Of a stretch of 64,000 nucleotides of DNA, positions 1-64,000 are shown piece after piece. This DNA is from Candidatus Obscuribacterales bacterium (GTDB lineage: Bacteria > Cyanobacteriota > Vampirovibrionia > Obscuribacterales > Obscuribacteraceae). The stretch is taken from positions 160,001 to 224,000 of the forward strand of contig CBDDIJ010000003.1 of NCBI GenBank assembly GCA_965228855.1, read 5' to 3'. Numbering within the stretch: position 1 is the first letter of the stretch; each line of letters begins with the position of its first letter. The translations under genes and the position numbers were made by a program. The notes under the pieces were generated by a model. The model was given only the letters and a program-made list of their open reading frames with translations, was not told the DNA's origin and searched no databases.

Positions 1-447
1 TATCACACGTTTTGGTTTACGCAAATCAGAAAATAAACTCTCTGCAATTACGAGGTAATCAGATACCAGGCTTCCGGGCTGGCTTACGATGAATGTTCTC
101 AGCTCGCCGCCGTCATGGTTCAGTTGTGATTCAATCGCATAGCCGCGATGGTCGAGAGCAAAATCAAGTCTTGTTCCAGCAACTTTCGCATCAGCAGATC
201 TCAGACCACCGAGTTGCGAATCACCGAAAACAAAGATGTCCGGCGCCGAAGGCGAACTCTGGTAATCCCTGGCTATCCAGTAACCAAAAGGTTTAGCGCA
301 TGTTGGCGCAAATTCGTTTGCTCTGGGCCAACGCCAGCATTCTGATGTTTCCGCCCAAAAATTTCCAATAGCTAGAGCGCCTGTCAATAATAAGAGACCA
401 GCAATCATATGCCGCGCAAATCGCACTGATTTTGCTCTACTCGCCAT
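1..447 (-). CDS. SGNH/GDSL-like hydrolase family membrane-anchored protein (DUF1574-like), 3' end outside window
   Basis: Hand translation from ATG 447: MASRAKSVRFARHMIAGLLLLTGALAIGN (signal/TM) ... DIFVFGDSQ (GDS block) ... QPGSLVSDYLVIAESLFSDLRKPKRVI; open to position 1. Confidence 0.7.
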   Translation of the reverse strand, partial: MASRAKSVRFARHMIAGLLLLTGALAIGNFWAETSECWRWPRANEFAPTCAKPFGYWIARDYQSSPSAPDIFVFGDSQLGGLRSADAKVAGTRLDFALDHRGYAIESQLNHDGGELRTFIVSQPGSLVSDYLVIAESLFSDLRKPKRVI

Positions 448-535
448 CCTTTAATCATCTGAAAATTTCACAGATTGATCCAGGCAACTTCGTTTAGAAT
501 GATGCGGTCTTCTGTATGTGCAAAAGAGGTGTGTT

Positions 536-1378
536 ATGCAACTGCCTGGATGTGTTCGAGCTTTTTCGGTGTTTGCCGCAGCTTCGATTCTTCTGTCCTC
601 ATCGGTGTTTCCAGCGTTTGCTGCGGAATCAAAACGACCGCTTGTCATTGCACATCGGGGCGGAAAAAAATGGGCTCCCGAAAACACAATGGCTGGATTT
701 GCCAAGAGTTTAAAGGCTGGAGCCGATGGTGTAGAGCTGGATATCCACCGATGCAAATCTGGAGAGTTGGTAGTAATTCACGATGAAACTCTCGACAGGA
801 CTACTGATGGCAAGGGCTTCATCAAAGATAAGACCTGGGACGAGTTGAAAACTTTGAGCGCAGGTAAATGGTACGGCGACGAATTTGCTGAAGAGAAATT
901 GCCGCTGCTCACCGATGTTTTGAAACTTGCCGATGGAAAAATGATCGTCAACATAGAGATCAAGAATTCGCCGATTGAATATCCGGGCATCGAGGATGAT
1001 CTCGCAAAGGTTCTGAAGGACTACAAGTATCCGGAGAAGATCCTCATTAGCTCCTTTGACCACGAACTTATCAGACGCGTCCATAAGAAAATGCCGAACA
1101 TAGAAGCCGCATTTTTGGACGCAGGAATCGTTGCCGACGTGGGCAAATATGCCAACTCGATCGGAGCGAAAGCCTGGAATGCAGGGTATTCAGAGATGCG
1201 TGCCGACGCCGTCGATCGCGCGCATAAGGCTGGTCTGGCGGTCAACGTCTGGACCGTAGACGGTACGAAACATTGGAACGACATGCTTGAAATGAAGGTA
1301 GACGGCATCGTCACTGACGATCCGGCAGGTTTGATTCACCATCTGAAACAGCATGGCGGTTCCCAAAGCACTAACTAA
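536..1378 (+). CDS. glycerophosphodiester phosphodiesterase (GDPD), exported
   Basis: VIAHRGG, PENT, GVELDI, VIHD, NIEIK, WTVD, GIVTD motifs; signal peptide. ATG 536 chosen for upstream AGAGG (ORF track starts at 518). Confidence 0.92.
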   Translation: MQLPGCVRAFSVFAAASILLSSSVFPAFAAESKRPLVIAHRGGKKWAPENTMAGFAKSLKAGADGVELDIHRCKSGELVVIHDETLDRTTDGKGFIKDKTWDELKTLSAGKWYGDEFAEEKLPLLTDVLKLADGKMIVNIEIKNSPIEYPGIEDDLAKVLKDYKYPEKILISSFDHELIRRVHKKMPNIEAAFLDAGIVADVGKYANSIGAKAWNAGYSEMRADAVDRAHKAGLAVNVWTVDGTKHWNDMLEMKVDGIVTDDPAGLIHHLKQHGGSQSTN

Positions 1379-1529
1379 GCGACGTTTCGTCCCACTGTTT
1401 AAATCTATAGCCCATTAAATTATCAAGCCGGATTGAGTTTCAGCCGTTTGAGACATATATGGATGTGGAATTGGTTCCATATAGGAAAGCTCGAATAGTT
1501 TCTTTAGGGGAAGGACCTGGATTTAAACT

Positions 1530-2210
1530 ATGGCTAAAATTCTACTCGTGGAAGACGATGACAGTCTTGCATTCTTGTTGAAAATGCAGTTGGAGCAATC
1601 GCGACACCTGATTGATGTGGCGCGCAGAGGGCTTGATGCACTTTCTCAGCTTCGAGGAAATTCGTCTTACGAACTGGTCATTCTCGACTGGATGCTGCCG
1701 GATATTGCGGGAGTCGATGTTTGCAAACAGTATCGGTCGTCCGGTGGACGTACTCCGGTCCTCATGCTGACGGCGAAGGGAACTGTCGAGGATAAGGCGA
1801 CTGGTTTAAACGCTGGTGCCGACGATTATCTAGTGAAACCTTTTCACCCGACGGAACTTGACGCCCGTGTCAATGCGCTATTAAGGCGTCCAGCTACCTA
1901 TGCGGGCAAGAAGCTGTCGATACGTGATATCGAATTAGATACCGCCTCTGGTACCGTTATGCGTGGCGGCAACGAAGTCGAGTTGACTGCGAAAGAGTTT
2001 AGTTTACTGGAACTTTTGATGCGTTATCCGGGTCAGAGCTTCTCTCTGGAAGCCATTCTCGATAGAGTTTGGGACAGCGACTCGGCAGCGTCGATTGATA
2101 CTGTTCGAACTCATATGAAAACCTTGAGAAAGAAAATCGGCGACAATAATGAGGCCGACGGCATCATTCGAACCAAGCGCGGACAGGGGTATCGCATAGT
2201 CGACCATTGA
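1530..2210 (+). CDS. OmpR/PhoB-family response regulator
   Basis: KILLVEDD, LDWMLP, LMLTA, DDYLVKPF receiver; winged helix TVRTHMKTLRKK...RGQGY. Confidence 0.95.
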   Translation: MAKILLVEDDDSLAFLLKMQLEQSRHLIDVARRGLDALSQLRGNSSYELVILDWMLPDIAGVDVCKQYRSSGGRTPVLMLTAKGTVEDKATGLNAGADDYLVKPFHPTELDARVNALLRRPATYAGKKLSIRDIELDTASGTVMRGGNEVELTAKEFSLLELLMRYPGQSFSLEAILDRVWDSDSAASIDTVRTHMKTLRKKIGDNNEADGIIRTKRGQGYRIVDH

Positions 2211-2226
2211 GCCTGCGAAGAAACCG

Positions 2227-4371
2227 ATGTCAAAGCTATCTCAGCAAATTAAGAAGTGGATTTCGGTGTTTGACACACCGACCATAACCACGATAGCTAT
2301 TTTCTTGACTGTCATTTTACTGATGCACATCGGTCAGATCTCCGTCAGGGAATGCTTCAAGAGGCTAGAAGACACGGGCATCTCGCAACAACGATTATCT
2401 ATTCTGACGACGCTCGACCAAATCAAATACTATCTATCGAAGGCAGAAGCCTCGGAGATTGCGTACATCTGGTCGAACCAGAAGAAATATCTTGACCAAT
2501 ATAATGCCAACTTTGCTACGGTAGACCAACACGTCGCAGAGCTTGATATGCGTCTTCACGGCAAGCATAGAATGATTTCCGACGAGATTCGGGAGTACAT
2601 TCGTGTGCGACGTGAATGCGCCGAAGAGGTTATCGCGCTGCGACAAAAAGAAGGATTAGAGGCTGCGGTTGCTCATGGAGAACGCCTTGGCGAGGCAACT
2701 GTAACGAAGCACCTCGAGGTCATGGTCGACGATCTAGCTAACCGCGCCGACCTCGAGTTTCAGCTACAGGGAAGAGAACTCGATAACGGAAGTCGAACGG
2801 CAATATACGGTATCTTCCTTTTGATGATTGTTGCGCTTGTTATTTTAGTTGTCGTTATCGCAATCGTTAATCGTTACGTCAACGAACGGAAGAACGCAGA
2901 GCTGTCTCTTCGCGATGCGGAACGTAGATTCCGAGCGGTTTTCAATCAGACCTTCCAGTTTAGCGGCTTGCTGTCACCGGATGGCATTGTGCTTGAGGCA
3001 AATCAGTCTGCTGTAGATTTCGCTGGTGGAAACCTGCAAACTGTTCAAGAGAAATATTTTTGGGACACGCCCTGGTGGTCTTATTCAGTGGATGTGCAGA
3101 ACCAGCTCAAAGACGCGATTCGGAGAGCCGCGAAGGGCGAGATGGTGCGCTTCGAATCTGCCGTCGAAGGTTCGAGTGGTGACCGTGCCACTGTAGACTT
3201 TTCAGTCAAGCCTATCAAGGAAGAGAACGGAGATGTTTCTTTCTTGATCGCCGAAGCAAGAGATATAACCGAGCGGGTTAGAGCTGAAGAAGCGCTGGCC
3301 GAGCGTGAAGCGCGAATGCGCGCTATTGTAGACACTGCGCCTGATGGAATTGTTACCGTGAATTCTGATGGGACGCTTGAGTCTTTGAACCGGTCGCTGG
3401 AGCGACTGTTGGGATATAAATCTGAAGATCTGATCGGTCACGATGTTAACGCAATTCTTCCACACTTGTTGTCCGGCGGTGATGAAGGTGAAAATAGTCC
3501 ACTGAGGACGGGGGAGCGCCGTATCTTTGGCGTCGGACGGGAGTTCTTCGGAGTGAAGAAGGACGGCGAAAAGGTTCCGGTGGAAGTTTCGCTCAGTGTG
3601 ATCAATCTGGGAAATCAGCAAATTTTGACTGGTATCGTCCGCGATATTACGGAGAGAAAGGAAGCTGAACAGCGAGTAAAGGATTTTTATTCGACAGTTT
3701 CTCATGAATTGAGAACGCCACTTACGGCAATACGCACCGCTCTCGGTATCATGGAGCATTCGTTCATGGGCGAGTTGACTGAACAGGCTCGCCCGGTTGT
3801 TCAAGTCGCGAGCAAGGAAACCGATCGTCTGATTCGGCTAATCAACGACATTTTGGACATCAGAAAGATCGAAGCTGGCAAGCTTGATTTGAAACTGAAG
3901 AAACTTGACCCTCGCGAAATCATTAATAGGGCAATCGACGGAGTCAACACCCTAGCTGATGAGGCCGGGATAAAACTGGAGAAAGAGTTGCCTGAGACAA
4001 GACGCATTCTCGCTGACGAGGACAGGCTTCAGCAGGTCCTGACCAATCTTCTGTCCAACGCGATCAAATGGTCGCCTGTTGATGGTGTTGTGAAAATTAC
4101 TATAAAGGAAATCGATCAGCGTTGTCGTTTCGAGGTCATGGATGAAGGTCCAGGAATACCTGAGGACGAAATTGATAAGTTATTCGGACGATTTCAGCAA
4201 GTCTCCTCGCGCGATGATCGTTCTCGTGGAGGTACCGGGCTGGGCTTGGCGATCGCAAAGGCAATCGTTGAGCAGCACGGTGGTGACATCGGAGTCGAAC
4301 TTCAGAACGGGGATGGTAAAGGTTCGATGTTCTGGTTCGAATTGCCGCTTGAATTGAAGTTGTCTGCGTGA
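2227..4371 (+). CDS. sensor histidine kinase (CHASE3-like periplasmic domain, 2 PAS, HisKA, HATPase)
   Basis: two TM segments; PAS/PAC ends RDITER twice; SHELRTPL; NLLSNAIK; DEGPGI; GTGLGL; 16 bp after the regulator. Confidence 0.95.
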   Translation: MSKLSQQIKKWISVFDTPTITTIAIFLTVILLMHIGQISVRECFKRLEDTGISQQRLSILTTLDQIKYYLSKAEASEIAYIWSNQKKYLDQYNANFATVDQHVAELDMRLHGKHRMISDEIREYIRVRRECAEEVIALRQKEGLEAAVAHGERLGEATVTKHLEVMVDDLANRADLEFQLQGRELDNGSRTAIYGIFLLMIVALVILVVVIAIVNRYVNERKNAELSLRDAERRFRAVFNQTFQFSGLLSPDGIVLEANQSAVDFAGGNLQTVQEKYFWDTPWWSYSVDVQNQLKDAIRRAAKGEMVRFESAVEGSSGDRATVDFSVKPIKEENGDVSFLIAEARDITERVRAEEALAEREARMRAIVDTAPDGIVTVNSDGTLESLNRSLERLLGYKSEDLIGHDVNAILPHLLSGGDEGENSPLRTGERRIFGVGREFFGVKKDGEKVPVEVSLSVINLGNQQILTGIVRDITERKEAEQRVKDFYSTVSHELRTPLTAIRTALGIMEHSFMGELTEQARPVVQVASKETDRLIRLINDILDIRKIEAGKLDLKLKKLDPREIINRAIDGVNTLADEAGIKLEKELPETRRILADEDRLQQVLTNLLSNAIKWSPVDGVVKITIKEIDQRCRFEVMDEGPGIPEDEIDKLFGRFQQVSSRDDRSRGGTGLGLAIAKAIVEQHGGDIGVELQNGDGKGSMFWFELPLELKLSA

Positions 4372-4473
4372 GAGCGCGGCGCTTCCTGTTGTAGCAGGGC
4401 AGGTCTGAGCCTGAGGCGTTCTCTCTAAGTGCGTATAGCGCATTGTTCAATTCAAACCTGGCACCTTCAATTG

Positions 4474-4527
4474 TGCACGATTTGTGCATTCTAGTTTCAC
4501 CAATCGCCCCCAAGTTGAGCGTAGATT
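4474..4527 (+). promoter_or_regulatory. putative OmpR-family-activated promoter (degenerate TTCAC boxes plus -10)
   Basis: TGCAC 4474, TGCAT 4485, TTCAC 4496 (11-bp period); TAGATT at 4522 in the same helical register as the 18.8 kb and 22 kb arrays. Confidence 0.45.
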
Positions 4528-4693
4528 GTTAATGTGAGCCGACGAACCACACACACGATTCGCAGAACTCACATCTTACTATCGACCAACCTTACTACTC
4601 GCTAGCCGCCTGACCGCATAACTGTTTCATTCGAACCAGAATCTGGTTTCTGCGGCTCTGGCTTGCTCCCGCCGTTCGCCCGGAGGAATTACA

Positions 4694-5926
4694 ATGTCAA
4701 ACAATCCCGCACAAAACCTTGAAAGTTCACTTTCTCATCATCATGGTATCGAGGCTCCGCAGCCCATTCGCGATGCTGCTGCAAACGCCTGGACACCAGA
4801 GAGTCATAAAAATGTGTTCAATCCTCCGGACGCGTCAAACACCGAAAGGGCCTTTCAGGGAAACGATGACGCAGCGAATGCTTTCCTTGCGAAAGCCTTT
4901 GGAACCTCTCCTCTCGGTGATGCCGCTCAACCAAAACATATACGCGAATTCAATTCCGGAACCAATGCGCTCGACCGCTCCGGTGGAAATTTGCAGGACG
5001 CCCTCTGCTCCATTAATGGTGGCAACGTAGATGGTGCCATTCGTGATATCACTCGTGCAATGCAAAATTCTGATCGGGGAGTCGACTCAATGAAGGAAGG
5101 CATTGAAGCGGTACGTGGTCAGACCGCCGCTAAAGGCGATATCAAGGATGGCCTGCGAGATGTAGGTTATGGAAAAAACGAAATGCAAAATGCCATCGAT
5201 TCTCTGAAGAGTGGAAATACTGCCGAGGCTAAGGAGGCTATTCAGGCAGCTCTTCTTAATCTGAGCGATGGGAAAGAGCAAATAGGTTTCGGCGTTAGCG
5301 ACATCGTGAATTATAAACCGGCACCAAAAGTCGATTCACCAGCGCCGGATAAACCTGAAACGCCATCGAAGCCCGAATCTCCATCGACTCCTGATTCGCC
5401 TTCCACGCCAGAAACGCCATCGAAGCCGGATGTGCCGGTTACACCAGAGGTGCCTGAGAAACCTGACCCTAAGTACCCGGTTGATGCGCATATGAAAGAG
5501 TTGCGTGATAGCGGAAGACATTTTGGTCATACCAAAGAAGGCCTTGATGATGCTCTGGTGCTGCTGGCACGAGGCGATAATAACGGCGCAATCAAGAAGC
5601 TTGGATCGAGTCTTAGAGAAGTCACCGAGGGAATTGGTGACCTCAAATATGGTGCCAATGGTGGCAACGAACACGGTATTCCTGACGGCAATGTCGAAGC
5701 CGGCAACTACTTCGACCGCAGCGGCAGAGACGCCTCCGATACAAGGAAAGGCATAATCGATGCGCTCAGTCATGTTCAGAACGGTGACAGCGATCAGGCT
5801 ATCGATACGCTCGTCAAAAGCATCAAAGCAATCATCAGCGCGCACAAGTCAGTCGATAAGGGTTATGAATTGCTCAAAGACGACGACAAAGCCGACCCGC
5901 GCGTGCGTTCCCGCGGCATGGCATAA
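4694..5926 (+). CDS. hypothetical protein with four helical repeats and a Pro-rich linker
   Basis: GGAGG SD; 410 aa; PETPSKP-type linker separating two pairs of similar helical segments; downstream terminator. Confidence 0.85.
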   Translation: MSNNPAQNLESSLSHHHGIEAPQPIRDAAANAWTPESHKNVFNPPDASNTERAFQGNDDAANAFLAKAFGTSPLGDAAQPKHIREFNSGTNALDRSGGNLQDALCSINGGNVDGAIRDITRAMQNSDRGVDSMKEGIEAVRGQTAAKGDIKDGLRDVGYGKNEMQNAIDSLKSGNTAEAKEAIQAALLNLSDGKEQIGFGVSDIVNYKPAPKVDSPAPDKPETPSKPESPSTPDSPSTPETPSKPDVPVTPEVPEKPDPKYPVDAHMKELRDSGRHFGHTKEGLDDALVLLARGDNNGAIKKLGSSLREVTEGIGDLKYGANGGNEHGIPDGNVEAGNYFDRSGRDASDTRKGIIDALSHVQNGDSDQAIDTLVKSIKAIISAHKSVDKGYELLKDDDKADPRVRSRGMA

Positions 5927-5952
5927 ACGGTTTTTCCAAAGAGCGAGCAGGC

Positions 5953-5982
5953 AACGTCGGCGAAAGTCGGCGTTTGTCTTTT
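5953..5982 (+). terminator. intrinsic terminator
   Basis: AACGTCGGC-GAAA-GTCGGCGTT (with G-U pairs) followed by TGTCTTTT. Confidence 0.6.
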
Positions 5983-6029
5983 GGTGCTGCTCTGTAGATT
6001 CTGTTTTTCGCCTGGGTATAAGAAGAGGC

Positions 6030-7880
6030 ATGAAGCTTACCAAGCAAGGCTTTCTTATCGTCGGACTAATTTTAGTCGTGGAAGTGTGCTTCCTCGGCTA
6101 TTTGAAGTTGAAACTGGACGAGACCGAAGCTGCCAATGAGCAATACGAATATGGAATGGAAGTCGTAACTCGCACGCAGGGTGTGCTTAAGATCTTTGTC
6201 GACAGCACTCATAATCTGGCAATGTATGCGATATCGCGAAACGAAGAACAAGGTAAGCAGTATGACGATGCTGTTAAAAACATCGAGCCTGATTTGCGCG
6301 CCTTGCAAAAACTGGCTAAACGACAGCCGGAGATTGAAAAGAAAGTAGCTAGAATCTCCAAGCTTGCGATGGAGGCTTCCGAGCAATTCTCTGCGGCGAA
6401 GAGAGAAATGGACGAAGGAGAGTTCGTTAATTTCACGCGGCTGCGCAAAAAGATTATGCCGATTCTCTCAAAGATTATGGCTGAGACAGAACCGTTTATC
6501 GCTGCACAGGAAAAGTACGCAAAGTCATTCAATCCCGAGCAAACTCGAAGAAGTCGTGAGCAAGCCTATTTCCTGATGTGGTGGGTCGGCGTTCCCATGA
6601 ATATCCTGCTTGCTGTTATTGCGATTGGCTGGTTTATGTCGAAAATCACTGGTCGCTTAGACATCTTGTCGGAAAACGCGAAGCGGATCGAAAGTGGCGA
6701 AGAATTGAAGCCGCCCATGGGTGGCGCCGATGAGATAAGCTCGTTAGACAGGGTGTTTCACGACATGGCGAAAGCCTTACGAGAGTCAGCCGAGAAGGAG
6801 CGACTTGCCACTGAGTTCATTAAGCTGAGCGAACAGGGGTTGAGAACGATTACAGATAATGTGCCGGTAGCTCTAATTACTGTCGATGAAAAGGGCGCTA
6901 TTGAGAGCATTAATCCGACAGGCGCCTCGATGTTCGCTTATCGAACCGATGAATTTTGGAATATGAATGTCGGTGACCTTTTCGAAATTGCTCCCCCGGT
7001 TTCTCAGGACTCTTTCGTCAAAGAGTTTGTAAGCAAAACAGAAACTCGACCAATCGAGATAACTGCTCGCACCAAAAGTGGTGGCAGCATTCCGGTAGAG
7101 CTGTCATTCAAGGAGTTCGAAACAAAGAAAGGCAAGCGCTTCCTCGCTACAGTTCTCGATATCACAGAACGTCACGAGATGGAACGATTAAAGCGAGAGT
7201 TCGTTGCGATGGTCAGCCATGACCTGCGCACGCCGCTTATGACGGTGCAGGCTTCGCTTTCGTTGTTGAACGAAGGCGCTCTTGGTGAGTTGCCTCCGGA
7301 AGCTGCGAAGATTTCTGGTAAAGCTGAAGTGCAAATCGAGCGTTTGCGCGAATTGGTTTCAAACCTGCTTGATCTTGCTCGCATCGAATCTGGTAAATTC
7401 GACGTGCAACCCTCGGAAGTTCTGCTAATGGACATTCTCGAAAACTCTGCAGACAGTGTTGCTGGATTGGCTCTAGAGCAGGGCGTGACGGTCGACGTGA
7501 AACATTCTGATTTTGAGGTACTCGGCGATGTGGACCGTTTGATTCAGGTCACGACGAACCTTTTGTCGAACGCTATCAAGTTCTCGGATACTGGCGCGAA
7601 GGTCGTTTTATACGCGGTCGAGAAAGACAAGGATTGGGTCGAAGTGCGAGTCCAGGACTTCGGAAGAGGGATACCAGAGGAGCAACAGGCGAAAATCTTT
7701 AGTCGATTTGAGCAGGTCGAGGAAGACGATTCTCGCAAGCTCAAAGGTCTTGGATTGGGTTTATCGATATGTCAGGCAATAATAGAAGGGCACGGCGGCG
7801 AGATCGGTGTGGATAGCGAAGTTGGTCACGGTAGCACGTTCTGGTATCGCGTAAGAAATGTGCCGGATGAAGGCAGCTGA
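6030..7880 (+). CDS. sensor histidine kinase (periplasmic helical sensor, HAMP, PAS, HisKA, HATPase)
   Basis: start moved to MKLTKQG (6030) to avoid overlapping the upstream gene and terminator; 2 TM; DEISSL HAMP; SHDLRTPL; NLLSNAIK; GLGLGL. Confidence 0.93.
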   Translation: MKLTKQGFLIVGLILVVEVCFLGYLKLKLDETEAANEQYEYGMEVVTRTQGVLKIFVDSTHNLAMYAISRNEEQGKQYDDAVKNIEPDLRALQKLAKRQPEIEKKVARISKLAMEASEQFSAAKREMDEGEFVNFTRLRKKIMPILSKIMAETEPFIAAQEKYAKSFNPEQTRRSREQAYFLMWWVGVPMNILLAVIAIGWFMSKITGRLDILSENAKRIESGEELKPPMGGADEISSLDRVFHDMAKALRESAEKERLATEFIKLSEQGLRTITDNVPVALITVDEKGAIESINPTGASMFAYRTDEFWNMNVGDLFEIAPPVSQDSFVKEFVSKTETRPIEITARTKSGGSIPVELSFKEFETKKGKRFLATVLDITERHEMERLKREFVAMVSHDLRTPLMTVQASLSLLNEGALGELPPEAAKISGKAEVQIERLRELVSNLLDLARIESGKFDVQPSEVLLMDILENSADSVAGLALEQGVTVDVKHSDFEVLGDVDRLIQVTTNLLSNAIKFSDTGAKVVLYAVEKDKDWVEVRVQDFGRGIPEEQQAKIFSRFEQVEEDDSRKLKGLGLGLSICQAIIEGHGGEIGVDSEVGHGSTFWYRVRNVPDEGS

Positions 7881-7933
7881 GTTTAGAGGATAGTTGGCTT
7901 CTGAGCAGCTGATGGAGTTTTGGAATTAGTTCG

Positions 7934-9772
7934 TTACAACATCGGCTCGCCGGTTCTGCGTTTCTGCAGCGCCTTTGCCGACATGAGGAAGCGGTAGTCA
8001 TCCATATCGGTCTTGCCTCCAGCAAGTGGCATGAATCCGTGTTTTTCTTTGAGCACGATCATGCCGATGCTTTCAGCCTTTCTCAGTTCCTGAACCGGGA
8101 TGTTAACGGACTGTAGCCAATAGTCACCAGGGCGGACCTTCGTGGGCAGAGGCGAGAAGTTGACTTGCTGTTCGTATATTTTATTGCCTTGCTTGTCTAG
8201 CAATTGGACGAACAAATAATAGTCCAGGCGTTGTTTCTTCTTTGCGCGCAGCAGCAATTCGACTTCTTCAGAGTTTTCCTTGCGATGGCTTACGACGCGT
8301 GAAATAACAAGATCATCTCCGATGGTAATTTCTTTGGCGAGATATTTGTCGATGCTCAGAAGTTTCAATACTTGGTTGTGATTCAATCGATCGATCATAG
8401 GGTGAAGGACGAGAACCATGCTAACCAAACACAGCAGTTCAGCTATCAGAAAGGCGCGCTTGTGTGGTGTTTTAAAAAACGCGAACACTTGCTTTTGAAG
8501 ACCGAAGTACACGACTTTCGAGTTTGCGTACAACTGATGAGCAAACCTCTTCATTTTATCCGCATCATCAACCACATTCGGTGGCGATACCGCTGAACTG
8601 TCAACTTCCGTTCTCGTTGGTAAACTTAAATCGGGAACCAGAATTGCTGTTGTAATCAAATGTCTTATTGGCCGTTCGACAACTACAAACAGCAAGTGAC
8701 TGACTATCAGCAGGAGAACGATAAACGCTGCCAGCGAGTAAATTGTGTTTTCCTGCGGTAAGTAGCATCGCCTGTACATCAAGAGCGGATAATGAATTAG
8801 ATAAACGGCGTAGCTTATGTCACCAAGAAGCACCATGGGTGGTAGCGCTAAAAGTTTTGATACCAAACCTCGACCAAATGCTGTTACCAGTATCAAAATA
8901 TTGAAGGACAGGAGCGGAACAATCGAATTCTTGAGCCAGAAAGCTCCAGCTTCTCCGACGTATGGCACCGCCGCATCAGATACTGGTACCGTGGAAAACA
9001 TACAGTCGATTGCAAATGCAAAAGCCATAAGCTCAAAGGCGGTACCAGACAATACAGCTTTGAAATCCGATGTCATCGCACTCTGAACGCCGGTTTTTAT
9101 GCGCGTAAATAGCGTCGCTGTCATCATTCCTGTGATGAACTCGAATATGCGAACAGCGGGGTTTATATACAGCAAACCTTCCATGTTCCATCCTGCTGCA
9201 TCTTCGGTCAGGTGGAAGTAGTTGCAGATAGCGATAAAACAGCAGATGATGAGAAACGACAGCCCAAGCGGCAACCAGAAGTTTTTTCGCAAGAGAATAA
9301 GCAATGTTGGAAAACAGAGGTAGAAGAAAAACTCTGCTGAGATTGACCAAGATGGTGCGTTGTAGGAAAAGAAAAATTGTGCAAACGGAACCCAGGCATG
9401 CAGCATGAGTATGTTGGTAAGCGCGACCAGAAATTTCGGTGCTGTTCCTGAAACAGTGACGAGCGCAGGCATTACTAGCGCTTTGTCGAGGAAGAACGCG
9501 GACACGTGCAGCGGCCATAATCGCGCTACTCTTTTTACCAGAAACTCTTTGGTACTTTTAAAATCGGGTAGCTGAGGATAGACGTAGGTGAGAATAAATC
9601 CGGACAACACAAAGAAGAATGTGACTGCCTGATTGAAGATCAACTTCTCCGGAAAATCATTGAGCGGGAGAAAATCGTTGCGCACATGTCCGATTACAAC
9701 CAAGAACGCCGCGAAGAAACGCAGCGCCGTTAAAGCGCCCAGCTTTTGCTCACCTTGTTGTTTGATACCCAA
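7934..9772 (-). CDS. acyltransferase-3 (OafA-like) membrane O-acyltransferase with C-terminal soluble domain
   Basis: LTALRFFAA, FFVLSGF, PSWSISAEFFFY, LGDISYAVYLIH, VERP; TTG start uncertain. Confidence 0.9.
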   Translation of the reverse strand: MGIKQQGEQKLGALTALRFFAAFLVVIGHVRNDFLPLNDFPEKLIFNQAVTFFFVLSGFILTYVYPQLPDFKSTKEFLVKRVARLWPLHVSAFFLDKALVMPALVTVSGTAPKFLVALTNILMLHAWVPFAQFFFSYNAPSWSISAEFFFYLCFPTLLILLRKNFWLPLGLSFLIICCFIAICNYFHLTEDAAGWNMEGLLYINPAVRIFEFITGMMTATLFTRIKTGVQSAMTSDFKAVLSGTAFELMAFAFAIDCMFSTVPVSDAAVPYVGEAGAFWLKNSIVPLLSFNILILVTAFGRGLVSKLLALPPMVLLGDISYAVYLIHYPLLMYRRCYLPQENTIYSLAAFIVLLLIVSHLLFVVVERPIRHLITTAILVPDLSLPTRTEVDSSAVSPPNVVDDADKMKRFAHQLYANSKVVYFGLQKQVFAFFKTPHKRAFLIAELLCLVSMVLVLHPMIDRLNHNQVLKLLSIDKYLAKEITIGDDLVISRVVSHRKENSEEVELLLRAKKKQRLDYYLFVQLLDKQGNKIYEQQVNFSPLPTKVRPGDYWLQSVNIPVQELRKAESIGMIVLKEKHGFMPLAGGKTDMDDYRFLMSAKALQKRRTGEPML

Positions 9773-9882
9773 ATCGATAGTTTCTGGGAGGTCGGACTAA
9801 ACTCATAGAGCTTCTCAAGAGCGAGTTTGTTCCATTTAGCCACTGAGGACATTCTAACATTGTCCTCTTGAGTACTGTGCAG

Positions 9883-10746
9883 CTAGCGTTTCAGTCCGGC
9901 GGGAACGCCATTCGGGAATTCTTTTTCGATCGCTTCCTTGATTCGCTCGCTGCGGTTTTCAGGATTCGGGTGAGTACTGAAGAATTCGATTTGTCGGGAG
10001 CCGGAAGCTGCTTTCAGAACGTCCATGACGTCCAGCATCGCGTGTGGGTCGTATCCCGCTTGCGTCATGAATTTCACGCCCAGGCGATCGCTTTCCAACT
10101 CATCCTGTCTGCCGAATTTCATGGTTACCACTTGCCCGATCAGCGATGCCATCATCGCGCTGTTCCTGCTGTTCGGATCGTCTGGGTCATAGGTCGCAAG
10201 TACTGCCGCACCGGTGAGACCTTGCGTGAGCTGCTGCTTTGCGATGTGCTCGGCTGAGTGACGAGCGACCACGTGCCCGATCTCGTGACCGAGAACTCCG
10301 GCAATTTGCCCCTTCGTTTTCAGGCGCTTAAGAAGAGCTTCTGTGATGAAAACAGGTCCGCCCGGCAGCGCAAACGCGTTTACGGTCCGACTGTCATCCA
10401 GGACCTGGAAGCGAAAACGATACGGCGAGCGTTTCGCGTCGCTGTTTTGCACGAGTTCGTTTCCGATTTCATTTACCAGAGCTTGCGCAGCCGGATCATT
10501 CGCCGGACCGCCAAACTCACGTGACATCTGGGGCGCGGACTGCATACCCAGAGCGATTTCTTGTTTCGGAGAAATCGCGATGTGCTGTTTCTCATTAGTA
10601 ATGTCGTTGAATTGCGTTTGGCTGAAGTATGTGATGATTGAAAATAGTGCCACCACGGCTGCGATAATCAGTTGAATTACAACCCGCGATCCGGTTCGGA
10701 CACTCGCTCCGTCACCGTCATAACCGCCTCGCCTTCCCCACGCCAT
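9883..10746 (-). CDS. M48 family zinc metalloprotease
   Basis: NAFALPGG, HEIGH, ELESD, STHP; N-terminal TM; GAGGAG SD. Confidence 0.93.
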   Translation of the reverse strand: MAWGRRGGYDGDGASVRTGSRVVIQLIIAAVVALFSIITYFSQTQFNDITNEKQHIAISPKQEIALGMQSAPQMSREFGGPANDPAAQALVNEIGNELVQNSDAKRSPYRFRFQVLDDSRTVNAFALPGGPVFITEALLKRLKTKGQIAGVLGHEIGHVVARHSAEHIAKQQLTQGLTGAAVLATYDPDDPNSRNSAMMASLIGQVVTMKFGRQDELESDRLGVKFMTQAGYDPHAMLDVMDVLKAASGSRQIEFFSTHPNPENRSERIKEAIEKEFPNGVPAGLKR

Positions 10747-11023
10747 GCGCTTTCTCCTCGACGTTCAACGACTAAAATTTACCATCTGAACAAATCCAAC
10801 TGCATGTTCAGATTCAAAACTAGTTAAGGAAGCCGAACATCCAGAGGGCGAGAATGACACCACCGGGAACTCCAAGCATCCAAAGTATAAAAGCTTTACC
10901 CATGATTCTAAACTCCTTTTTCCTTCAAGAGCGGCTCGCTTGCCGACTCAACATGGGTTTAGTAGCAAAGGTTTGTCACATTGATGCCTGCCGCCAATTC
11001 TGACGGTGTTGGACGTTTGCTCT

Positions 11024-12658
11024 CTACCTAAGCGCCTGATTGCTTTGCTCGACTTTTAGTTCGCTATTTGGTCCCAGGAAAATTTCAAAACTGACCGAGT
11101 CTGTCGCGCTGCTTGGAAATTTCATAAGCTCACTCCCGTCCAGCTTTTGCACGGAGGCGAGAAATTCGTCGATAAACGCTTGTGATGCTGCATCAGAAAC
11201 AGGATCACTCCATTCGGTGTTTGCCGACACTTGACCGCCGCGATCCACTACGACGTTGATTTTCATGCGCACGTTTTCCGGCGCCGAAGTTCCATGATTA
11301 GCTCGAAGGTAAGCGAATATGTTTGCATACCAGTCGTGCCATGCGGTAAAACATTCCCGCGCTGCCGCGCTGTTCATCGCTTCACGCAGGTTGTTTTCGT
11401 CCGACTCCCGATAGATGCTGGAGCCGTCTTTGAATCCGGTTTGTGCGCTCTCTTCCATATTAATGAGGAGGAACAGTCCCCTGGCGGCAAAGAATTGCCT
11501 TTGTGATGTTGATGTCGTAACCGCATGCGGTGGCGTAAATGCTAATCGTTTAGATAACTGAAGTGTAGAATTGTTTTGTAAGAGGAAACATGATCCGATC
11601 AAAATACCCGCAATTAGCGCTGCTAACGTCCATCTGCGCCGGTCAGGCTTCATCTGTTGCCGCTTATATCGAACCCGAATTTGCTTTCCTTTTAAACCGT
11701 CGGCGAGTTCTTCCATCGATTGAATACGGTCATATGGTTGTTTCTGCAAACACGCCATCACGAGCTCTTCTAGCTGTTTGAACGACTTTGTGGAAACGTG
11801 AGAGCTCTTTCCAAAGTGCTTCGAGGGTGAAATTGGTTCCTCGAACGCATGTTTGTGATAAAACGCGACAGCCTTGTCCGTGTCAAAAATCTGCTTGCCG
11901 GTGAGGCATTCATATATTACACAGCCTAAAGAATAAATGTCTGATCGAGCATCTACATCACCGCCCGTGCATTGCTCCGGGCTCATGTATGCAGGCGTTC
12001 CCAGATGCAGTCCGGTTCTGGTAACTGACGCGGCGATTTCGGTATCACAGAACTTTGCCAGACCGAAGTCGAGGATCTTCACATTCTTCTTAGAGTCGAC
12101 GATTATGTTTCCTGGTTTCAAATCGCAGTGAAGGATTCCTTTGGAATGCGCATCGCCCATCGCCTCCGCGGCTTGAATGAACATTGTTCTTATCGAATCA
12201 TCGCTGAGCGCACCTTGTTGTTCAAGGAGCGTCTGGAGTGTCTGTCCCTCTACAAACTCCATAATTAGATAGGGCGTGCCATCGTCCATGATACCGAAGT
12301 CGAACAGAGCTGTGATGCAGGCGTTGTTCAGCTCTTTGATGGCCAGAGCCTCTTGTTGAAACCGTTTTACTGCGGTCGGGTCTGATTGGAGATTGCGCTT
12401 GAGAAATTTGATAGCCGCGATCGCGGCACTGCCGCCGTGCTGCGCTTTGTAGACACGCCCACTCGAACCTTCACCAATAAGGTCCAGAATGTTCCATCCG
12501 GCTACGGTCTGACCGGCATAGCCTGCGTTGACTGGACAAAGAAGGGATGAATCGACTGGGCAATGAGTCAGGTTTCTCTCCGCATCGAAAGTGTTATTGC
12601 AGGTCGGGCAAATTCGCGTCTCAACTACGCGGAATTTGTTCAATTGTTTTGTCTGCAT
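11024..12658 (-). CDS. membrane Ser/Thr protein kinase with N-terminal Cys knuckle and C-terminal TonB-C-like domain
   Basis: CPTC..CPVD; GEGSSG, AIK, HCDLKPGN, DFG, SPE; one TM; start 12658 or 12712. Confidence 0.9.
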   Translation of the reverse strand: MQTKQLNKFRVVETRICPTCNNTFDAERNLTHCPVDSSLLCPVNAGYAGQTVAGWNILDLIGEGSSGRVYKAQHGGSAAIAAIKFLKRNLQSDPTAVKRFQQEALAIKELNNACITALFDFGIMDDGTPYLIMEFVEGQTLQTLLEQQGALSDDSIRTMFIQAAEAMGDAHSKGILHCDLKPGNIIVDSKKNVKILDFGLAKFCDTEIAASVTRTGLHLGTPAYMSPEQCTGGDVDARSDIYSLGCVIYECLTGKQIFDTDKAVAFYHKHAFEEPISPSKHFGKSSHVSTKSFKQLEELVMACLQKQPYDRIQSMEELADGLKGKQIRVRYKRQQMKPDRRRWTLAALIAGILIGSCFLLQNNSTLQLSKRLAFTPPHAVTTSTSQRQFFAARGLFLLINMEESAQTGFKDGSSIYRESDENNLREAMNSAAARECFTAWHDWYANIFAYLRANHGTSAPENVRMKINVVVDRGGQVSANTEWSDPVSDAASQAFIDEFLASVQKLDGSELMKFPSSATDSVSFEIFLGPNSELKVEQSNQALR

Positions 12659-12871
12659 ATATGTAAGTCCGGTAGTAAGAATGCGCTGGAACACTGAATG
12701 TGAGCATCGCAATAAAGCAGACGGATGTCAATAGGACTGCATCGCTTGCGCTCTTCCTGGCTAAAACAGTCCTGGTAAGGCTTTTAAGGGAACAAACGCA
12801 TCTCCGATTAACCTACAGTTTACCGAGTTCTGAAATCGGGGTTACGAAATCGCGAGCGCTGCTCAATATCA

Positions 12872-13525
12872 CTAGTTTTGAGAGTTCCCTATCTTTTTGT
12901 AGAGTTTGTTTCTCCACATTTTGACGGTGCCACTATCAGTGGTGCCTCCCTTGTACTCGAGGCAACGGTTATAGTCTTTCATGGCATTGGCATATTGACC
13001 CAGCAGTTCGTAACTGCGTCCTCTAGCCATGTACAGGCTGAAGAATTTGGATTGCTTCTTTCTGCCGTGCTCTTCCGAGTCGATTCCTTCGGTGAAATCA
13101 GCAATTGCTTTGCTATGTTCGTTGAGTTTTTGATAACACCGTCCCCGGTGTAAATACGGATTGCCGGGCGATTCCGGCGCGAGCTTTATAACCCTACTCA
13201 AATCCGCAATAGCTTTGTCGAACTCATTCAGATTGATGTAGCACTTTCCGCGTCTTTCGTACAGATTCGCGTTGTTCGGATTTTCCTGAACGGCGCTGTT
13301 GAACAGTACTATTGCCTGGCTATACTCACCGAGTGCTTCGAGCTCCTCAGCTCGCAAAAGTGCTTTCTTCGTTTTCACACTTACTAGATCAGTCTGCGCC
13401 CTGGACTGTTTGGCACCAGGCGAGCTACTCTTTGCGGGACTCTCCGCTTTCGCGGAAACCGTCGTGCTTGAGACAAAAGCGCATACGAAGAGGGAGAGTA
13501 ATGCGTATTTTTGCGGGCTCCTCAT
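12872..13525 (-). CDS. exported TPR protein
   Basis: start moved to MRSPQKY to remove overlap with the upstream kinase; signal peptide; repeats such as YERRGKCY..AIADL. Confidence 0.88.
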   Translation of the reverse strand: MRSPQKYALLSLFVCAFVSSTTVSAKAESPAKSSSPGAKQSRAQTDLVSVKTKKALLRAEELEALGEYSQAIVLFNSAVQENPNNANLYERRGKCYINLNEFDKAIADLSRVIKLAPESPGNPYLHRGRCYQKLNEHSKAIADFTEGIDSEEHGRKKQSKFFSLYMARGRSYELLGQYANAMKDYNRCLEYKGGTTDSGTVKMWRNKLYKKIGNSQN

Positions 13526-13548
13526 TTGGAAAACAACTACTTCTCGCC

Positions 13549-15195
13549 TCACTTCTGGCTCAACCTTTTCCGCTGTCGATTTTTCTTCTTCGGTTTCTTC
13601 GATGGCTCTTTCGGTTGTGATTTCGATGAAGGTGCTGGAGTTACCGCCTTCGGCGTCGCAGCCTTGTCCGCTTTGGGCGCAAGCATACTTTGGATGGTAC
13701 CAATATTTATCACGAAGCACGCGGCAATGGAAATTGCCAGCACTATGGTTAGAATCGTCATGCGAACGGCTGTTCTCTGTTCGCGTTTGAGTTCACCCTG
13801 CAGCATCAGCTTGCTGCCTTCCTCTTCTCGCTGCTGAAGCCGCTCCTGGTCAATACCGTCTAGTTTGCCTGGACCAAAGGAGTTTTGCATTGACGATGTG
13901 CGCTTGATATGACGAATCTGATCCCTCTCTTTTACTGAAAGCATAAAGTCCTTATCTTCCAGCTCAACCGTAGCGACGGATTTTTCTTCCAGCATCTCAG
14001 GTGGTAGACTGTCGATTTGCATGCCACTGCGCACTGCCTCCAACCAGTACTCGAAGGCAGCCTTCATTTGCGCTGCGCTTAGCCAGCGCCTGGCTGGATC
14101 GGTTTCAAGCGCTTTGAGAACGATCTGGTCGAGAATCTTAATTCCGGCGATATGCGGAACTGTTTCAATCATAGGCTGTGGCGAAACCGTCGGCGTGCAA
14201 TGCGCGGTCATGATATCACGGACGGTGCCTTTGCAGTACGGCGGTTTACCGGTAAACATCTCATACGCCACGATGCCGAGCGAGTAGATGTCTGAACGCG
14301 GCCCAAGTTGCTTGGCACTGCACTGTTCCGGACTCATGTACATTGGTGACCCAATAGCTTTACCGGTAAATGTGATGCGCTCTTCGCCCTCCACTCTGGC
14401 AATTCCGAAATCCAGAATTTTGACGATAATGTCGTCGCTGTCATCTTCTTTGACAAGAACAATGTTGCTTGTTTTTAAATCACGGTGAATAACGCCGCTC
14501 AGGTGCGCGTAGTTGAGAGCGTCACAAGCCTGAATCATGATGCTCGCGATATTTTCCGTTCCATCTATCCGTCCGATTGAGCGGATGATGTCGAGCAGGT
14601 TCAAACCTTTGATCCGCTCCATCACGAGGAAAAAATTACCCGTACTCGTCGCTATGAACTCCATGTATTCAACAATGTTTCTATGCTTCAGTCTCGAATG
14701 ACTTCGCACTTCACGACCGAATCGCATGATGTCCTCGGCCGAGTTGATCTTCATCGACTTCATCGCAACCAGCCGGTCGGTCGGCAAATGTTTAGCCAGA
14801 TAGACGACCGCCATCCCGCCTTTGCCCAGGATATTCAGTATCTCGTAGCTGTCCTCCACGATCGAACCGATCAGTGGATCTTCAGCCCCTTGATTCGCTG
14901 CGGCTACCGAGCCATCATCTTTATTGGTCGCTGCGACCGCGCCGGGGACAATGTGGGTGCTGGTCCAGTAACGCTGAACTTCCGCCATGTCTTTCGGGAT
15001 AAGACCCGCCCAGGAGCCGGTTATCTGGAGTGTAGGCCCTGCGGCAGTTGCCGAACCGGTTCGCTCACCCGTCCGTTCAAAAGCTAGCGATGCGTGAGGA
15101 TCCGCATCGCGATACTGGCTATCCGACCTCGGTCGGGCGTCGACGTTTAATTTTTCCGGGTCTTCCGAGGACATGGGTGAAGCCGATTGCGACAA
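13549..15195 (-). CDS. Ser/Thr protein kinase with C-terminal TM and basic tail
   Basis: GKGGMA, VAMK, HRDLKTSN, DFG, SPE, DIYSLG. Confidence 0.93.
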   Translation of the reverse strand: MSQSASPMSSEDPEKLNVDARPRSDSQYRDADPHASLAFERTGERTGSATAAGPTLQITGSWAGLIPKDMAEVQRYWTSTHIVPGAVAATNKDDGSVAAANQGAEDPLIGSIVEDSYEILNILGKGGMAVVYLAKHLPTDRLVAMKSMKINSAEDIMRFGREVRSHSRLKHRNIVEYMEFIATSTGNFFLVMERIKGLNLLDIIRSIGRIDGTENIASIMIQACDALNYAHLSGVIHRDLKTSNIVLVKEDDSDDIIVKILDFGIARVEGEERITFTGKAIGSPMYMSPEQCSAKQLGPRSDIYSLGIVAYEMFTGKPPYCKGTVRDIMTAHCTPTVSPQPMIETVPHIAGIKILDQIVLKALETDPARRWLSAAQMKAAFEYWLEAVRSGMQIDSLPPEMLEEKSVATVELEDKDFMLSVKERDQIRHIKRTSSMQNSFGPGKLDGIDQERLQQREEEGSKLMLQGELKREQRTAVRMTILTIVLAISIAACFVINIGTIQSMLAPKADKAATPKAVTPAPSSKSQPKEPSKKPKKKNRQRKRLSQK

Positions 15196-15359
15196 GGCAT
15201 TCAGTGCCTATTTGCACCTATTTCAGTGTTTCAAAACCCCCTATTGGGGTGATTTTACAGTCGCCATTTTGCAACCAACACGAATTTCAGTCGATACGGA
15301 TGGCCCGGAAGTGGCATATTGCTTGAAGGAATACAGTGTGGTGAGAGGATGTAGTACTC

Positions 15360-16037
15360 TTGGCGAAGGTCTTAGTTGTCGAAGACGATCGAGAATTAGC
15401 AGCTAATGTGCAGCGTTGGCTGGAATTTGACAAGCATGTAGTGGAAACCGCTCACGACGGCATACAAGCGTCTGAAATGCTTCGGTTCTATAAATACGAC
15501 CTAGTTATTCTCGACTGGGGACTGCCGGAGGCAAGTGGCATCGACGTGCTTCGAGAGTTTCGGAAATCGGGGGGCAACTCCCCGGTTCTATTCCTGACTG
15601 GAAAGGGCGCGGTTGAAGATAAGGAGATGGGCTTCAACACCGGAGCAGATGACTATCTAACCAAGCCGTTCGACATGCGCGAATTGTCCGCTCGTTGCAA
15701 GGCGATTTTGCGCAGACCAAATTCTATAGTCGGTGACGTTTTGGAAGTGGGAGGCTTGATCATTGATGTCTCATCTCATCGAGTCGTTCGAGATGGTGAA
15801 CCCATCAATGTTTCGCAGCAGGAGTTTGCGCTTCTGGAGTTTTTGGTGAGGCATCCAGGTCAAGTCTTTGCACCGGAGGCGATACTGGATCGAGTCTGGA
15901 AGTCTACTTCGGACTCGACACCGGCCGTGGTGCGCAGCCACATAAAGTCTCTTCGAAAGAAACTGGACGTCGAAGGTCGGCGCTCCTACATCAAAAATGT
16001 TCACGGCGTGGGTTATTGCTTCGACAATGGCTCTTAG
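15360..16037 (+). CDS. orphan OmpR/PhoB-family response regulator
   Basis: KVLVVEDD, LDWGLP, DDYLTKPF, VRSHIKSLRKK..HGVGY; TTG start. Confidence 0.95.
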   Translation: MAKVLVVEDDRELAANVQRWLEFDKHVVETAHDGIQASEMLRFYKYDLVILDWGLPEASGIDVLREFRKSGGNSPVLFLTGKGAVEDKEMGFNTGADDYLTKPFDMRELSARCKAILRRPNSIVGDVLEVGGLIIDVSSHRVVRDGEPINVSQQEFALLEFLVRHPGQVFAPEAILDRVWKSTSDSTPAVVRSHIKSLRKKLDVEGRRSYIKNVHGVGYCFDNGS

Positions 16038-16939
16038 GGCGACTTGCTACTTCCGGTTTTATTTTGCGAACCGGTCTTTGGCGTTTTATCCGGTGCTGGC
16101 TTAGCCGGTTTTTTCGGCGAGCCGATTTCCGGTTCGAACTCGATGAAATCAGTCACTGCTTTCGAGTATTTGTTGTCTACCAGCGACATCATAGAGGTTT
16201 GCTTCACACATCCTGCCATAGGTTTGAACGAGATTGAGCTGCCAGGAACCACCGAAATATTCGAGGTTTTCAGCCGAAGCGATTTCTCGTTCGGCATGAC
16301 ATTCTGCCAGAATAAGGGAATGCCTGAGAGATGGGGGATTCCGTACCAAACTGATATCAGCTCTAGTTGCATTTTGCTCGCTGGAATGGCACCGTCAGTG
16401 GTGACCAATTCAATCACGCATTTCTTCGGTTGCGACCGATATCTGTAAAACCCGTCCGACTCGAGCGTGTTCCACTTCCGCTGTATAGCCGGTAATCCGC
16501 GAAAGTTCATGCGCTGTTCTGAGGCGGCATGTTTTGGGTGCATGTAGTTCTTCTCTGGAGGATCCAGGAAGAACCCCTCTTTCATCCAGCGAGTGGCAGG
16601 TAGTTCACACGAGTATTTTTTGCTCTTATTGACCACCGTGGCCGTCCAGTCCGGCGCCCGGGCGACAATTTCAAAAGATCCTTGCGTCACTATTTTTACG
16701 CAATCTTTGCCTAGATAAACGGTCGAAGCCGCTGACGTCTGCCCGGGAAAGTAGTCTATTTCCCATACTTTTTCAGTCGGTGTGCCCGGCGTTTTTTTGT
16801 TCGCTCCGGCCGCAATCTCTGGCATCAGAGCTGCGCAGATTATGCCGACAATTGCGAGGCTCGCAATCCTGACGGTCCCATTGATTGAGACCAGGCGTTT
16901 GCCCGGCGCTGAAGCCTGTTCTTTAAGCAGCCTCTCCAT
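16034..16939 (-). CDS. exported hypothetical protein
   Basis: 301-aa ORF with a signal-like hydrophobic segment ending AAG/A; no motif recognised. Confidence 0.75.
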   Translation of the reverse strand: MERLLKEQASAPGKRLVSINGTVRIASLAIVGIICAALMPEIAAGANKKTPGTPTEKVWEIDYFPGQTSAASTVYLGKDCVKIVTQGSFEIVARAPDWTATVVNKSKKYSCELPATRWMKEGFFLDPPEKNYMHPKHAASEQRMNFRGLPAIQRKWNTLESDGFYRYRSQPKKCVIELVTTDGAIPASKMQLELISVWYGIPHLSGIPLFWQNVMPNEKSLRLKTSNISVVPGSSISFKPMAGCVKQTSMMSLVDNKYSKAVTDFIEFEPEIGSPKKPAKPAPDKTPKTGSQNKTGSSKSP

Positions 16940-17036
16940 AAGAGCGTAAAACCGTCCAGCGGGCGGTGGTATCGAAAGTAGTGGCAGAGGGTTCCGACAT
17001 GATGCTCAGGCTGATCGCACCATGAGAGTTTCCGTT

Positions 17037-18440
17037 TCATTCTTCCAGAACTTTTATTCTGCCGGAGTTCGCGGCTTGCACTAGCAGCGCGTGATCGCGC
17101 TCCACCTGATCCGCGTATGCCAGAGCAAAGTCTGTGACAGCCTCATCAAATTCTTCGTTGTTTCCGAGATAACCTGAAATAACTGCTGAGTCACCGGAGC
17201 GTGCATGCGCGCGAGCGAGCGTCGCGCCCATTACTAGAGCCATCTCCGCCATTATTTTAGCGTCCCATAGCTCGGGCTCAAGTTTGATCTTCGAGTCCTT
17301 CATCTGACGTATGTAGAAGTGCTTGTCGTCACCGCCAAAATCTGTCCAACCTAGAAAAATGTCGCTGGCGGACTGGATGATGCGCTGACCTTCGACAACG
17401 CGCTGACCGCGGTTTTCAAAAGTGCTTTTGCCTGCGTATGGTTCAAGTACTGATTCTCGAGCTTCTTTCATTTGAAGAAAGAGCGGTTCATCATCCGGCG
17501 CAAGCATGAGCAGAACCATGCATGTCGTGCCAACGCTGCCGATTCCCACGACTTTGATGGCGCAATCGACAAAGCGATAACGACTGAACAATCTTCGTTT
17601 GTCTTCCTGAAGTGTGGTTTTATAAACTTCAAGAGCCTGTTCGACAGAGTCTTTGAATGAGCTGCCCTTCTTATCCTCGACGTGATAAATGGTCGGAGGG
17701 CTGTCTTTGATTGTGTAATGGCTTCCGCTCTGTTTCTCGACAAGCTTCGGGAAATAGTATTCGCTGTTTCTCATCTTTGCTTTGCGCGCAACCTGTTCGC
17801 GCCTGGCTCGGAGGTCTGCGCTAGTCGTCGCGGCGATGACGTGCTGCCAATCGATGCGGTCATACCAGATATCGAGAATACTCATTCGTGCGTATTCCGC
17901 CATTTTCTCCCGATACGCTCGGAGAACGGCTTTGGATGCGGCTGCAGCTGCTTTGGGTTTTAAACCGTTCTCTCTCGCTGCTAAAATGAAACTTACTGTA
18001 AGGCGCTTCAAATCCCATTCCCAGGGGGCTGGTAGAGTTTCGTCAAAATCGTTGATATCAAATGACAGATTTCTTTCCGGTGTCGCAAATGCGCCGAAGT
18101 TCAGCAGATGGCAGTCACCGCAAGCCTGGACATAAACCTTGGTCGACGGAGTGTGTTCCAGATCCGCAGCCATCAGGGCTGCTGCACCGCGGAAGAAGGT
18201 AAACGGTGATACTTTCATGCGTCCCCAACGTAGCGGCGTCAGTTCTGCTATGCGACCGTTATTCGACTCCTCGAGCAACTCCAGCGGATCCCTGCGTGAA
18301 GCCGGCACGATCCAGCCGGCGTGACTGGATCTCGTTATTGAAGCGCGAAGGGTTTTACCCCTGTCTTTGCGATTGTCACGAGGCGTTATCGTCGCATCGT
18401 GCAGCATCGCGGATTGCTTCTTCGAGTCGTCTGTCGCCAA
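17037..18440 (-). CDS. DUF2252 family kinase-like protein
   Basis: SPFTFFRGAA, CGDCHLLNFG, FDINDFDE, KVVGIGSVG, LARAHARSGD; GGAGG SD before TTG. Confidence 0.9.
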   Translation of the reverse strand: MATDDSKKQSAMLHDATITPRDNRKDRGKTLRASITRSSHAGWIVPASRRDPLELLEESNNGRIAELTPLRWGRMKVSPFTFFRGAAALMAADLEHTPSTKVYVQACGDCHLLNFGAFATPERNLSFDINDFDETLPAPWEWDLKRLTVSFILAARENGLKPKAAAAASKAVLRAYREKMAEYARMSILDIWYDRIDWQHVIAATTSADLRARREQVARKAKMRNSEYYFPKLVEKQSGSHYTIKDSPPTIYHVEDKKGSSFKDSVEQALEVYKTTLQEDKRRLFSRYRFVDCAIKVVGIGSVGTTCMVLLMLAPDDEPLFLQMKEARESVLEPYAGKSTFENRGQRVVEGQRIIQSASDIFLGWTDFGGDDKHFYIRQMKDSKIKLEPELWDAKIMAEMALVMGATLARAHARSGDSAVISGYLGNNEEFDEAVTDFALAYADQVERDHALLVQAANSGRIKVLEE

Positions 18441-18542
18441 TTGCCACCTCCACCTGCCGGGTTCCTACGGATTCTGCCAGTTGTTACAAGTTCTACCTAT
18501 TAATACTACCCAGTCAAGCAATCAGACCATCATAAAAGCGCC

Positions 18543-18574
18543 AAAAAAGGATAGAGCCGCACATGGCGGCTCTA
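18543..18574 (-). terminator. intrinsic terminator
   Basis: TAGAGCCGC-N5-GCGGCTCTA perfect 9-bp stem (18552-18574), then TCCTTTTTT on the minus strand. Confidence 0.8.
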
Positions 18575-18748
18575 ATCTTGAGACTCGATTTCTTCGGATT
18601 GGATTTTGCAGATTCGCTGACGGCTTCGCAGTTGTGGCCGACGTCTCGCTACATCGTCATCGAATTTGTTTTGTCTTTCTCCTCTGAAAACGAGTACCAG
18701 GGCTGTTTGCTGTTTACGGAAATCAGTCGATTTGCATTTGCAGCTCGT
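18543..18748 (-). ncRNA. candidate ~205-nt sRNA
   Basis: bounded by a TTCAC-array/TATAGT promoter and an intrinsic terminator; no credible minus-strand ORF inside. Confidence 0.45.
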
Positions 18749-18754
18749 AGTTTC

Positions 18755-18808
18755 ACTATAAATTTCGACCGTGAAGTAAGAGTGAACTTAATGTGAAATC
18801 TGCGTGAA
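18755..18808 (-). promoter_or_regulatory. 4x TTCAC-N6 array plus -10 TATAGT
   Basis: plus-strand GTGAA at 18771, 18782, 18793, 18804; ACTATA at 18755-18760. Confidence 0.8.
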
Positions 18809-18816
18809 GTAGCGAA

Positions 18817-19311
18817 TTAAGGAAGGACGAGATTGAAGGTTACGATTGGAAACGTATACCGTTTGCGAAATGTCCAGGCGACATTGTTGCCAGATGCGTC
18901 CTGTCCGAAAATACTTCCGACGAAGGTAAGAGGCACCGGGGTCTTAACTCTGCACTCAGTCGTTATAGTCACGGTTGGGTTTCCTGCAGTTGGATTGCCT
19001 CCAAAATCCTGGTATTGAAAGTTGCCGGCACCAAGAATCAAAGTCGGATCAGAAACAAAGTTTCCATCAGCTTTGTGTGTCTTCAAGATTGTGGTCGCCG
19101 CGTTTTGCGCAGCAGTAGGCGTTGATTGTTGTGCCGCCGCTCTGCAAGCGTCGCGACAAGCGCGGTCGTTAAGTTCGTATCCCAGCATCAAAATCGTGAC
19201 GTCTATCGCAAGAAATGTGAGGACCAGTAGGAAAAGAGAACCGCAAGCTAATTCGACAGCGGCCATTCCGTTCGCTCTGCGCTTTATGCTTTTGTGTTTC
19301 TTCAGTGACAT
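18817..19311 (-). CDS. TadE-like pseudopilin
   Basis: prepilin motif RANG|MAAVE, TM, ACRDACRAAA. Confidence 0.85.
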   Translation of the reverse strand: MSLKKHKSIKRRANGMAAVELACGSLFLLVLTFLAIDVTILMLGYELNDRACRDACRAAAQQSTPTAAQNAATTILKTHKADGNFVSDPTLILGAGNFQYQDFGGNPTAGNPTVTITTECRVKTPVPLTFVGSIFGQDASGNNVAWTFRKRYTFPIVTFNLVLP

Positions 19312-19356
19312 TGTTGCGTCCTCGATGCAAATTTGTGAGATACGATTGTGCCGGTT

Positions 19357-21174
19357 CTAGTTTTCGATTGCCACAAGCTGAACCAATTGTCGTGCGATAT
19401 TTTCGAACGTATATCGCAGGTTGGCTGTGCTCGTGACGAGGAAGAATTTGCCACCATTTCCAGCTATGTAAGAAACGCCTGGGTTACTTCCGCCTGGCGT
19501 GTAGCTTTGAGTGATACCGTTCTGGTCTGTATAAGATACCGACTTGGAAGGATCGTCATTCAAGATATTGCACTCGCCGGGAATGATCGCGCTTGTTTGA
19601 GCAAGTCCAATCGTATAGATCGGCATACCTTCATTCTTGATTTGCTGGGCAATCGATCGCGCATGCGACCAGGGCGAGTTGCCGGAACCTGGTGCGGTGG
19701 GCTGTCCATCAGTGAAGAGAACTATGGCGCGTTTTGCGCCGGGACGCTTGTGTGCCACCAACATATCTTTTGCCTTGAGCAGGGCGTCTCCAATATTCGT
19801 ACTTCCGTATGCCACCGTGGTCGGTATCACTCCCAGTATTTCTGTGTACTTGGTGGCTGTTTCGTTTAACGTGATGCCGGGTCTTGGATAGTTTGCGTTG
19901 CCGCCTGCGTAGCTGCTGGAGATGATCGGAGCGCCGATTGTTTCACCAGCGGTGGTGCCTGCATCTGTAGAAAAACTTACGAAACCGAAGTGTGCTTCCG
20001 TATTGTTATTCATGATCGTGAAGAAATCTTTGGCGGCATCTTGCGCGTCGACAAGTGGTCTGCGTTTCTTCTTGGCGTTTGAATTGTAATCGGCTTGATA
20101 TCCTGGTCTCGGTGCGACTCCTGAGAGTTCGCTGACAGTATTGAGGCGCGCGTTGTTGAAGGTCAAGGCGTCTTCGAGATTGCCTCTTGCGGCTTCGACA
20201 ACGGTTTCAATATTGGGATAAACATACCCCGCCGGACTTGTATATGGATACTGTGCTGCACCATTTGGTCCTTCGCCGATATTGATTACGAGGTCTGTGA
20301 AATCGTATGTAGAACCTGCGCTGCCGCTCGGATAGTTTCCGGGCGGGCTGCCTGTGTTCGGTGTGCCGCGAAGAGCTGCGTTGAAGCTGAGAGGTCGCGA
20401 ATGTCCGCTTGTGCTCGCTTGCTCCAACGATTGTGGGTAGTGGGCGTTGAGCGATGAGCCTGTTGGTTGGGGACCGATGATGTCGTACAACTTTCCGCTC
20501 GCTAAACCGCCGGTCGTCGGAGCGCCAGGTCTTGCATTGATGATTAAGTGACGAATACGTCCCTGTGCGGAGTTCCAGTATCGTCTAACGAACGTCACCG
20601 GTGATTGATCGTCTATTGACGCTGAGACATCGAAGCACAGAACGATGTCCAGCTGCGGAACGCGACCCAGTCCTTCCGAGCGCAAGGTGTACGGACCGGT
20701 TATTCCAAGAAACGTTCCAAATGCTGGTGTCAAACCGAATGCGCCAACGACTTGTACGATGCGTCCGTTGGGATTGCCCAGCGCGACGGGCTGATTGGGC
20801 GGCGAGCTGTTCGGGTCAAGTAAGCGAACATAAATAGACGCTTCATTTTTTGCCGGATTATCGCTGGCTGTTTGTACTTGATGAGCGCCGGTCAAAGTAT
20901 ATTCGTTGATTGAATTGGCACGAAAAGCTTGCACCGCTGCTGCTACCACATCTTGATGCGTCTGTAATGTGTCGGTGTTGTCGGAACTCGCTAATCGTGC
21001 GGCCCCTGCAAGAGCCGCTGCTTGACAGTCGGATCGCAATTGCTCGCGAATTGCCATCGCTCTTGATACTTCGAATGTCAGGAGACCGATCATTGGCAGT
21101 GCGACCAGTCCCAGCACGAAACACATCAATATGATTAGTGCGCCACGCTGATTTCTTCTTATCTTCGATCTCAT
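19357..21174 (-). CDS. TadG-like pilus protein with vWA domain
   Basis: RRNQRG| plus TM, QLRSDCQAAALAGA Tad motif; MIDAS FDVSAS, GSTNIGDAL, LFTDG, IYTIGL; start 21174 or 21198. Confidence 0.88.
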   Translation of the reverse strand: MRSKIRRNQRGALIILMCFVLGLVALPMIGLLTFEVSRAMAIREQLRSDCQAAALAGAARLASSDNTDTLQTHQDVVAAAVQAFRANSINEYTLTGAHQVQTASDNPAKNEASIYVRLLDPNSSPPNQPVALGNPNGRIVQVVGAFGLTPAFGTFLGITGPYTLRSEGLGRVPQLDIVLCFDVSASIDDQSPVTFVRRYWNSAQGRIRHLIINARPGAPTTGGLASGKLYDIIGPQPTGSSLNAHYPQSLEQASTSGHSRPLSFNAALRGTPNTGSPPGNYPSGSAGSTYDFTDLVINIGEGPNGAAQYPYTSPAGYVYPNIETVVEAARGNLEDALTFNNARLNTVSELSGVAPRPGYQADYNSNAKKKRRPLVDAQDAAKDFFTIMNNNTEAHFGFVSFSTDAGTTAGETIGAPIISSSYAGGNANYPRPGITLNETATKYTEILGVIPTTVAYGSTNIGDALLKAKDMLVAHKRPGAKRAIVLFTDGQPTAPGSGNSPWSHARSIAQQIKNEGMPIYTIGLAQTSAIIPGECNILNDDPSKSVSYTDQNGITQSYTPGGSNPGVSYIAGNGGKFFLVTSTANLRYTFENIARQLVQLVAIEN

Positions 21175-21279
21175 TGTATAGAAACTCCGATGATACATTG
21201 GAATAAAAGCTGCTCAGAGACTCGATCTCGGACTACTTGCGAACAGAAACATCCAAATTCCGTTCTACTTATATAGGTA

Positions 21280-21819
21280 TTACTCGTTCAAACCTTGCGG
21301 GCTTTCTGCAAACTCGCGGGCAGTAATAGTCGTTGTCCAGGGTCCGGTGAGACCTGGCACATTTAAGATGAAAGGTGCGTTGTATGTTATCAATGGCTCA
21401 AGACTGCCTGTAACAGTAGTTTCCATCGCATAGATATATTGTTGGGTGTTTGCCGGCGTAGTCAGTTTATTTTCAAAGCGAGACACCGCTTGAGTATTGA
21501 TATCGGTGGCGAGGATATCGACATCGATATTGTTGACTGTGATGCCGCTGTACTTACTTACGAACTGATTTACTGCAAGAGGTGCAGCGGCTATTGCGCT
21601 TGGCTTGCCGGTGCTGCCTGTTTGAAACGTATACGACGTTGCCGCTGCGTGGGCGCCATCGCGAGCCGCTTCAGCGAGCATCGCCCAGCGCAGTCCAGTC
21701 GTGCCTAAATTGATAATAGGAAAAACGAACATAAAGAACAGGACCATCAACACGCCTGGCATTTCCGCGATTGCGTTTCCATGGGCTCTTCTTTTCTCAT
21801 TTAGATGAACGTTTTGCAT
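21280..21819 (-). CDS. TadE-like pseudopilin
   Basis: RAHG|NAIAE, TM, AARDGAHAAA. Confidence 0.85.
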   Translation of the reverse strand: MQNVHLNEKRRAHGNAIAEMPGVLMVLFFMFVFPIINLGTTGLRWAMLAEAARDGAHAAATSYTFQTGSTGKPSAIAAAPLAVNQFVSKYSGITVNNIDVDILATDINTQAVSRFENKLTTPANTQQYIYAMETTVTGSLEPLITYNAPFILNVPGLTGPWTTTITAREFAESPQGLNE

Positions 21820-21951
21820 ATGTTGAAATCTTGAAAACGGCGGAGGATTTACAAGTGGAATCTACCAGGGCGTCCATGCTGCGCTCTGATGAAAAATATA
21901 TGTAGTGAATATGCGGACGGGTGTCGATGTGGATCTTTTGGCTGTATGACC

Positions 21952-22027
21952 ACTATAAGTTCAGTTCGTGAAGCGTAAGTGAATCGAACGTGAAAACAGC
22001 GTGAATCCAAAGTGAAGAGTGCGTGAA
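21952..22027 (-). promoter_or_regulatory. 6x TTCAC-N6 array plus -10 TATAGT, promoter of the Tad pilin operon
   Basis: plus-strand GTGAA at 21968, 21979, 21990, 22001, 22012, 22023; ACTATA at 21952-21957. Confidence 0.85.
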
Positions 22028-22202
22028 ATTCGCGACTTTTAGATTTTATCTGTCCTACTGCAAATTCTCGTAGATTTCGAAAACATGCTACAGCACTGCC
22101 TTTTGGGGCGCGATATATTGAATTTCTATCGCATCTTTATCGCTTAGATCGTCTTGCATTAATGGTTAGACGAGACTTATGATGTTGGCATAGAAGTTAC
22201 AC

Positions 22203-22398
22203 ATGGTTCATACACGAGTCGCTCCGATGCACAAGGCGCGCAATACTTGCGCCTCGAGCTAAGAAGACTAGAACCATCGCCGAAAGAAAGCTCAATGCCC
22301 TGAGGCTTCTGGACGCAACTTCCGCAAACATGGATACATACAAAATAAAGTGCGATGGTGACACCACCAGCGGTATCATGCTGCTGTAAGCTGTCGCA
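22203..22398 (+). ncRNA. structured 5' leader candidate of the small TPR gene
   Basis: ATGGTTC/GAACCAT enclosing AGGCGC/GCGCCT; TGCGA/TCGCA enclosing GGTG-ACAC-CACC and AGCGGTA/TGCTGCT, ending 2 nt before GGAGG. Confidence 0.4.
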
Positions 22399-22410
22399 TA
22401 GGAGGTAACA

Positions 22411-22734
22411 ATGACACGCGAAACAGATTATCTGTCCCTTGGTGAGCAATTCGAAGAAAACGGAAAGTATTACAAGGCTGAGAGACTGTATAAAAAAGCT
22501 CTCGACCTCAAATCAAAAACCGTAGATCCGATGAGTTCCGAACTCGTACCTTATCTCTATAACCTCGGCATGGTTCAAGCAGCGCTTGATAAAACAACCG
22601 ATGCATACAGAAACCTTGGTAAGGTTATTGCAATCTTGCTCAAAGAACACGGCGAAGACTTCGCGGATATCAAAGAAATCCGCGGCGTACTCAACAGCCT
22701 GACCGAAAGCCAAGAACTGGTAGCAAACGCTTAA
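22411..22734 (+). CDS. small TPR protein
   Basis: AGGAGG SD; GKYYKAERLYKKAL and LYNLGMV..A kinesin-light-chain-type TPRs; 107 aa. Confidence 0.88.
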   Translation: MTRETDYLSLGEQFEENGKYYKAERLYKKALDLKSKTVDPMSSELVPYLYNLGMVQAALDKTTDAYRNLGKVIAILLKEHGEDFADIKEIRGVLNSLTESQELVANA

Positions 22735-22754
22735 GTAAGCGAAAAGAGAGAGAA

Positions 22755-23029
22755 GTGAACCTCGTCAACCACACCAGACGATGTTCACGGAGTGGAGAAA
22801 ACGAAGTTTGTTGCATGACACCACGGCAATCTTCGTCGAGTAGAGAGAACGCCACGTTGCGCACCAAGACGCGGTCGTTCAGGCAGATAGACAACTAGGC
22901 TAATCTACGTTGTCCGGGCGGATTCCTCAGATCCGCGAAGAACGGTTTCCCAGCTCCGTTCGGAATGCGAATCGCATTCATTTAATCGGGGTTCGCTGGA
23001 ACCCTGTAAGTAGCGAATCAGCCTTCGCT
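22755..23029 (+). ncRNA. multi-hairpin structured RNA candidate (3' UTR or sRNA)
   Basis: nine consecutive stem-loops fill the intergenic gap; G-U pairs favour the plus strand. Confidence 0.55.
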
Positions 23030-23031
23030 CT

Positions 23032-24147
23032 TTAGACTTTGGCCGTGAGAAGCGTCGCCAGATTGAACGCAAGAAAATTGCGCACTATCTTCTCCAGTGG
23101 CGAGCTGTCATAAAATGCATTGTGCTCGGTACGAAACAACTCTTCGACTGTTTCCTCCTCGCCCCTTGCCACCTGTACTGATACCACTAATTCGCTGCCG
23201 ACGATTTCTAATCGGAAGCGCATGGTTAGCCGGGCATCAGGCACTAAGCGATAATTGAACTTGACGAAAGCGGTGTACACCGGACGCAAAACTTCTTTGC
23301 GGTATCCGGCTTCCATCTCGCGGAAATCCGGTTCTAGTGCAGTCGCCAGTTCTGAGAAAACCATCTGCAGACCGTTGAAGGCGGTTTGCAATCGCATCTC
23401 ATGCGGCGTAACTGTTTGTGATTGAGTGGAAGAACGCAGACCTTTGAGAAGCTCATCAAGACTGGATGCGGACAGTTCTTGTTTGCTGTACGCTTTGAGT
23501 CTTTCGAGATCCTCGATCAGGTCTTGAGATGTTTGATATCGTTCAGCGTGCGACCATTGAAAGGCTCGATCGAAAATTTGATTGACGAGAAACAGTCTGT
23601 TTTGCGAAACCTCCAACAGTTTATTCCGCACAGACGGCCTTTGATGGGGCATGCGACCTTCGCGGTCCTTTAGTGTGCCTGGTTCTTCGCGAGTCAAAGT
23701 GTAAAAGAAAAGTCCGGCGACAGCTGTGATGTCGCTCACTCGATCGTTGCGCTCAGCCACACGGATGTTTACCTGATATTCCGGAAGCTCGAGAAATGCG
23801 TTGGCTTTGCCGTGTCCATTGCTGTCGCCGTTTCCGTTTGTGTAACTGCTGATCGAAATAGGAAAACTAAAATCTATCAAGACCGGGCGTCCATCAGACA
23901 TAACGATCTGATCAGGTCGTAAGTGCGAGTGCGTCATATTGCGCTCGTGGCAGTACATGAGAACGTTCAGAATTCGAAGACACATCTCAGCAGCCTCGTC
24001 GAGTGAGATCGTCCCTTTACTCGCGAGGTATGTATCGAGTGTCAAAAAATTCGTTTGTTTTTTCTGCATTAAGTGAGTGAGCGCTTTGCGAAACACAAAA
24101 GCGTGAACAGGGTTCCTTATAGTATATGTACCCTCGATGGTTTGCAT
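23032..24147 (-). CDS. degenerate protein kinase-like protein (probable pseudokinase)
   Basis: C-lobe recognisable (HSHLRPDQI, LIDF, LPE, SDITAVAG, ERYQT) but the catalytic Asp and a canonical N-lobe are absent. Confidence 0.75.
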   Translation of the reverse strand: MQTIEGTYTIRNPVHAFVFRKALTHLMQKKQTNFLTLDTYLASKGTISLDEAAEMCLRILNVLMYCHERNMTHSHLRPDQIVMSDGRPVLIDFSFPISISSYTNGNGDSNGHGKANAFLELPEYQVNIRVAERNDRVSDITAVAGLFFYTLTREEPGTLKDREGRMPHQRPSVRNKLLEVSQNRLFLVNQIFDRAFQWSHAERYQTSQDLIEDLERLKAYSKQELSASSLDELLKGLRSSTQSQTVTPHEMRLQTAFNGLQMVFSELATALEPDFREMEAGYRKEVLRPVYTAFVKFNYRLVPDARLTMRFRLEIVGSELVVSVQVARGEEETVEELFRTEHNAFYDSSPLEKIVRNFLAFNLATLLTAKV

Positions 24148-24350
24148 AAACTCATTTATCTGTCCCCGTGAAGAAACCGTTTTGGTCCGCTGGGGCGCCT
24201 TTTGCGCAATTTGTTCTTGCGCTGAAGTGGAATCGACCGCTCCTCTTGACTGCTTGCGGACTTTGAAGACCTTCGCGGGTCTCGCTTTTGAACTGCGGAT
24301 GTCCGAGTGTTAAGGGCCTGAAACTCCCACTAGCGGCAAATGCGGTTAGG

Positions 24351-24393
24351 TGTTATATTGAGTGAGTACACTTTGTAATCACGTAACTACAAA
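24351..24393 (+). promoter_or_regulatory. extended -10 promoter with downstream palindromic operator
   Basis: TGtTATATT 24351-24359; TTTGTAATCACGTAACTACAAA 24372-24393 (18/22 self-complementary). Confidence 0.6.
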
Positions 24394-24401
24394 TCGTAAT
24401 C

Positions 24402-24995
24402 ATGGGCGAAAAGACAACCAACATAAGCATTCGAATTCCTGATGAATACAGGAAACGCCTCCAGATGCAGGCAGACAAGAAGGGCGTAAGCTTAAACGCC
24501 CACCTGCTGCGCGTTTTGGAAATACATTTGATGAACTCCGGCTTTGGACCGCCCTCACTGACTTCGCCGTCGGGCCGCCTGTTTCAAATTCGCTGCGAAC
24601 CATACCTCGACAATATTGATGAGACGACCTGGGCGTTCTTCATCGATGAGCCGAAATATGAGAAAGAGCGCGCATATTATCTAATCGGAATTGGTCGTAC
24701 CATCCTCCGCGATTGGAACGTCAAGGACAAAGCCACCGTTTCCAAGGAAGTGGGATTGGCGCTGTTGGCCTATTACAATCGCACCGGAATTGAAATCGAT
24801 CGGCTGTTATGGAACCAATATCCGGGACCCGACAATGATGGACGCCGGGTTTTGCAAGTTTCGGAAGTCCCCGAAACGCTTGAAGAGTTTTTTGACCTTT
24901 TGATGACTGAGAAATGGTCCGACAAATTTGTCTCACAAGACGAAAAGAGCCAGGACCTTCGAAGAGGAAGACAGGAAGCGGCGTTATATCGCTAG
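24402..24995 (+). CDS. Arc/HicB-like ribbon-helix-helix DNA-binding protein with unknown C-terminal domain
   Basis: NISIRIPDEYRKRLQMQADKKGVSLN is a typical RHH pattern. Confidence 0.82.
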   Translation: MGEKTTNISIRIPDEYRKRLQMQADKKGVSLNAHLLRVLEIHLMNSGFGPPSLTSPSGRLFQIRCEPYLDNIDETTWAFFIDEPKYEKERAYYLIGIGRTILRDWNVKDKATVSKEVGLALLAYYNRTGIEIDRLLWNQYPGPDNDGRRVLQVSEVPETLEEFFDLLMTEKWSDKFVSQDEKSQDLRRGRQEAALYR

Positions 24996-25167
24996 GCTTC
25001 GTGGTTGCTTTTAGCAATCTGTATAAAACGGACGAAGACACAGCCGGAGCAATGCTCCAGCCAGGGTTGTTCGTACCTTCGCATGCTCGAATTCAATGAG
25101 CCTCTGCGTAAATTAGAAGCACGCGCCTGGACAATGCTTTGTGCGCGTGTGAACCGAGGAGAACCAC

Positions 25168-26082
25168 ATGCTGGAATTTTTAATTGTATTTGCACTGAGC
25201 TATGTTTGGCACGCTATGGGTGTCACGATCGGGTATCACAGACTGATTTCGCATCGATCATTTCGGTGCCCAAAGTTTGTCGAGCACTTCTGGGTGCTTG
25301 GCGGATACCTCGCCTTCGAGGGATCACCGCTCTGGTGGGCGACTATTCACCGCGCGCACCACAAATATTCCGACACTCCCCTTGATCCGCATTCTCCTAG
25401 GAACGGATTATTCAACTCGCACACCGGTTGGATGTTGAAAGATAAGTATCCGGCAGAGTTCAGTCCGGAACGAAATGCAAAAGATTTGATTGCTGACCCG
25501 ATTTATCGTTTTCTCGATCAAGGCGGCAACTGGCGCAGAAATCATACGCTGTGTCTGGTGCTCTGCCTTCTCGTACGAGTTGTGATACTCGCTGTCTTCG
25601 GATGGCAAGCCGCTCTTGCAAGTTTGCTTGCAGGTCTGGTCGTACTGCAGATTCCCCTGGCGTTGAATGTGCTCTGTCATATTCCCAAGCTTGGCTATAA
25701 AAATTACAGCTCAAAAGACGATAGCGTGAATGTCTGGTGGATTGGCATTCTTGCAATGGGTGAAGGTTGGCATAACAATCACCACGCCGCCCCCGGCTCC
25801 GCGCGAACCGGCATGAGACCATGGGAATTCGATGCTTCGTGGCTGACGATCAAGTTGATGAAGTCGGTAGGGCTCGTCTCTAAAGTCAACGAAATGACCC
25901 ATGAAAGAATGATGAAGAAGCAGCAGCAGGAAGAGCACACGAAGGTCAAGAAGGCTTTGCTGGAGAAGTATAAAGTTACGCCGCGCAGAGCTAATCACAA
26001 ACTGTCGCCCACAATAGCGGCTGCTATCCCGCCTGTGATCGCAACACTCCCTCACGTTTCAAACTTGCCGCCACTAACTTAG
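25168..26082 (+). CDS. desC: delta-9-type acyl-lipid/acyl-CoA desaturase
   Basis: His boxes HRLISH, HRAHH, HNNHH; DPHSP; GEGWHNNHH; GAGGAG SD. Confidence 0.92.
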   Translation: MLEFLIVFALSYVWHAMGVTIGYHRLISHRSFRCPKFVEHFWVLGGYLAFEGSPLWWATIHRAHHKYSDTPLDPHSPRNGLFNSHTGWMLKDKYPAEFSPERNAKDLIADPIYRFLDQGGNWRRNHTLCLVLCLLVRVVILAVFGWQAALASLLAGLVVLQIPLALNVLCHIPKLGYKNYSSKDDSVNVWWIGILAMGEGWHNNHHAAPGSARTGMRPWEFDASWLTIKLMKSVGLVSKVNEMTHERMMKKQQQEEHTKVKKALLEKYKVTPRRANHKLSPTIAAAIPPVIATLPHVSNLPPLT

Positions 26083-26123
26083 GACCTCACAAGGCTCTTC
26101 GAAAGGCGCAGACCTATTATGCC

Positions 26124-26168
26124 ATTGCCGGCGGTGTCGCTTCTTAAGCGCACCGCCGGCAATTTTTT
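26124..26168 (+). terminator. intrinsic terminator
   Basis: ATTGCCGGCGGTG...CACCGCCGGCAAT 13-bp stem followed by a T run. Confidence 0.88.
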
Positions 26169-26282
26169 CCTCCGTTGGCATGCGGCGAAGGTTCTGTGCG
26201 GTGTCTAAGTTCGAAAAATCACCCTTACCGAATCTCTACTCGTGGTCTAGAATGGAATTATCGCCAGGTAGAGGTTAGCTCT

Positions 26283-26927
26283 ATGATCAGGCTCACCAAA
26301 TGCCAGTTAGCCATAGTGGCAGTTTCATGCCTGGTGTTTGGCTGGGGTGAAGTCGCTGGTCAAACTCATGTTTTTGGGAATTCCTCTTATAAACAAACAA
26401 GAGCCCGCTCTCAACGTGAGGAATGCAAGGCAAAAGTTGGAACCAAGGCGCCGGAATTCACAGGCTTAACCTGGGTCAATTCCCCGCCGATTACGTTAGC
26501 TAGCTTGAAGGGAAAAACAGTTCTGCTGCACTTCTGGAGAGGTGAATGCGATTGCTGTCACGAATCAGTGGACGCGATTAGACTTCTTCAGAGGAACTAT
26601 TCTTCGATGGGACTCGTGGTTATCGGCATTCGCATGGGAAAAAAGGACGACGCTCTGGTCAACCAGTGGGAAGTAAATTTTCCGATTGCCGTCGATGAGA
26701 AAGAGAGCACCGTCAAAAGATATTGGTTCGACAACACTTCCAATTGGACCCCAGGGACTTACCTGATCGATAGGAACGGTACAGTCAAATGGGCGTGCCA
26801 GCAGCAATACTTGTGGCGACCAATGAAGGCGGCATGTCCGGATTTTACTGCTGTGTCGGTAGCGATTAAAAACGAATTGAATCAACCGCAGAAAAAAGTT
26901 TCTCAGGTTTCTAGAGTCGGCCTTTGA
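26283..26927 (+). CDS. exported TlpA/redoxin-family thioredoxin-fold protein
   Basis: KVGTKAPEF, LKGKTVLLHFW, CDCC active site, PGTYLIDRNG; start moved to MIRLTK (signal peptide). Confidence 0.85.
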   Translation: MIRLTKCQLAIVAVSCLVFGWGEVAGQTHVFGNSSYKQTRARSQREECKAKVGTKAPEFTGLTWVNSPPITLASLKGKTVLLHFWRGECDCCHESVDAIRLLQRNYSSMGLVVIGIRMGKKDDALVNQWEVNFPIAVDEKESTVKRYWFDNTSNWTPGTYLIDRNGTVKWACQQQYLWRPMKAACPDFTAVSVAIKNELNQPQKKVSQVSRVGL

Positions 26928-28008
26928 GTTTCTCCAGCAACTTCTTTGCCCCCTCGCTCTTGGTCAGGCGATTGATCAGGCTGCGCGTTCTATCCGCAGC
27001 GGCTTGAGGTGCAATGTCCTGCAGGCTGTAGCGGACAAGTTCTTGCACCTGTGCGTCAGTGTCTTCGCCAAGTCTCCTCATAGTATCTCTCAAGTCATAT
27101 AGTCGTGCGACTTTATACTGACTGATGAGATCCGATGGCGACATTGGAACAAGTTCTACTGAAATCGGAACATCTGCGTTCACCTTTGGTGAGAAAAATT
27201 CGACGGTGAATAGTTCCCTCTCCCCGTCTTTTCGGAAATACATTCGTCTAATATTTTCTTTCTGAAAACCATACGCAGGGAACAAGTCCTTCATGCTCGC
27301 GCCTTGAGTCGGACCCGCTAACATCCTGCCGACTAGTTGGTCCTGGTGGCTTGCGGCATACTCCTGCATACGCTGAGCGGCTAAGCGTTTTAAATCATTC
27401 TGTTCGTTCTTCAATTCTTGTCCGATCGATTTAGCAACTGCGTTAAAATCGATTTTGTCGTCATCATGCTTGCCATCGCCCGCGGTGTCCATAAAGCGAG
27501 CAGCAGGATTGCTTATCAAAACCACAGGAGAATTGGTCTCAAATGAGTGAACCGCAATTTCGTTTCTCGCGAACGGGTCCGGTAACACTAGTGGATTTGC
27601 TCTCAGGTTATTCGCGCTCAGCTTCGGAAAACGTCTTTCGTCGAACGACACGTTCGGCACTGGCGTGAACATGCGCTCGACAGCCATTATCAATGCCTGA
27701 TCCATACGCTGCTTTGTCATCACGATTGCGCCGCATGCAACATAATTTTGGAAGTCTGACATTCCATGGGTGTGCATCGCCGGTTGGAAGAATAGTTGAT
27801 CTGTAAGCGAGTTCACTACCGCGTTGGAGTCGCAGTATCGGTAAAACGATTTCGCGTCTCTATGTGCTATCGCGGTTCCAACCTGTTGAATCGCATAGTA
27901 TGGGGTATGCATATACCAGGCGTAGACTAATATTCCGAGCACACATAGCGTCGCGAGCGCTATTAGTCCTACGCGCAAAAAGTTGATGGTCTTGCGGTTC
28001 TCACTCAC
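26911..28008 (-). CDS. membrane-anchored DUF2939-like protein
   Basis: N-terminal TM then TPYYAIQQVGTAIAHRD..F.RYCD; GTG start overlaps the WYL stop. Confidence 0.7.
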   Translation of the reverse strand: MSENRKTINFLRVGLIALATLCVLGILVYAWYMHTPYYAIQQVGTAIAHRDAKSFYRYCDSNAVVNSLTDQLFFQPAMHTHGMSDFQNYVACGAIVMTKQRMDQALIMAVERMFTPVPNVSFDERRFPKLSANNLRANPLVLPDPFARNEIAVHSFETNSPVVLISNPAARFMDTAGDGKHDDDKIDFNAVAKSIGQELKNEQNDLKRLAAQRMQEYAASHQDQLVGRMLAGPTQGASMKDLFPAYGFQKENIRRMYFRKDGERELFTVEFFSPKVNADVPISVELVPMSPSDLISQYKVARLYDLRDTMRRLGEDTDAQVQELVRYSLQDIAPQAAADRTRSLINRLTKSEGAKKLLEKLKGRL

Positions 28009-29018
28009 TTTGTCACCGCCTGGTATGCTTCGTACATTCTTCTGATTTCAGTTCGCTCCTGTTCCACCAGTGACGGTGGCGATATTATCTTCGCGCGCGC
28101 TCCAAATGAACGAATCCAGTGGATAAATTCCCTCGCTTCAGCAAGCTTGATACTAAACTCTACGTCGCCTGTTCCATCCTTCAAAGGTAGAACCTTTCCT
28201 TTAGGATGTCTCTCAACGGCCTCCAAAATGTACGGTGCAATTGTTCGTTCAAACCGGGCCACTATCGGCGGTTGCTTTTCAGCCTCTTCGAGTAGCTTCA
28301 TGCTGCGGGGGAAAGTCATTCCCCAGCCGCAGTTCATCAGGTAGTTAGCCTCTCTGAAGTTTTCCTCCGAATCCTCGTTGATACCGTGACTTTCAACGAT
28401 CTTCAAATCCTTGATGCGATCGATTCTGCGAGGGAAGTACACTTTGTCCTTTAAATCCCGGGTAATGCAATACCAACCGCGCTCATGAAACACCATAAGC
28501 AGAGGGAAACCGTTTGCTGTTTCATCCTTACCGACTCGGGGCGTGTTGTACACATATCGAACGGCTTGCCGCGTTCGAATCGCTTCTTTCAAGATGCTGA
28601 TCGTTTCAGGTCGATCTTTGCTCTTCATGATGTTGCGCTGTCTGACCGTGCTTATGCGCTGTCCACTTGCTATGTTCTGACCTCGCTGAAGGCTGAGTTC
28701 TGTCAATCTGTTTAACACCTCGTGTGCTTCGGGATCGTCCATGCGCACACTCAGCATGTGGAGCGCGTCAAGAACTAAACTCATCTCTGAGTCGGACAAG
28801 GTGCAAATGTCTTCCAAGACGTACCCGCTGCGCAGTCGCTCCTTGTCCGGAAGCAATTGATACTCGTGTTTCAACACCAGAATGTCTTTCGCCAGCGTCC
28901 TCTCGGTGACCGTGATACCTAGCGATGGTAGCTCGTTCTTCAAACCTGTCAGCGTGATGCCTGGATTGTTGGCGATCACCTTTATGATTGCAGACAGTCG
29001 TTTAATTTTGTCTGACAC
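28005..29018 (-). CDS. HTH-WYL-WCX transcriptional regulator
   Basis: VTERTLAKDI..L HTH; FHERGWYC..RRIDRI WYL; WIRSFGARAKIISPPSL WCX. Confidence 0.92.
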   Translation of the reverse strand: MSDKIKRLSAIIKVIANNPGITLTGLKNELPSLGITVTERTLAKDILVLKHEYQLLPDKERLRSGYVLEDICTLSDSEMSLVLDALHMLSVRMDDPEAHEVLNRLTELSLQRGQNIASGQRISTVRQRNIMKSKDRPETISILKEAIRTRQAVRYVYNTPRVGKDETANGFPLLMVFHERGWYCITRDLKDKVYFPRRIDRIKDLKIVESHGINEDSEENFREANYLMNCGWGMTFPRSMKLLEEAEKQPPIVARFERTIAPYILEAVERHPKGKVLPLKDGTGDVEFSIKLAEAREFIHWIRSFGARAKIISPPSLVEQERTEIRRMYEAYQAVTK

Positions 29019-29047
29019 TGTTGTTCACCTTGTCCAGAGTGTTCCGA

Positions 29048-29890
29048 TTAGATCATTCCGAGTGGAACATCGCGCTTGGGTGCCGGGTAAAGCTCGTCGA
29101 TTTTTGCTATGTCCGCGCCCGACAGTTTCAGCTTCAGCGCGCCTGCATTTTCTTCAACGTGCTTCAACTTCGATGCTTTCGGAATTGTGAACGTTCCATC
29201 CAGTCGAGTGAGGAAAGCTAGAACCACCTGGCGAACTGTCGCGTCATGAGCTTGTGCGATTGTTTCCAATTCCTTATATTCGCTGCTCTTCGCACCAGGA
29301 ATGGTGCCATAGGGCGTGTAGCCTACCAGCGCAATTTCATGTTTCTGACAAAATGGAATCAGCTTTCGTTCAATTCCACGATTATCCAGGTTGTAGAGAA
29401 CCTGATTACAAGCCAATCTACCCGTGCTCAGGCAATCAATTGCTTCTTTCAAATCATCAACGTCAAAGTTGCTCACTCCAAACGATTTGATTTTTCCATC
29501 CTTTTGAAGTTTCTCCATCGCCGCCAGGGTATCGCAGAGCGGAAAACTGCCACGCCAGTGCAGCAGGTAGCAATCGAGATAGTCTAACTTCAGGCGTTTC
29601 AGCGATTTTTCCAGTGCTGATATGGTACCGGTGTAGGTGGCATTCGAAGGAAGAACTTTACTGACGATATACAGCTTAGAACGATCAATTCCGATTAGTG
29701 CTTCTTGAATTACTTCCTCGGCACGTCCGTACATTTCAGCAGTATCGATGTGCGTTAAACCTAGTTCTGCTCCTCTGCGCAATGAGTCTATAGCCTCTTT
29801 TCGCGCATTGCCGGACTCAGGAACTTGCCAGGTTCCCTGTCCAATGATTGATACAGACTCGTCTGTGTATCCGAATTTTCTAGTGCTCAT
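29048..29890 (-). CDS. aldo/keto reductase
   Basis: IGQGTW, IDTAEMYG, SKV, LDCYLLHW, GVSNF, NQVLYNL, IPKA. Confidence 0.95.
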   Translation of the reverse strand: MSTRKFGYTDESVSIIGQGTWQVPESGNARKEAIDSLRRGAELGLTHIDTAEMYGRAEEVIQEALIGIDRSKLYIVSKVLPSNATYTGTISALEKSLKRLKLDYLDCYLLHWRGSFPLCDTLAAMEKLQKDGKIKSFGVSNFDVDDLKEAIDCLSTGRLACNQVLYNLDNRGIERKLIPFCQKHEIALVGYTPYGTIPGAKSSEYKELETIAQAHDATVRQVVLAFLTRLDGTFTIPKASKLKHVEENAGALKLKLSGADIAKIDELYPAPKRDVPLGMI

Positions 29891-29909
29891 GCGGCTGGAC
29901 CCAATACAT

Positions 29910-31040
29910 TTACAGGCTGATGTGATACTTGATTTCGTTTTCCAGCAAATCGATCTTCTCTTTGAGTTCAGACGATTTTGCGCCTTCGCTCTGATGCCAC
30001 TTCGCGATTAAGCTGCGAACGGTAGTTAGAAGTTCGCGGTCTCCACCGTGAATCAGCAAGCCACGCTTCTCGGTGAGAACGCGCTCTGCGATAGTAGCGA
30101 CGTGTTTCATAATCTCATCGACGTCACCGGAGATTGGAAGCAGAGCACTAGCAATGTGCGCAGCATCAGCCGATTCTAGCTTCTTCTCGTCGAGCATTTT
30201 GTACATTGTCGGGACTGCTTTCGAGGCATTCTTTCCGAGTCGCCCAAGAGCTTTCGCTGCTTCACCTTTTCCTGTGGAACCGCTCGATGAGTTATCCAAC
30301 TTGAGCGCCACCCAATCAGCTTGAACCGCTTCGATCAGAATGTCGACCAGATTTTCCGCATCCGGCGCATGTCTGCTCAGGTGAATTGCCGCCCACCAGC
30401 GATTCTTCGGCTCTTCACTTTTCAAAACCGGCTTCAAAACTTCGATGATTTCTTTCGGATTGCCGCTCGCCTCCGGATACCACTTAACCGCTTGCCGGCA
30501 ACCATCGGCAACAGCCTGCTTCAAAAGGTCATTCAACAGACTCGCGCGCGGAAGCAAATTGTTCAGGATGTTCATATTTGCCTGCTCCCACGAATTGCCT
30601 CGTGAGTAGTCGCGAGCGTCAATTGCCTTCGCAACCGCTACCGGCAAGCCTTTCTCCTCGACCGATGCAAGATACTCGTCCACGGTGGATTTCTGAAACT
30701 GACGCCACGGGTTGTTTATGACAGAGGTGAGATAGTCGTGATACTTCTGGTCAATCTTCTTGAAGAGCTCCGGAAATTCGTTTCTAAGCGCTGGATCGAG
30801 TTCCACCGCTGGTTTCTCCATGGTTGAAGTTGGGAATTCCGACGCAGGCGCTTGAAATTCCGAGGTTTGAGCCTCTGGCGCTTGACTCTTCACCCCCGCT
30901 TTCGGTTTTGCCTCCTTTGCAGCGGGCGCCGCTTTCGGGCTAGGCTTGGAGGAACTGGACTTCTTCGTCTCCTTCTTCGCAGGCTCTTTGGGGGCTGAGC
31001 TTGACTTCTTCTTGCTTGAATCAGCTTTCTTTCCAGGCAT
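29910..31040 (-). CDS. HEAT-repeat-like protein with Lys/Ser/Pro-rich N-terminus
   Basis: RWWAAIHL, EAAKALGRLG..A..AVP HEAT-like units; start moved to MPGKK (GAAGG upstream; TGcTAGAAT at 31081-31089). Confidence 0.72.
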   Translation of the reverse strand: MPGKKADSSKKKSSSAPKEPAKKETKKSSSSKPSPKAAPAAKEAKPKAGVKSQAPEAQTSEFQAPASEFPTSTMEKPAVELDPALRNEFPELFKKIDQKYHDYLTSVINNPWRQFQKSTVDEYLASVEEKGLPVAVAKAIDARDYSRGNSWEQANMNILNNLLPRASLLNDLLKQAVADGCRQAVKWYPEASGNPKEIIEVLKPVLKSEEPKNRWWAAIHLSRHAPDAENLVDILIEAVQADWVALKLDNSSSGSTGKGEAAKALGRLGKNASKAVPTMYKMLDEKKLESADAAHIASALLPISGDVDEIMKHVATIAERVLTEKRGLLIHGGDRELLTTVRSLIAKWHQSEGAKSSELKEKIDLLENEIKYHISL

Positions 31041-31148
31041 CGGCGTAAAACCTTCATCTATTAATAGAGAAACCAAACCGATTCTAGCAAATTGCGCAGT
31101 TGGGCTCATGAACGAACCTTTGACATCGTTGTTTGTTATGCTGTTGGC

Positions 31149-33101
31149 ATGATGTCTAAGCCTGCGATTAAACCGACCGCGACAACGATTTTCAAAGCAT
31201 TTACGTTGTCGATAGCACTGACCTGCGCGCCCGCTTTGCTCCGCACCGCAGATGGTGCGGTGTCCTCCACGGCGACGGAGAGTAGAGCCATCGGCACATT
31301 GAAACTCGCTACAACTGTTCTGCCTCCTTCGAGTGACTCTACGGATGCTGTGTTAAACGCTGCAAATGCAGCATTCTTCAGCGGCAATTTCGAAGCAGCC
31401 AGCGAATATTGTTTACAGCTTTTGGGTGCGAAACATGGCAAAGGCGCGAAGTCCGCATCAGCAGACCCGTCCGAAGAGATGGTCGAGGTTAGCTCCGCTT
31501 CCGACGCCCGAATTTTTATAAATCTCGGTTCGTGTTTTCTCGGAATGAAACAATACGCACGTGCCGAAAAATGGTTCGAGCACGCCGAAAAGGTCCTCGA
31601 CAAGGCGAAGTCTACCGACGCGCTCGCTATCGCGGACTGCAAATTAGGCTTGGCGGAGTGCCATTATATGCAGGGGCGCGGGAAGCAGTCGCTCAAAGAT
31701 TATAGTAGTGCCGTCGAGTCTTACCAGAAGACTCTTGGGTTGATGCATCCAGACGTGGTTCCGGCTGTTGAGGGACTCGCCGGAAGTTATTACATTGAGG
31801 GTGATTTTAAATCTGCGCTTCCTTTGTACGAGCATGTTGCGCGCATAGATCTAGCTGAGAAGGGACCAACTGATTTGCGGACAGGTTTGTCTTTAAACAG
31901 TTTGGCCGAGATCTACTATCAGTTAAACGATTGCGAAAATTCCCGAAAGATGTTCGAGCAGGCGTTCTGGATTTTTAAGAAGCACAATGCGGATCGTTTG
32001 CTCAGGCAAGCCGAAACTGTTTCCGTAAGAACAACTGCCACCGATGCTGCTACCATGCAGAAGCGAATCTCTGAGGCTGTTCTCGGTACCACGAACCTGC
32101 CGGATATCGCCAGGGAAACTTTGAGTTTGCTGAAGTCTGATGATTTTGACGGTCAGCAGATACAGTTTGAGTTGCGGCCAAAGAATTTTGAAAACTGGCG
32201 GGTGGCACGTCGCAACGTTGAAGAGTCGCTCTTCATTTCGATAGACCCTACCGTGAACCAGAAAGGCATGCTCGTTTGCCTGCATGGTCTTGGTTTGAAC
32301 TCGAAGAGTTTCAAGGACTTCTCCGCGAAGATTACACCATTCGGCTACGGCGTAATCGCGCTCGATGTGCGCGGTTTTGGTTCATTTGCTATGGAGAAGG
32401 GATTGGACAAGCTCGACCTCGACACCGGGCTTGAAGATCTTGCAGCCAGCGTTAGTTTGATTAAAGCACATAGTCCGAGTCTTCCGGTTATCGTGCTGGG
32501 TGAATCCATGGGGGGCGCTCTGGCGGTACAACTCGCGGCGAAGCATCCTGAGCTGGTGAATGCTCTGATAAGCGCAGTGCCATCGAGTAAACGTTTCAAA
32601 TCCACCCAGACCAATTTGCTGGTTGGTTTAAAACTCATTGAAGGCAAAAAGAAACCAATTCAGATTGGAAAGCGAGTAATCGAACAATCAACTGCCGATG
32701 AAAGTGTGCGAGCGGTGTGGATGAACGATCCTGGAAACCGTTTACAGTTATCGGCTGAGGAGCTCGTGCGGTTTCAAAACTTTATGAAGGAAACCGAGAA
32801 GGTCGCAAAAGATGTTAAGGCTATACCCGCGATAATTTTTCAAGGCTTCAGAGATCATCTCGTCAAACCTGAAGGTACAATCGCGCTGTATGGCGCGCTT
32901 GGTACCCCTCAAAAAGATCTCGTCCTGGTTGGTGATTCCGAACATTTGATCTTCGAGGAAGGTCAGGCTCCCGATGATATCGTGCGCATGTTGGCGGGCT
33001 GGCTGGATAGTCACATCGCGGTTAAGGAGAAGCTAAGACCGTCACCGAACCCGGTACCAGAACCGGTGACTTCCGGTTCAGTAAACACAAGCTTAGACTA
33101 G
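31149..33101 (+). CDS. exported TPR plus alpha/beta hydrolase (lysophospholipase-like) fusion
   Basis: signal peptide; TPRs; CLHGLG, DVRGFG, GESMGG nucleophile elbow, DHLV, SEH. Confidence 0.88.
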   Translation: MMSKPAIKPTATTIFKAFTLSIALTCAPALLRTADGAVSSTATESRAIGTLKLATTVLPPSSDSTDAVLNAANAAFFSGNFEAASEYCLQLLGAKHGKGAKSASADPSEEMVEVSSASDARIFINLGSCFLGMKQYARAEKWFEHAEKVLDKAKSTDALAIADCKLGLAECHYMQGRGKQSLKDYSSAVESYQKTLGLMHPDVVPAVEGLAGSYYIEGDFKSALPLYEHVARIDLAEKGPTDLRTGLSLNSLAEIYYQLNDCENSRKMFEQAFWIFKKHNADRLLRQAETVSVRTTATDAATMQKRISEAVLGTTNLPDIARETLSLLKSDDFDGQQIQFELRPKNFENWRVARRNVEESLFISIDPTVNQKGMLVCLHGLGLNSKSFKDFSAKITPFGYGVIALDVRGFGSFAMEKGLDKLDLDTGLEDLAASVSLIKAHSPSLPVIVLGESMGGALAVQLAAKHPELVNALISAVPSSKRFKSTQTNLLVGLKLIEGKKKPIQIGKRVIEQSTADESVRAVWMNDPGNRLQLSAEELVRFQNFMKETEKVAKDVKAIPAIIFQGFRDHLVKPEGTIALYGALGTPQKDLVLVGDSEHLIFEEGQAPDDIVRMLAGWLDSHIAVKEKLRPSPNPVPEPVTSGSVNTSLD

Positions 33102-33181
33102 ATTTGAGCTTTATAGATAGAATATCTTTGTGCAGGGAAGAATAATGTGACGCCTTCTGCATGTTTTGCTATAAGGGGAAA

Positions 33182-34228
33182 ATGCGCCTCGCACTTTTTG
33201 TTAACGACATTCAAACAGAAAAGGTTACCTACACGACTAACCTTTTCGCCCTAACTGCGATCAACCGCGGTCATGAGGCCTGGGTCATCGGCGCCGAGGA
33301 TTTCATTTATGACCGTGACGAGCGCATCAAGGCGCGGGCACGCCATGCTCCCAAGTCCAATTACAAGAGTGCACAAGCCTATTTATCAGATCTTCAAAGT
33401 AATAAGGCAAGAATCGAAGAAATTTGTCTTGATCAATTCGATGTTCTGATGCTGCGGAGCGATCCGTCAGAGGAGAGTGGAGCGCGGCATTGGGCGCAGT
33501 CGGTAGGAGTCGATTTTGGCAGAGAGGCGATGAGACACGGCGTGATTGTGGTCAACGATCCGGATGGTCTTGCTCGTGCGCGTAACAAGATGTACTTCCA
33601 AACGTTTCCCGAACAGGTTCGACCGCGCACCGTTATCACGCGCAGCCGAGAGAAAATTCGCGAGTTTGCCAAAGAAATGGGAAACTGGATGGTGTTGAAA
33701 CCGCTTCAAGGTTCAGGCGGTAAAGGCGTTTTCCTGGTCAAGCCCGAGGATATGTCCAACCTCAATCAAATTATCGAGTCGCTGAGTAAAGACGGTTATA
33801 TTATCGCGCAGGAGTATTTGCCGGCTGCTGCGAAGGGTGATGTCCGGCTGTTTATGATGAACGGTCATGCTCTTCGCTACAAAGGAAAGTATGCTGCGTT
33901 TAGAAGAATGGGAGCAGAAGGTGACATTAGAAGCAACGTCCACGCCGGCGGAAGTGTCGAGCAGGCGGTCATCACTGATGAAGCTCTTGAGCTTTGCAAA
34001 ATTGTCAGACCTAAACTCGTGCAGGATGGAATGTTTCTTGTCGGTTTGGATATCGTCGGCGATAAGCTGATGGAGATCAACGTGTTTAGCCCGGGCGGGC
34101 TCGTGAACGCTCAGCGATTTGAAGGTGTGAATTTCTCGCACGCTGTAATAGATTCGCTTGAGAGTAAAGTCGATTACATGCGGTTTTACAAGCGGAATTT
34201 TTGCAATGTTGAAATGTGTACGCTGTAA
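33182..34228 (+). CDS. glutathione synthetase-like ATP-grasp ligase
   Basis: DVLMLRSDP, VLKPLQGSGG, QEYLP, GDVRL, RSNVHAGG, GLDIVG, EINVFSPGG; start MRLALF. Confidence 0.85.
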   Translation: MRLALFVNDIQTEKVTYTTNLFALTAINRGHEAWVIGAEDFIYDRDERIKARARHAPKSNYKSAQAYLSDLQSNKARIEEICLDQFDVLMLRSDPSEESGARHWAQSVGVDFGREAMRHGVIVVNDPDGLARARNKMYFQTFPEQVRPRTVITRSREKIREFAKEMGNWMVLKPLQGSGGKGVFLVKPEDMSNLNQIIESLSKDGYIIAQEYLPAAAKGDVRLFMMNGHALRYKGKYAAFRRMGAEGDIRSNVHAGGSVEQAVITDEALELCKIVRPKLVQDGMFLVGLDIVGDKLMEINVFSPGGLVNAQRFEGVNFSHAVIDSLESKVDYMRFYKRNFCNVEMCTL

Positions 34229-34247
34229 TTAGTTTCTTACCATCTCC

Positions 34248-35735
34248 TCAAGGACCGCCATACAAGCGGCGAATCGTCGCCATATCGCGATTCGAGAGAA
34301 TAGGCAAAATGGTGGGAGACTCTGAGAAAAACATCACATCATTGTTGTTATTAGAGTGACCATTGATGCCTAGAGCATGACCCACTTCATGCAAGCAGAC
34401 CTTCTTCATGTCAGCATCGTTTAGTGGCATGCCACCGCGATTGGTGAGTATCGTCATATGCGCGTTAGTGATACTAATATCGGTGGCATTGACTGGTTGA
34501 CCATTTAATTTTGTCAGACCACCCTCAAGGAGGCGACCGTTGTCCATTACTTTATTGGCATCGCCCGTCCATTCGCATGTTATGTCACTTTGCTCAGGAT
34601 TGTTTGACAGCTCGAAGGTGATTCGATTTCCCGAAGCGACCGCCCATTGTGAAAATGAATCCATCAAATCCTGGTAGTAGGAGCTTTGGTAACCGGGAAC
34701 GCCGCCACCAGCCATGATGCAAACTCGAATAGGCATCTTCATCCATCGAAAATATTTGCCACCAGATGCGGCGCTTGCGAAATAGTCATTTTGCATAGTT
34801 TGCTGCTGCTGCTGCTGAACTCCTCTTCCACCGGAGCTCTGCATCTGCTTGCGCAGTCCCTGAATTCGCTGCCGGATATCACCTGCTTTGTTAGACCCGG
34901 GATTTTCGTTGAGAAAGCGTTCGTACCAGGTAATGGCGTTTGGTATATCTCCAAGACTTTGATAATTCGAGCCGATGTTTAAGACCGCTTCTTTCATGTT
35001 CGGATCTATTCGGAGCGCTGATTGGAATTCGCCAATTGCTTGCTGGCACTGTCCGGCGTTTGCGTAAGCGTAGCCCAGGAAAAAGTGCGCAGGTGCAAAA
35101 TTCGGATCGACGCTAATGGCCTGCTGAAACGCTGCCTGGGCCTGTGGATAACGCTTTTGATTGAGTAGCGACTGGCCCTGTTCGACTAGAGAGCGAAGAT
35201 TACCTGTCTGTTTCGACGCACCGGCACGTTGAATATAACCTCTTACTTGTGCGGCATCCGGCGCATTCGGATTGGTCTGTAGATACTGTTGAAAGTACGG
35301 AACCGCCTGGTCGAACCGATTCATATTCATCAAACAGGTCCCCAGATTGACGTTTATAAACGTCATCTGCGGATTCAATTGCAAAGCTTGTTGGTATTCA
35401 GAAATTGCCTGCTGCGGGCTGCCGCTGTTTTGAAAAGCCATCCCCAGATAGCCGTGTACTTCTCCGCAGCTCGGATCAAGGCTCTGGGCTTTATGCAAAA
35501 GACTAATAGCCTCTTTCGTCCGGCGTGAATTGATGAGCTGCTCAGCCTGTTCGCACATGCCACGCACCTCATCCGACATCGCAAACGCCGGAAAGACTTG
35601 GTGGGAGAGCATTAGAGTCGTGCCGAGCAGCACCGCCCTTGTCGTGAACGGTTTCCAAAGCGGTACAGGCTTACGGTATTGAGCAAAAAAAGATTTTGTT
35701 TCCAAAAGAGCGCACTCGTCAGGGTTTAACGTCAT
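34248..35735 (-). CDS. exported TPR plus matrixin-like metzincin metalloprotease
   Basis: two TPR blocks, poly-Gln linker, HEVGHALGINGH zinc motif, DVMF Met-turn; start uncertain. Confidence 0.9.
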   Translation of the reverse strand: MTLNPDECALLETKSFFAQYRKPVPLWKPFTTRAVLLGTTLMLSHQVFPAFAMSDEVRGMCEQAEQLINSRRTKEAISLLHKAQSLDPSCGEVHGYLGMAFQNSGSPQQAISEYQQALQLNPQMTFINVNLGTCLMNMNRFDQAVPYFQQYLQTNPNAPDAAQVRGYIQRAGASKQTGNLRSLVEQGQSLLNQKRYPQAQAAFQQAISVDPNFAPAHFFLGYAYANAGQCQQAIGEFQSALRIDPNMKEAVLNIGSNYQSLGDIPNAITWYERFLNENPGSNKAGDIRQRIQGLRKQMQSSGGRGVQQQQQQTMQNDYFASAASGGKYFRWMKMPIRVCIMAGGGVPGYQSSYYQDLMDSFSQWAVASGNRITFELSNNPEQSDITCEWTGDANKVMDNGRLLEGGLTKLNGQPVNATDISITNAHMTILTNRGGMPLNDADMKKVCLHEVGHALGINGHSNNNNDVMFFSESPTILPILSNRDMATIRRLYGGP

Positions 35736-35841
35736 ATACCCGGTAATCGTGGCGGCAAATGTGGCTTTTTGCTTTTATTGATCTCCAGAAGTGGAATAAA
35801 GAGTTAGAGCTTACGGAACCAGAACCCAGGAGCTTTTCCGA

Positions 35842-38800
35842 GTGTGGCCAACCCCCCAGGACTATAACGAAGCCGTTCAGCAGCCGCAGGCGTGCTTCTC
35901 CGATTCGGAGCTGCGGAGGTGCCGGGTCGAGTTGAATCACCTGGGTTTGCCGCGTCCCATGACGGGCGCATTCGCGAGCGTCTACCGCCTGTCGAATGTG
36001 GCGGGCACATCCTGGGCTGTGCGCTGTTTTCTAGAACATCGCGAGGATATGAAGGAGCGCTACAACGCGATTAAAACCGCGGTAGCTGGACCGGCGCAAG
36101 ATTTGTTTGCCTCATTCGAGTATATAGAGCGGGGCATTAGAGTTCGCAATGAATGGTTTCCTATTCTAAAAATGGAATGGGTCGATGGCGATAGTCTTGA
36201 CCGCTATCTCGACCGGCACGTGAAGACGCGCGCCAAGGTCGTAAGTCTTCACAAGCAATTTCGGGAATTGGCTTTGAAACTGAAAAAGGCTGGTATCGCC
36301 CATGGTGATCTTCAGCACGGTAATATTTTGGTCACGGACAATGGACTGCGCCTCATAGACTATGACGATATGTTCGTTGAGGGACTGGCTGGCAAAGTGA
36401 GTCACGAACTTGGGCATCGTAATTTTCAGCATCCCGGGCGCAGTAATGACCACTTCAATGCCGATTTAGATAACTTTGCGGAATGGGTTATCGACCTCTC
36501 GCTCAAGGCGCTGGTGGTCGAGCCTGATATCTGGCGAGATTTCGATTGCGGCGATGACTGTTTGCTGTTTCGTCATAGAGATTTTAAAGACGCAGATGAG
36601 TCCCCAATTTTTAAATATTTGCTGCATCACGACGAAGCTGAGTTGCGAGATTCTGCTAAATTGTTCGCGGATGTTTTGGCGTTGCGTCCAACCAAAACCC
36701 CTGACTATCAGAGTGATTCGGCAACAGTAGGCCAGCTTGTTCACCTTGAGAGTATTGAGGTAATCAACGAATCAGAAAAAAATGCGTTTGGGGATGACCG
36801 TGACGTTCACGAGCCTACCCTCACTGCGACTGAACTTTCATTCGTGGATTACGATCGGTGGCTTGCCAGCGTCGAACAACGCAAACAGCAACCAGGGAAA
36901 AATACGGCCAGATTTTTCGAGAGGGTGCGGACCGCAGGTGCTGGTTTCGTAAAAAAAGGCTGGCGTCACGTGGTATCACATCTGGCACCGTATGCATGGG
37001 CTCGAACCGCAGCAGACGAAGGGAATCGTGAATACGACGAAGGCAATTTGACCGAAGCGGTAAAGCTTTATTCGGATGCAGCAGCCGTACTCCGTGCAGA
37101 TCACAGCAAGCGCACAGGTCGCGGTACCCCAGTGACTATGGAACTTCTATGCGAGGTCCTGATCAATCTGGGTTACTGCTATGTTCGTAAAGAACAGCCG
37201 GGAACGGCGGCGCACTATTTTCGAGAAGCTAAAAGCGCGGCTTCTCCGATCGAGTTCGGTCAAGCACGTTTGCAAGCGCAGCTGCTGCTTGCGGCAACCT
37301 TATTCGATCTCGACAGGAAAGGCGACAGTCACATCGGCAATGCGCTGAATCCGCTGGCGACGGAACTGAATGTTTTAAAAGGGCAGATTGATACTGCCGA
37401 AGTTCTGATAGGAGCGGTGCGTGCTGAACGTGATGGCCCTTACGGCAACATGCTGACATTTCCGGCAATGTTGACCGAGCTTGGTCATGGTTATCTTTCT
37501 GCCGGTGATTTCCCTAATGCTCAGGCTGCATACAAAGCGGCGATGGAAGCCTGTCAATGGGTGAAGGATGAGAAGCAGGCAATTAAGACAAAGTTGATAG
37601 TTGCGCGCGCTGCGTGCGGTTTTTCCGCTACGCGTGTCGGGGAATCCGAGATCGATGATGCCGTCAAACAGTTTTGCGATCTAATGGACGTCGAAAGTGA
37701 TACCACTATTCTTCGGCAGTTGATACGAACCGAGTTGAAGGGACCGCTGAAATCCGACTGGAAATTTGCAGAACTAATGCGAGCGCTTGCTCATGATCTG
37801 GCTGCTCGCGGGCAATGTGAACATGCAGAATTGGCTTACCGGGCTGCTCTTATGGCATTGCGCCTCGCTGACAATCCTGAGGAGTATCAGCTCAAGATTG
37901 TCGACTGTCTTCTGGGATTGGGAAAATCTTTGGAAGCTGTCGCGGTGATTCGCGATTACTCGGAGTGGTCGAAAGACTTTTCGGCCCAACTATCTGAGCA
38001 TATTGACTCTATAGATGACTTCAACCATGCCCTGATAGTGAGCACCGTTGTATTCGACGATAATACTCACAAGAACCGCTACAAATGTCTGGAGTCCCTG
38101 GTGCGTACCTGCCCAGCCGCAGAGCAGGCCGGTCGAGCAGTTGCCGGAATCGAGCTCACCGACATCGGTTCAAAACTTGCCTTTGCCGAGTTGATGCTTG
38201 AACTCGCCCGCGACCTGAAATCCGCGAACCGCAGTCGAGTGGCAAAGTGCTTTTATGCTGCGGCGTTTAAGGCATTCAAGCGCGGTAATCTCGACGAGAG
38301 CTATGGCGCGTCGGTTATGGAATGTTTACTAGCCATGGGCGATCCCGAGGTCGCTGCCGGGTTGTTGCTGGACGGCGGCCGATTGGAAGAGATGGTTCGT
38401 TTGATGGTCAACGTAATGATTCAGCAAAAGCAATACGATCGTGCATCGATCTGCGAATTGCTCGTCAAGGTTGCGGATACACAGATGTCCAGACCTCCCG
38501 CGTCTGTAACCGAGGAAGAGATCAAGACGACTATCTCGCTTCTCGATTGGTGCGCCGGCGATGAAGAGGGACTTGCGAAGGAGACACGCGATAAGGCGCA
38601 ACGCTGGCTGGAAAATCGTGAGATGGCATTCGCCCATAGTTTGGTCGAGCAGGGTAAATTCGGAACGGCTCTTGAGCTGTTTGAAAAGCACGAAGGATCG
38701 TCCGGGCCGAATGTTATTTTGGTTCAGGAACTCTGGGTACTTAAGTACCTATCTGCTGCTTTGATAGACCGCGATCGTGGATATGTTACGGTTGCGGACG

Positions 38801-40263
38801 GCTATGCCTTTGGATGTGCGATCCAATTGATGTCCACCATGCGCGAGCGCCATGTCCTCACTCCTCAATTTGCCTTGAAAGTGTCTGAGTTGATTCGAAG
38901 TGCAAGAACAACCACAGGTACTCAGCGTTACGTCGAAGACGTGTACTCGATTTTTTGTGAGTCCGGTCGCGGCTTCGAGCATTCGGTTTTGAGTTTGCGA
39001 GATAGTTTGAAACCCGATTCAAGGTCGGCTATCGAAAACCGTTTAAACATCAAAGGCAATGAGGATATGGTGCTCTCCATCGCCGATGGGAACCTAGAGT
39101 TTCAGATTGTCTCGCCTACCGTCGAAAGCGGTGACGGAGGTGCGAAGCAAGCTGATGAATCTGGAGCGGAAAGTTGGCGCGCAATCAACAAAATCTTCTT
39201 TATGATCGAGCGTGAAGAGTATTCCGCAGCCATCGAGGCTCTCGATAAATTGCGTGCAGATTCGGATGATAACAATTTAGCCAGTGATGCTCTGGTTCTG
39301 CGTGGATATTGTTATTCACTGCTGCAGGATGATTCTCAGGCGGAGCGCTCGTTTAAGCAAGCGGTTAGAGTGGTGCGTGGCTCCGATAGGTTTCGCTTTA
39401 CCAAGGCAACGCTTTGTGTTTATCTGATTTTTATGCGCAATCGGGACAAACAGCGTTACCTTCGTCAACTGATTGATCCTACTTTGGAGGCTCGTAACGT
39501 CGTCAAAATCGCGACGAAAGTGGTTGGACGGACTTTGAACGAGAGCGATGATTTGACTGAAGTTCTTGCCGGAGAATTGCTGGAGCGCGCAGAGAAGGGA
39601 GAGAGAACGTCGTTAACGTCTGCGAAAATTTATCGTGCGATTCTCACCATATTCGGTATCGAGAATCTTTCGCGACGACTTGATGTTATCTACTGTCTTG
39701 ATGCGATCGGAAAGTACAGGAGCGCTTCGTCGGTGCTTAAGTTGTATGTCTCGACCGCCGGCAGCGATGATGAAAAAATGAAGGAGCTTGTCTCAAAACT
39801 CGCTCGGAGACACATCAAAACCAGAGAACTCGACAAAATTATTTCGTGTTACAAAGCCGCCGTTGTTGATTTTGAAACTCATGTTGCCGCTGCGCGCGAA
39901 GACCATTTAATCGGAACCTTAAGTAAAGTCTTGACTGGTCATGTTCCGCGGCGCATGCTTCTTGAAATTCGATATGACCTCATATCGTTTTTGGGTCGAG
40001 ATCTGCTGGGCGCCGAACTTTGTGACAGAGTCGCCGATGCGATTGTGAATAGCATCGCCGATGATGGCATGGAGGATCGACGAGTGAAATTCAGAGTCGA
40101 ATTGGAAGGTATTGCAAGAGTGTTGGAAAAGGTCGACTTCGAGTCCGCCCGGCGCGTGCAGGCTTGTTTAAATCCCGATGGTGATTATGCTGGTTCAAAC
40201 AGTGATCATATGAACTTGCTGGAGCAGGAGTTGTTTGAGTCTGCGAGTAAGCGTGGCGCATGA
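35842..40263 (+). CDS. 1473-aa atypical protein kinase fused to a TPR-like helical region
   Basis: AGGAG SD plus GTG; GAFASVY, WAVRCF, MEWVDG, HGDLQHGNI, LIDYD; long helical C-terminus. Confidence 0.85.
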   Translation: MWPTPQDYNEAVQQPQACFSDSELRRCRVELNHLGLPRPMTGAFASVYRLSNVAGTSWAVRCFLEHREDMKERYNAIKTAVAGPAQDLFASFEYIERGIRVRNEWFPILKMEWVDGDSLDRYLDRHVKTRAKVVSLHKQFRELALKLKKAGIAHGDLQHGNILVTDNGLRLIDYDDMFVEGLAGKVSHELGHRNFQHPGRSNDHFNADLDNFAEWVIDLSLKALVVEPDIWRDFDCGDDCLLFRHRDFKDADESPIFKYLLHHDEAELRDSAKLFADVLALRPTKTPDYQSDSATVGQLVHLESIEVINESEKNAFGDDRDVHEPTLTATELSFVDYDRWLASVEQRKQQPGKNTARFFERVRTAGAGFVKKGWRHVVSHLAPYAWARTAADEGNREYDEGNLTEAVKLYSDAAAVLRADHSKRTGRGTPVTMELLCEVLINLGYCYVRKEQPGTAAHYFREAKSAASPIEFGQARLQAQLLLAATLFDLDRKGDSHIGNALNPLATELNVLKGQIDTAEVLIGAVRAERDGPYGNMLTFPAMLTELGHGYLSAGDFPNAQAAYKAAMEACQWVKDEKQAIKTKLIVARAACGFSATRVGESEIDDAVKQFCDLMDVESDTTILRQLIRTELKGPLKSDWKFAELMRALAHDLAARGQCEHAELAYRAALMALRLADNPEEYQLKIVDCLLGLGKSLEAVAVIRDYSEWSKDFSAQLSEHIDSIDDFNHALIVSTVVFDDNTHKNRYKCLESLVRTCPAAEQAGRAVAGIELTDIGSKLAFAELMLELARDLKSANRSRVAKCFYAAAFKAFKRGNLDESYGASVMECLLAMGDPEVAAGLLLDGGRLEEMVRLMVNVMIQQKQYDRASICELLVKVADTQMSRPPASVTEEEIKTTISLLDWCAGDEEGLAKETRDKAQRWLENREMAFAHSLVEQGKFGTALELFEKHEGSSGPNVILVQELWVLKYLSAALIDRDRGYVTVADGYAFGCAIQLMSTMRERHVLTPQFALKVSELIRSARTTTGTQRYVEDVYSIFCESGRGFEHSVLSLRDSLKPDSRSAIENRLNIKGNEDMVLSIADGNLEFQIVSPTVESGDGGAKQADESGAESWRAINKIFFMIEREEYSAAIEALDKLRADSDDNNLASDALVLRGYCYSLLQDDSQAERSFKQAVRVVRGSDRFRFTKATLCVYLIFMRNRDKQRYLRQLIDPTLEARNVVKIATKVVGRTLNESDDLTEVLAGELLERAEKGERTSLTSAKIYRAILTIFGIENLSRRLDVIYCLDAIGKYRSASSVLKLYVSTAGSDDEKMKELVSKLARRHIKTRELDKIISCYKAAVVDFETHVAAAREDHLIGTLSKVLTGHVPRRMLLEIRYDLISFLGRDLLGAELCDRVADAIVNSIADDGMEDRRVKFRVELEGIARVLEKVDFESARRVQACLNPDGDYAGSNSDHMNLLEQELFESASKRGA

Positions 40264-40388
40264 TAGGCTCGGGAATCTGACAATCCGACTTGCTGAGTCT
40301 GCTGCGCAGCCTCGATTCGCTAGCCCGTTCGCTTAATTACCTGCGTAGTATCCAGCTGTCCGCCTCGCTAAACAACCAGACCGTCTAG

Positions 40389-42074
40389 CTAACTTTCGGC
40401 ATTCGGAGACATTCTCCAGCCCAGCTGATCGAATGCTTCGCGCAGAGTGCAACCGTTTCGATGACAATAGTGCAAGGCGATGACGGCCATTTCAACTTTG
40501 CATTCCTTTCGATCCAAAAGTTTTTGAGCTTGAACGGCGGCATGCATCGTCTGCTCCGACAAAATTCCGCTGGCAACCAGATATCGACTAACTGCTGCGC
40601 GTTGACCATCGAGGAGCTGCATGGCATGTCGATACTCGTTACCGTTAATCAATTCGCTCTCCTTGAGCAGATTCAGCACATGCTGTAGATCTATACGCTC
40701 TTGCGTTCCGCTCGCCGGGTTTACCGTGTAGAAGGTTCCTGATTGCGTTTGATTCGTCAGCCACTCATTGTCGAGGTTAATCTGATCTACGGTGAGCAAG
40801 CGTTCCAATTCGTGACCGAGGGTCTTCGCCGATTGGTATCGATCTTGCGGTTCTTTCTCCAGGCAGCGCAGGATGACAGATTCTATTTGGGGCGGGATGC
40901 CGAGCTTCGGCGCAACATCCTTGAACTTTCGCGGGCGCGTTCCGACTTGAAGTTGCATGGTGGCAAGTGCGTTTGAGCCCTCGAAAGGACGTCTGCCGCT
41001 GATTGATTCATACATTACACATCCAAGTGAATAGATGTCCGACCTCGCATCCATCTCAGTTCCCATGCACTGCTCGGGGCTCATATAAAATGGACTCCCG
41101 AACACGTCTCCTGTTTGGGTAAGACGCTGCGATTTCGGACCCTCGGGACGAACAATTTTGGCAATTCCGAAGTCCACAAGTTTGACCAGATCCGATGATT
41201 TATCGACCGGTATGAGCATGATGTTCGCGGGCTTCACATCTCGATGGATCACCCGGTTAGTATGCGCATGAACGAGTGCTGAGCAGGCTTGCAAAAAAAT
41301 CGTAAGAAATCTCCGAATCTCCAATGGTCCGTCAACTGCCAGCAATTTTTGAAGCACCTCTCCGTTTAAATACTCCATGGCGATAAATGGGAGACCTTCT
41401 TCTGAAAATCCGTAATCGAAGAGAGTGACTAAGTTGGGATGACGCAAGTGGATGGTGGCTTTGGCTTCATGTTCGAAACGCTTTCTTGCGTGCTCATCTT
41501 CGACGAGATGTGGATGTAAAACTTTCAACGCGACTATTCGATTATTGAGAATATCAACTGCCTGATAGATGCGTCCCATCCCGCCGTGACCGATTTGAGA
41601 AATCACCCGATAGTGTCCGGCGAAAAGCTCATTATCTCCCAGTCTCCGGTATCCGTGAGCATCGCGAACGGCGGTACCGTTGGTTCCATTATCTGAGACT
41701 TGCTTGTTCTTTCGTGACTCTACAAATGGTGTCATCTTCTTGAGCATCAGGCGGTGCACTTCGCCTGGATTCTCAGTAGTCACCGTGAAGAATACTTCTG
41801 TTGATTCCTCGTCGCCCGGACCCATCTCCCAGGTAGGTTCACCATTGATACCATCGACGTAGGAAACCGCCAGCAAAAACATTTGAGGCGAACTGGGCTG
41901 TTTCCAACGCAAGTATTGAGGAATAGGAGAGGACTGTGCGGCACGTTCCATAAGCGAGGACACCTCGGCTTTTGATGGCGTGTTTGCATGCACAGGTGTG
42001 TCTTTCCTGCGATCTTCCTTGTCTTGGAACGCGTCCTGTAGGGGCATCTTTGGGGATTCTGCGTGGGCACTCAT
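40389..42074 (-). CDS. cytoplasmic Ser/Thr kinase with degenerate MshEN-like C-terminal domain
   Basis: GHGGMG, VALK, HRDVKPAN, DFG, SPE; paralog of the next gene over its whole length. Confidence 0.92.
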   Translation of the reverse strand: MSAHAESPKMPLQDAFQDKEDRRKDTPVHANTPSKAEVSSLMERAAQSSPIPQYLRWKQPSSPQMFLLAVSYVDGINGEPTWEMGPGDEESTEVFFTVTTENPGEVHRLMLKKMTPFVESRKNKQVSDNGTNGTAVRDAHGYRRLGDNELFAGHYRVISQIGHGGMGRIYQAVDILNNRIVALKVLHPHLVEDEHARKRFEHEAKATIHLRHPNLVTLFDYGFSEEGLPFIAMEYLNGEVLQKLLAVDGPLEIRRFLTIFLQACSALVHAHTNRVIHRDVKPANIMLIPVDKSSDLVKLVDFGIAKIVRPEGPKSQRLTQTGDVFGSPFYMSPEQCMGTEMDARSDIYSLGCVMYESISGRRPFEGSNALATMQLQVGTRPRKFKDVAPKLGIPPQIESVILRCLEKEPQDRYQSAKTLGHELERLLTVDQINLDNEWLTNQTQSGTFYTVNPASGTQERIDLQHVLNLLKESELINGNEYRHAMQLLDGQRAAVSRYLVASGILSEQTMHAAVQAQKLLDRKECKVEMAVIALHYCHRNGCTLREAFDQLGWRMSPNAES

Positions 42075-42165
42075 CGCGAGCGTCTTATTTTATTTACCCG
42101 AACCGGTTGATGAATTATCTGACCGACCAGTCGATTTCACGGGTCTGTTTACAGCGGTCTCACTT

Positions 42166-43842
42166 CTATGTCGCGCTGGTTTTCCATCCGAGTTCTTCGA
42201 GCGCTTCATCAAGACTAATGCGGCTTCGCTGGCAATAGTGCAGTGCGATTATCGCCTTCTCCACTTTCATTCCACCGCGTTCAAGCAAGCCCTGCAATTC
42301 GACGGCTGAGTGGAGTGTCTTGGCGTCGATTATGCCGCTCGCGACAAGGTAGTTTCCGAGTTCGCTGCGCCCACGCTCGTCCAGACCAACAGCCTTCTGA
42401 AGCTCCGCATCAGTGATTAGACCTGCTTGTTTCAGTAGCTTAATCACTGATAGGAAGTTGGCGGGTTGTTCTCGTCCGGTGTCCGGATGAACCGCGTAAA
42501 AGGTTCCCGATCTCGTTTGCTTGGTGATGTAGTCTTCTTCGTCGCGATCGCCGCGAGCGACCTTCTGCAAATCGAGACTTAGAGCTTGAGCGGTTTGATA
42601 CCGCATGTGGGGCTCTTTCTCCAGGCATTTCATGATGATTGTTTCAAGCTCTGACGGAATTGTCGATTCCGGGCGGCTCATCGAGAACGGCGCCGCTTTG
42701 ATGTTTACGTGCATGTATATTGTTTTGTACGCATTCTCGCCTTCAAACGGACGTTTGCCTGTGAGAGCCTGGTACATCACGCAACCCAGTGAATAAATGT
42801 CGGATCTCGCGTCCAGTGGTGCGCCTTTGCACTGCTCCGGGCTCATATAATAAGGGCTACCGAAAACGTCTCCCGTCTGCGTCAATTTCTGAGATGTTTC
42901 CTCTCCCTGTGGTTCAATTTTTGCGATTCCAAAGTCGAGCAACTTCACGAGCTCGACATTCTGAGGGGTTTTAACGAGCATGATGTTGCTCGGTTTCACA
43001 TCGCGGTGAATGACGCCTCTGATGTGCGCGTGGCTGAGAGCTGAACATACTTGATAAAAAATGGTCAGGAAGTGACTGAGCTTGAGCCGCCCATGGTCTT
43101 TGAAAATCTGCTCCAGGCTGGGACCGTCGATGTATTCCATAACCATGAAAGGCAGACCTTCACTGGTTTCGCCATGGTCAATGACCGCGACAATATTCAA
43201 ATGCGCGAGCGCCATAGTCGCTTTGAATTCTTGCTGGAAACGCTTTTCAGGCTTCTTCTTGCGTGTTTTATTCTCGGACAGAAGATGTGGATGCAGCACC
43301 TTAACTGCCACCATCCGGTCTTGCTTTCTGTCCTTGGCTTTGTACACGCGGCTCATCCCGCCACAACCGATTTCCTCAATCACCTCATATCGATCGAGGA
43401 AAAGATTTTCCGGCGATTTTGAGATCAGCTCCGGCTGCTCTTCTTTTTTTGCCTGCTTATTGTGGTCCTCATCCGTGTCGCCGAGATGTCGTTGAGGTGC
43501 CGGTCTGATGGAGGGATTTCGAGCTCGTTTTTGGACCAGGTTGTAGATTTGTTCAGGATTTTCCGTAGTGACGCTCCAGAAGACGACCGGCGGGTCCTCC
43601 CCTTCCGTGCTCAGAACCCAGGTTGGCTCAATGCCTGGAATTAGATAGGTGACCGTGAGCAGATACTCGGAACCATCACTCAACTCGAATTTCACAGACT
43701 CAGAATGCGGCGATGACTCCTCTGCTTGCGCCATCAGCGAGGCAAGTTGGGCACGGCTCGGGGGCGGACTCTGTCCACCTCCTGCTGGTTTGTTCGCTGA
43801 TTCGCCATCCGGCGTTTGTCCCGCCGTGTTGTTAAGAGTCAT
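42166..43842 (-). CDS. cytoplasmic Ser/Thr kinase with MshEN-like C-terminal domain
   Basis: GCGGMS, VAVK, HRDVKPSN, DFG, SPE; ELGNYLVASGIIDAKTLHSAVELQ. Confidence 0.92.
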   Translation of the reverse strand: MTLNNTAGQTPDGESANKPAGGGQSPPPSRAQLASLMAQAEESSPHSESVKFELSDGSEYLLTVTYLIPGIEPTWVLSTEGEDPPVVFWSVTTENPEQIYNLVQKRARNPSIRPAPQRHLGDTDEDHNKQAKKEEQPELISKSPENLFLDRYEVIEEIGCGGMSRVYKAKDRKQDRMVAVKVLHPHLLSENKTRKKKPEKRFQQEFKATMALAHLNIVAVIDHGETSEGLPFMVMEYIDGPSLEQIFKDHGRLKLSHFLTIFYQVCSALSHAHIRGVIHRDVKPSNIMLVKTPQNVELVKLLDFGIAKIEPQGEETSQKLTQTGDVFGSPYYMSPEQCKGAPLDARSDIYSLGCVMYQALTGKRPFEGENAYKTIYMHVNIKAAPFSMSRPESTIPSELETIIMKCLEKEPHMRYQTAQALSLDLQKVARGDRDEEDYITKQTRSGTFYAVHPDTGREQPANFLSVIKLLKQAGLITDAELQKAVGLDERGRSELGNYLVASGIIDAKTLHSAVELQGLLERGGMKVEKAIIALHYCQRSRISLDEALEELGWKTSAT

Positions 43843-44198
43843 TCAACCTGCAATTCCAGGAATTTTGTACATAAATCTCTCTTACCCAGTGCTTAGTATA
43901 TTCTCCTAGTAGATGCAAAGGTCTTAAAACCTAATTTCTGGACGTATTGAAGTGTATCGAGGCGTCCAACAGCTTCTCCTATGGCAAGGGATGTGGCTAA
44001 TTTGCGTGACGCTCTGAAGTTCTGATTAAATCGCGTCACGAGCCCCTTGAGGAGGCTTTCAAAGCTCTGAAAGTTAACTTGTCACCTTCCAGTCTTCTTT
44101 GTCGGCACCTTTCCGGCTGTCCGCTTTCGGCAGTCTTTCTGGAGTGATAAAAGAGGCAGCCCGTTTGAATTTGCTGTGAAGCTGTTTAGACAATCAAA

Positions 44199-45605
44199 CT
44201 ATTTTGCCGGCAGGACATCATCCATGAAACCCGAGCTTAGTTCTTTGGCCTGGCGTCTATCGGCTTTGGCTTCATCTGTTTTTCCGAGCTTGTCGTAGAT
44301 GGCGGCGCGTTCGATGTAGGCTCGTGATTTCGCTGTCGATTCTGCGGCAGAAATTGCCAGGGTGTAGGTTTTTATTGCTTCCTGGTTGAAACCCAGTTCA
44401 GACTCCAAAGTCCCTTTTCGCACGAGATTTCGGAACGAAATCTTTGAGAGCTCGCTTGCTCTTTTGAAGTCTTTCAGAGCGAGCGCTTTTTTGTTGATCT
44501 TCTCGTAAGCGTCTGCGCGGTTTATCAGCAGAGGGACGAAGTCTGGCGATTGTGCGAGTCCGAGTGAACACTCTTTGATGCACTCGTTGAGGTCTCCGGT
44601 TTGCATCAACACTTCTGCTCTGGCACTTCGATTTTCAAGGTTGTGTGGGTCGAGCCCAACTGCCTTATTCGCATCTGAAAGAGCCTCTTCGAACTTGCCG
44701 ATTTGCGCAAGCAACTCGCTGCGCAACCTGTAATAGCTGGCCTTTGTTTTGTTGATGAGAATGGCTCTGTCGCAGTCTTTGATTGCATCCTGCGCCATCA
44801 GCGTTGCTTTTTTCAGACGCGCTCTCCCGTAGTAGAGCTCGGCATTGGTCGGATCGAGTTTAATCGCTTTGTCGAACGCTACAGCGGCTTGCGTATAGTC
44901 TTTGCTCTTCAGGCGCATTTCCGCCAACATGCTCCACGGTTCAGAATTCTTTGGAGCAATTTTGATTGCCCGATTAAGATATTCGATTGCCAGTTTCGGA
45001 TTACTTTTTTTGTTTAGACGAGCTGCTTTCATCATGAGTTTTAAAGACTCGGGATTATCGTGCGTCGCGCCGTTCTTCGCTGTTTGAGCCTCTTGCGACC
45101 GCCCCATCGCTGTGAGCACCGAAGCTCTCCATGCGATGGCGTTTTTCTTTTGAGGGTTGAGCCGAAGCGCAGTATCTATGTCAGAAAGCGCCTCTTCGAA
45201 GTTCTTCAAGTCGTAGTTCAATCGCGAACGAACCGCATAGGAAGCCGCTGTCACCGGACCGAGTTCCATTGATTTCTTTATATCCTTCATGCCAAGCTCC
45301 GGCTTTGACATGCTTATAAAAACCTGTGCTCGTTTGAAATAGACGGCGCCTTTAGTCGGATATTTCTTTACCAGTGCATTCGCTTTCGTCAGAGCGCCAG
45401 ACAAGTCGCCTCTTCTGGTTAGCGTCTCAATTTCTTCCCAGAGTGTCCTCACCTCCGGGGACTGCTTAAGCAAGTCCTTGATACTTTCAATGTCTGATGA
45501 ATTCTTCGGTTTCGTCTGGGCAAAAACCGAAGTCGCGCCATCGTGCGCGCCTAGCGTCATATTGACAATAAGCGCGGCTGCGAGCGTAATTTGAAATCGG
45601 TTCAT
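44199..45605 (-). CDS. exported multi-TPR protein
   Basis: signal peptide; about 10 TPR-like repeats (A..D..KAI.L.P). Confidence 0.9.
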   Translation of the reverse strand: MNRFQITLAAALIVNMTLGAHDGATSVFAQTKPKNSSDIESIKDLLKQSPEVRTLWEEIETLTRRGDLSGALTKANALVKKYPTKGAVYFKRAQVFISMSKPELGMKDIKKSMELGPVTAASYAVRSRLNYDLKNFEEALSDIDTALRLNPQKKNAIAWRASVLTAMGRSQEAQTAKNGATHDNPESLKLMMKAARLNKKSNPKLAIEYLNRAIKIAPKNSEPWSMLAEMRLKSKDYTQAAVAFDKAIKLDPTNAELYYGRARLKKATLMAQDAIKDCDRAILINKTKASYYRLRSELLAQIGKFEEALSDANKAVGLDPHNLENRSARAEVLMQTGDLNECIKECSLGLAQSPDFVPLLINRADAYEKINKKALALKDFKRASELSKISFRNLVRKGTLESELGFNQEAIKTYTLAISAAESTAKSRAYIERAAIYDKLGKTDEAKADRRQAKELSSGFMDDVLPAK

Positions 45606-45699
45606 CAACTTGCTGTCAGGTTCAATGTCAATATCTGCAGTATCTATTCTAGCGTTTCGCGGGTAAGATTAGTCAATTCGGTGAGCGGGTCATAACTCA

Positions 45700-47046
45700 A
45701 TGGTGACGGAAGTCATACCGGTCGAATACAGCAAAGTTGCCAGCAAGGTGTCACTGCGCTTGATACCATTTATGTTGGTATTGTATGTGGTGTCATATCT
45801 TGATCGAATAAACATTTCATTCGCATCGTTGCAGATGAATGCGGCTTTACAAATTTCAGCCGAAGAGTATGGATTTGGATCCGGCATTTTCTTTTTTGGC
45901 TATTGCCTGTTCGGTATTCCCAGCAATCTTCTCATCGAAAAACTTGGACCCAGGCGATGGATATCGATCATCATGGTTGTCTGGGGACTCATCACACTGG
46001 CAATGTGTTTGTTGAGGAATCAAACTGAATTTTATGTTCTGCGATTCATACTTGGGATTGCTGAGGCTGGATTTTTCCCTGGCATGATCCTGTATCTGAC
46101 CTATTGGTTTTCGCCGAAGTATTACGGTGCCGCCGTAGCTCGATTTATGTCAGCGATACCGCTTGCTGGTCTGCTTGGAAGTGGCGTGGCCAGCTGGGCG
46201 CTGGGTATGACAGCTTATGGTCTGGCTGGATGGAAGTGGCTCTTTATTGCGACTGGATTACCCGCGGTGCTCCTAGGTTTCATCGTTTGGTTTGTTCTTG
46301 ATGATAAACCGCGCAACGCCAAGTGGTTGAACGCTGCCGAGATTGAATCGCTTGAGCGCGAGGCAACCGCCAACATCTGCGATGAGACGGAACGCGAGGA
46401 AACTGTTGTCGAGTCTGGGAGTAGTGCAAACGACAGGAATCAAAGCAATAAAGCCGACTCTGCCTGGTCGAGATTCGAGGCAACTCTTCTGGATATGACG
46501 GTCTGGCGATTCGCTTTACTGTACTTCTCGCTGACGACAAGTATGTATGGTTTTCAACTCTGGTTGCCGCAGATTATCAAAGCGTTCGGCGACTTGAGCG
46601 ATCAGACTACCGCGCTTGTCTCCGCTATTCCAGCGCTGTTTCAGGCGCTCGGTATGCTGATCATCGCAGGTCATTCGGATAAAACGCAGGAGCGACGGTT
46701 TCACGTCGTACTCGCTGCAATCTGCACTTGCAGCGGTCTGGCGATAACCTGCATAGCACCGTTGGCGTGGATAAAATTAGCTGGACTGTGTTTGGCTGCT
46801 TTTGGAATTTGGGGATCTGTTGGACCGTTCTGGGCGCTTACCACGAACAACTTGACGAAACGTTCTCAAGCAACCGGCATTGCGATAGTCAATTCAGTAG
46901 GCAATCTTGGCGGGTTCGCCGGTCCGTCGATAGTGGGATTGATTAAGCAATATTCGCACGGATTCAACGATGCTCTGATAGCACTGGCGGTGGCATCGGT
47001 CATAGCGATTATTATCGCAATTTCCTCTCCTAAAGGAAGATCGTAA
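45700..47046 (+). CDS. MFS transporter, anion:cation symporter (ACS) family
   Basis: YLDRINISFA, PSN, RFILGIAEAGFFPG, GWKWLF, NSVGNLGGF. Confidence 0.93.
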   Translation: MVTEVIPVEYSKVASKVSLRLIPFMLVLYVVSYLDRINISFASLQMNAALQISAEEYGFGSGIFFFGYCLFGIPSNLLIEKLGPRRWISIIMVVWGLITLAMCLLRNQTEFYVLRFILGIAEAGFFPGMILYLTYWFSPKYYGAAVARFMSAIPLAGLLGSGVASWALGMTAYGLAGWKWLFIATGLPAVLLGFIVWFVLDDKPRNAKWLNAAEIESLEREATANICDETEREETVVESGSSANDRNQSNKADSAWSRFEATLLDMTVWRFALLYFSLTTSMYGFQLWLPQIIKAFGDLSDQTTALVSAIPALFQALGMLIIAGHSDKTQERRFHVVLAAICTCSGLAITCIAPLAWIKLAGLCLAAFGIWGSVGPFWALTTNNLTKRSQATGIAIVNSVGNLGGFAGPSIVGLIKQYSHGFNDALIALAVASVIAIIIAISSPKGRS

Positions 47047-47480
47047 TGGTGGAAAAGAAAACAGTAGCCGACACGCGACGCGAAGTCTATAAACACTGGA
47101 CCGAGGTGAATCTGCGATACGGTGATACCGATCGGCAGGGGCATGTGAACAATGCTGCATACTGCACTTTCTTCGAGTCCGGGCGGTGCGCGTTTCTTTT
47201 CGACGATAAGGGAAACAACGTTGCCGGTGATGGCAAAAACTTTGTAATAGTGAAGTTGACTCTCGACTACTTGGAAGAAATAAATTTTCCAGGGATTGTT
47301 GAGGTTGGTTCGCGTATTTCTAAGCTTGGGAAATCATCGTTCACTGTTGAACAGGCAGTTTTCAAAGATGGCATCTGCTGTTCAACTGCTGAGTCTATAA
47401 TTGTGCAGATTGATGATTCTACGAAGCGTTCGTCGCAAATGTCAGAAAGTCTGGTTTCAGCTTTGTCGAAACTTATGTGA
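47046..47480 (+). CDS. hotdog-fold acyl-CoA thioesterase (4HBT/FcbC family)
   Basis: RYGDTDRQGHVNNAAY; TAATG overlap with the MFS gene. Confidence 0.92.
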   Translation: MVEKKTVADTRREVYKHWTEVNLRYGDTDRQGHVNNAAYCTFFESGRCAFLFDDKGNNVAGDGKNFVIVKLTLDYLEEINFPGIVEVGSRISKLGKSSFTVEQAVFKDGICCSTAESIIVQIDDSTKRSSQMSESLVSALSKLM

Positions 47481-47522
47481 GCAATTGGAGCAGATAATCA
47501 GATCTGAGCTAGCAAGCGGACG

Positions 47523-47590
47523 TGAGCCGTTGAGCTGAGCCGTGGAACTGAGTCGTTGAACCAGAGCAATCGACCTTGAGCAATCGGATC
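47523..47590. repeat. degenerate 13-14 bp tandem repeat
   Basis: TGAGCCGTTGAGC, TGAGCCGTGGAAC, TGAGTCGTTGAAC, then 2x GAGCAATCG. Confidence 0.7.
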
Positions 47591-47594
47591 TGAA

Positions 47595-48971
47595 CTAATG
47601 CGGTAGCCCGAAGAAAAAATATACGAGACACATTGCGGCTAGAACATACGATCCGGAATTTAGCTCTCTCCAGCGCCCCGACGCAATCTTCATCAGAACG
47701 AAAAGAACCAGTCCGGCTGTCAAACCGTTGGCGGTGTTGTAAGTAAAAATCATGAGCGCTATGGTCGAAATTGCAGGGACAGCCTCGGTCAGATCGTCCA
47801 TATCAATCTTCTTGAGTGAGTGCAACATCAAGATACCGACTGCCATCAAGGCTGGTGCGTATGCGTAACTCAATTTTTGAAAAGGCGTTACAAGCGGCAG
47901 GAAAAAGAGGGAAGCGAAAAACAGAAGCGCTGTTATAACAGTCGCAAAGCCGGTTCTCGCGCCTTCTCGAATGCCTGCCGCCGACTCGATGAATGCGCCG
48001 CTCGTTGAGGTTCCAATCAGTGAGCTGGAGACGCATGAGATCGCGTCAACGACCATTGGTTTCTCTATATCTTCGAAATTTCCCTTCTCATCGAGCATAT
48101 CACCGGCTGCGCCAACACCAATAAGAGTCGCCAGAGTGTCAAGGAAGCTCATCAAAAACAAGGTAACAAGTATTGGAAGAAAGCTTACTTGCAGCGCGCT
48201 AACAACATCCAGTTTTAAGAAAATCGGCTCAAGCGTATATTCACCGGTGAATGGCATGGCGAACACGCCGGTCGGCGCCTCGCCGTAACCCATTGCCACC
48301 CCTACAACTGACGTAAGCACGATACCTATCAGCACTGCTCCTTTAACTTTGCGATCGAGCAACGCGCATGTAACAATGAAACCGAATATCGCTAGTAGCA
48401 CTTTAGGGTCATGCCAGTCACCGATTTTTAGTGGCACAGGTGGTGCCCCGAGTAAGCTGCTGCCGTGAACTTGTAACGCGTCAACCGGCATTCCCTTAGC
48501 TGCGCTCGTGACGATACCTACCTGGTATAGACCGATGAATGTGAGAAACAAGCCGATGCCGGCAGCGAAGCTGTATTTCAAACTGGGCGATATTGAATTT
48601 GCTAGCCAGGGTCTCAGTCTGAATACAGAAAGAGCCAGAAACGCCAGACCGCTTATAAACACCGCGCCAAGTCGCTGTTGCCAGCCAATCCCCATAGCGG
48701 CTAATCCAAAAGCGATGAATGCGTTCTCTCCCATATACGGCGCGACCGCGATGGGTCTGTTCGCGTAAATGCCCATAAGCAAACAACCGAGCACCGCCGC
48801 TAGTATCGTGGCAACAGTCGTTGGTCCTTCAGGAAATCCTGCGAACGCGAGAATCGCGGGATTAACAACAATGATATACGCCATGGTTAGAAATGTCGTT
48901 AAGCCGCCTAGCAACTCTGTTTTGACGGTCGAGCCGCGTTCCGTGATTTTGAAAAACTTATCAATGCCCAC
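47595..48971 (-). CDS. NCS2/AzgA-family purine permease
   Basis: GLTTFLTMAYIIVVNPAIL, APYMGENAF, FIESAAG..EGARTG. Confidence 0.93.
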   Translation of the reverse strand: MGIDKFFKITERGSTVKTELLGGLTTFLTMAYIIVVNPAILAFAGFPEGPTTVATILAAVLGCLLMGIYANRPIAVAPYMGENAFIAFGLAAMGIGWQQRLGAVFISGLAFLALSVFRLRPWLANSISPSLKYSFAAGIGLFLTFIGLYQVGIVTSAAKGMPVDALQVHGSSLLGAPPVPLKIGDWHDPKVLLAIFGFIVTCALLDRKVKGAVLIGIVLTSVVGVAMGYGEAPTGVFAMPFTGEYTLEPIFLKLDVVSALQVSFLPILVTLFLMSFLDTLATLIGVGAAGDMLDEKGNFEDIEKPMVVDAISCVSSSLIGTSTSGAFIESAAGIREGARTGFATVITALLFFASLFFLPLVTPFQKLSYAYAPALMAVGILMLHSLKKIDMDDLTEAVPAISTIALMIFTYNTANGLTAGLVLFVLMKIASGRWRELNSGSYVLAAMCLVYFFFGLPH

Positions 48972-49047
48972 TACGAATTTCCTGTCCTGGCTATGTGGTG
49001 GTACTTATACAACTGTTTGACTATTTTCGATGCGCTTTAGCGGTTCG

Positions 49048-49056
49048 ATTATAGCA
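49048..49056 (-). promoter_or_regulatory. extended -10 promoter of the NCS2 permease
   Basis: TGcTATAAT perfect consensus immediately after the upstream terminator. Confidence 0.7.
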
Positions 49057-49094
49057 AAGAAAAACCGGCAGCGACGGTCTCTTCGCTGCCGGTT
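49056..49094 (-). terminator. intrinsic terminator
   Basis: AACCGGCAGCGA-N8-TCGCTGCCGGTT 12-bp stem, T-rich tail on the minus strand, 19 bp after the stop at 49114. Confidence 0.88.
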
Positions 49095-49113
49095 CTTCTG
49101 TGGTTTGTTCTGT

Positions 49114-52100
49114 CTATGAAAACAGATTTGCATCTCTCGCGGATGCAACGAACCAATTCACCAGACCTGGTATCATGCATCCGCCGATTACGACGAACGC
49201 TCCTATTGCAAGACGCATTCCGGGAGTGAATCTTGCACGCATTCCTAGGAAGTGTTTTACAGTCTTTCGGATTACGAGACCGTGCAAGATAATTACTGAA
49301 CCGAACATCATCGCAGCCAGCTCTATTAGATTGCTAATCATGTTGAGCAATGCTTCGAGGTTCGCCAGGTTATTCACCCTAACAGTTCCCGCGGTGTTCA
49401 CGCCCATGATCATGGTGGCATCCTTTCCTTGAGCGCCAATGGTTCCATTGGTAGCGCCTTGCAAAGTTGGCGCGGAGCCATCCGAGCTGAACGCGTCTAC
49501 TGCTGATGATACCTCTTCACTTTGACCTTCTCCGCCGCTGGCGTCACACGCCGGTACGGATTGTTCGGCGGAGCCGATAACGGCTACACAGCTAACCGGT
49601 GAGACAAATTGGTAGGCAACCGCAATGCGAGCTGCTTTGCTAGCCTGCTTCTCACGAATGGCTTTCTCTACCATGCTGCGTGCGTTGAGTTGCAACACTT
49701 CATTCTTGTCGCGACCCTCGAGAAGTTTGCATTCTTTTGCTGGTTTGTCGGTGAGTGAATAGTTGACTACAAATTCTCTGCGACCTGCCTGCCACTTCAG
49801 GAAGAAATCGTTGAGATCTTCAGTCAGATTTTCCGTGCGTGGAATCGGTGAGAATGGACCGACCTCTGCATGATTCTTGAAGTACTCGATGGTATCGGTG
49901 CATCCCGTATCAAGCGCTAGTTCGAAGAATGAGGGATGTGCTCTGAATGGGGACATGATATAGATGTCTTTATTCAGACCGGGCTGTGGTCCGTGAATCC
50001 AGAGAACAGCACCGCCCTCTGTCTCACCTGCCATCTCCGCGGCACCGACGACAGCTTTGAGGTTGTCTTGTCCTCCGGCGAATGTTGCGTTTTCAAGTTC
50101 CTTCAGCGCTACTTTCAATGGCGTCGGCTTGCTGAGGATGTCTGTTTCTCGCGATGCGAGCCTCACCCATACCGGCACTGAATCCGGTACCGCTTCCAGT
50201 GCTCCCTTGATCTCTTTGATGTGATCTTTGATTGAGCCTGAGCCGTCGATGACTACGAGAAGGCGTTTGGGCGCTTTAGTCACTACTTCTGTTATTGTTC
50301 GCACTGCGAATCTTGGAAGTGGTGGCAGTTTCTTCGCGGCTTTTTTAGCTTTCTTTTCACGATTAAATATCGTTTTTACGTCCTCCAGTTGCTGTTGAAC
50401 TCCACGAGCTCCGTCTATCATCAGCACTACCTGATGCTCGTTTTCTCTTTTCTTTGCTTCTTCCTCCAGGCGTTTCCGCTCCTCTTCTGCTTTCCAACGT
50501 TTGATTTCCTGTTCGGTGGCACGCTTATCCAGGGTTGCAACTGGTGTCATACTCGGTGCGCGTCTGGCTGTCACTACCAGCGGTGTATGTTCCAGTTGCG
50601 AGCGTTCCAATGTTCCACTCAAAACAGAGCGACCCTGCAGTCCCTTGGAGAATGAGATATTCTTTTGTCTGCTGCTCAACCCTTCAGGAGATTCGAGTGT
50701 TAGCGAATGTTCTCCGTCCAGATTGAAGTTGCTTGCGATAAAACGCGGGAAGGTCAAGCTTGTAGATTCCAAAGTCTCCAACTTAAGTGGAACGACAATA
50801 CTCATGTTGACCTTCAACTGCTCATCATGCGGAATCGGGTAGCAGTGAAACAGATAACGTCCTCTTCCAAGGTCAGTTACGATTGCCGGATTGTCATGCC
50901 CGACATTGACCCAGTTGATTTGCTCTGCTCCCTCTGCTTTGCCGGCAGCTGCAAATGCGGCATCAAGAGGATCTCCGTTTTTCCAAACAGTCAATCCATT
51001 TATCACCGCTCCTGGTGGCAGGGCGATTTCGGCCCTGGCTTCCTGCGGTGATTCCGTGTCGTTGCGGAAAACGTATGTCCAGTTAATAGTTGAGGTGAGG
51101 GCATCGGGGCTGATCAAGCCGTTGAACGCGGAGCGAGCCAGCGCCAAACCTTTCACTTGCGAGCCCACGACGTGACGTTGAAGATAGTCATCAGACATGG
51201 AGCTGAAGTCCGCGCTGTTTTCGTCTCCGAGCGGTTTGCCGCATACAGTGAAGTATAGTTTTGACATCTCGCTGTGTTTAACCGGAATAAATAAACCGGC
51301 AATGCCTGCTGCTCTGGCGTCGGATGTTTCCATTCGCAGTTCACGCTCCGTATCCATTGAGCGCAGTGTTGCAAGTCCCTTTATTCTCTCGGATTCCTCA
51401 GACGACATCGCTTGTTGCTCCGCCAGGCGAACGCACCATGAGCGGACTTCGGCGCCTGCAAATGCTGCCAGTCCGAATATGAATCCGACTACTGTGTACG
51501 CGATTATCCGGGTCTTGCTGCTTGAAAATTCTCGGTTTAAACGACTGCGGTTCATAAGATATAAACCGATCGCGGCCGTCACCAGACCCTGCATTCCGAT
51601 GAAGAAGAAGCCCGTAGAAAAGTCCGTGCCGATTGACGATTGCAATTCCTGATATCCAGCGGGAATCGCCGCGAATGAAAGTGCTGCAACGATGAATGAT
51701 GTAGCGATTGCTGCTCCAACGAGAAGTCCTCGAAACATCGAGAAACGCAGTTCGTTTTTGCATATCGACGTCCACAGCCTGTAATTTGCGAGTGGTATGG
51801 CGAAAAGTAGCAAGAGCTCGATGATTGTCTCTACAGGGTGGTTTAGTAAAACGAGCGTTATTCTTTTCGGGCATGATGCCATGCTCAATGCAGTAAGAAT
51901 CAACGGGGTTGCAACCCCAAATGCCATTACCGCGATGCCGTCTACTCCGCTCCATACTTTCTTCGCCGGTGGCGGAGGTGGTACCAGGTCGTCCTCCCAG
52001 TCCATGTTTTCCTTGTCACCAGCTGCGGTATCGGCGTCATCCGCTCCCGAGTTTCTGTTTCGACCGGTCTTACCTCTGCCTTTGACGTGACCGCCGTTCT

Positions 52101-52530
52101 CGTGCTTATCATGGTCCTCGTCGTCCTCGTCGTCCGGAGTAAAGTCAGTATCGGAATCCTCATCGTGCTTGGAATTCGAGCCCTGACCTCTGCTTGTCTC
52201 TTTGCCTGAGTGAGGCGACGCAAACGGTTTAAAATTTTCGAAAAGCTGTTTCACTAAGGTAAACGGACCGGACCCGGAATCTCGGTCGTCATCGTCTTTG
52301 TCGTTGTTACTGCTCGGGGTTGTGCAGGAACTGTGGGCTGCGCCTTGCCCGGCAGTGCATTCGGAATTGTGATGGTAAACATGAATGTAGCTGGTGGAGG
52401 TATTGCAACATCCTGTGGCATGCTGCTGATGAGTGGCGATCTCTTTGTGAATCGATGCCAGGTTGTCTCCGCCCGCGGTGGCGTTTCCGTTATCGCCTCC
52501 CGGAGGCTGTGGTGTATCGCTGGTAGACAT
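49114..52530 (-). CDS. multi-TM VIT-domain/vWA-like protein with C-terminal two-TM tail
   Basis: WTYVFRN...QEARAEIALPPGAVINGL VIT motif; LVVIDGSGS MIDAS-like; about 5 N-terminal TMs; GAGGAAGG SD. Confidence 0.82.
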   Translation of the reverse strand: MSTSDTPQPPGGDNGNATAGGDNLASIHKEIATHQQHATGCCNTSTSYIHVYHHNSECTAGQGAAHSSCTTPSSNNDKDDDDRDSGSGPFTLVKQLFENFKPFASPHSGKETSRGQGSNSKHDEDSDTDFTPDDEDDEDHDKHENGGHVKGRGKTGRNRNSGADDADTAAGDKENMDWEDDLVPPPPPAKKVWSGVDGIAVMAFGVATPLILTALSMASCPKRITLVLLNHPVETIIELLLLFAIPLANYRLWTSICKNELRFSMFRGLLVGAAIATSFIVAALSFAAIPAGYQELQSSIGTDFSTGFFFIGMQGLVTAAIGLYLMNRSRLNREFSSSKTRIIAYTVVGFIFGLAAFAGAEVRSWCVRLAEQQAMSSEESERIKGLATLRSMDTERELRMETSDARAAGIAGLFIPVKHSEMSKLYFTVCGKPLGDENSADFSSMSDDYLQRHVVGSQVKGLALARSAFNGLISPDALTSTINWTYVFRNDTESPQEARAEIALPPGAVINGLTVWKNGDPLDAAFAAAGKAEGAEQINWVNVGHDNPAIVTDLGRGRYLFHCYPIPHDEQLKVNMSIVVPLKLETLESTSLTFPRFIASNFNLDGEHSLTLESPEGLSSRQKNISFSKGLQGRSVLSGTLERSQLEHTPLVVTARRAPSMTPVATLDKRATEQEIKRWKAEEERKRLEEEAKKRENEHQVVLMIDGARGVQQQLEDVKTIFNREKKAKKAAKKLPPLPRFAVRTITEVVTKAPKRLLVVIDGSGSIKDHIKEIKGALEAVPDSVPVWVRLASRETDILSKPTPLKVALKELENATFAGGQDNLKAVVGAAEMAGETEGGAVLWIHGPQPGLNKDIYIMSPFRAHPSFFELALDTGCTDTIEYFKNHAEVGPFSPIPRTENLTEDLNDFFLKWQAGRREFVVNYSLTDKPAKECKLLEGRDKNEVLQLNARSMVEKAIREKQASKAARIAVAYQFVSPVSCVAVIGSAEQSVPACDASGGEGQSEEVSSAVDAFSSDGSAPTLQGATNGTIGAQGKDATMIMGVNTAGTVRVNNLANLEALLNMISNLIELAAMMFGSVIILHGLVIRKTVKHFLGMRARFTPGMRLAIGAFVVIGGCMIPGLVNWFVASARDANLFS

Positions 52531-52723
52531 GGCGTGTCCCTTCCTCTAAAAGAATGCAAAACGATTGCCCGCTCGGATGAACGAGCGAAGCGCGGTCATG
52601 CGAAGGTGGTGCCTCCGCGTGTCAAGAATTGTGTTTGGTAAATTGCTAATTCCGAGTAGAAGTCTCGGCTAGCCTATTGTAGGAAAGCGCTCGCGAAAAT
52701 TCGCTAGGGTTTCCCCCGAAAGT

Positions 52724-52805
52724 GAGCTTACGGTGAGGACGGAGCTATCGGTGAGAAACTGAGCTGTCGGTGAGACCCGCGCTAACGGTGAGGACTGAGC
52801 TATCG
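52724..52805. repeat. 18-19 bp intergenic tandem repeat, about 4.5 copies
   Basis: G(A/C)GCTnnCGGTGAGnnnn units starting 52724, 52742, 52761, 52779, 52797. Confidence 0.85.
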
Positions 52806-52817
52806 CCCAGGATGTTA

Positions 52818-54182
52818 CTACCGCTGAAAGCCGATCTGGTCTGGTCTTCGCTGGAAGTCTTTCCAGGACGCGATAACGTTTTTCGGAGCCTTGTAATTGG
52901 TGTCATAGACCACGATCACATTCGTCAGGGCGCGACTTGCGGGAACGATAATTTGATTGTTATGCGCGATCGAGCGCGATGCTCCTCCGTCGAGATTCAT
53001 CGCTTCACTGCATCCCATCGCTTTCATAATCTCAGCTTCCTTTTGAAGAGAGAGTCCTCGTAAGAAAGTGACGATATAAACTTTATCTTTGCTCGCTGGA
53101 TATCCCATCGCGCATCTTGCGCCGACTCCAAGAACATGCGGATCCGCAAACCCTTCGTCCGTCGCTCTCAACTCGACTTCGCCATTCCTCAACAGTCGCG
53201 GACCGCACGTGATCGAAAACCAATGTTGACTCCAATCAGGCTGGCGTCCCTCTGTGCGAGCCGTAACCATCTCCGGTTCGTTGTTTCGTTTTAAACCGAA
53301 TGTAGTTCCATAATTTTCCCACGGACTGTACTTGAGGTAACGACCTCTTGCCACCATGTTTCCCATCACTCGCTTTTGATTGTCCTTACTGAAGAAGGTT
53401 CCGTTCTGGACAACCGCTCCACGACTACGTTTGACAAAAGAAGAGAACGACTCGTCTCCGTGTGTACTCGCCGCGCTATTGGCTTCAGCTGCGTTGTTTG
53501 CAATTTCAATCGACAAAAATGTTTCCGGATCCTTTAAATCCACCGTCGCTTGATAAAATGGCACTCCCTTCAGCGTGGCTTTGACAAACTTTAGAGGTTT
53601 GCCTTTGCGAGGCGGTAACTCTGCCGGGACGAACACAGGTGGTTCGAGCCGCGGGTTTGTCGGCGGAAGTGCGCTTATAAGAAGCGGTGAATTTGGGGAT
53701 TTGTCAGTCAAGTCCGGCTCTGCGACTGGTGACGAGAGGGCGGTCTCGTGGGGAAGTGTTGGAACCGCGTTGTTCTCCTCGTTTTCGGTCGGCTTCTCTA
53801 TGCTATCTTCGTCGGGCGTTTTATTGTCTTGCGCGCTTACTGTGGTTCCCGTCGGAGTGGCTGAATCTCTTTCCCCCTTTTGCGCTTCTTCGTTGCCTTC
53901 GCCGATGTTGAATTCGATCTCCGGGTGCGTGTCTGCTGGCCCGCTAATCATCGCAATTTTCTCTTGCGGCTGACCGTGTTGTGCAAGCCAGTTTCTCGTC
54001 GCAATCTCTCTAATGCGTGCGAGTTCATTGAAGTCTATTTTGACCCGATGTTCTTTGAGCATGGGAAAAACAGTCACTCGTCTATCGGGAAACGCTAGAC
54101 AAAAACCGACGGCAATCAGCGCCAACATCAACATTGGACACACTATGCAGAGTTTGATCGTTTCGAGACGGTCCGTGTTCAT
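52818..54182 (-). CDS. phosphodiester glycosidase (NAGPA-like) family membrane-anchored protein
   Basis: NGTFF, GPRLL, ARCAMG, AMNLDGGAS; start moved to MNTDRL before the TM. Confidence 0.88.
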   Translation of the reverse strand: MNTDRLETIKLCIVCPMLMLALIAVGFCLAFPDRRVTVFPMLKEHRVKIDFNELARIREIATRNWLAQHGQPQEKIAMISGPADTHPEIEFNIGEGNEEAQKGERDSATPTGTTVSAQDNKTPDEDSIEKPTENEENNAVPTLPHETALSSPVAEPDLTDKSPNSPLLISALPPTNPRLEPPVFVPAELPPRKGKPLKFVKATLKGVPFYQATVDLKDPETFLSIEIANNAAEANSAASTHGDESFSSFVKRSRGAVVQNGTFFSKDNQKRVMGNMVARGRYLKYSPWENYGTTFGLKRNNEPEMVTARTEGRQPDWSQHWFSITCGPRLLRNGEVELRATDEGFADPHVLGVGARCAMGYPASKDKVYIVTFLRGLSLQKEAEIMKAMGCSEAMNLDGGASRSIAHNNQIIVPASRALTNVIVVYDTNYKAPKNVIASWKDFQRRPDQIGFQR

Positions 54183-54531
54183 TCCGTTATTGTGCCCAAG
54201 ATAGGTTATTTCGGCACTGGCGAAAACCCTGAAATAGCCAATCTCAATCAATTCATAATCATCCTGGGCTGCATGAATGAAAAACGGCCCGGTTGAGGCG
54301 AAGCTGGCCGGATTTTCATTCATCGGCGGAGCTCGCTATTGCAGGGCCGGATATTCATCGGCGGAACTCGATTCGTTCTTGAGTCAGTGGTGGCGGTTGC
54401 GTGCGGCGTTTGGAATGCTTTCGCGAAGTCCGATTGTGTAGGGAAGTTGAATATCCGGGTTGATCCGGTTGAAACTTGCTACGCTAGGGGTACGATAGTA
54501 TTCGTACGTTTTTGTAGGACGCTCCAAACAG

Positions 54532-55230
54532 ATGACTGACAAACCGAAACGCCTTAACATCCTGGGTGCGCTTGGTGATTTCACTATTCTTGTCCTTTTG
54601 ATCGCGGGGGCTGGATTTGGTGGCTATTACATTGGCTTAAACCAACGACTCGCGCCCGTTCAATATGTTTGGCCTGGGACACCAGGGGCGGTGCCTATAG
54701 ATCAAATTCTCGGACCTCAAGCTGCGACAGCGACGGTTGGAGGAGGCGATACCAATGCTTCGGCGGCATCACCAGGTGCTGCACCAGCCTCCGCACCGAC
54801 CGCCACTCCTGCTGCGAGTAAACCTGCGACGGCAGCGGCGACTCCTTCTTCCGCACAAACTGCGAAACGTAAAACAAAGTTTTGGCTCTGCTCTACCGGT
54901 GCCGACGATTATGTCGGCTATTCTATAACTGCCAAAATCAATGGAGTCGCTGTGGACAACTTCTTCTCCGCAGGCAAGACGATTGATATCTCCAAGCATG
55001 TCAAAAAGGGCTCGAACAAGCTCGAACTCGAATGTAAGAATCTCGGTGACGATTACAACAATCACAAAGATGACCAGAACGCTAGCAAAGCAGTTTTAAC
55101 CGTTCAATTAGTATCGGGTCCTTCCGTGCGTGACGACTATCCGCAATCGGCAGTTTTGTTTACTGTTAAGCGAAACGCTTCTGAAACGCAAGATTTCAAC
55201 GAAGAAAAGACTTTCGAATCTAAGGAGTAG
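54532..55230 (+). CDS. membrane-anchored hypothetical protein
   Basis: N-terminal TM, Ala/Pro/Thr linker, beta-rich C-terminal domain; AGGA SD. Confidence 0.8.
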   Translation: MTDKPKRLNILGALGDFTILVLLIAGAGFGGYYIGLNQRLAPVQYVWPGTPGAVPIDQILGPQAATATVGGGDTNASAASPGAAPASAPTATPAASKPATAAATPSSAQTAKRKTKFWLCSTGADDYVGYSITAKINGVAVDNFFSAGKTIDISKHVKKGSNKLELECKNLGDDYNNHKDDQNASKAVLTVQLVSGPSVRDDYPQSAVLFTVKRNASETQDFNEEKTFESKE

Positions 55231-55233
55231 AAG

Positions 55234-55764
55234 GTGAAGGCAAAGTTTTTCTTCATTACAATTTTCGCTGCGGTCGATGCGTATTTTGCCGGATTTGCAC
55301 TTGGATTCAACAGCCGACATGCTTTAATTGGCGATCCGAAGATTCCAGCGCCGATAGTCGACGTCAAAAAGTCTGAAGCCGCAACTCCGGTTCCGGGGGC
55401 TTCCAGTACGGCTGCGGCGAATTCGCAACAGCCGAAAGTCGGAGGAGCAAAGTCTGCTCCCGGAGTGTCTGGTGCGAAACCGGGTAATTCGAAATCTCAT
55501 GGTGGCAAGAATGGTGGAGCTAAGTCAGCTGGCCCGGCTGGTTCCAAATCTGGTAGTAAATCTGGTGCTGCCAGCACGGCTGGTTCCAAATCCGGTAGTA
55601 AGTCTGGTGCCGCCAACCCTGCTGGTTCTAAATCCGGTACTAAGTCTGGTGGCACGAAACCTGCTGGTTCCAAATCTGGTGTTAAATCTGGTGGCACGAA
55701 GCCTGTTGGTGGTAAAGACAACAGCGCGAAAACAAGTGCTAATTCTGCTGGTGGGCACAAATAA
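55234..55764 (+). CDS. membrane-anchored Gly/Ser/Lys-rich low-complexity protein
   Basis: AAGGAG upstream of GTG; N-terminal hydrophobic segment; in-frame 14-aa repeats. Confidence 0.72.
   Translation: MKAKFFFITIFAAVDAYFAGFALGFNSRHALIGDPKIPAPIVDVKKSEAATPVPGASSTAAANSQQPKVGGAKSAPGVSGAKPGNSKSHGGKNGGAKSAGPAGSKSGSKSGAASTAGSKSGSKSGAANPAGSKSGTKSGGTKPAGSKSGVKSGGTKPVGGKDNSAKTSANSAGGHK
55537..55704 (+). repeat. 42-bp coding tandem repeat x4
   Basis: AGSKSGxKSGxxxx units at 55537, 55579, 55621, 55663. Confidence 0.9.
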
Positions 55765-55834
55765 TCGACACTGCTCAGTGCCGACACTGGCAAAAGCCTG
55801 GTAATTTATCGAGACAGCACCGGAAATTCTGCGT

Positions 55835-56140
55835 TTAGGCTTTGACCGCTGCAAAGATTGGTGCAACTTTGCACTCGGTAACTTCGATCTTCTGCCACAC
55901 TTTTCCTACAACGTAGGGTTCGTGCGCAAACCATTCATCGACGTGCTTGCGATCCGCGAACTCGCAAACCATCATAGAACCGCTCATTGCTCCAGAATCA
56001 TCAAGAATCGCCGCGGCGTAAAGCAATTTGCCTTCGCCTTTCATTTTCTCTGCTAATGCCAGGTGCTCGGGTCTAGCAGCGGCCCGGCGCTCTGGCGCTT
56101 GCTCGTCCTTGCCATCGTAACCCAAAACTAGAAATTGCAT
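55835..56140 (-). CDS. YciI family protein
   Basis: RAAARPEHL, GSMMV.EF, EPY; GGAG SD. Confidence 0.88.
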   Translation of the reverse strand: MQFLVLGYDGKDEQAPERRAAARPEHLALAEKMKGEGKLLYAAAILDDSGAMSGSMMVCEFADRKHVDEWFAHEPYVVGKVWQKIEVTECKVAPIFAAVKA

Positions 56141-56270
56141 ATGTCATCTCCATGACTGTGTTGTCGCGAGTGTTCCACCACGTTCAGGGCTACGTAATTC
56201 AACGTTCATGCCTGAATTGATCGGCGGCCGTCTCGTGCGTTGAAACCGCATATTATCCCACTTGACCAGT

Positions 56271-57413
56271 TTAGTTCAAGATCCAGAGATAAGTTGGGGC
56301 AACCCCTTGCTTTGATGGTTTTGAAAATCGAACCTTGGTTTTTGTTTCGACAGCTTTTTGCAAAAAATTGATTGATTTCTCAGAGTTCAGCGCCATCAGT
56401 TCCAGGGAATCCTGTGTCTCTTTTATCAGGAACGGTTGCAGATACTTCCAATTGGGCTGATCGTAAATATCGTTGTTAATCTGCAGCCGCTTGATTTGCT
56501 TCTCTTCCAGCTGCACATCTTTGATTAATCCCACCATGCACTTGCCTTCGTCGGCCCGAGTGAAGGACAGATCTTCGTATTCTCTTAGCGCTGGCACCGG
56601 TGGCGGTATCACCTTTACATTGCCCTTATTAGTATACCGAACCATCATCGGGACTGAATTATTTCTGTACTTCGATATTCTTTCCCACCGGCAATTATTC
56701 GCCCGGTAAATTGGAATGCGCCAATAGCTGTGAGAGCGTCCCCTAATCACAGCATTATCCAGTTGCTGACAGATGAGCACGGCGCGTTTGTCGGTTCCGA
56801 ACGAGACAAGGTCGTCGATCACTGTCGTTTTGGATTTCTCTCCCCAGTTCGGATCGGGACACGAAAAATATCCCGATGTTTCCGTGGGAAATGGTCTCCC
56901 CGACTTATCGAACATGATGGTGGTCAGTACCGCATTCGGTGCAATGCCGCAACCACCAGTGGCTTGCAAAATTACGATGTCCAGTTCACCGTTTTGGTCC
57001 AGATCGGTTGTGAAGAATGCACTACCTAACCCATAATATGTTTTCGCAAGCGTCCACTTCTTGCCACTCGCGTCTTTGCCGGTGAATACAAGATCATCGC
57101 TGTTATAAGGCAACGTCATTTCCGCGTTGGCTAGTTTGACGACTTTGCCATCCTTCAAGCCTGCGTCACTGACTGTCTTTAGCGATACCTTTTGCTTCTT
57201 ATCCTGGGTTGAAACAGGGATGTATTCTTCAATGTAAGCCTCCGCTTGCTGAGTCGATTGGAGCGAGCAAAGAACAGTCAGAGTTAGACCGACTGAAAGC
57301 AAAGCCATTTTAGAGCAAGCTAGTTCATCGCGAGAAGTTTCGATACAAGACGTTTCGATGCGAGGCATTTCACTGCGAGCCGTTTCAAATCTATTTTTAG
57401 AATGGTATTCCAT
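56271..57413 (-). CDS. exported hypothetical protein with a DxDxNG Ca-binding-like loop
   Basis: signal-like segment ending AEA; DLDQNGELDI; the true start may be downstream. Confidence 0.75.
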   Translation of the reverse strand: MEYHSKNRFETARSEMPRIETSCIETSRDELACSKMALLSVGLTLTVLCSLQSTQQAEAYIEEYIPVSTQDKKQKVSLKTVSDAGLKDGKVVKLANAEMTLPYNSDDLVFTGKDASGKKWTLAKTYYGLGSAFFTTDLDQNGELDIVILQATGGCGIAPNAVLTTIMFDKSGRPFPTETSGYFSCPDPNWGEKSKTTVIDDLVSFGTDKRAVLICQQLDNAVIRGRSHSYWRIPIYRANNCRWERISKYRNNSVPMMVRYTNKGNVKVIPPPVPALREYEDLSFTRADEGKCMVGLIKDVQLEEKQIKRLQINNDIYDQPNWKYLQPFLIKETQDSLELMALNSEKSINFLQKAVETKTKVRFSKPSKQGVAPTYLWILN

Positions 57414-57460
57414 TCCTATTTGACATGCAATGTGTCGGTTTTAGGGAGATGGCGAACGTT

Positions 57461-58171
57461 TTAAGGTGAATGCCTCCGTTCCGCGAAGGAAACAATCGAC
57501 GATGCCTTTCTGCGACTGTTTAACTGCTTAAGTTGACCTATATAGTCTTGCGGAAATTTGAAACTGGTATCTGGTAGTCGCAAACCGACGCTCGCTGCAA
57601 TGGAGTTGGCGTAGGCGACGCAATCACTTGAACCTACTTTGAAGTTGTCTGAATTCCACAGACCGCTTATTTGTTTCGACTTCAAAAAGGTTTTTCTATC
57701 AACGATGACGACAACGGCGTCGAGATTTCGCAGATTGCCGTCGCTGGCATTTTGCACCAGCAGACCGGGAACGCTGTGAAACAGTGAAGGAATTTGGTCG
57801 GTGAATTTTGCAGGAACGAAGCCGCGTGATTCGCACTCGCTGAATTTCAACGGAAGTGATTCGCTCCAGACAACGTAGCCATGACCTGGAAAACCATGAA
57901 TATTACTTGCAAGACTCGCGCATATAGCAACGTAGTAAGGACGTTCGTGTATCGATGAGCGAATATCCACAAGCGCGGGTGGGCTGTGAGGTAGGCGATA
58001 AACGACCGCCCAACAGAGAAGATAGGCAATCAATAGTCCTTTCACTGTGAGGAAAACCGAAACTACTCTTGCGAGCGGCGGCACGCCGAGTCGCTTTGAG
58101 AGGAGTGTATTCTGTCGTTGTCCTTGAAGTTTTGCCATAGAACCGACTGGACCGGGGTTTTGCCTCAACAT
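57461..58171 (-). CDS. membrane-anchored hypothetical protein, possible permuted papain-like hydrolase
   Basis: TM; PGHGYVVW upstream of SSDCVAYANSIA. Confidence 0.65.
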   Translation of the reverse strand: MLRQNPGPVGSMAKLQGQRQNTLLSKRLGVPPLARVVSVFLTVKGLLIAYLLCWAVVYRLPHSPPALVDIRSSIHERPYYVAICASLASNIHGFPGHGYVVWSESLPLKFSECESRGFVPAKFTDQIPSLFHSVPGLLVQNASDGNLRNLDAVVVIVDRKTFLKSKQISGLWNSDNFKVGSSDCVAYANSIAASVGLRLPDTSFKFPQDYIGQLKQLNSRRKASSIVSFAERRHSP

Positions 58172-58219
58172 AACAGCGATTGAACGAGTAAATCGGGAGT
58201 GCCAATCGGTTTATCAACT

Positions 58220-58255
58220 GTTGGTTGGTTGGTTGGTTGGTTGGTTGGTTGGTTG
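58220..58255. repeat. (GTTG)9 tetranucleotide microsatellite
   Basis: perfect 36-bp run between divergent genes. Confidence 0.97.
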
Positions 58256-58485
58256 CGAAATTGGCGACAACGCATTCACTGCCGCTAGGCAATTGTTTGA
58301 ACCGTTTAACCTTGCCGTTATGGCTCTAGTGAGGTTAATTCCGTGCAATTTCCGAACAACCTCCGAAGCTTGCGAATGGTCTGTTGGAGAATCTTTTGCC
58401 GTTCGGCTCCGCTTATATCACTATCTAGCAGTTTGGAAAAAACAAACGGATCTCGACTCTATCCACTGTATATAAATCGGTCCTC

Positions 58486-58514
58486 TCGACAAATCCTTTG
58501 CCGTTCGATAGGCT
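58486..58514 (+). promoter_or_regulatory. sigma70-type promoter of recQ (probably leaderless)
   Basis: TCGACA-N17-TAGGCT-N6-ATG with no SD. Confidence 0.55.
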
Positions 58515-58520
58515 GACCAC

Positions 58521-60416
58521 ATGGATTTAGTCACATCTACTTTGCCTGCTGCTGCACTGGGCGCGGAACTTGCGGGTTCGCTCGCCAAACACTGGGGCAT
58601 TCACTCGCTGCGTCCGCTACAGCAGCCGGCCATACAGGCGGTGTTGGAAGGGCGCGACTCGCTTGTTGTCCTCCCGACCGGTGGAGGTAAATCACTCTGT
58701 TACCAGGCACCAGCAGTGGTGCGCGATGGCGTGACGGTTGTGGTATCACCTTTGATATCGCTGATGAAGGACCAGGTCGACGGGCTTCGCGAGTCTGGAG
58801 TGGATGCTATTCGGCTCGACAGTTCACTATCCGCCGACGAGCGTTTCAAGGTCGATAAGCAGTTGCGTGATGGCAAAGTGTCATTGCTTTTCGTTTCACC
58901 GGAACGCCTGATGATGTACGATTTTATGGCGTTGCTTCAAGAGATTGGCGTCAACTCGATTGCCATCGACGAGGCGCACTGCATAAGCCAATGGGGTCAT
59001 GATTTCCGCCCGGAATATCGGCAGTTGAAGCGCCTTCGAGAGCTGTTCCCTCGTGCGTCTTTTCACGCGTACACCGCTACCGCTACCGAGAAAGTCCGAA
59101 AGGACATACTGGAACAGCTTGGTTTGGTCAATCCGGAAATTTTGGTAGGAAACTTCGATCGCCCGAATCTAACTTACCGAATTTTGCCTCGACGGGGAGA
59201 CCTTCTATCTCAGGTTCTCGATGTGCTTGCGCGTCATAAGGGCGAAGGCGGTGTAATTTATTGCATCAGCCGCAACGATGTGAACACGCTCTCCGCGCAG
59301 CTTAACAAAGCTGGTGTCAAAGCCATGGCTTACCATGCCGGCTTAACGCCTCAAGAGCGCACGAAGACGCAGGATGCTTTCCTTGAGGAATCCTGCGATG
59401 TAGTCGTCGCGACGGTTGCGTTCGGTATGGGAATCGACCGAAGCAATGTGCGATTTGTTTTACACACGGGAATGCCAAAGTCTCTTGAGGCCTATCAGCA
59501 AGAAACAGGTCGCGCTGGTCGGGACGGTCTAGAAGCTGAGTGCGTGCTGTTGAGTTCCGGTCAAGACTTTTTCACCTGGAAAGGTTTGATGGAACGTGCC
59601 GCTCGGGAGAATCAGTCAGAGCAAGCGCATCTCGATAGCTCCATCGAACACCTAAATGAAATGTGGCGGTACTGCAGAAGTTCCGTTTGCCGCCATCAGT
59701 CACTGGTGAATTACTTCGGTCAAGAATACGATAAGCCATCTTGCGGCGCGTGCGACCATTGTCTCGGCGAGACTGTCATGGTCGATGATGCAGACATTAT
59801 CGCGCAGAAGATAATCTCGTGTGTCGCGCGTGTGAAAGGGGCATATGGAATCGGCTACTACGTCTCTGTTTTGCGCGGTGAGAAGATCGCGAAAATCAAG
59901 GAGAGAGGTCACGAGTCGATAAGTACTTTCGGATTGCTCAAAGAGCATGACGCGCAAAACATCCGCGATTGGGTTTATCAACTAATCGGTCACGGTGTGT
60001 TGCGTCACGTTGAGATTGAGAGCGGTTTTGGAAAACCGATTTCAGTTGTTCAATTGAACAAACAGTCGATGGAAGTTTTGCGCGGCGAGAAGAAACTGCG
60101 ATTGCTGGCGCCGGTGAAGCCAAAGAAAGGTGCAAGAGGTGGCGCGTCTTCTGGTGCTTCTCGCAAGGATGACGATGGATGGGATGGAGTTGATCGCGAG
60201 TTGTTCGAGGAGCTACGTTCGCTTCGTAAGTCGATTGCTGATGAAATTGGTATGCCACCATATATAGTGTTTCATGACGCAACGCTGCGCGAGTTCGCGC
60301 GCAGTCGACCCGCGACGCTCGAGCAGATGCGTGGGATATCCGGAGTCGGTGACGCTAAGCTACGCAACTTTGGTGAAAAGTTTCGCGAATGCATCGCGGC
60401 ATACGGAGCCGGCTGA
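58521..60416 (+). CDS. recQ: ATP-dependent DNA helicase RecQ
   Basis: PTGGGKSLCYQ, DEAHCISQWGHDFRPEY, TATAT, QETGRAGRDG, Zn-binding CGACDHC, RQC and HRDC domains. Confidence 0.97.
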   Translation: MDLVTSTLPAAALGAELAGSLAKHWGIHSLRPLQQPAIQAVLEGRDSLVVLPTGGGKSLCYQAPAVVRDGVTVVVSPLISLMKDQVDGLRESGVDAIRLDSSLSADERFKVDKQLRDGKVSLLFVSPERLMMYDFMALLQEIGVNSIAIDEAHCISQWGHDFRPEYRQLKRLRELFPRASFHAYTATATEKVRKDILEQLGLVNPEILVGNFDRPNLTYRILPRRGDLLSQVLDVLARHKGEGGVIYCISRNDVNTLSAQLNKAGVKAMAYHAGLTPQERTKTQDAFLEESCDVVVATVAFGMGIDRSNVRFVLHTGMPKSLEAYQQETGRAGRDGLEAECVLLSSGQDFFTWKGLMERAARENQSEQAHLDSSIEHLNEMWRYCRSSVCRHQSLVNYFGQEYDKPSCGACDHCLGETVMVDDADIIAQKIISCVARVKGAYGIGYYVSVLRGEKIAKIKERGHESISTFGLLKEHDAQNIRDWVYQLIGHGVLRHVEIESGFGKPISVVQLNKQSMEVLRGEKKLRLLAPVKPKKGARGGASSGASRKDDDGWDGVDRELFEELRSLRKSIADEIGMPPYIVFHDATLREFARSRPATLEQMRGISGVGDAKLRNFGEKFRECIAAYGAG

Positions 60417-60485
60417 TTCAGTTTCAGCCAAAAACAATGAGATTTAGGACTTAAAGCAGATTGCCGGTCGTCGACTTGGTCGCGC

Positions 60486-61148
60486 CTAGTGTTCCGTCTT
60501 TTTGAAGAGTAGAGCATAACTATGGTCGTAGCCGAAAGAATAAGTCGGCTCCCAGTTTATGATCGTCTCGCCGACGAACGTCAGAATCTCCGACAACTCG
60601 GTTGCGATATCCCATGCGAGTGGGGTAGGCCTCGCATCCTCGTGTTTGAGGTTCGACACCTCTACAAGCGCATGGCTGCCCAGTTTCATCTTCATTGAGA
60701 TTTGTTCGAAGATACTGCCGAGGTCTGCGAGATAATGCTGGTAGCCGTGACCTTCGGTACTATAGGCGGTGAATGGATTTTCTTTATGATGGCGCCCCAT
60801 ATACGGTGGCGAGGTAATCACAAAATCAAAATCCGGCAGATCGTACTCGAGCAAATTCAATGAGTCGCCATGAATCAGGCGATCCGGATGTTCGATTTGG
60901 GAGCGAATGAAGTGGGCGCGTTTTTCGTCGAACTCAATCCCGTATGCCTCGCGCTCAAGCTGCTCGGCGACCTTCAACGTCGTCCCGAAGCCCGCGAATG
61001 GATCGAACACCACCTCGCCTTTTGTTGAGAACTTCTCGATATAATGCTTCGCGAAATCCTCCGAGTACCGGACATCATCTTTCCGAAACTCCTCTGGAAG
61101 TTCGGCCTTATGAGTGTTGGAAAAGGTCAAAACAGTTTTAGTCGTCAT
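60486..61148 (-). CDS. small orphan amino-methyltransferase (N4-C/N6-A DNA MTase-like)
   Basis: motif I VFDPFAGFGTT followed by motif IV TSPPY; 220 aa. Confidence 0.82.
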   Translation of the reverse strand: MTTKTVLTFSNTHKAELPEEFRKDDVRYSEDFAKHYIEKFSTKGEVVFDPFAGFGTTLKVAEQLEREAYGIEFDEKRAHFIRSQIEHPDRLIHGDSLNLLEYDLPDFDFVITSPPYMGRHHKENPFTAYSTEGHGYQHYLADLGSIFEQISMKMKLGSHALVEVSNLKHEDARPTPLAWDIATELSEILTFVGETIINWEPTYSFGYDHSYALLFKKTEH

Positions 61149-61157
61149 CTCTCACCA

Positions 61158-61913
61158 TTAGAGGTATTGTTCAAAGTCTTCGACTACCTTCTTGAATCGT
61201 TTTAAAAACTCCTGAGGCACATCGAACGGGTAACAAATTCGCGTGAGCAAGTGGCAATCATATTTCTGAGAATATGGTGCGTACAGCTCAACGCTGTAAA
61301 ACGAGTATTCGTTGAATTTCTTGGGAACTTGATGAACTCCGGCGTATGGACCCTTTTGGAGTTGCATGTCTATGACCACGCCTCCCCAATCAGGACCCTG
61401 TTCTTGCTTGTTCGTGGATGGCAAAATGTATGGTTTTGCTTTGTACTCCACATAGATCTTGTCCGCTCCTGGTTTGATCTTGGCTTTGGGATAGTACTCA
61501 CGAATGAGTTTTTCCACAATCGAGTCCAATGATGTCCAGTTCGCAACTGCTCTATCAGAAGCGGCGACACCATTAGCGGTGCCATTGGAAGTAGTGTTAC
61601 TGGAAGTGGTGCCATTAGAAGCGGGAGTGGCTGCACCTGAATTTTCGTCTTGCAGTGCTTTCTCGTCTAGCGCGGGATTATCCCCTTCCGCTAAATTATG
61701 GGCTGGCTTTGCACCCTGCGCTGCAACTGGGTGGTCCGAGATAAACAGCGCCGCAGACAACATCCCTATCGCCAAAACAACTCTTGCCGATGCGACTCTG
61801 GACAATGTGGGTCTGAACAGTGGGGCTCTCGCAAATTTGGCATTCGCCAAAGCGGCACCCAAAAGTGCGGCCACCGCTCTGCCATTCAGTCGCGTTTTGA
61901 GTCTTTGGGACAT
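61158..61913 (-). CDS. exported hypothetical protein
   Basis: signal-like segment ending VAA, S/T/N-rich linker, globular C-terminus; GAGG SD. Confidence 0.75.
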   Translation of the reverse strand: MSQRLKTRLNGRAVAALLGAALANAKFARAPLFRPTLSRVASARVVLAIGMLSAALFISDHPVAAQGAKPAHNLAEGDNPALDEKALQDENSGAATPASNGTTSSNTTSNGTANGVAASDRAVANWTSLDSIVEKLIREYYPKAKIKPGADKIYVEYKAKPYILPSTNKQEQGPDWGGVVIDMQLQKGPYAGVHQVPKKFNEYSFYSVELYAPYSQKYDCHLLTRICYPFDVPQEFLKRFKKVVEDFEQYL

Positions 61914-62044
61914 TGCCGGACCTCGTTTGTGTCTCCGTCAGTCATCGCAAGTGACCAGATACCGACTCTGCCGGTTTTCTTGCGATAATGCTGTAAAATT
62001 GTCCTGGCTCTGCAGTTTAATGCAAATCACGGCGCAATTTCAAT

Positions 62045-64000
62045 ATGACGTCCGACTTCGAAGTCCCTGAGCAACTGAAGTCCCGGTACAGGGACTTCAA
62101 GCTGATTGGCTCCGGTGCAATGGGGCGGGTCTTTAAGGCGACGGACAGCATTTTGCTAATAGACGTTGCAATCAAAGTTTTGTTGTCAACCAGGCATGTG
62201 CGCTCGGAGTCTGCTGTGCGATTCCAACAGGAAGCTAAGGCGGTAAGTAAGCTTCAGCACAAAAATATTTTGACTGTGATGGATTTTGGTATCACCGATC
62301 AGGGCGAACCATATCTGGTGATGGAATTTGTCGATGGAAAACCGCTGTCGACGATTTTGGAAGAGCGAAAGTGTTTGACTCTTGCAGAAGCGCTTAATAT
62401 TACAAGTCAAATGTGTGATGGAATGGAGCATGCGCACAAGGTGGGCGTCATTCATCGCGATCTGAAACCGGCTAACATAATCGTGCTTGGAGACGACTAT
62501 AGCACCGCCTCAATTCGCATTCTTGATTTTGGAATTGCGAAGGTTGAAACAGTTGAAAACGATCCGAACAGCGTAACTCCGGAAGGAGGTTTCCTCGGCA
62601 GTCCACAGTATATGAGCCCGGAGCAGATGTCTGCTGAAACGGTAGACCGAGGCAGTGATGTTTATTCGACGGGTTGTATTTTGTTTTACATGCTGAGCGG
62701 TGAGCATCCGTTTGAAAGTGAATCGTTGCTTGCACTAATGCAAGCAAAGCGCACTCAACCAGCACCTCTTATTAATGAGAGAGGAATGCATGATGCTGTG
62801 CCTGCCGCTGTGGAAGCCGTCATTGCTCGCAGTTTGGAGCGCGATAGAAGTAAACGTTTCTCCACGATGATTCAGTTTAAGGACGCCCTCCTCGAGGCGG
62901 CCCACTTTAGGGAGTCAAGTTCTGATCCTGGCGCGCGAGCGAAGTTTCCACTCAAGACCTGTGCCATTGTCGCGTCTGTAGCGACGTTTATCGCGATCTT
63001 TGCTGCTGTGGTGTTTCGGCCCGCGGAGGCGCCGCGCGAAGAGAATGTTTTGCCGGTAACTCGACCACAAATCGTTTTCAGAGATAACGAGTTGAAACAA
63101 ACATCGCGCGTCTCTGACTTCTTTGACTTGAAATACGGAGGAACTGTCTGGGAAGCTAAGGAAAAGATCGATGATAGTGCGCTTGCGCAGCTCGTTTCGC
63201 TTCCCATCGAAGAGCTAAGGCTTGGATCTCAAGATAGAATTACAGCCAAGGGCTGCGAATATATAGCCCGGATGCCGAAGCTGAAAGTTCTACTTATGAA
63301 CGAAGCCAGTTTGAACGATGACGGACTGCGCGCCCTCGCCAAAGTGAAGAATCTGGAGAGGCTGCAAATCGACGGGACCGGTGTCACTGACGCGGGAATC
63401 GCTGCTCTGGCCTATACTAACATCGACGATTTGAGCATGGATCGTGTCAGTTTAACCGATGAGGGATTGAAATCGATTGGTCAGCTGAAGAATCTCCGTC
63501 GGCTTCTAGTGAGTGGAACCAACATCACCAATTCCGGTCTGAAGTATATTAAGAATTTACCGATCAAGAAGTTGCACATAGAGGCTTGTGGTATCACGGA
63601 TGAAGGCATGCGTAACATGCCCGGCATCGATGTGATTGATCCAACAACAAAGCGCAGGCAGTCCACCCTCCAGCGAGTCTATCTTGGACAATGTGGTGTC
63701 ACTCTTGATGGACTTAAGGCGATCAAAAGCGCTCCTCTCGAGAATCTGCTCTTAAGTGGTTCAAGCGGTATCACTGATGATTGCATCGACTTCATTGCGA
63801 AGACATGGCCGAAGATGACCCTTCTCATCATCAATGATACGGGTGCCACCAAAAGTAGTATTAAGAGCATAAGCTCAATGAAGTATCTGGAAGAACTCGG
63901 AGTCGCTTCTTTGGGTCTTTCCGATGAGGACGTTCTGCCGCTGCTCAAGCTGCCCAAGATGAGAATTTTGAACATAAGCGCCAATGAGATCACGGACCTT
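62045..64000 (+). CDS. receptor-like Ser/Thr kinase with TM and leucine-rich repeats, 3' end outside window
   Basis: Hand translation of segments: MTSDFEVPEQLKSRYRDFKLIGSGAMGRVFKA; HRDLKPAN, DFG, SPE; TM; LRRs such as LERLQIDGTGVTDAGI; last codons are in the same frame. Confidence 0.92.
   Translation, partial: MTSDFEVPEQLKSRYRDFKLIGSGAMGRVFKATDSILLIDVAIKVLLSTRHVRSESAVRFQQEAKAVSKLQHKNILTVMDFGITDQGEPYLVMEFVDGKPLSTILEERKCLTLAEALNITSQMCDGMEHAHKVGVIHRDLKPANIIVLGDDYSTASIRILDFGIAKVETVENDPNSVTPEGGFLGSPQYMSPEQMSAETVDRGSDVYSTGCILFYMLSGEHPFESESLLALMQAKRTQPAPLINERGMHDAVPAAVEAVIARSLERDRSKRFSTMIQFKDALLEAAHFRESSSDPGARAKFPLKTCAIVASVATFIAIFAAVVFRPAEAPREENVLPVTRPQIVFRDNELKQTSRVSDFFDLKYGGTVWEAKEKIDDSALAQLVSLPIEELRLGSQDRITAKGCEYIARMPKLKVLLMNEASLNDDGLRALAKVKNLERLQIDGTGVTDAGIAALAYTNIDDLSMDRVSLTDEGLKSIGQLKNLRRLLVSGTNITNSGLKYIKNLPIKKLHIEACGITDEGMRNMPGIDVIDPTTKRRQSTLQRVYLGQCGVTLDGLKAIKSAPLENLLLSGSSGITDDCIDFIAKTWPKMTLLIINDTGATKSSIKSISSMKYLEELGVASLGLSDEDVLPLLKLPKMRILNISANEITDL

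Follow-up and report, generated by a model that had tools for sequence, protein, structure and literature searches.

The window, a stretch of 64,000 nucleotides from the genome of a Candidatus Obscuribacterales bacterium (referred to here as G000), carries a small TPR protein gene and a convergent kinase-like gene, with an array of nine hairpins (H1–H9) between them. The features of the locus are as follows.

22350..22399, + strand: structured 5' leader of the TPR gene, with an outer helix, unpaired GACACCAC and an inner hairpin, ending just before an AGGAGG ribosome-binding site.
22411..22734, + strand: gene for a 107-aa TPR protein (TPR_12, E 1.2e-6; TPR_1, E 1.4e-6) with the C-terminus LVANA; the array lies directly behind its stop codon.
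22735-23031: TPR/kinase spacer, 297 nt between the convergent genes.
22744..22789, + strand: repeat unit 1, a purine linker and H1 (22755-22788), with 6 bp, a pyrimidine mismatch, 5 bp and a 10-nt loop with CACCA.
22790..22837, + strand: repeat unit 2, linker GAGTGGAGAAA and H2 (22801-22836) in the same register as H1; the loop has CACCA (CACCG in the sister species, G007).
22838..22882, + strand: repeat unit 3, linker GAGTAGAGA and H3 (22847-22880); the loop has CACCA.
22890..23029, + strand: H4–H9, six short hairpins without a match to the repeat-unit model.
23032..24147, − strand: convergent kinase-like gene, with a partial Pkinase match (PF00069, E 3.6e-6, profile positions 84-153 of 263).

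H1 starts 20 nt past the TPR stop codon and the array ends 2 nt before the stop codon of the kinase-like gene. Active kinases carry HRDLKP and DFG motifs. The translation of the convergent gene has HSHLRP and DFS in their place; the catalytic motifs therefore look degenerate and the gene likely encodes a pseudokinase. Between 21800 and 24450, no sigma-70-like promoter was found on the + strand, and a scan for canonical intrinsic terminators (a GC-rich stem, then at least 5 U in 8 nt) returned five terminator-like sites, none of them within the array. Profile searches of G000, which is 95% complete, detected PNPase and six RRM matches over the cut-off, one of them on the small contig C4, and single-RRM proteins are among the proteins of the genome. 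The same genome gave nothing over the cut-off for Rho and no match for CsrA (PF02599; controls match in 3 of 14), and Hfq was not found. Contig C4 (for example at 2951-53300) contains very AT-rich stretches unlike the remaining genome as well as a 219-aa RRM frame, and may be contamination. Reads of one RNA run (X17) cover only 22300-22520, at a depth of 2, and do not extend into the array; they speak neither for nor against a transcript of it.

All nine hairpins that the sequence-only reading had placed between 22755 and 23029 fold there, each with −5.6 to −13.0 kcal/mol when taken alone. The + strand of 22740-23040 reaches −104.3 kcal/mol (z = −3.42), a value attained by none of 100 shuffles, compared with z = −2.03 and three of 100 shuffles as good for the − strand. 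The CACCA starts at 22772, 22819 and 22862 were confirmed, and both purine linkers (GAGTGGAGAAA and GAGTAGAGA) are present between H1 and H3. The exact 46-nt period that had been described applies only to the chosen stem starts; the CACCA motifs are spaced by 47 and 43 nt, and the units, measured from linker to linker, are 46, 48 and 45 nt long (46, 47 and 45 in G007). Similarly, CACCA is the apical motif of H1–H3 in G000 but H2 reads CACCG in G007 and in the related locus L033, leaving CACC as the motif common to the three hairpins across all three sources. In the minimum-energy fold of H2 the CACCA is partly paired, and in a fold of the whole G000 mRNA H3 and H9 lose out to long-range pairings.

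How unusual the array is was assessed against genome-wide controls, for which genes were called by a crude longest-ORF script and in which some spacers hide tRNAs or small genes. At least nine local hairpins of −5 kcal/mol or better occur in 5 of 485 intergenic regions of 250–350 nt (the array included), in 3 of 300 coding windows and in 1 of 300 shuffles, where the commonest count is six. Hairpin number alone is only a moderate excess: the array is unusual, not extreme. By local-fold z-score, its spacer ranks 34th of 211 convergent spacers of 150–450 nt; among the higher-ranked spacers listed, most owe their score to one or two long hairpins. The statement that the array belongs to no recognised RNA family was borne out, with no Rfam 15 match at the gathering threshold in the whole window. 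With the threshold relaxed to E = 10, 21800-23100 gave two matches that fall well short of the cut-off, msr (E 2.8, 23027-23071) and snoU61 (E 6), and no others, and 11 related loci likewise gave no Rfam match. Literature searches on Obscuribacterales non-coding RNA and on Melainabacteria small RNA with hairpin, in which subscription papers were mostly uncovered, returned no report and no mention of Vampirovibrionia.

The stems of H1–H3 had been described as different in sequence. Alignment against shuffles shows them instead to be homologous, diverged tandem copies of one 45–48-nt unit. In G007, units 1 and 2 align with a score of 36 against 5 ± 6 for shuffles (0 of 2000 as high), units 2 and 3 with 41 (0 of 2000) and units 1 and 3 with 26 (3 of 2000); the corresponding alignments in G000 are matched by 2–7 of 2000 shuffles. 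Average column identity is 70%, and an ungapped repeat finder did not detect the units. Units 1 and 2 are built in one register, in which six pairs are followed by a pyrimidine mismatch and then by five or six further pairs below a CACC loop, and the internal mismatch sits at the identical place in both. Across seven unit rows the CACC is invariant (7/7) and the stems covary, with double-sided changes in 6 of 12 pairs, a figure that is inflated by deriving the structure from the same rows. H4–H9 differ from G007 by 5.4%, with one stem change, kept as U·G; behind H7–H9 lie U/A-rich tails of non-canonical form.

Comparison with the sister species shows how the pairs have fared. The two genomes have a median coding identity of 94.3% and are 18.5% divergent at fourfold-degenerate sites, close to the 14.8% divergence of H1–H3. 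Ten of the 79 pairs of the array are touched: three by double changes (two of them adjacent, and possibly one event), five by single changes that keep the pair, one by a change that breaks it and one by a gap, such that eight of the nine changed, ungapped pairs still pair. H1 accounts for two double changes and two G·U changes. All five single-side changes exchange a Watson–Crick pair and a G·U pair on the + strand, and would give A·C on the − strand. Random placement of the same substitutions yielded on average 0.42 double changes (P = 0.006) and 6.8 broken pairs (P = 0.003). For an empirical control, spacers were compared with 800 kb of G007, to which 214 of 291 aligned over their full length. 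In the 213 besides the array spacer, 1579 of 2323 changed pairs were broken (68%) and double changes numbered 80; run through the identical pipeline, the array had 11 changed pairs, 3 of them broken and 3 double. Because its pairs are kept, its single changes are biased to G·U on the + strand and 68% of changed pairs break in other spacers, these comparisons indicate that the fold of the array is under selection, on the strand of the TPR gene. The proposal of a folded RNA structure is thereby upheld and assigned to the + strand, on a covariation basis of two allele groups (G000 against G007, L033 and the read sets X5 and X6) plus the paralogous units. Reads X5, probably DNA, and X6 carry the G007-type allele. 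A joint at 22924 in X4 was rejected as a variant, as GATT followed by AATC resembles, we infer, a restriction–ligation junction.

DNA and model searches located the array in 2 of the 104 genomes of the family, G000 and its sister G007; the model search, with 59 candidates scored per genome, gave two further weak single matches (E 0.06 and 0.09). Within G000 the array is single-copy by blastn and by model R1 (150 of 3005 first-look candidates scored), only its own three unit copies being returned, and it is not a dispersed REP-like repeat. A metagenome scan yielded three loci from 319 candidates, one with the array. Viral contigs gave 29 pattern matches, none above 19.7 bits, against 47–60 for true units; these were taken as chance, each being single and selected by the pattern itself. 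What the sequence-only reading had called a candidate new structured RNA is thus a selected structure without an Rfam match that is not dispersed, and it falls short of a new RNA family, being present in two family genomes.

Neither the structure nor the loop motif, whose absence from relatives the sequence-only reading had named as a refutation, is found beyond the sister species. Elsewhere in the genus the gene pair is retained in all six remaining genomes, and their spacers (126–306 nt), which open with a strong GC-rich hairpin, do not align, form different hairpins and lack CACCA. Among more distant relatives, two loci (L010 and L013) have spacers of 62–80 nt with a single, bidirectional terminator-like hairpin, one long stem with A/U flanks, and another (L009) has no spacer between the genes at all. 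Since the orthologous spacers are hairpin-rich yet non-aligning, single-hairpin or absent, structure persists at the site while the sequence turns over. The most economical history would be that this lineage lost a single strong GC-rich hairpin, in whose place duplication and accretion produced a longer tail. The array is best read as a young, two-species 3' UTR elaboration, and is not a conserved or widespread RNA family. In L039 (2828-2995) and L040 (2828-3133) the spacers are low-complexity, self-similar hairpins, with five TGATCT copies in the former and nested GACTTG/CTCG repeats in the latter, which suggests that, species by species, local duplications and inversions enlarge the site.

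Further observations concern repeats elsewhere in G000. A dispersed tandem repeat family of TGCAAA...TTGCA palindromes, BIME-like and unrelated to the array, occurs on contig C5 (885550-885950 and 1605050-1605400) and contig C2 (145550-145900, 1043750-1044100 and 1489300-1490100). A second, MITE-like element is dispersed over convergent spacers of contig C2 (202783-203181, 254664-254985, 443626-444051, 767522-767813, 836438-836764 and 942449-942858) and is bounded by CTACTAT and ATAGTAG, which enclose a TTTGGCTA...ATGAC/GTCAT...TAGACAA hairpin. Of all 5-mers, ACTAT and TACTA show the strongest strand bias downstream of stop codons.

The TPR gene also has a structured 5' leader (22350-22405), with counterparts in L037-L045, L050 and L063-L076, made up of an outer helix, unpaired CACCAC/CACUAC or CCAC and an inner GCGGU hairpin. 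RNAalifold on 11 leaders gave no useful consensus, as distant rows slip by three bases, and the seven close rows were then counted: double changes occur in 4 of 14 pairs, and 87.8% of cells are paired, a level reached by none of 500 shuffles. The motif GGTRNYAC is present in the leaders of 12 of 25 lineage groups, compared with 1.4% of background leaders, and the leader has no Rfam match. It is more widely conserved than the array and is a candidate cis-regulatory motif. A regulon of the leader palindrome was sought and rejected: 28 of 338 GGTGNCACC sites are intergenic, with no enrichment and no coherent gene set. A small TPR paralog (contig C2, 1194900-1195300, − strand; HMM E 6.7e-17) has a similar leader, with an outer helix, unpaired CCGACCAGA and a GCGGC-UUCG hairpin. 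Further upstream, at 22297-22323 and before the leaders of L003-L009 and L011, GCCCTGA and ACTTC separated by 14–18 nt are kept in the genus and in two other genera, and could be an alternative-sigma promoter. At the other end of the gene (22717-22731, +; alignment A3), the proteins of the family finish in a non-polar tail that mostly closes on Ala (LVANA, MAANA, LAVSA, LKITA), with variable residues before it; this tail resembles a C-terminal degron. The tmRNA reading frame of G000 ends in RAAA.

The array is best explained as a cis-acting 3' UTR of the TPR mRNA that ends and protects the message opposite the convergent gene, a reading to which we assign a probability of about 0.6. It is read as the TPR 3' UTR because the + strand is selected, H1 follows so closely on the stop codon and no + strand promoter-like site was found; its position is where relatives carry one strong hairpin or a bidirectional terminator. 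The array would be transcribed from the TPR promoter as part of the TPR mRNA, and would have arisen through duplication and accretion in place of the single GC-rich hairpin seen in the rest of the genus. Each hairpin may serve both as a partial transcription stop and as a roadblock for PNPase against 3'-to-5' decay and, with Rho not found in this cell, the row of hairpins would give a ladder of 3' ends. The CACC loops and purine linkers would mostly be inherited from the duplicated unit, and may also be protein landing sites. REP hairpins are described, in the accessible part of the source, as 3' UTR terminator-stabilisers that correlate with higher expression between convergent genes (10.64898/2026.03.23.713779). 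Against the 3' UTR reading, the canonical U-tract scan accepts not one of the nine hairpins, relatives manage with one strong hairpin, and the reading does not account for the retention of the CACC loops, linkers and mismatch in three units whose stems covary.

If read on the − strand, H1–H3 would be tandem intrinsic terminators of the kinase-like mRNA, with the reverse-complemented purine linkers supplying a U/C tract behind each. These tails are indeed pyrimidine-rich and repeat with the unit, the − strand folds better than most shuffles (z = −2.0) and double changes are strand-neutral, but the five single-side stem changes all become A·C mismatches there, the terminator scan calls none of H1–H3, and the tails are UC repeats rather than U runs in a genome where Rho was not found. 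We consider this very improbable, although the array may still have a secondary role on the − strand; Rho loading on its UC tracts was rejected, with no Rho over the cut-off in G000. Still less probable is a neutral by-product, in which duplication and template-switch correction of quasi-palindromes keep the arms complementary in DNA and the RNA has no function. It would sit well with the near-fourfold-degenerate divergence of H1–H3, the complete turnover of the spacer between species and the two adjacent double changes, which may be a single event; correction in DNA, however, predicts Watson–Crick pairs without strand bias, where the single changes are all G·U on +, and the internal mismatch of unit 1 is kept at the corresponding position of unit 2. 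The least probable proposal is that the C-rich loops are base-pairing seeds for UGGUG in the TPR leader or early coding region (a 5'–3' fold-back) or in other mRNAs. UGGUG is present at 22356 and 22440, and whole-mRNA folds of G000 and L033 join H3 with codons 10–14 and the start codon. The duplex of H3 with its own initiation region (−26.6 kcal/mol) is nonetheless matched or beaten by 84 of 600 unrelated regions, and those of units 1 and 2 by 348 and 469 of 600; a synonymous change in the sister locus L036 breaks the H3 duplex without compensation, and the own 3'/5' duplex is in the top 5% for only 1 of 35 orthologs.

In the main rival to the 3' UTR reading, the loops of H1–H3 would show CACC to an RNA-binding protein, for which the single-RRM proteins are candidates, and this protein would recognise CACC/CCAC in the TPR 5' leader as well. 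The array would recruit or titrate it, either in cis or after processing into a 3' UTR-derived sRNA, much as CsrB does with a different motif. The invariance of CACC over covarying stems in all seven unit rows is consistent with this, as is the finding of three hairpin-loop CACC motifs within 150 nt of a stop codon in only 1 of 800 sampled 3' regions, possibly the array itself. CCAC/CACC is present in the leaders of 15 of 25 lineage groups, compared with 23.6% of 1655 background leaders, a contrast in which kin are not independent and the motif was picked after inspection. In a distant clade of homologs (L081-L090), each 3' UTR contains 2–5 CACC, most of them unpaired, with several lying in terminator loops; placing CACC as a label on the homolog tree requires three changes. 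The six RRM matches in G000 would supply readers, and these are plausible by analogy with the cyanobacterial protein Rbp3, which, in the part of PMC12232666 that is available, binds folded segments near stop codons; the Rbp3-bound Synechocystis 3' stem-loops resemble the array in lying beside stop codons, and differ in being single rather than tandem and in their reported motif, UUNGN rather than CACC. Other evidence points away from such a protein. When orthologous 3' regions are clustered by sequence, 17 of the 27 clusters lack CACC, all other genus members included; the motif shows no strand enrichment in 3' regions genome-wide (0.51 vs 0.53 per 150 nt), and three or more copies occur in 54 of 2042 ordinary 3' regions. 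Duplication by itself would already give the units a common loop. The leader motif belongs to a GGTG-N-CACC palindrome, possibly a DNA site, and marks no clear regulon, and neither CsrA nor Hfq was found in G000. We judge this reading unlikely. Its extension to an Obscuribacterales CACC circuit is quite unlikely: there, an RRM protein would read CACC/CCAC in the TPR leader and be recruited or sponged by a 3' CACC-loop array of the same mRNA, which would have had at least two origins, as a hairpin triplication in this lineage and, in L081-L090, as a CA-rich tail with CACC terminator loops. In that clade (L081:2840-2960, L083, L085-L088 and L090), an anti-Shine–Dalgarno-like CCUCC stands just past the stop codon of the TPR homolog in 6 of 7 cases. 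Beyond it come an unpaired CA-rich stretch with several copies of CACC, then a hairpin, and last a terminator that in most cases carries CACC in its loop; this 3' UTR looks like a 3' UTR-derived sRNA or a protein-binding tail.

Several known systems were compared with the array. Type III antitoxin arrays consist of tandem repeats that are nearly identical and precede a toxin gene transcribed together with them; this assignment was rejected, the units having 70% column identity and lying downstream of both flanking genes. TIGR arrays adjoin a gene for a Nop-domain Tas protein and use their variable halves as guides. Here the neighbours are the TPR and kinase-like genes, the variable halves pair with each other, and the Nop domain (PF01798) was not found in G000 with a profile that may miss Tas. 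Type I toxin mRNAs fold back through conserved 3'–5' pairing over the initiation region, whereas the corresponding duplex here is at background level and is lost in L036. Integron attC sites, considered from the AAC...GTT stem ends, carry RYYYAAC/GTTRRRY boxes, and were dropped when these went unmatched. The loops of ANTAR sites have 6 nt, with G at positions 1 and 4. The loops of H1 and H3 (and of H2 in G007) are 9–10 nt and C/A-rich, unlike the ANTAR dual-hairpin site, which the accessible portion of PMC4347634 describes as two tandem stem-loops.

CsrB and CsrC (the Rsm group) resemble the array in repeating one short motif on hairpin loops, and carry 18 and 9 copies of it, respectively, according to the same portion of PMC4347634, against three CACC copies here. 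Their loop motif is GGA, which is present in none of the nine array loops; H1–H3 carry CACC instead. A stand-alone, CsrB-like titrating sRNA is not supported: no + strand promoter of its own, no CsrA and no Hfq were found, and the array is confined to two sister species. REP/BIME elements such as E. coli REP325 are closer, being, as far as the available part of the source goes, several short imperfect hairpins directly past a stop codon, often between convergent genes and varying among close relatives (10.64898/2026.03.23.713779). The array, too, consists of extragenic imperfect hairpins just past a stop codon and would by analogy have the same job, partial termination and decay blocking. It differs in being single-copy instead of dispersed and multi-copy, and in that six of its nine hairpins do not match the unit. 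REP325 termination is also partly Rho-dependent in that account (10.64898/2026.03.23.713779), and Rho was not found in G000. The bidirectional intrinsic terminators of L010 and L013 occupy the same site between the same convergent genes, with one long stem and A/U flanks against the nine short stems, no canonical U tract and 297 nt of the array spacer.

The reach of the array itself is small, because it is not a conserved RNA family. On the best reading, it provides a small, clean example of a bacterial 3' UTR rebuilt within one genus, from a single terminator-like hairpin to a selected nine-hairpin tail with covarying duplicated units. Should one protein bind the CACC loops and read the leader as well, this would amount to a new RNA–protein regulatory motif, in a lineage without the usual RNA chaperones. 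Read as a 3' UTR, the array bears on 3' end formation in a little-studied sister group of the cyanobacteria where Rho was not found.
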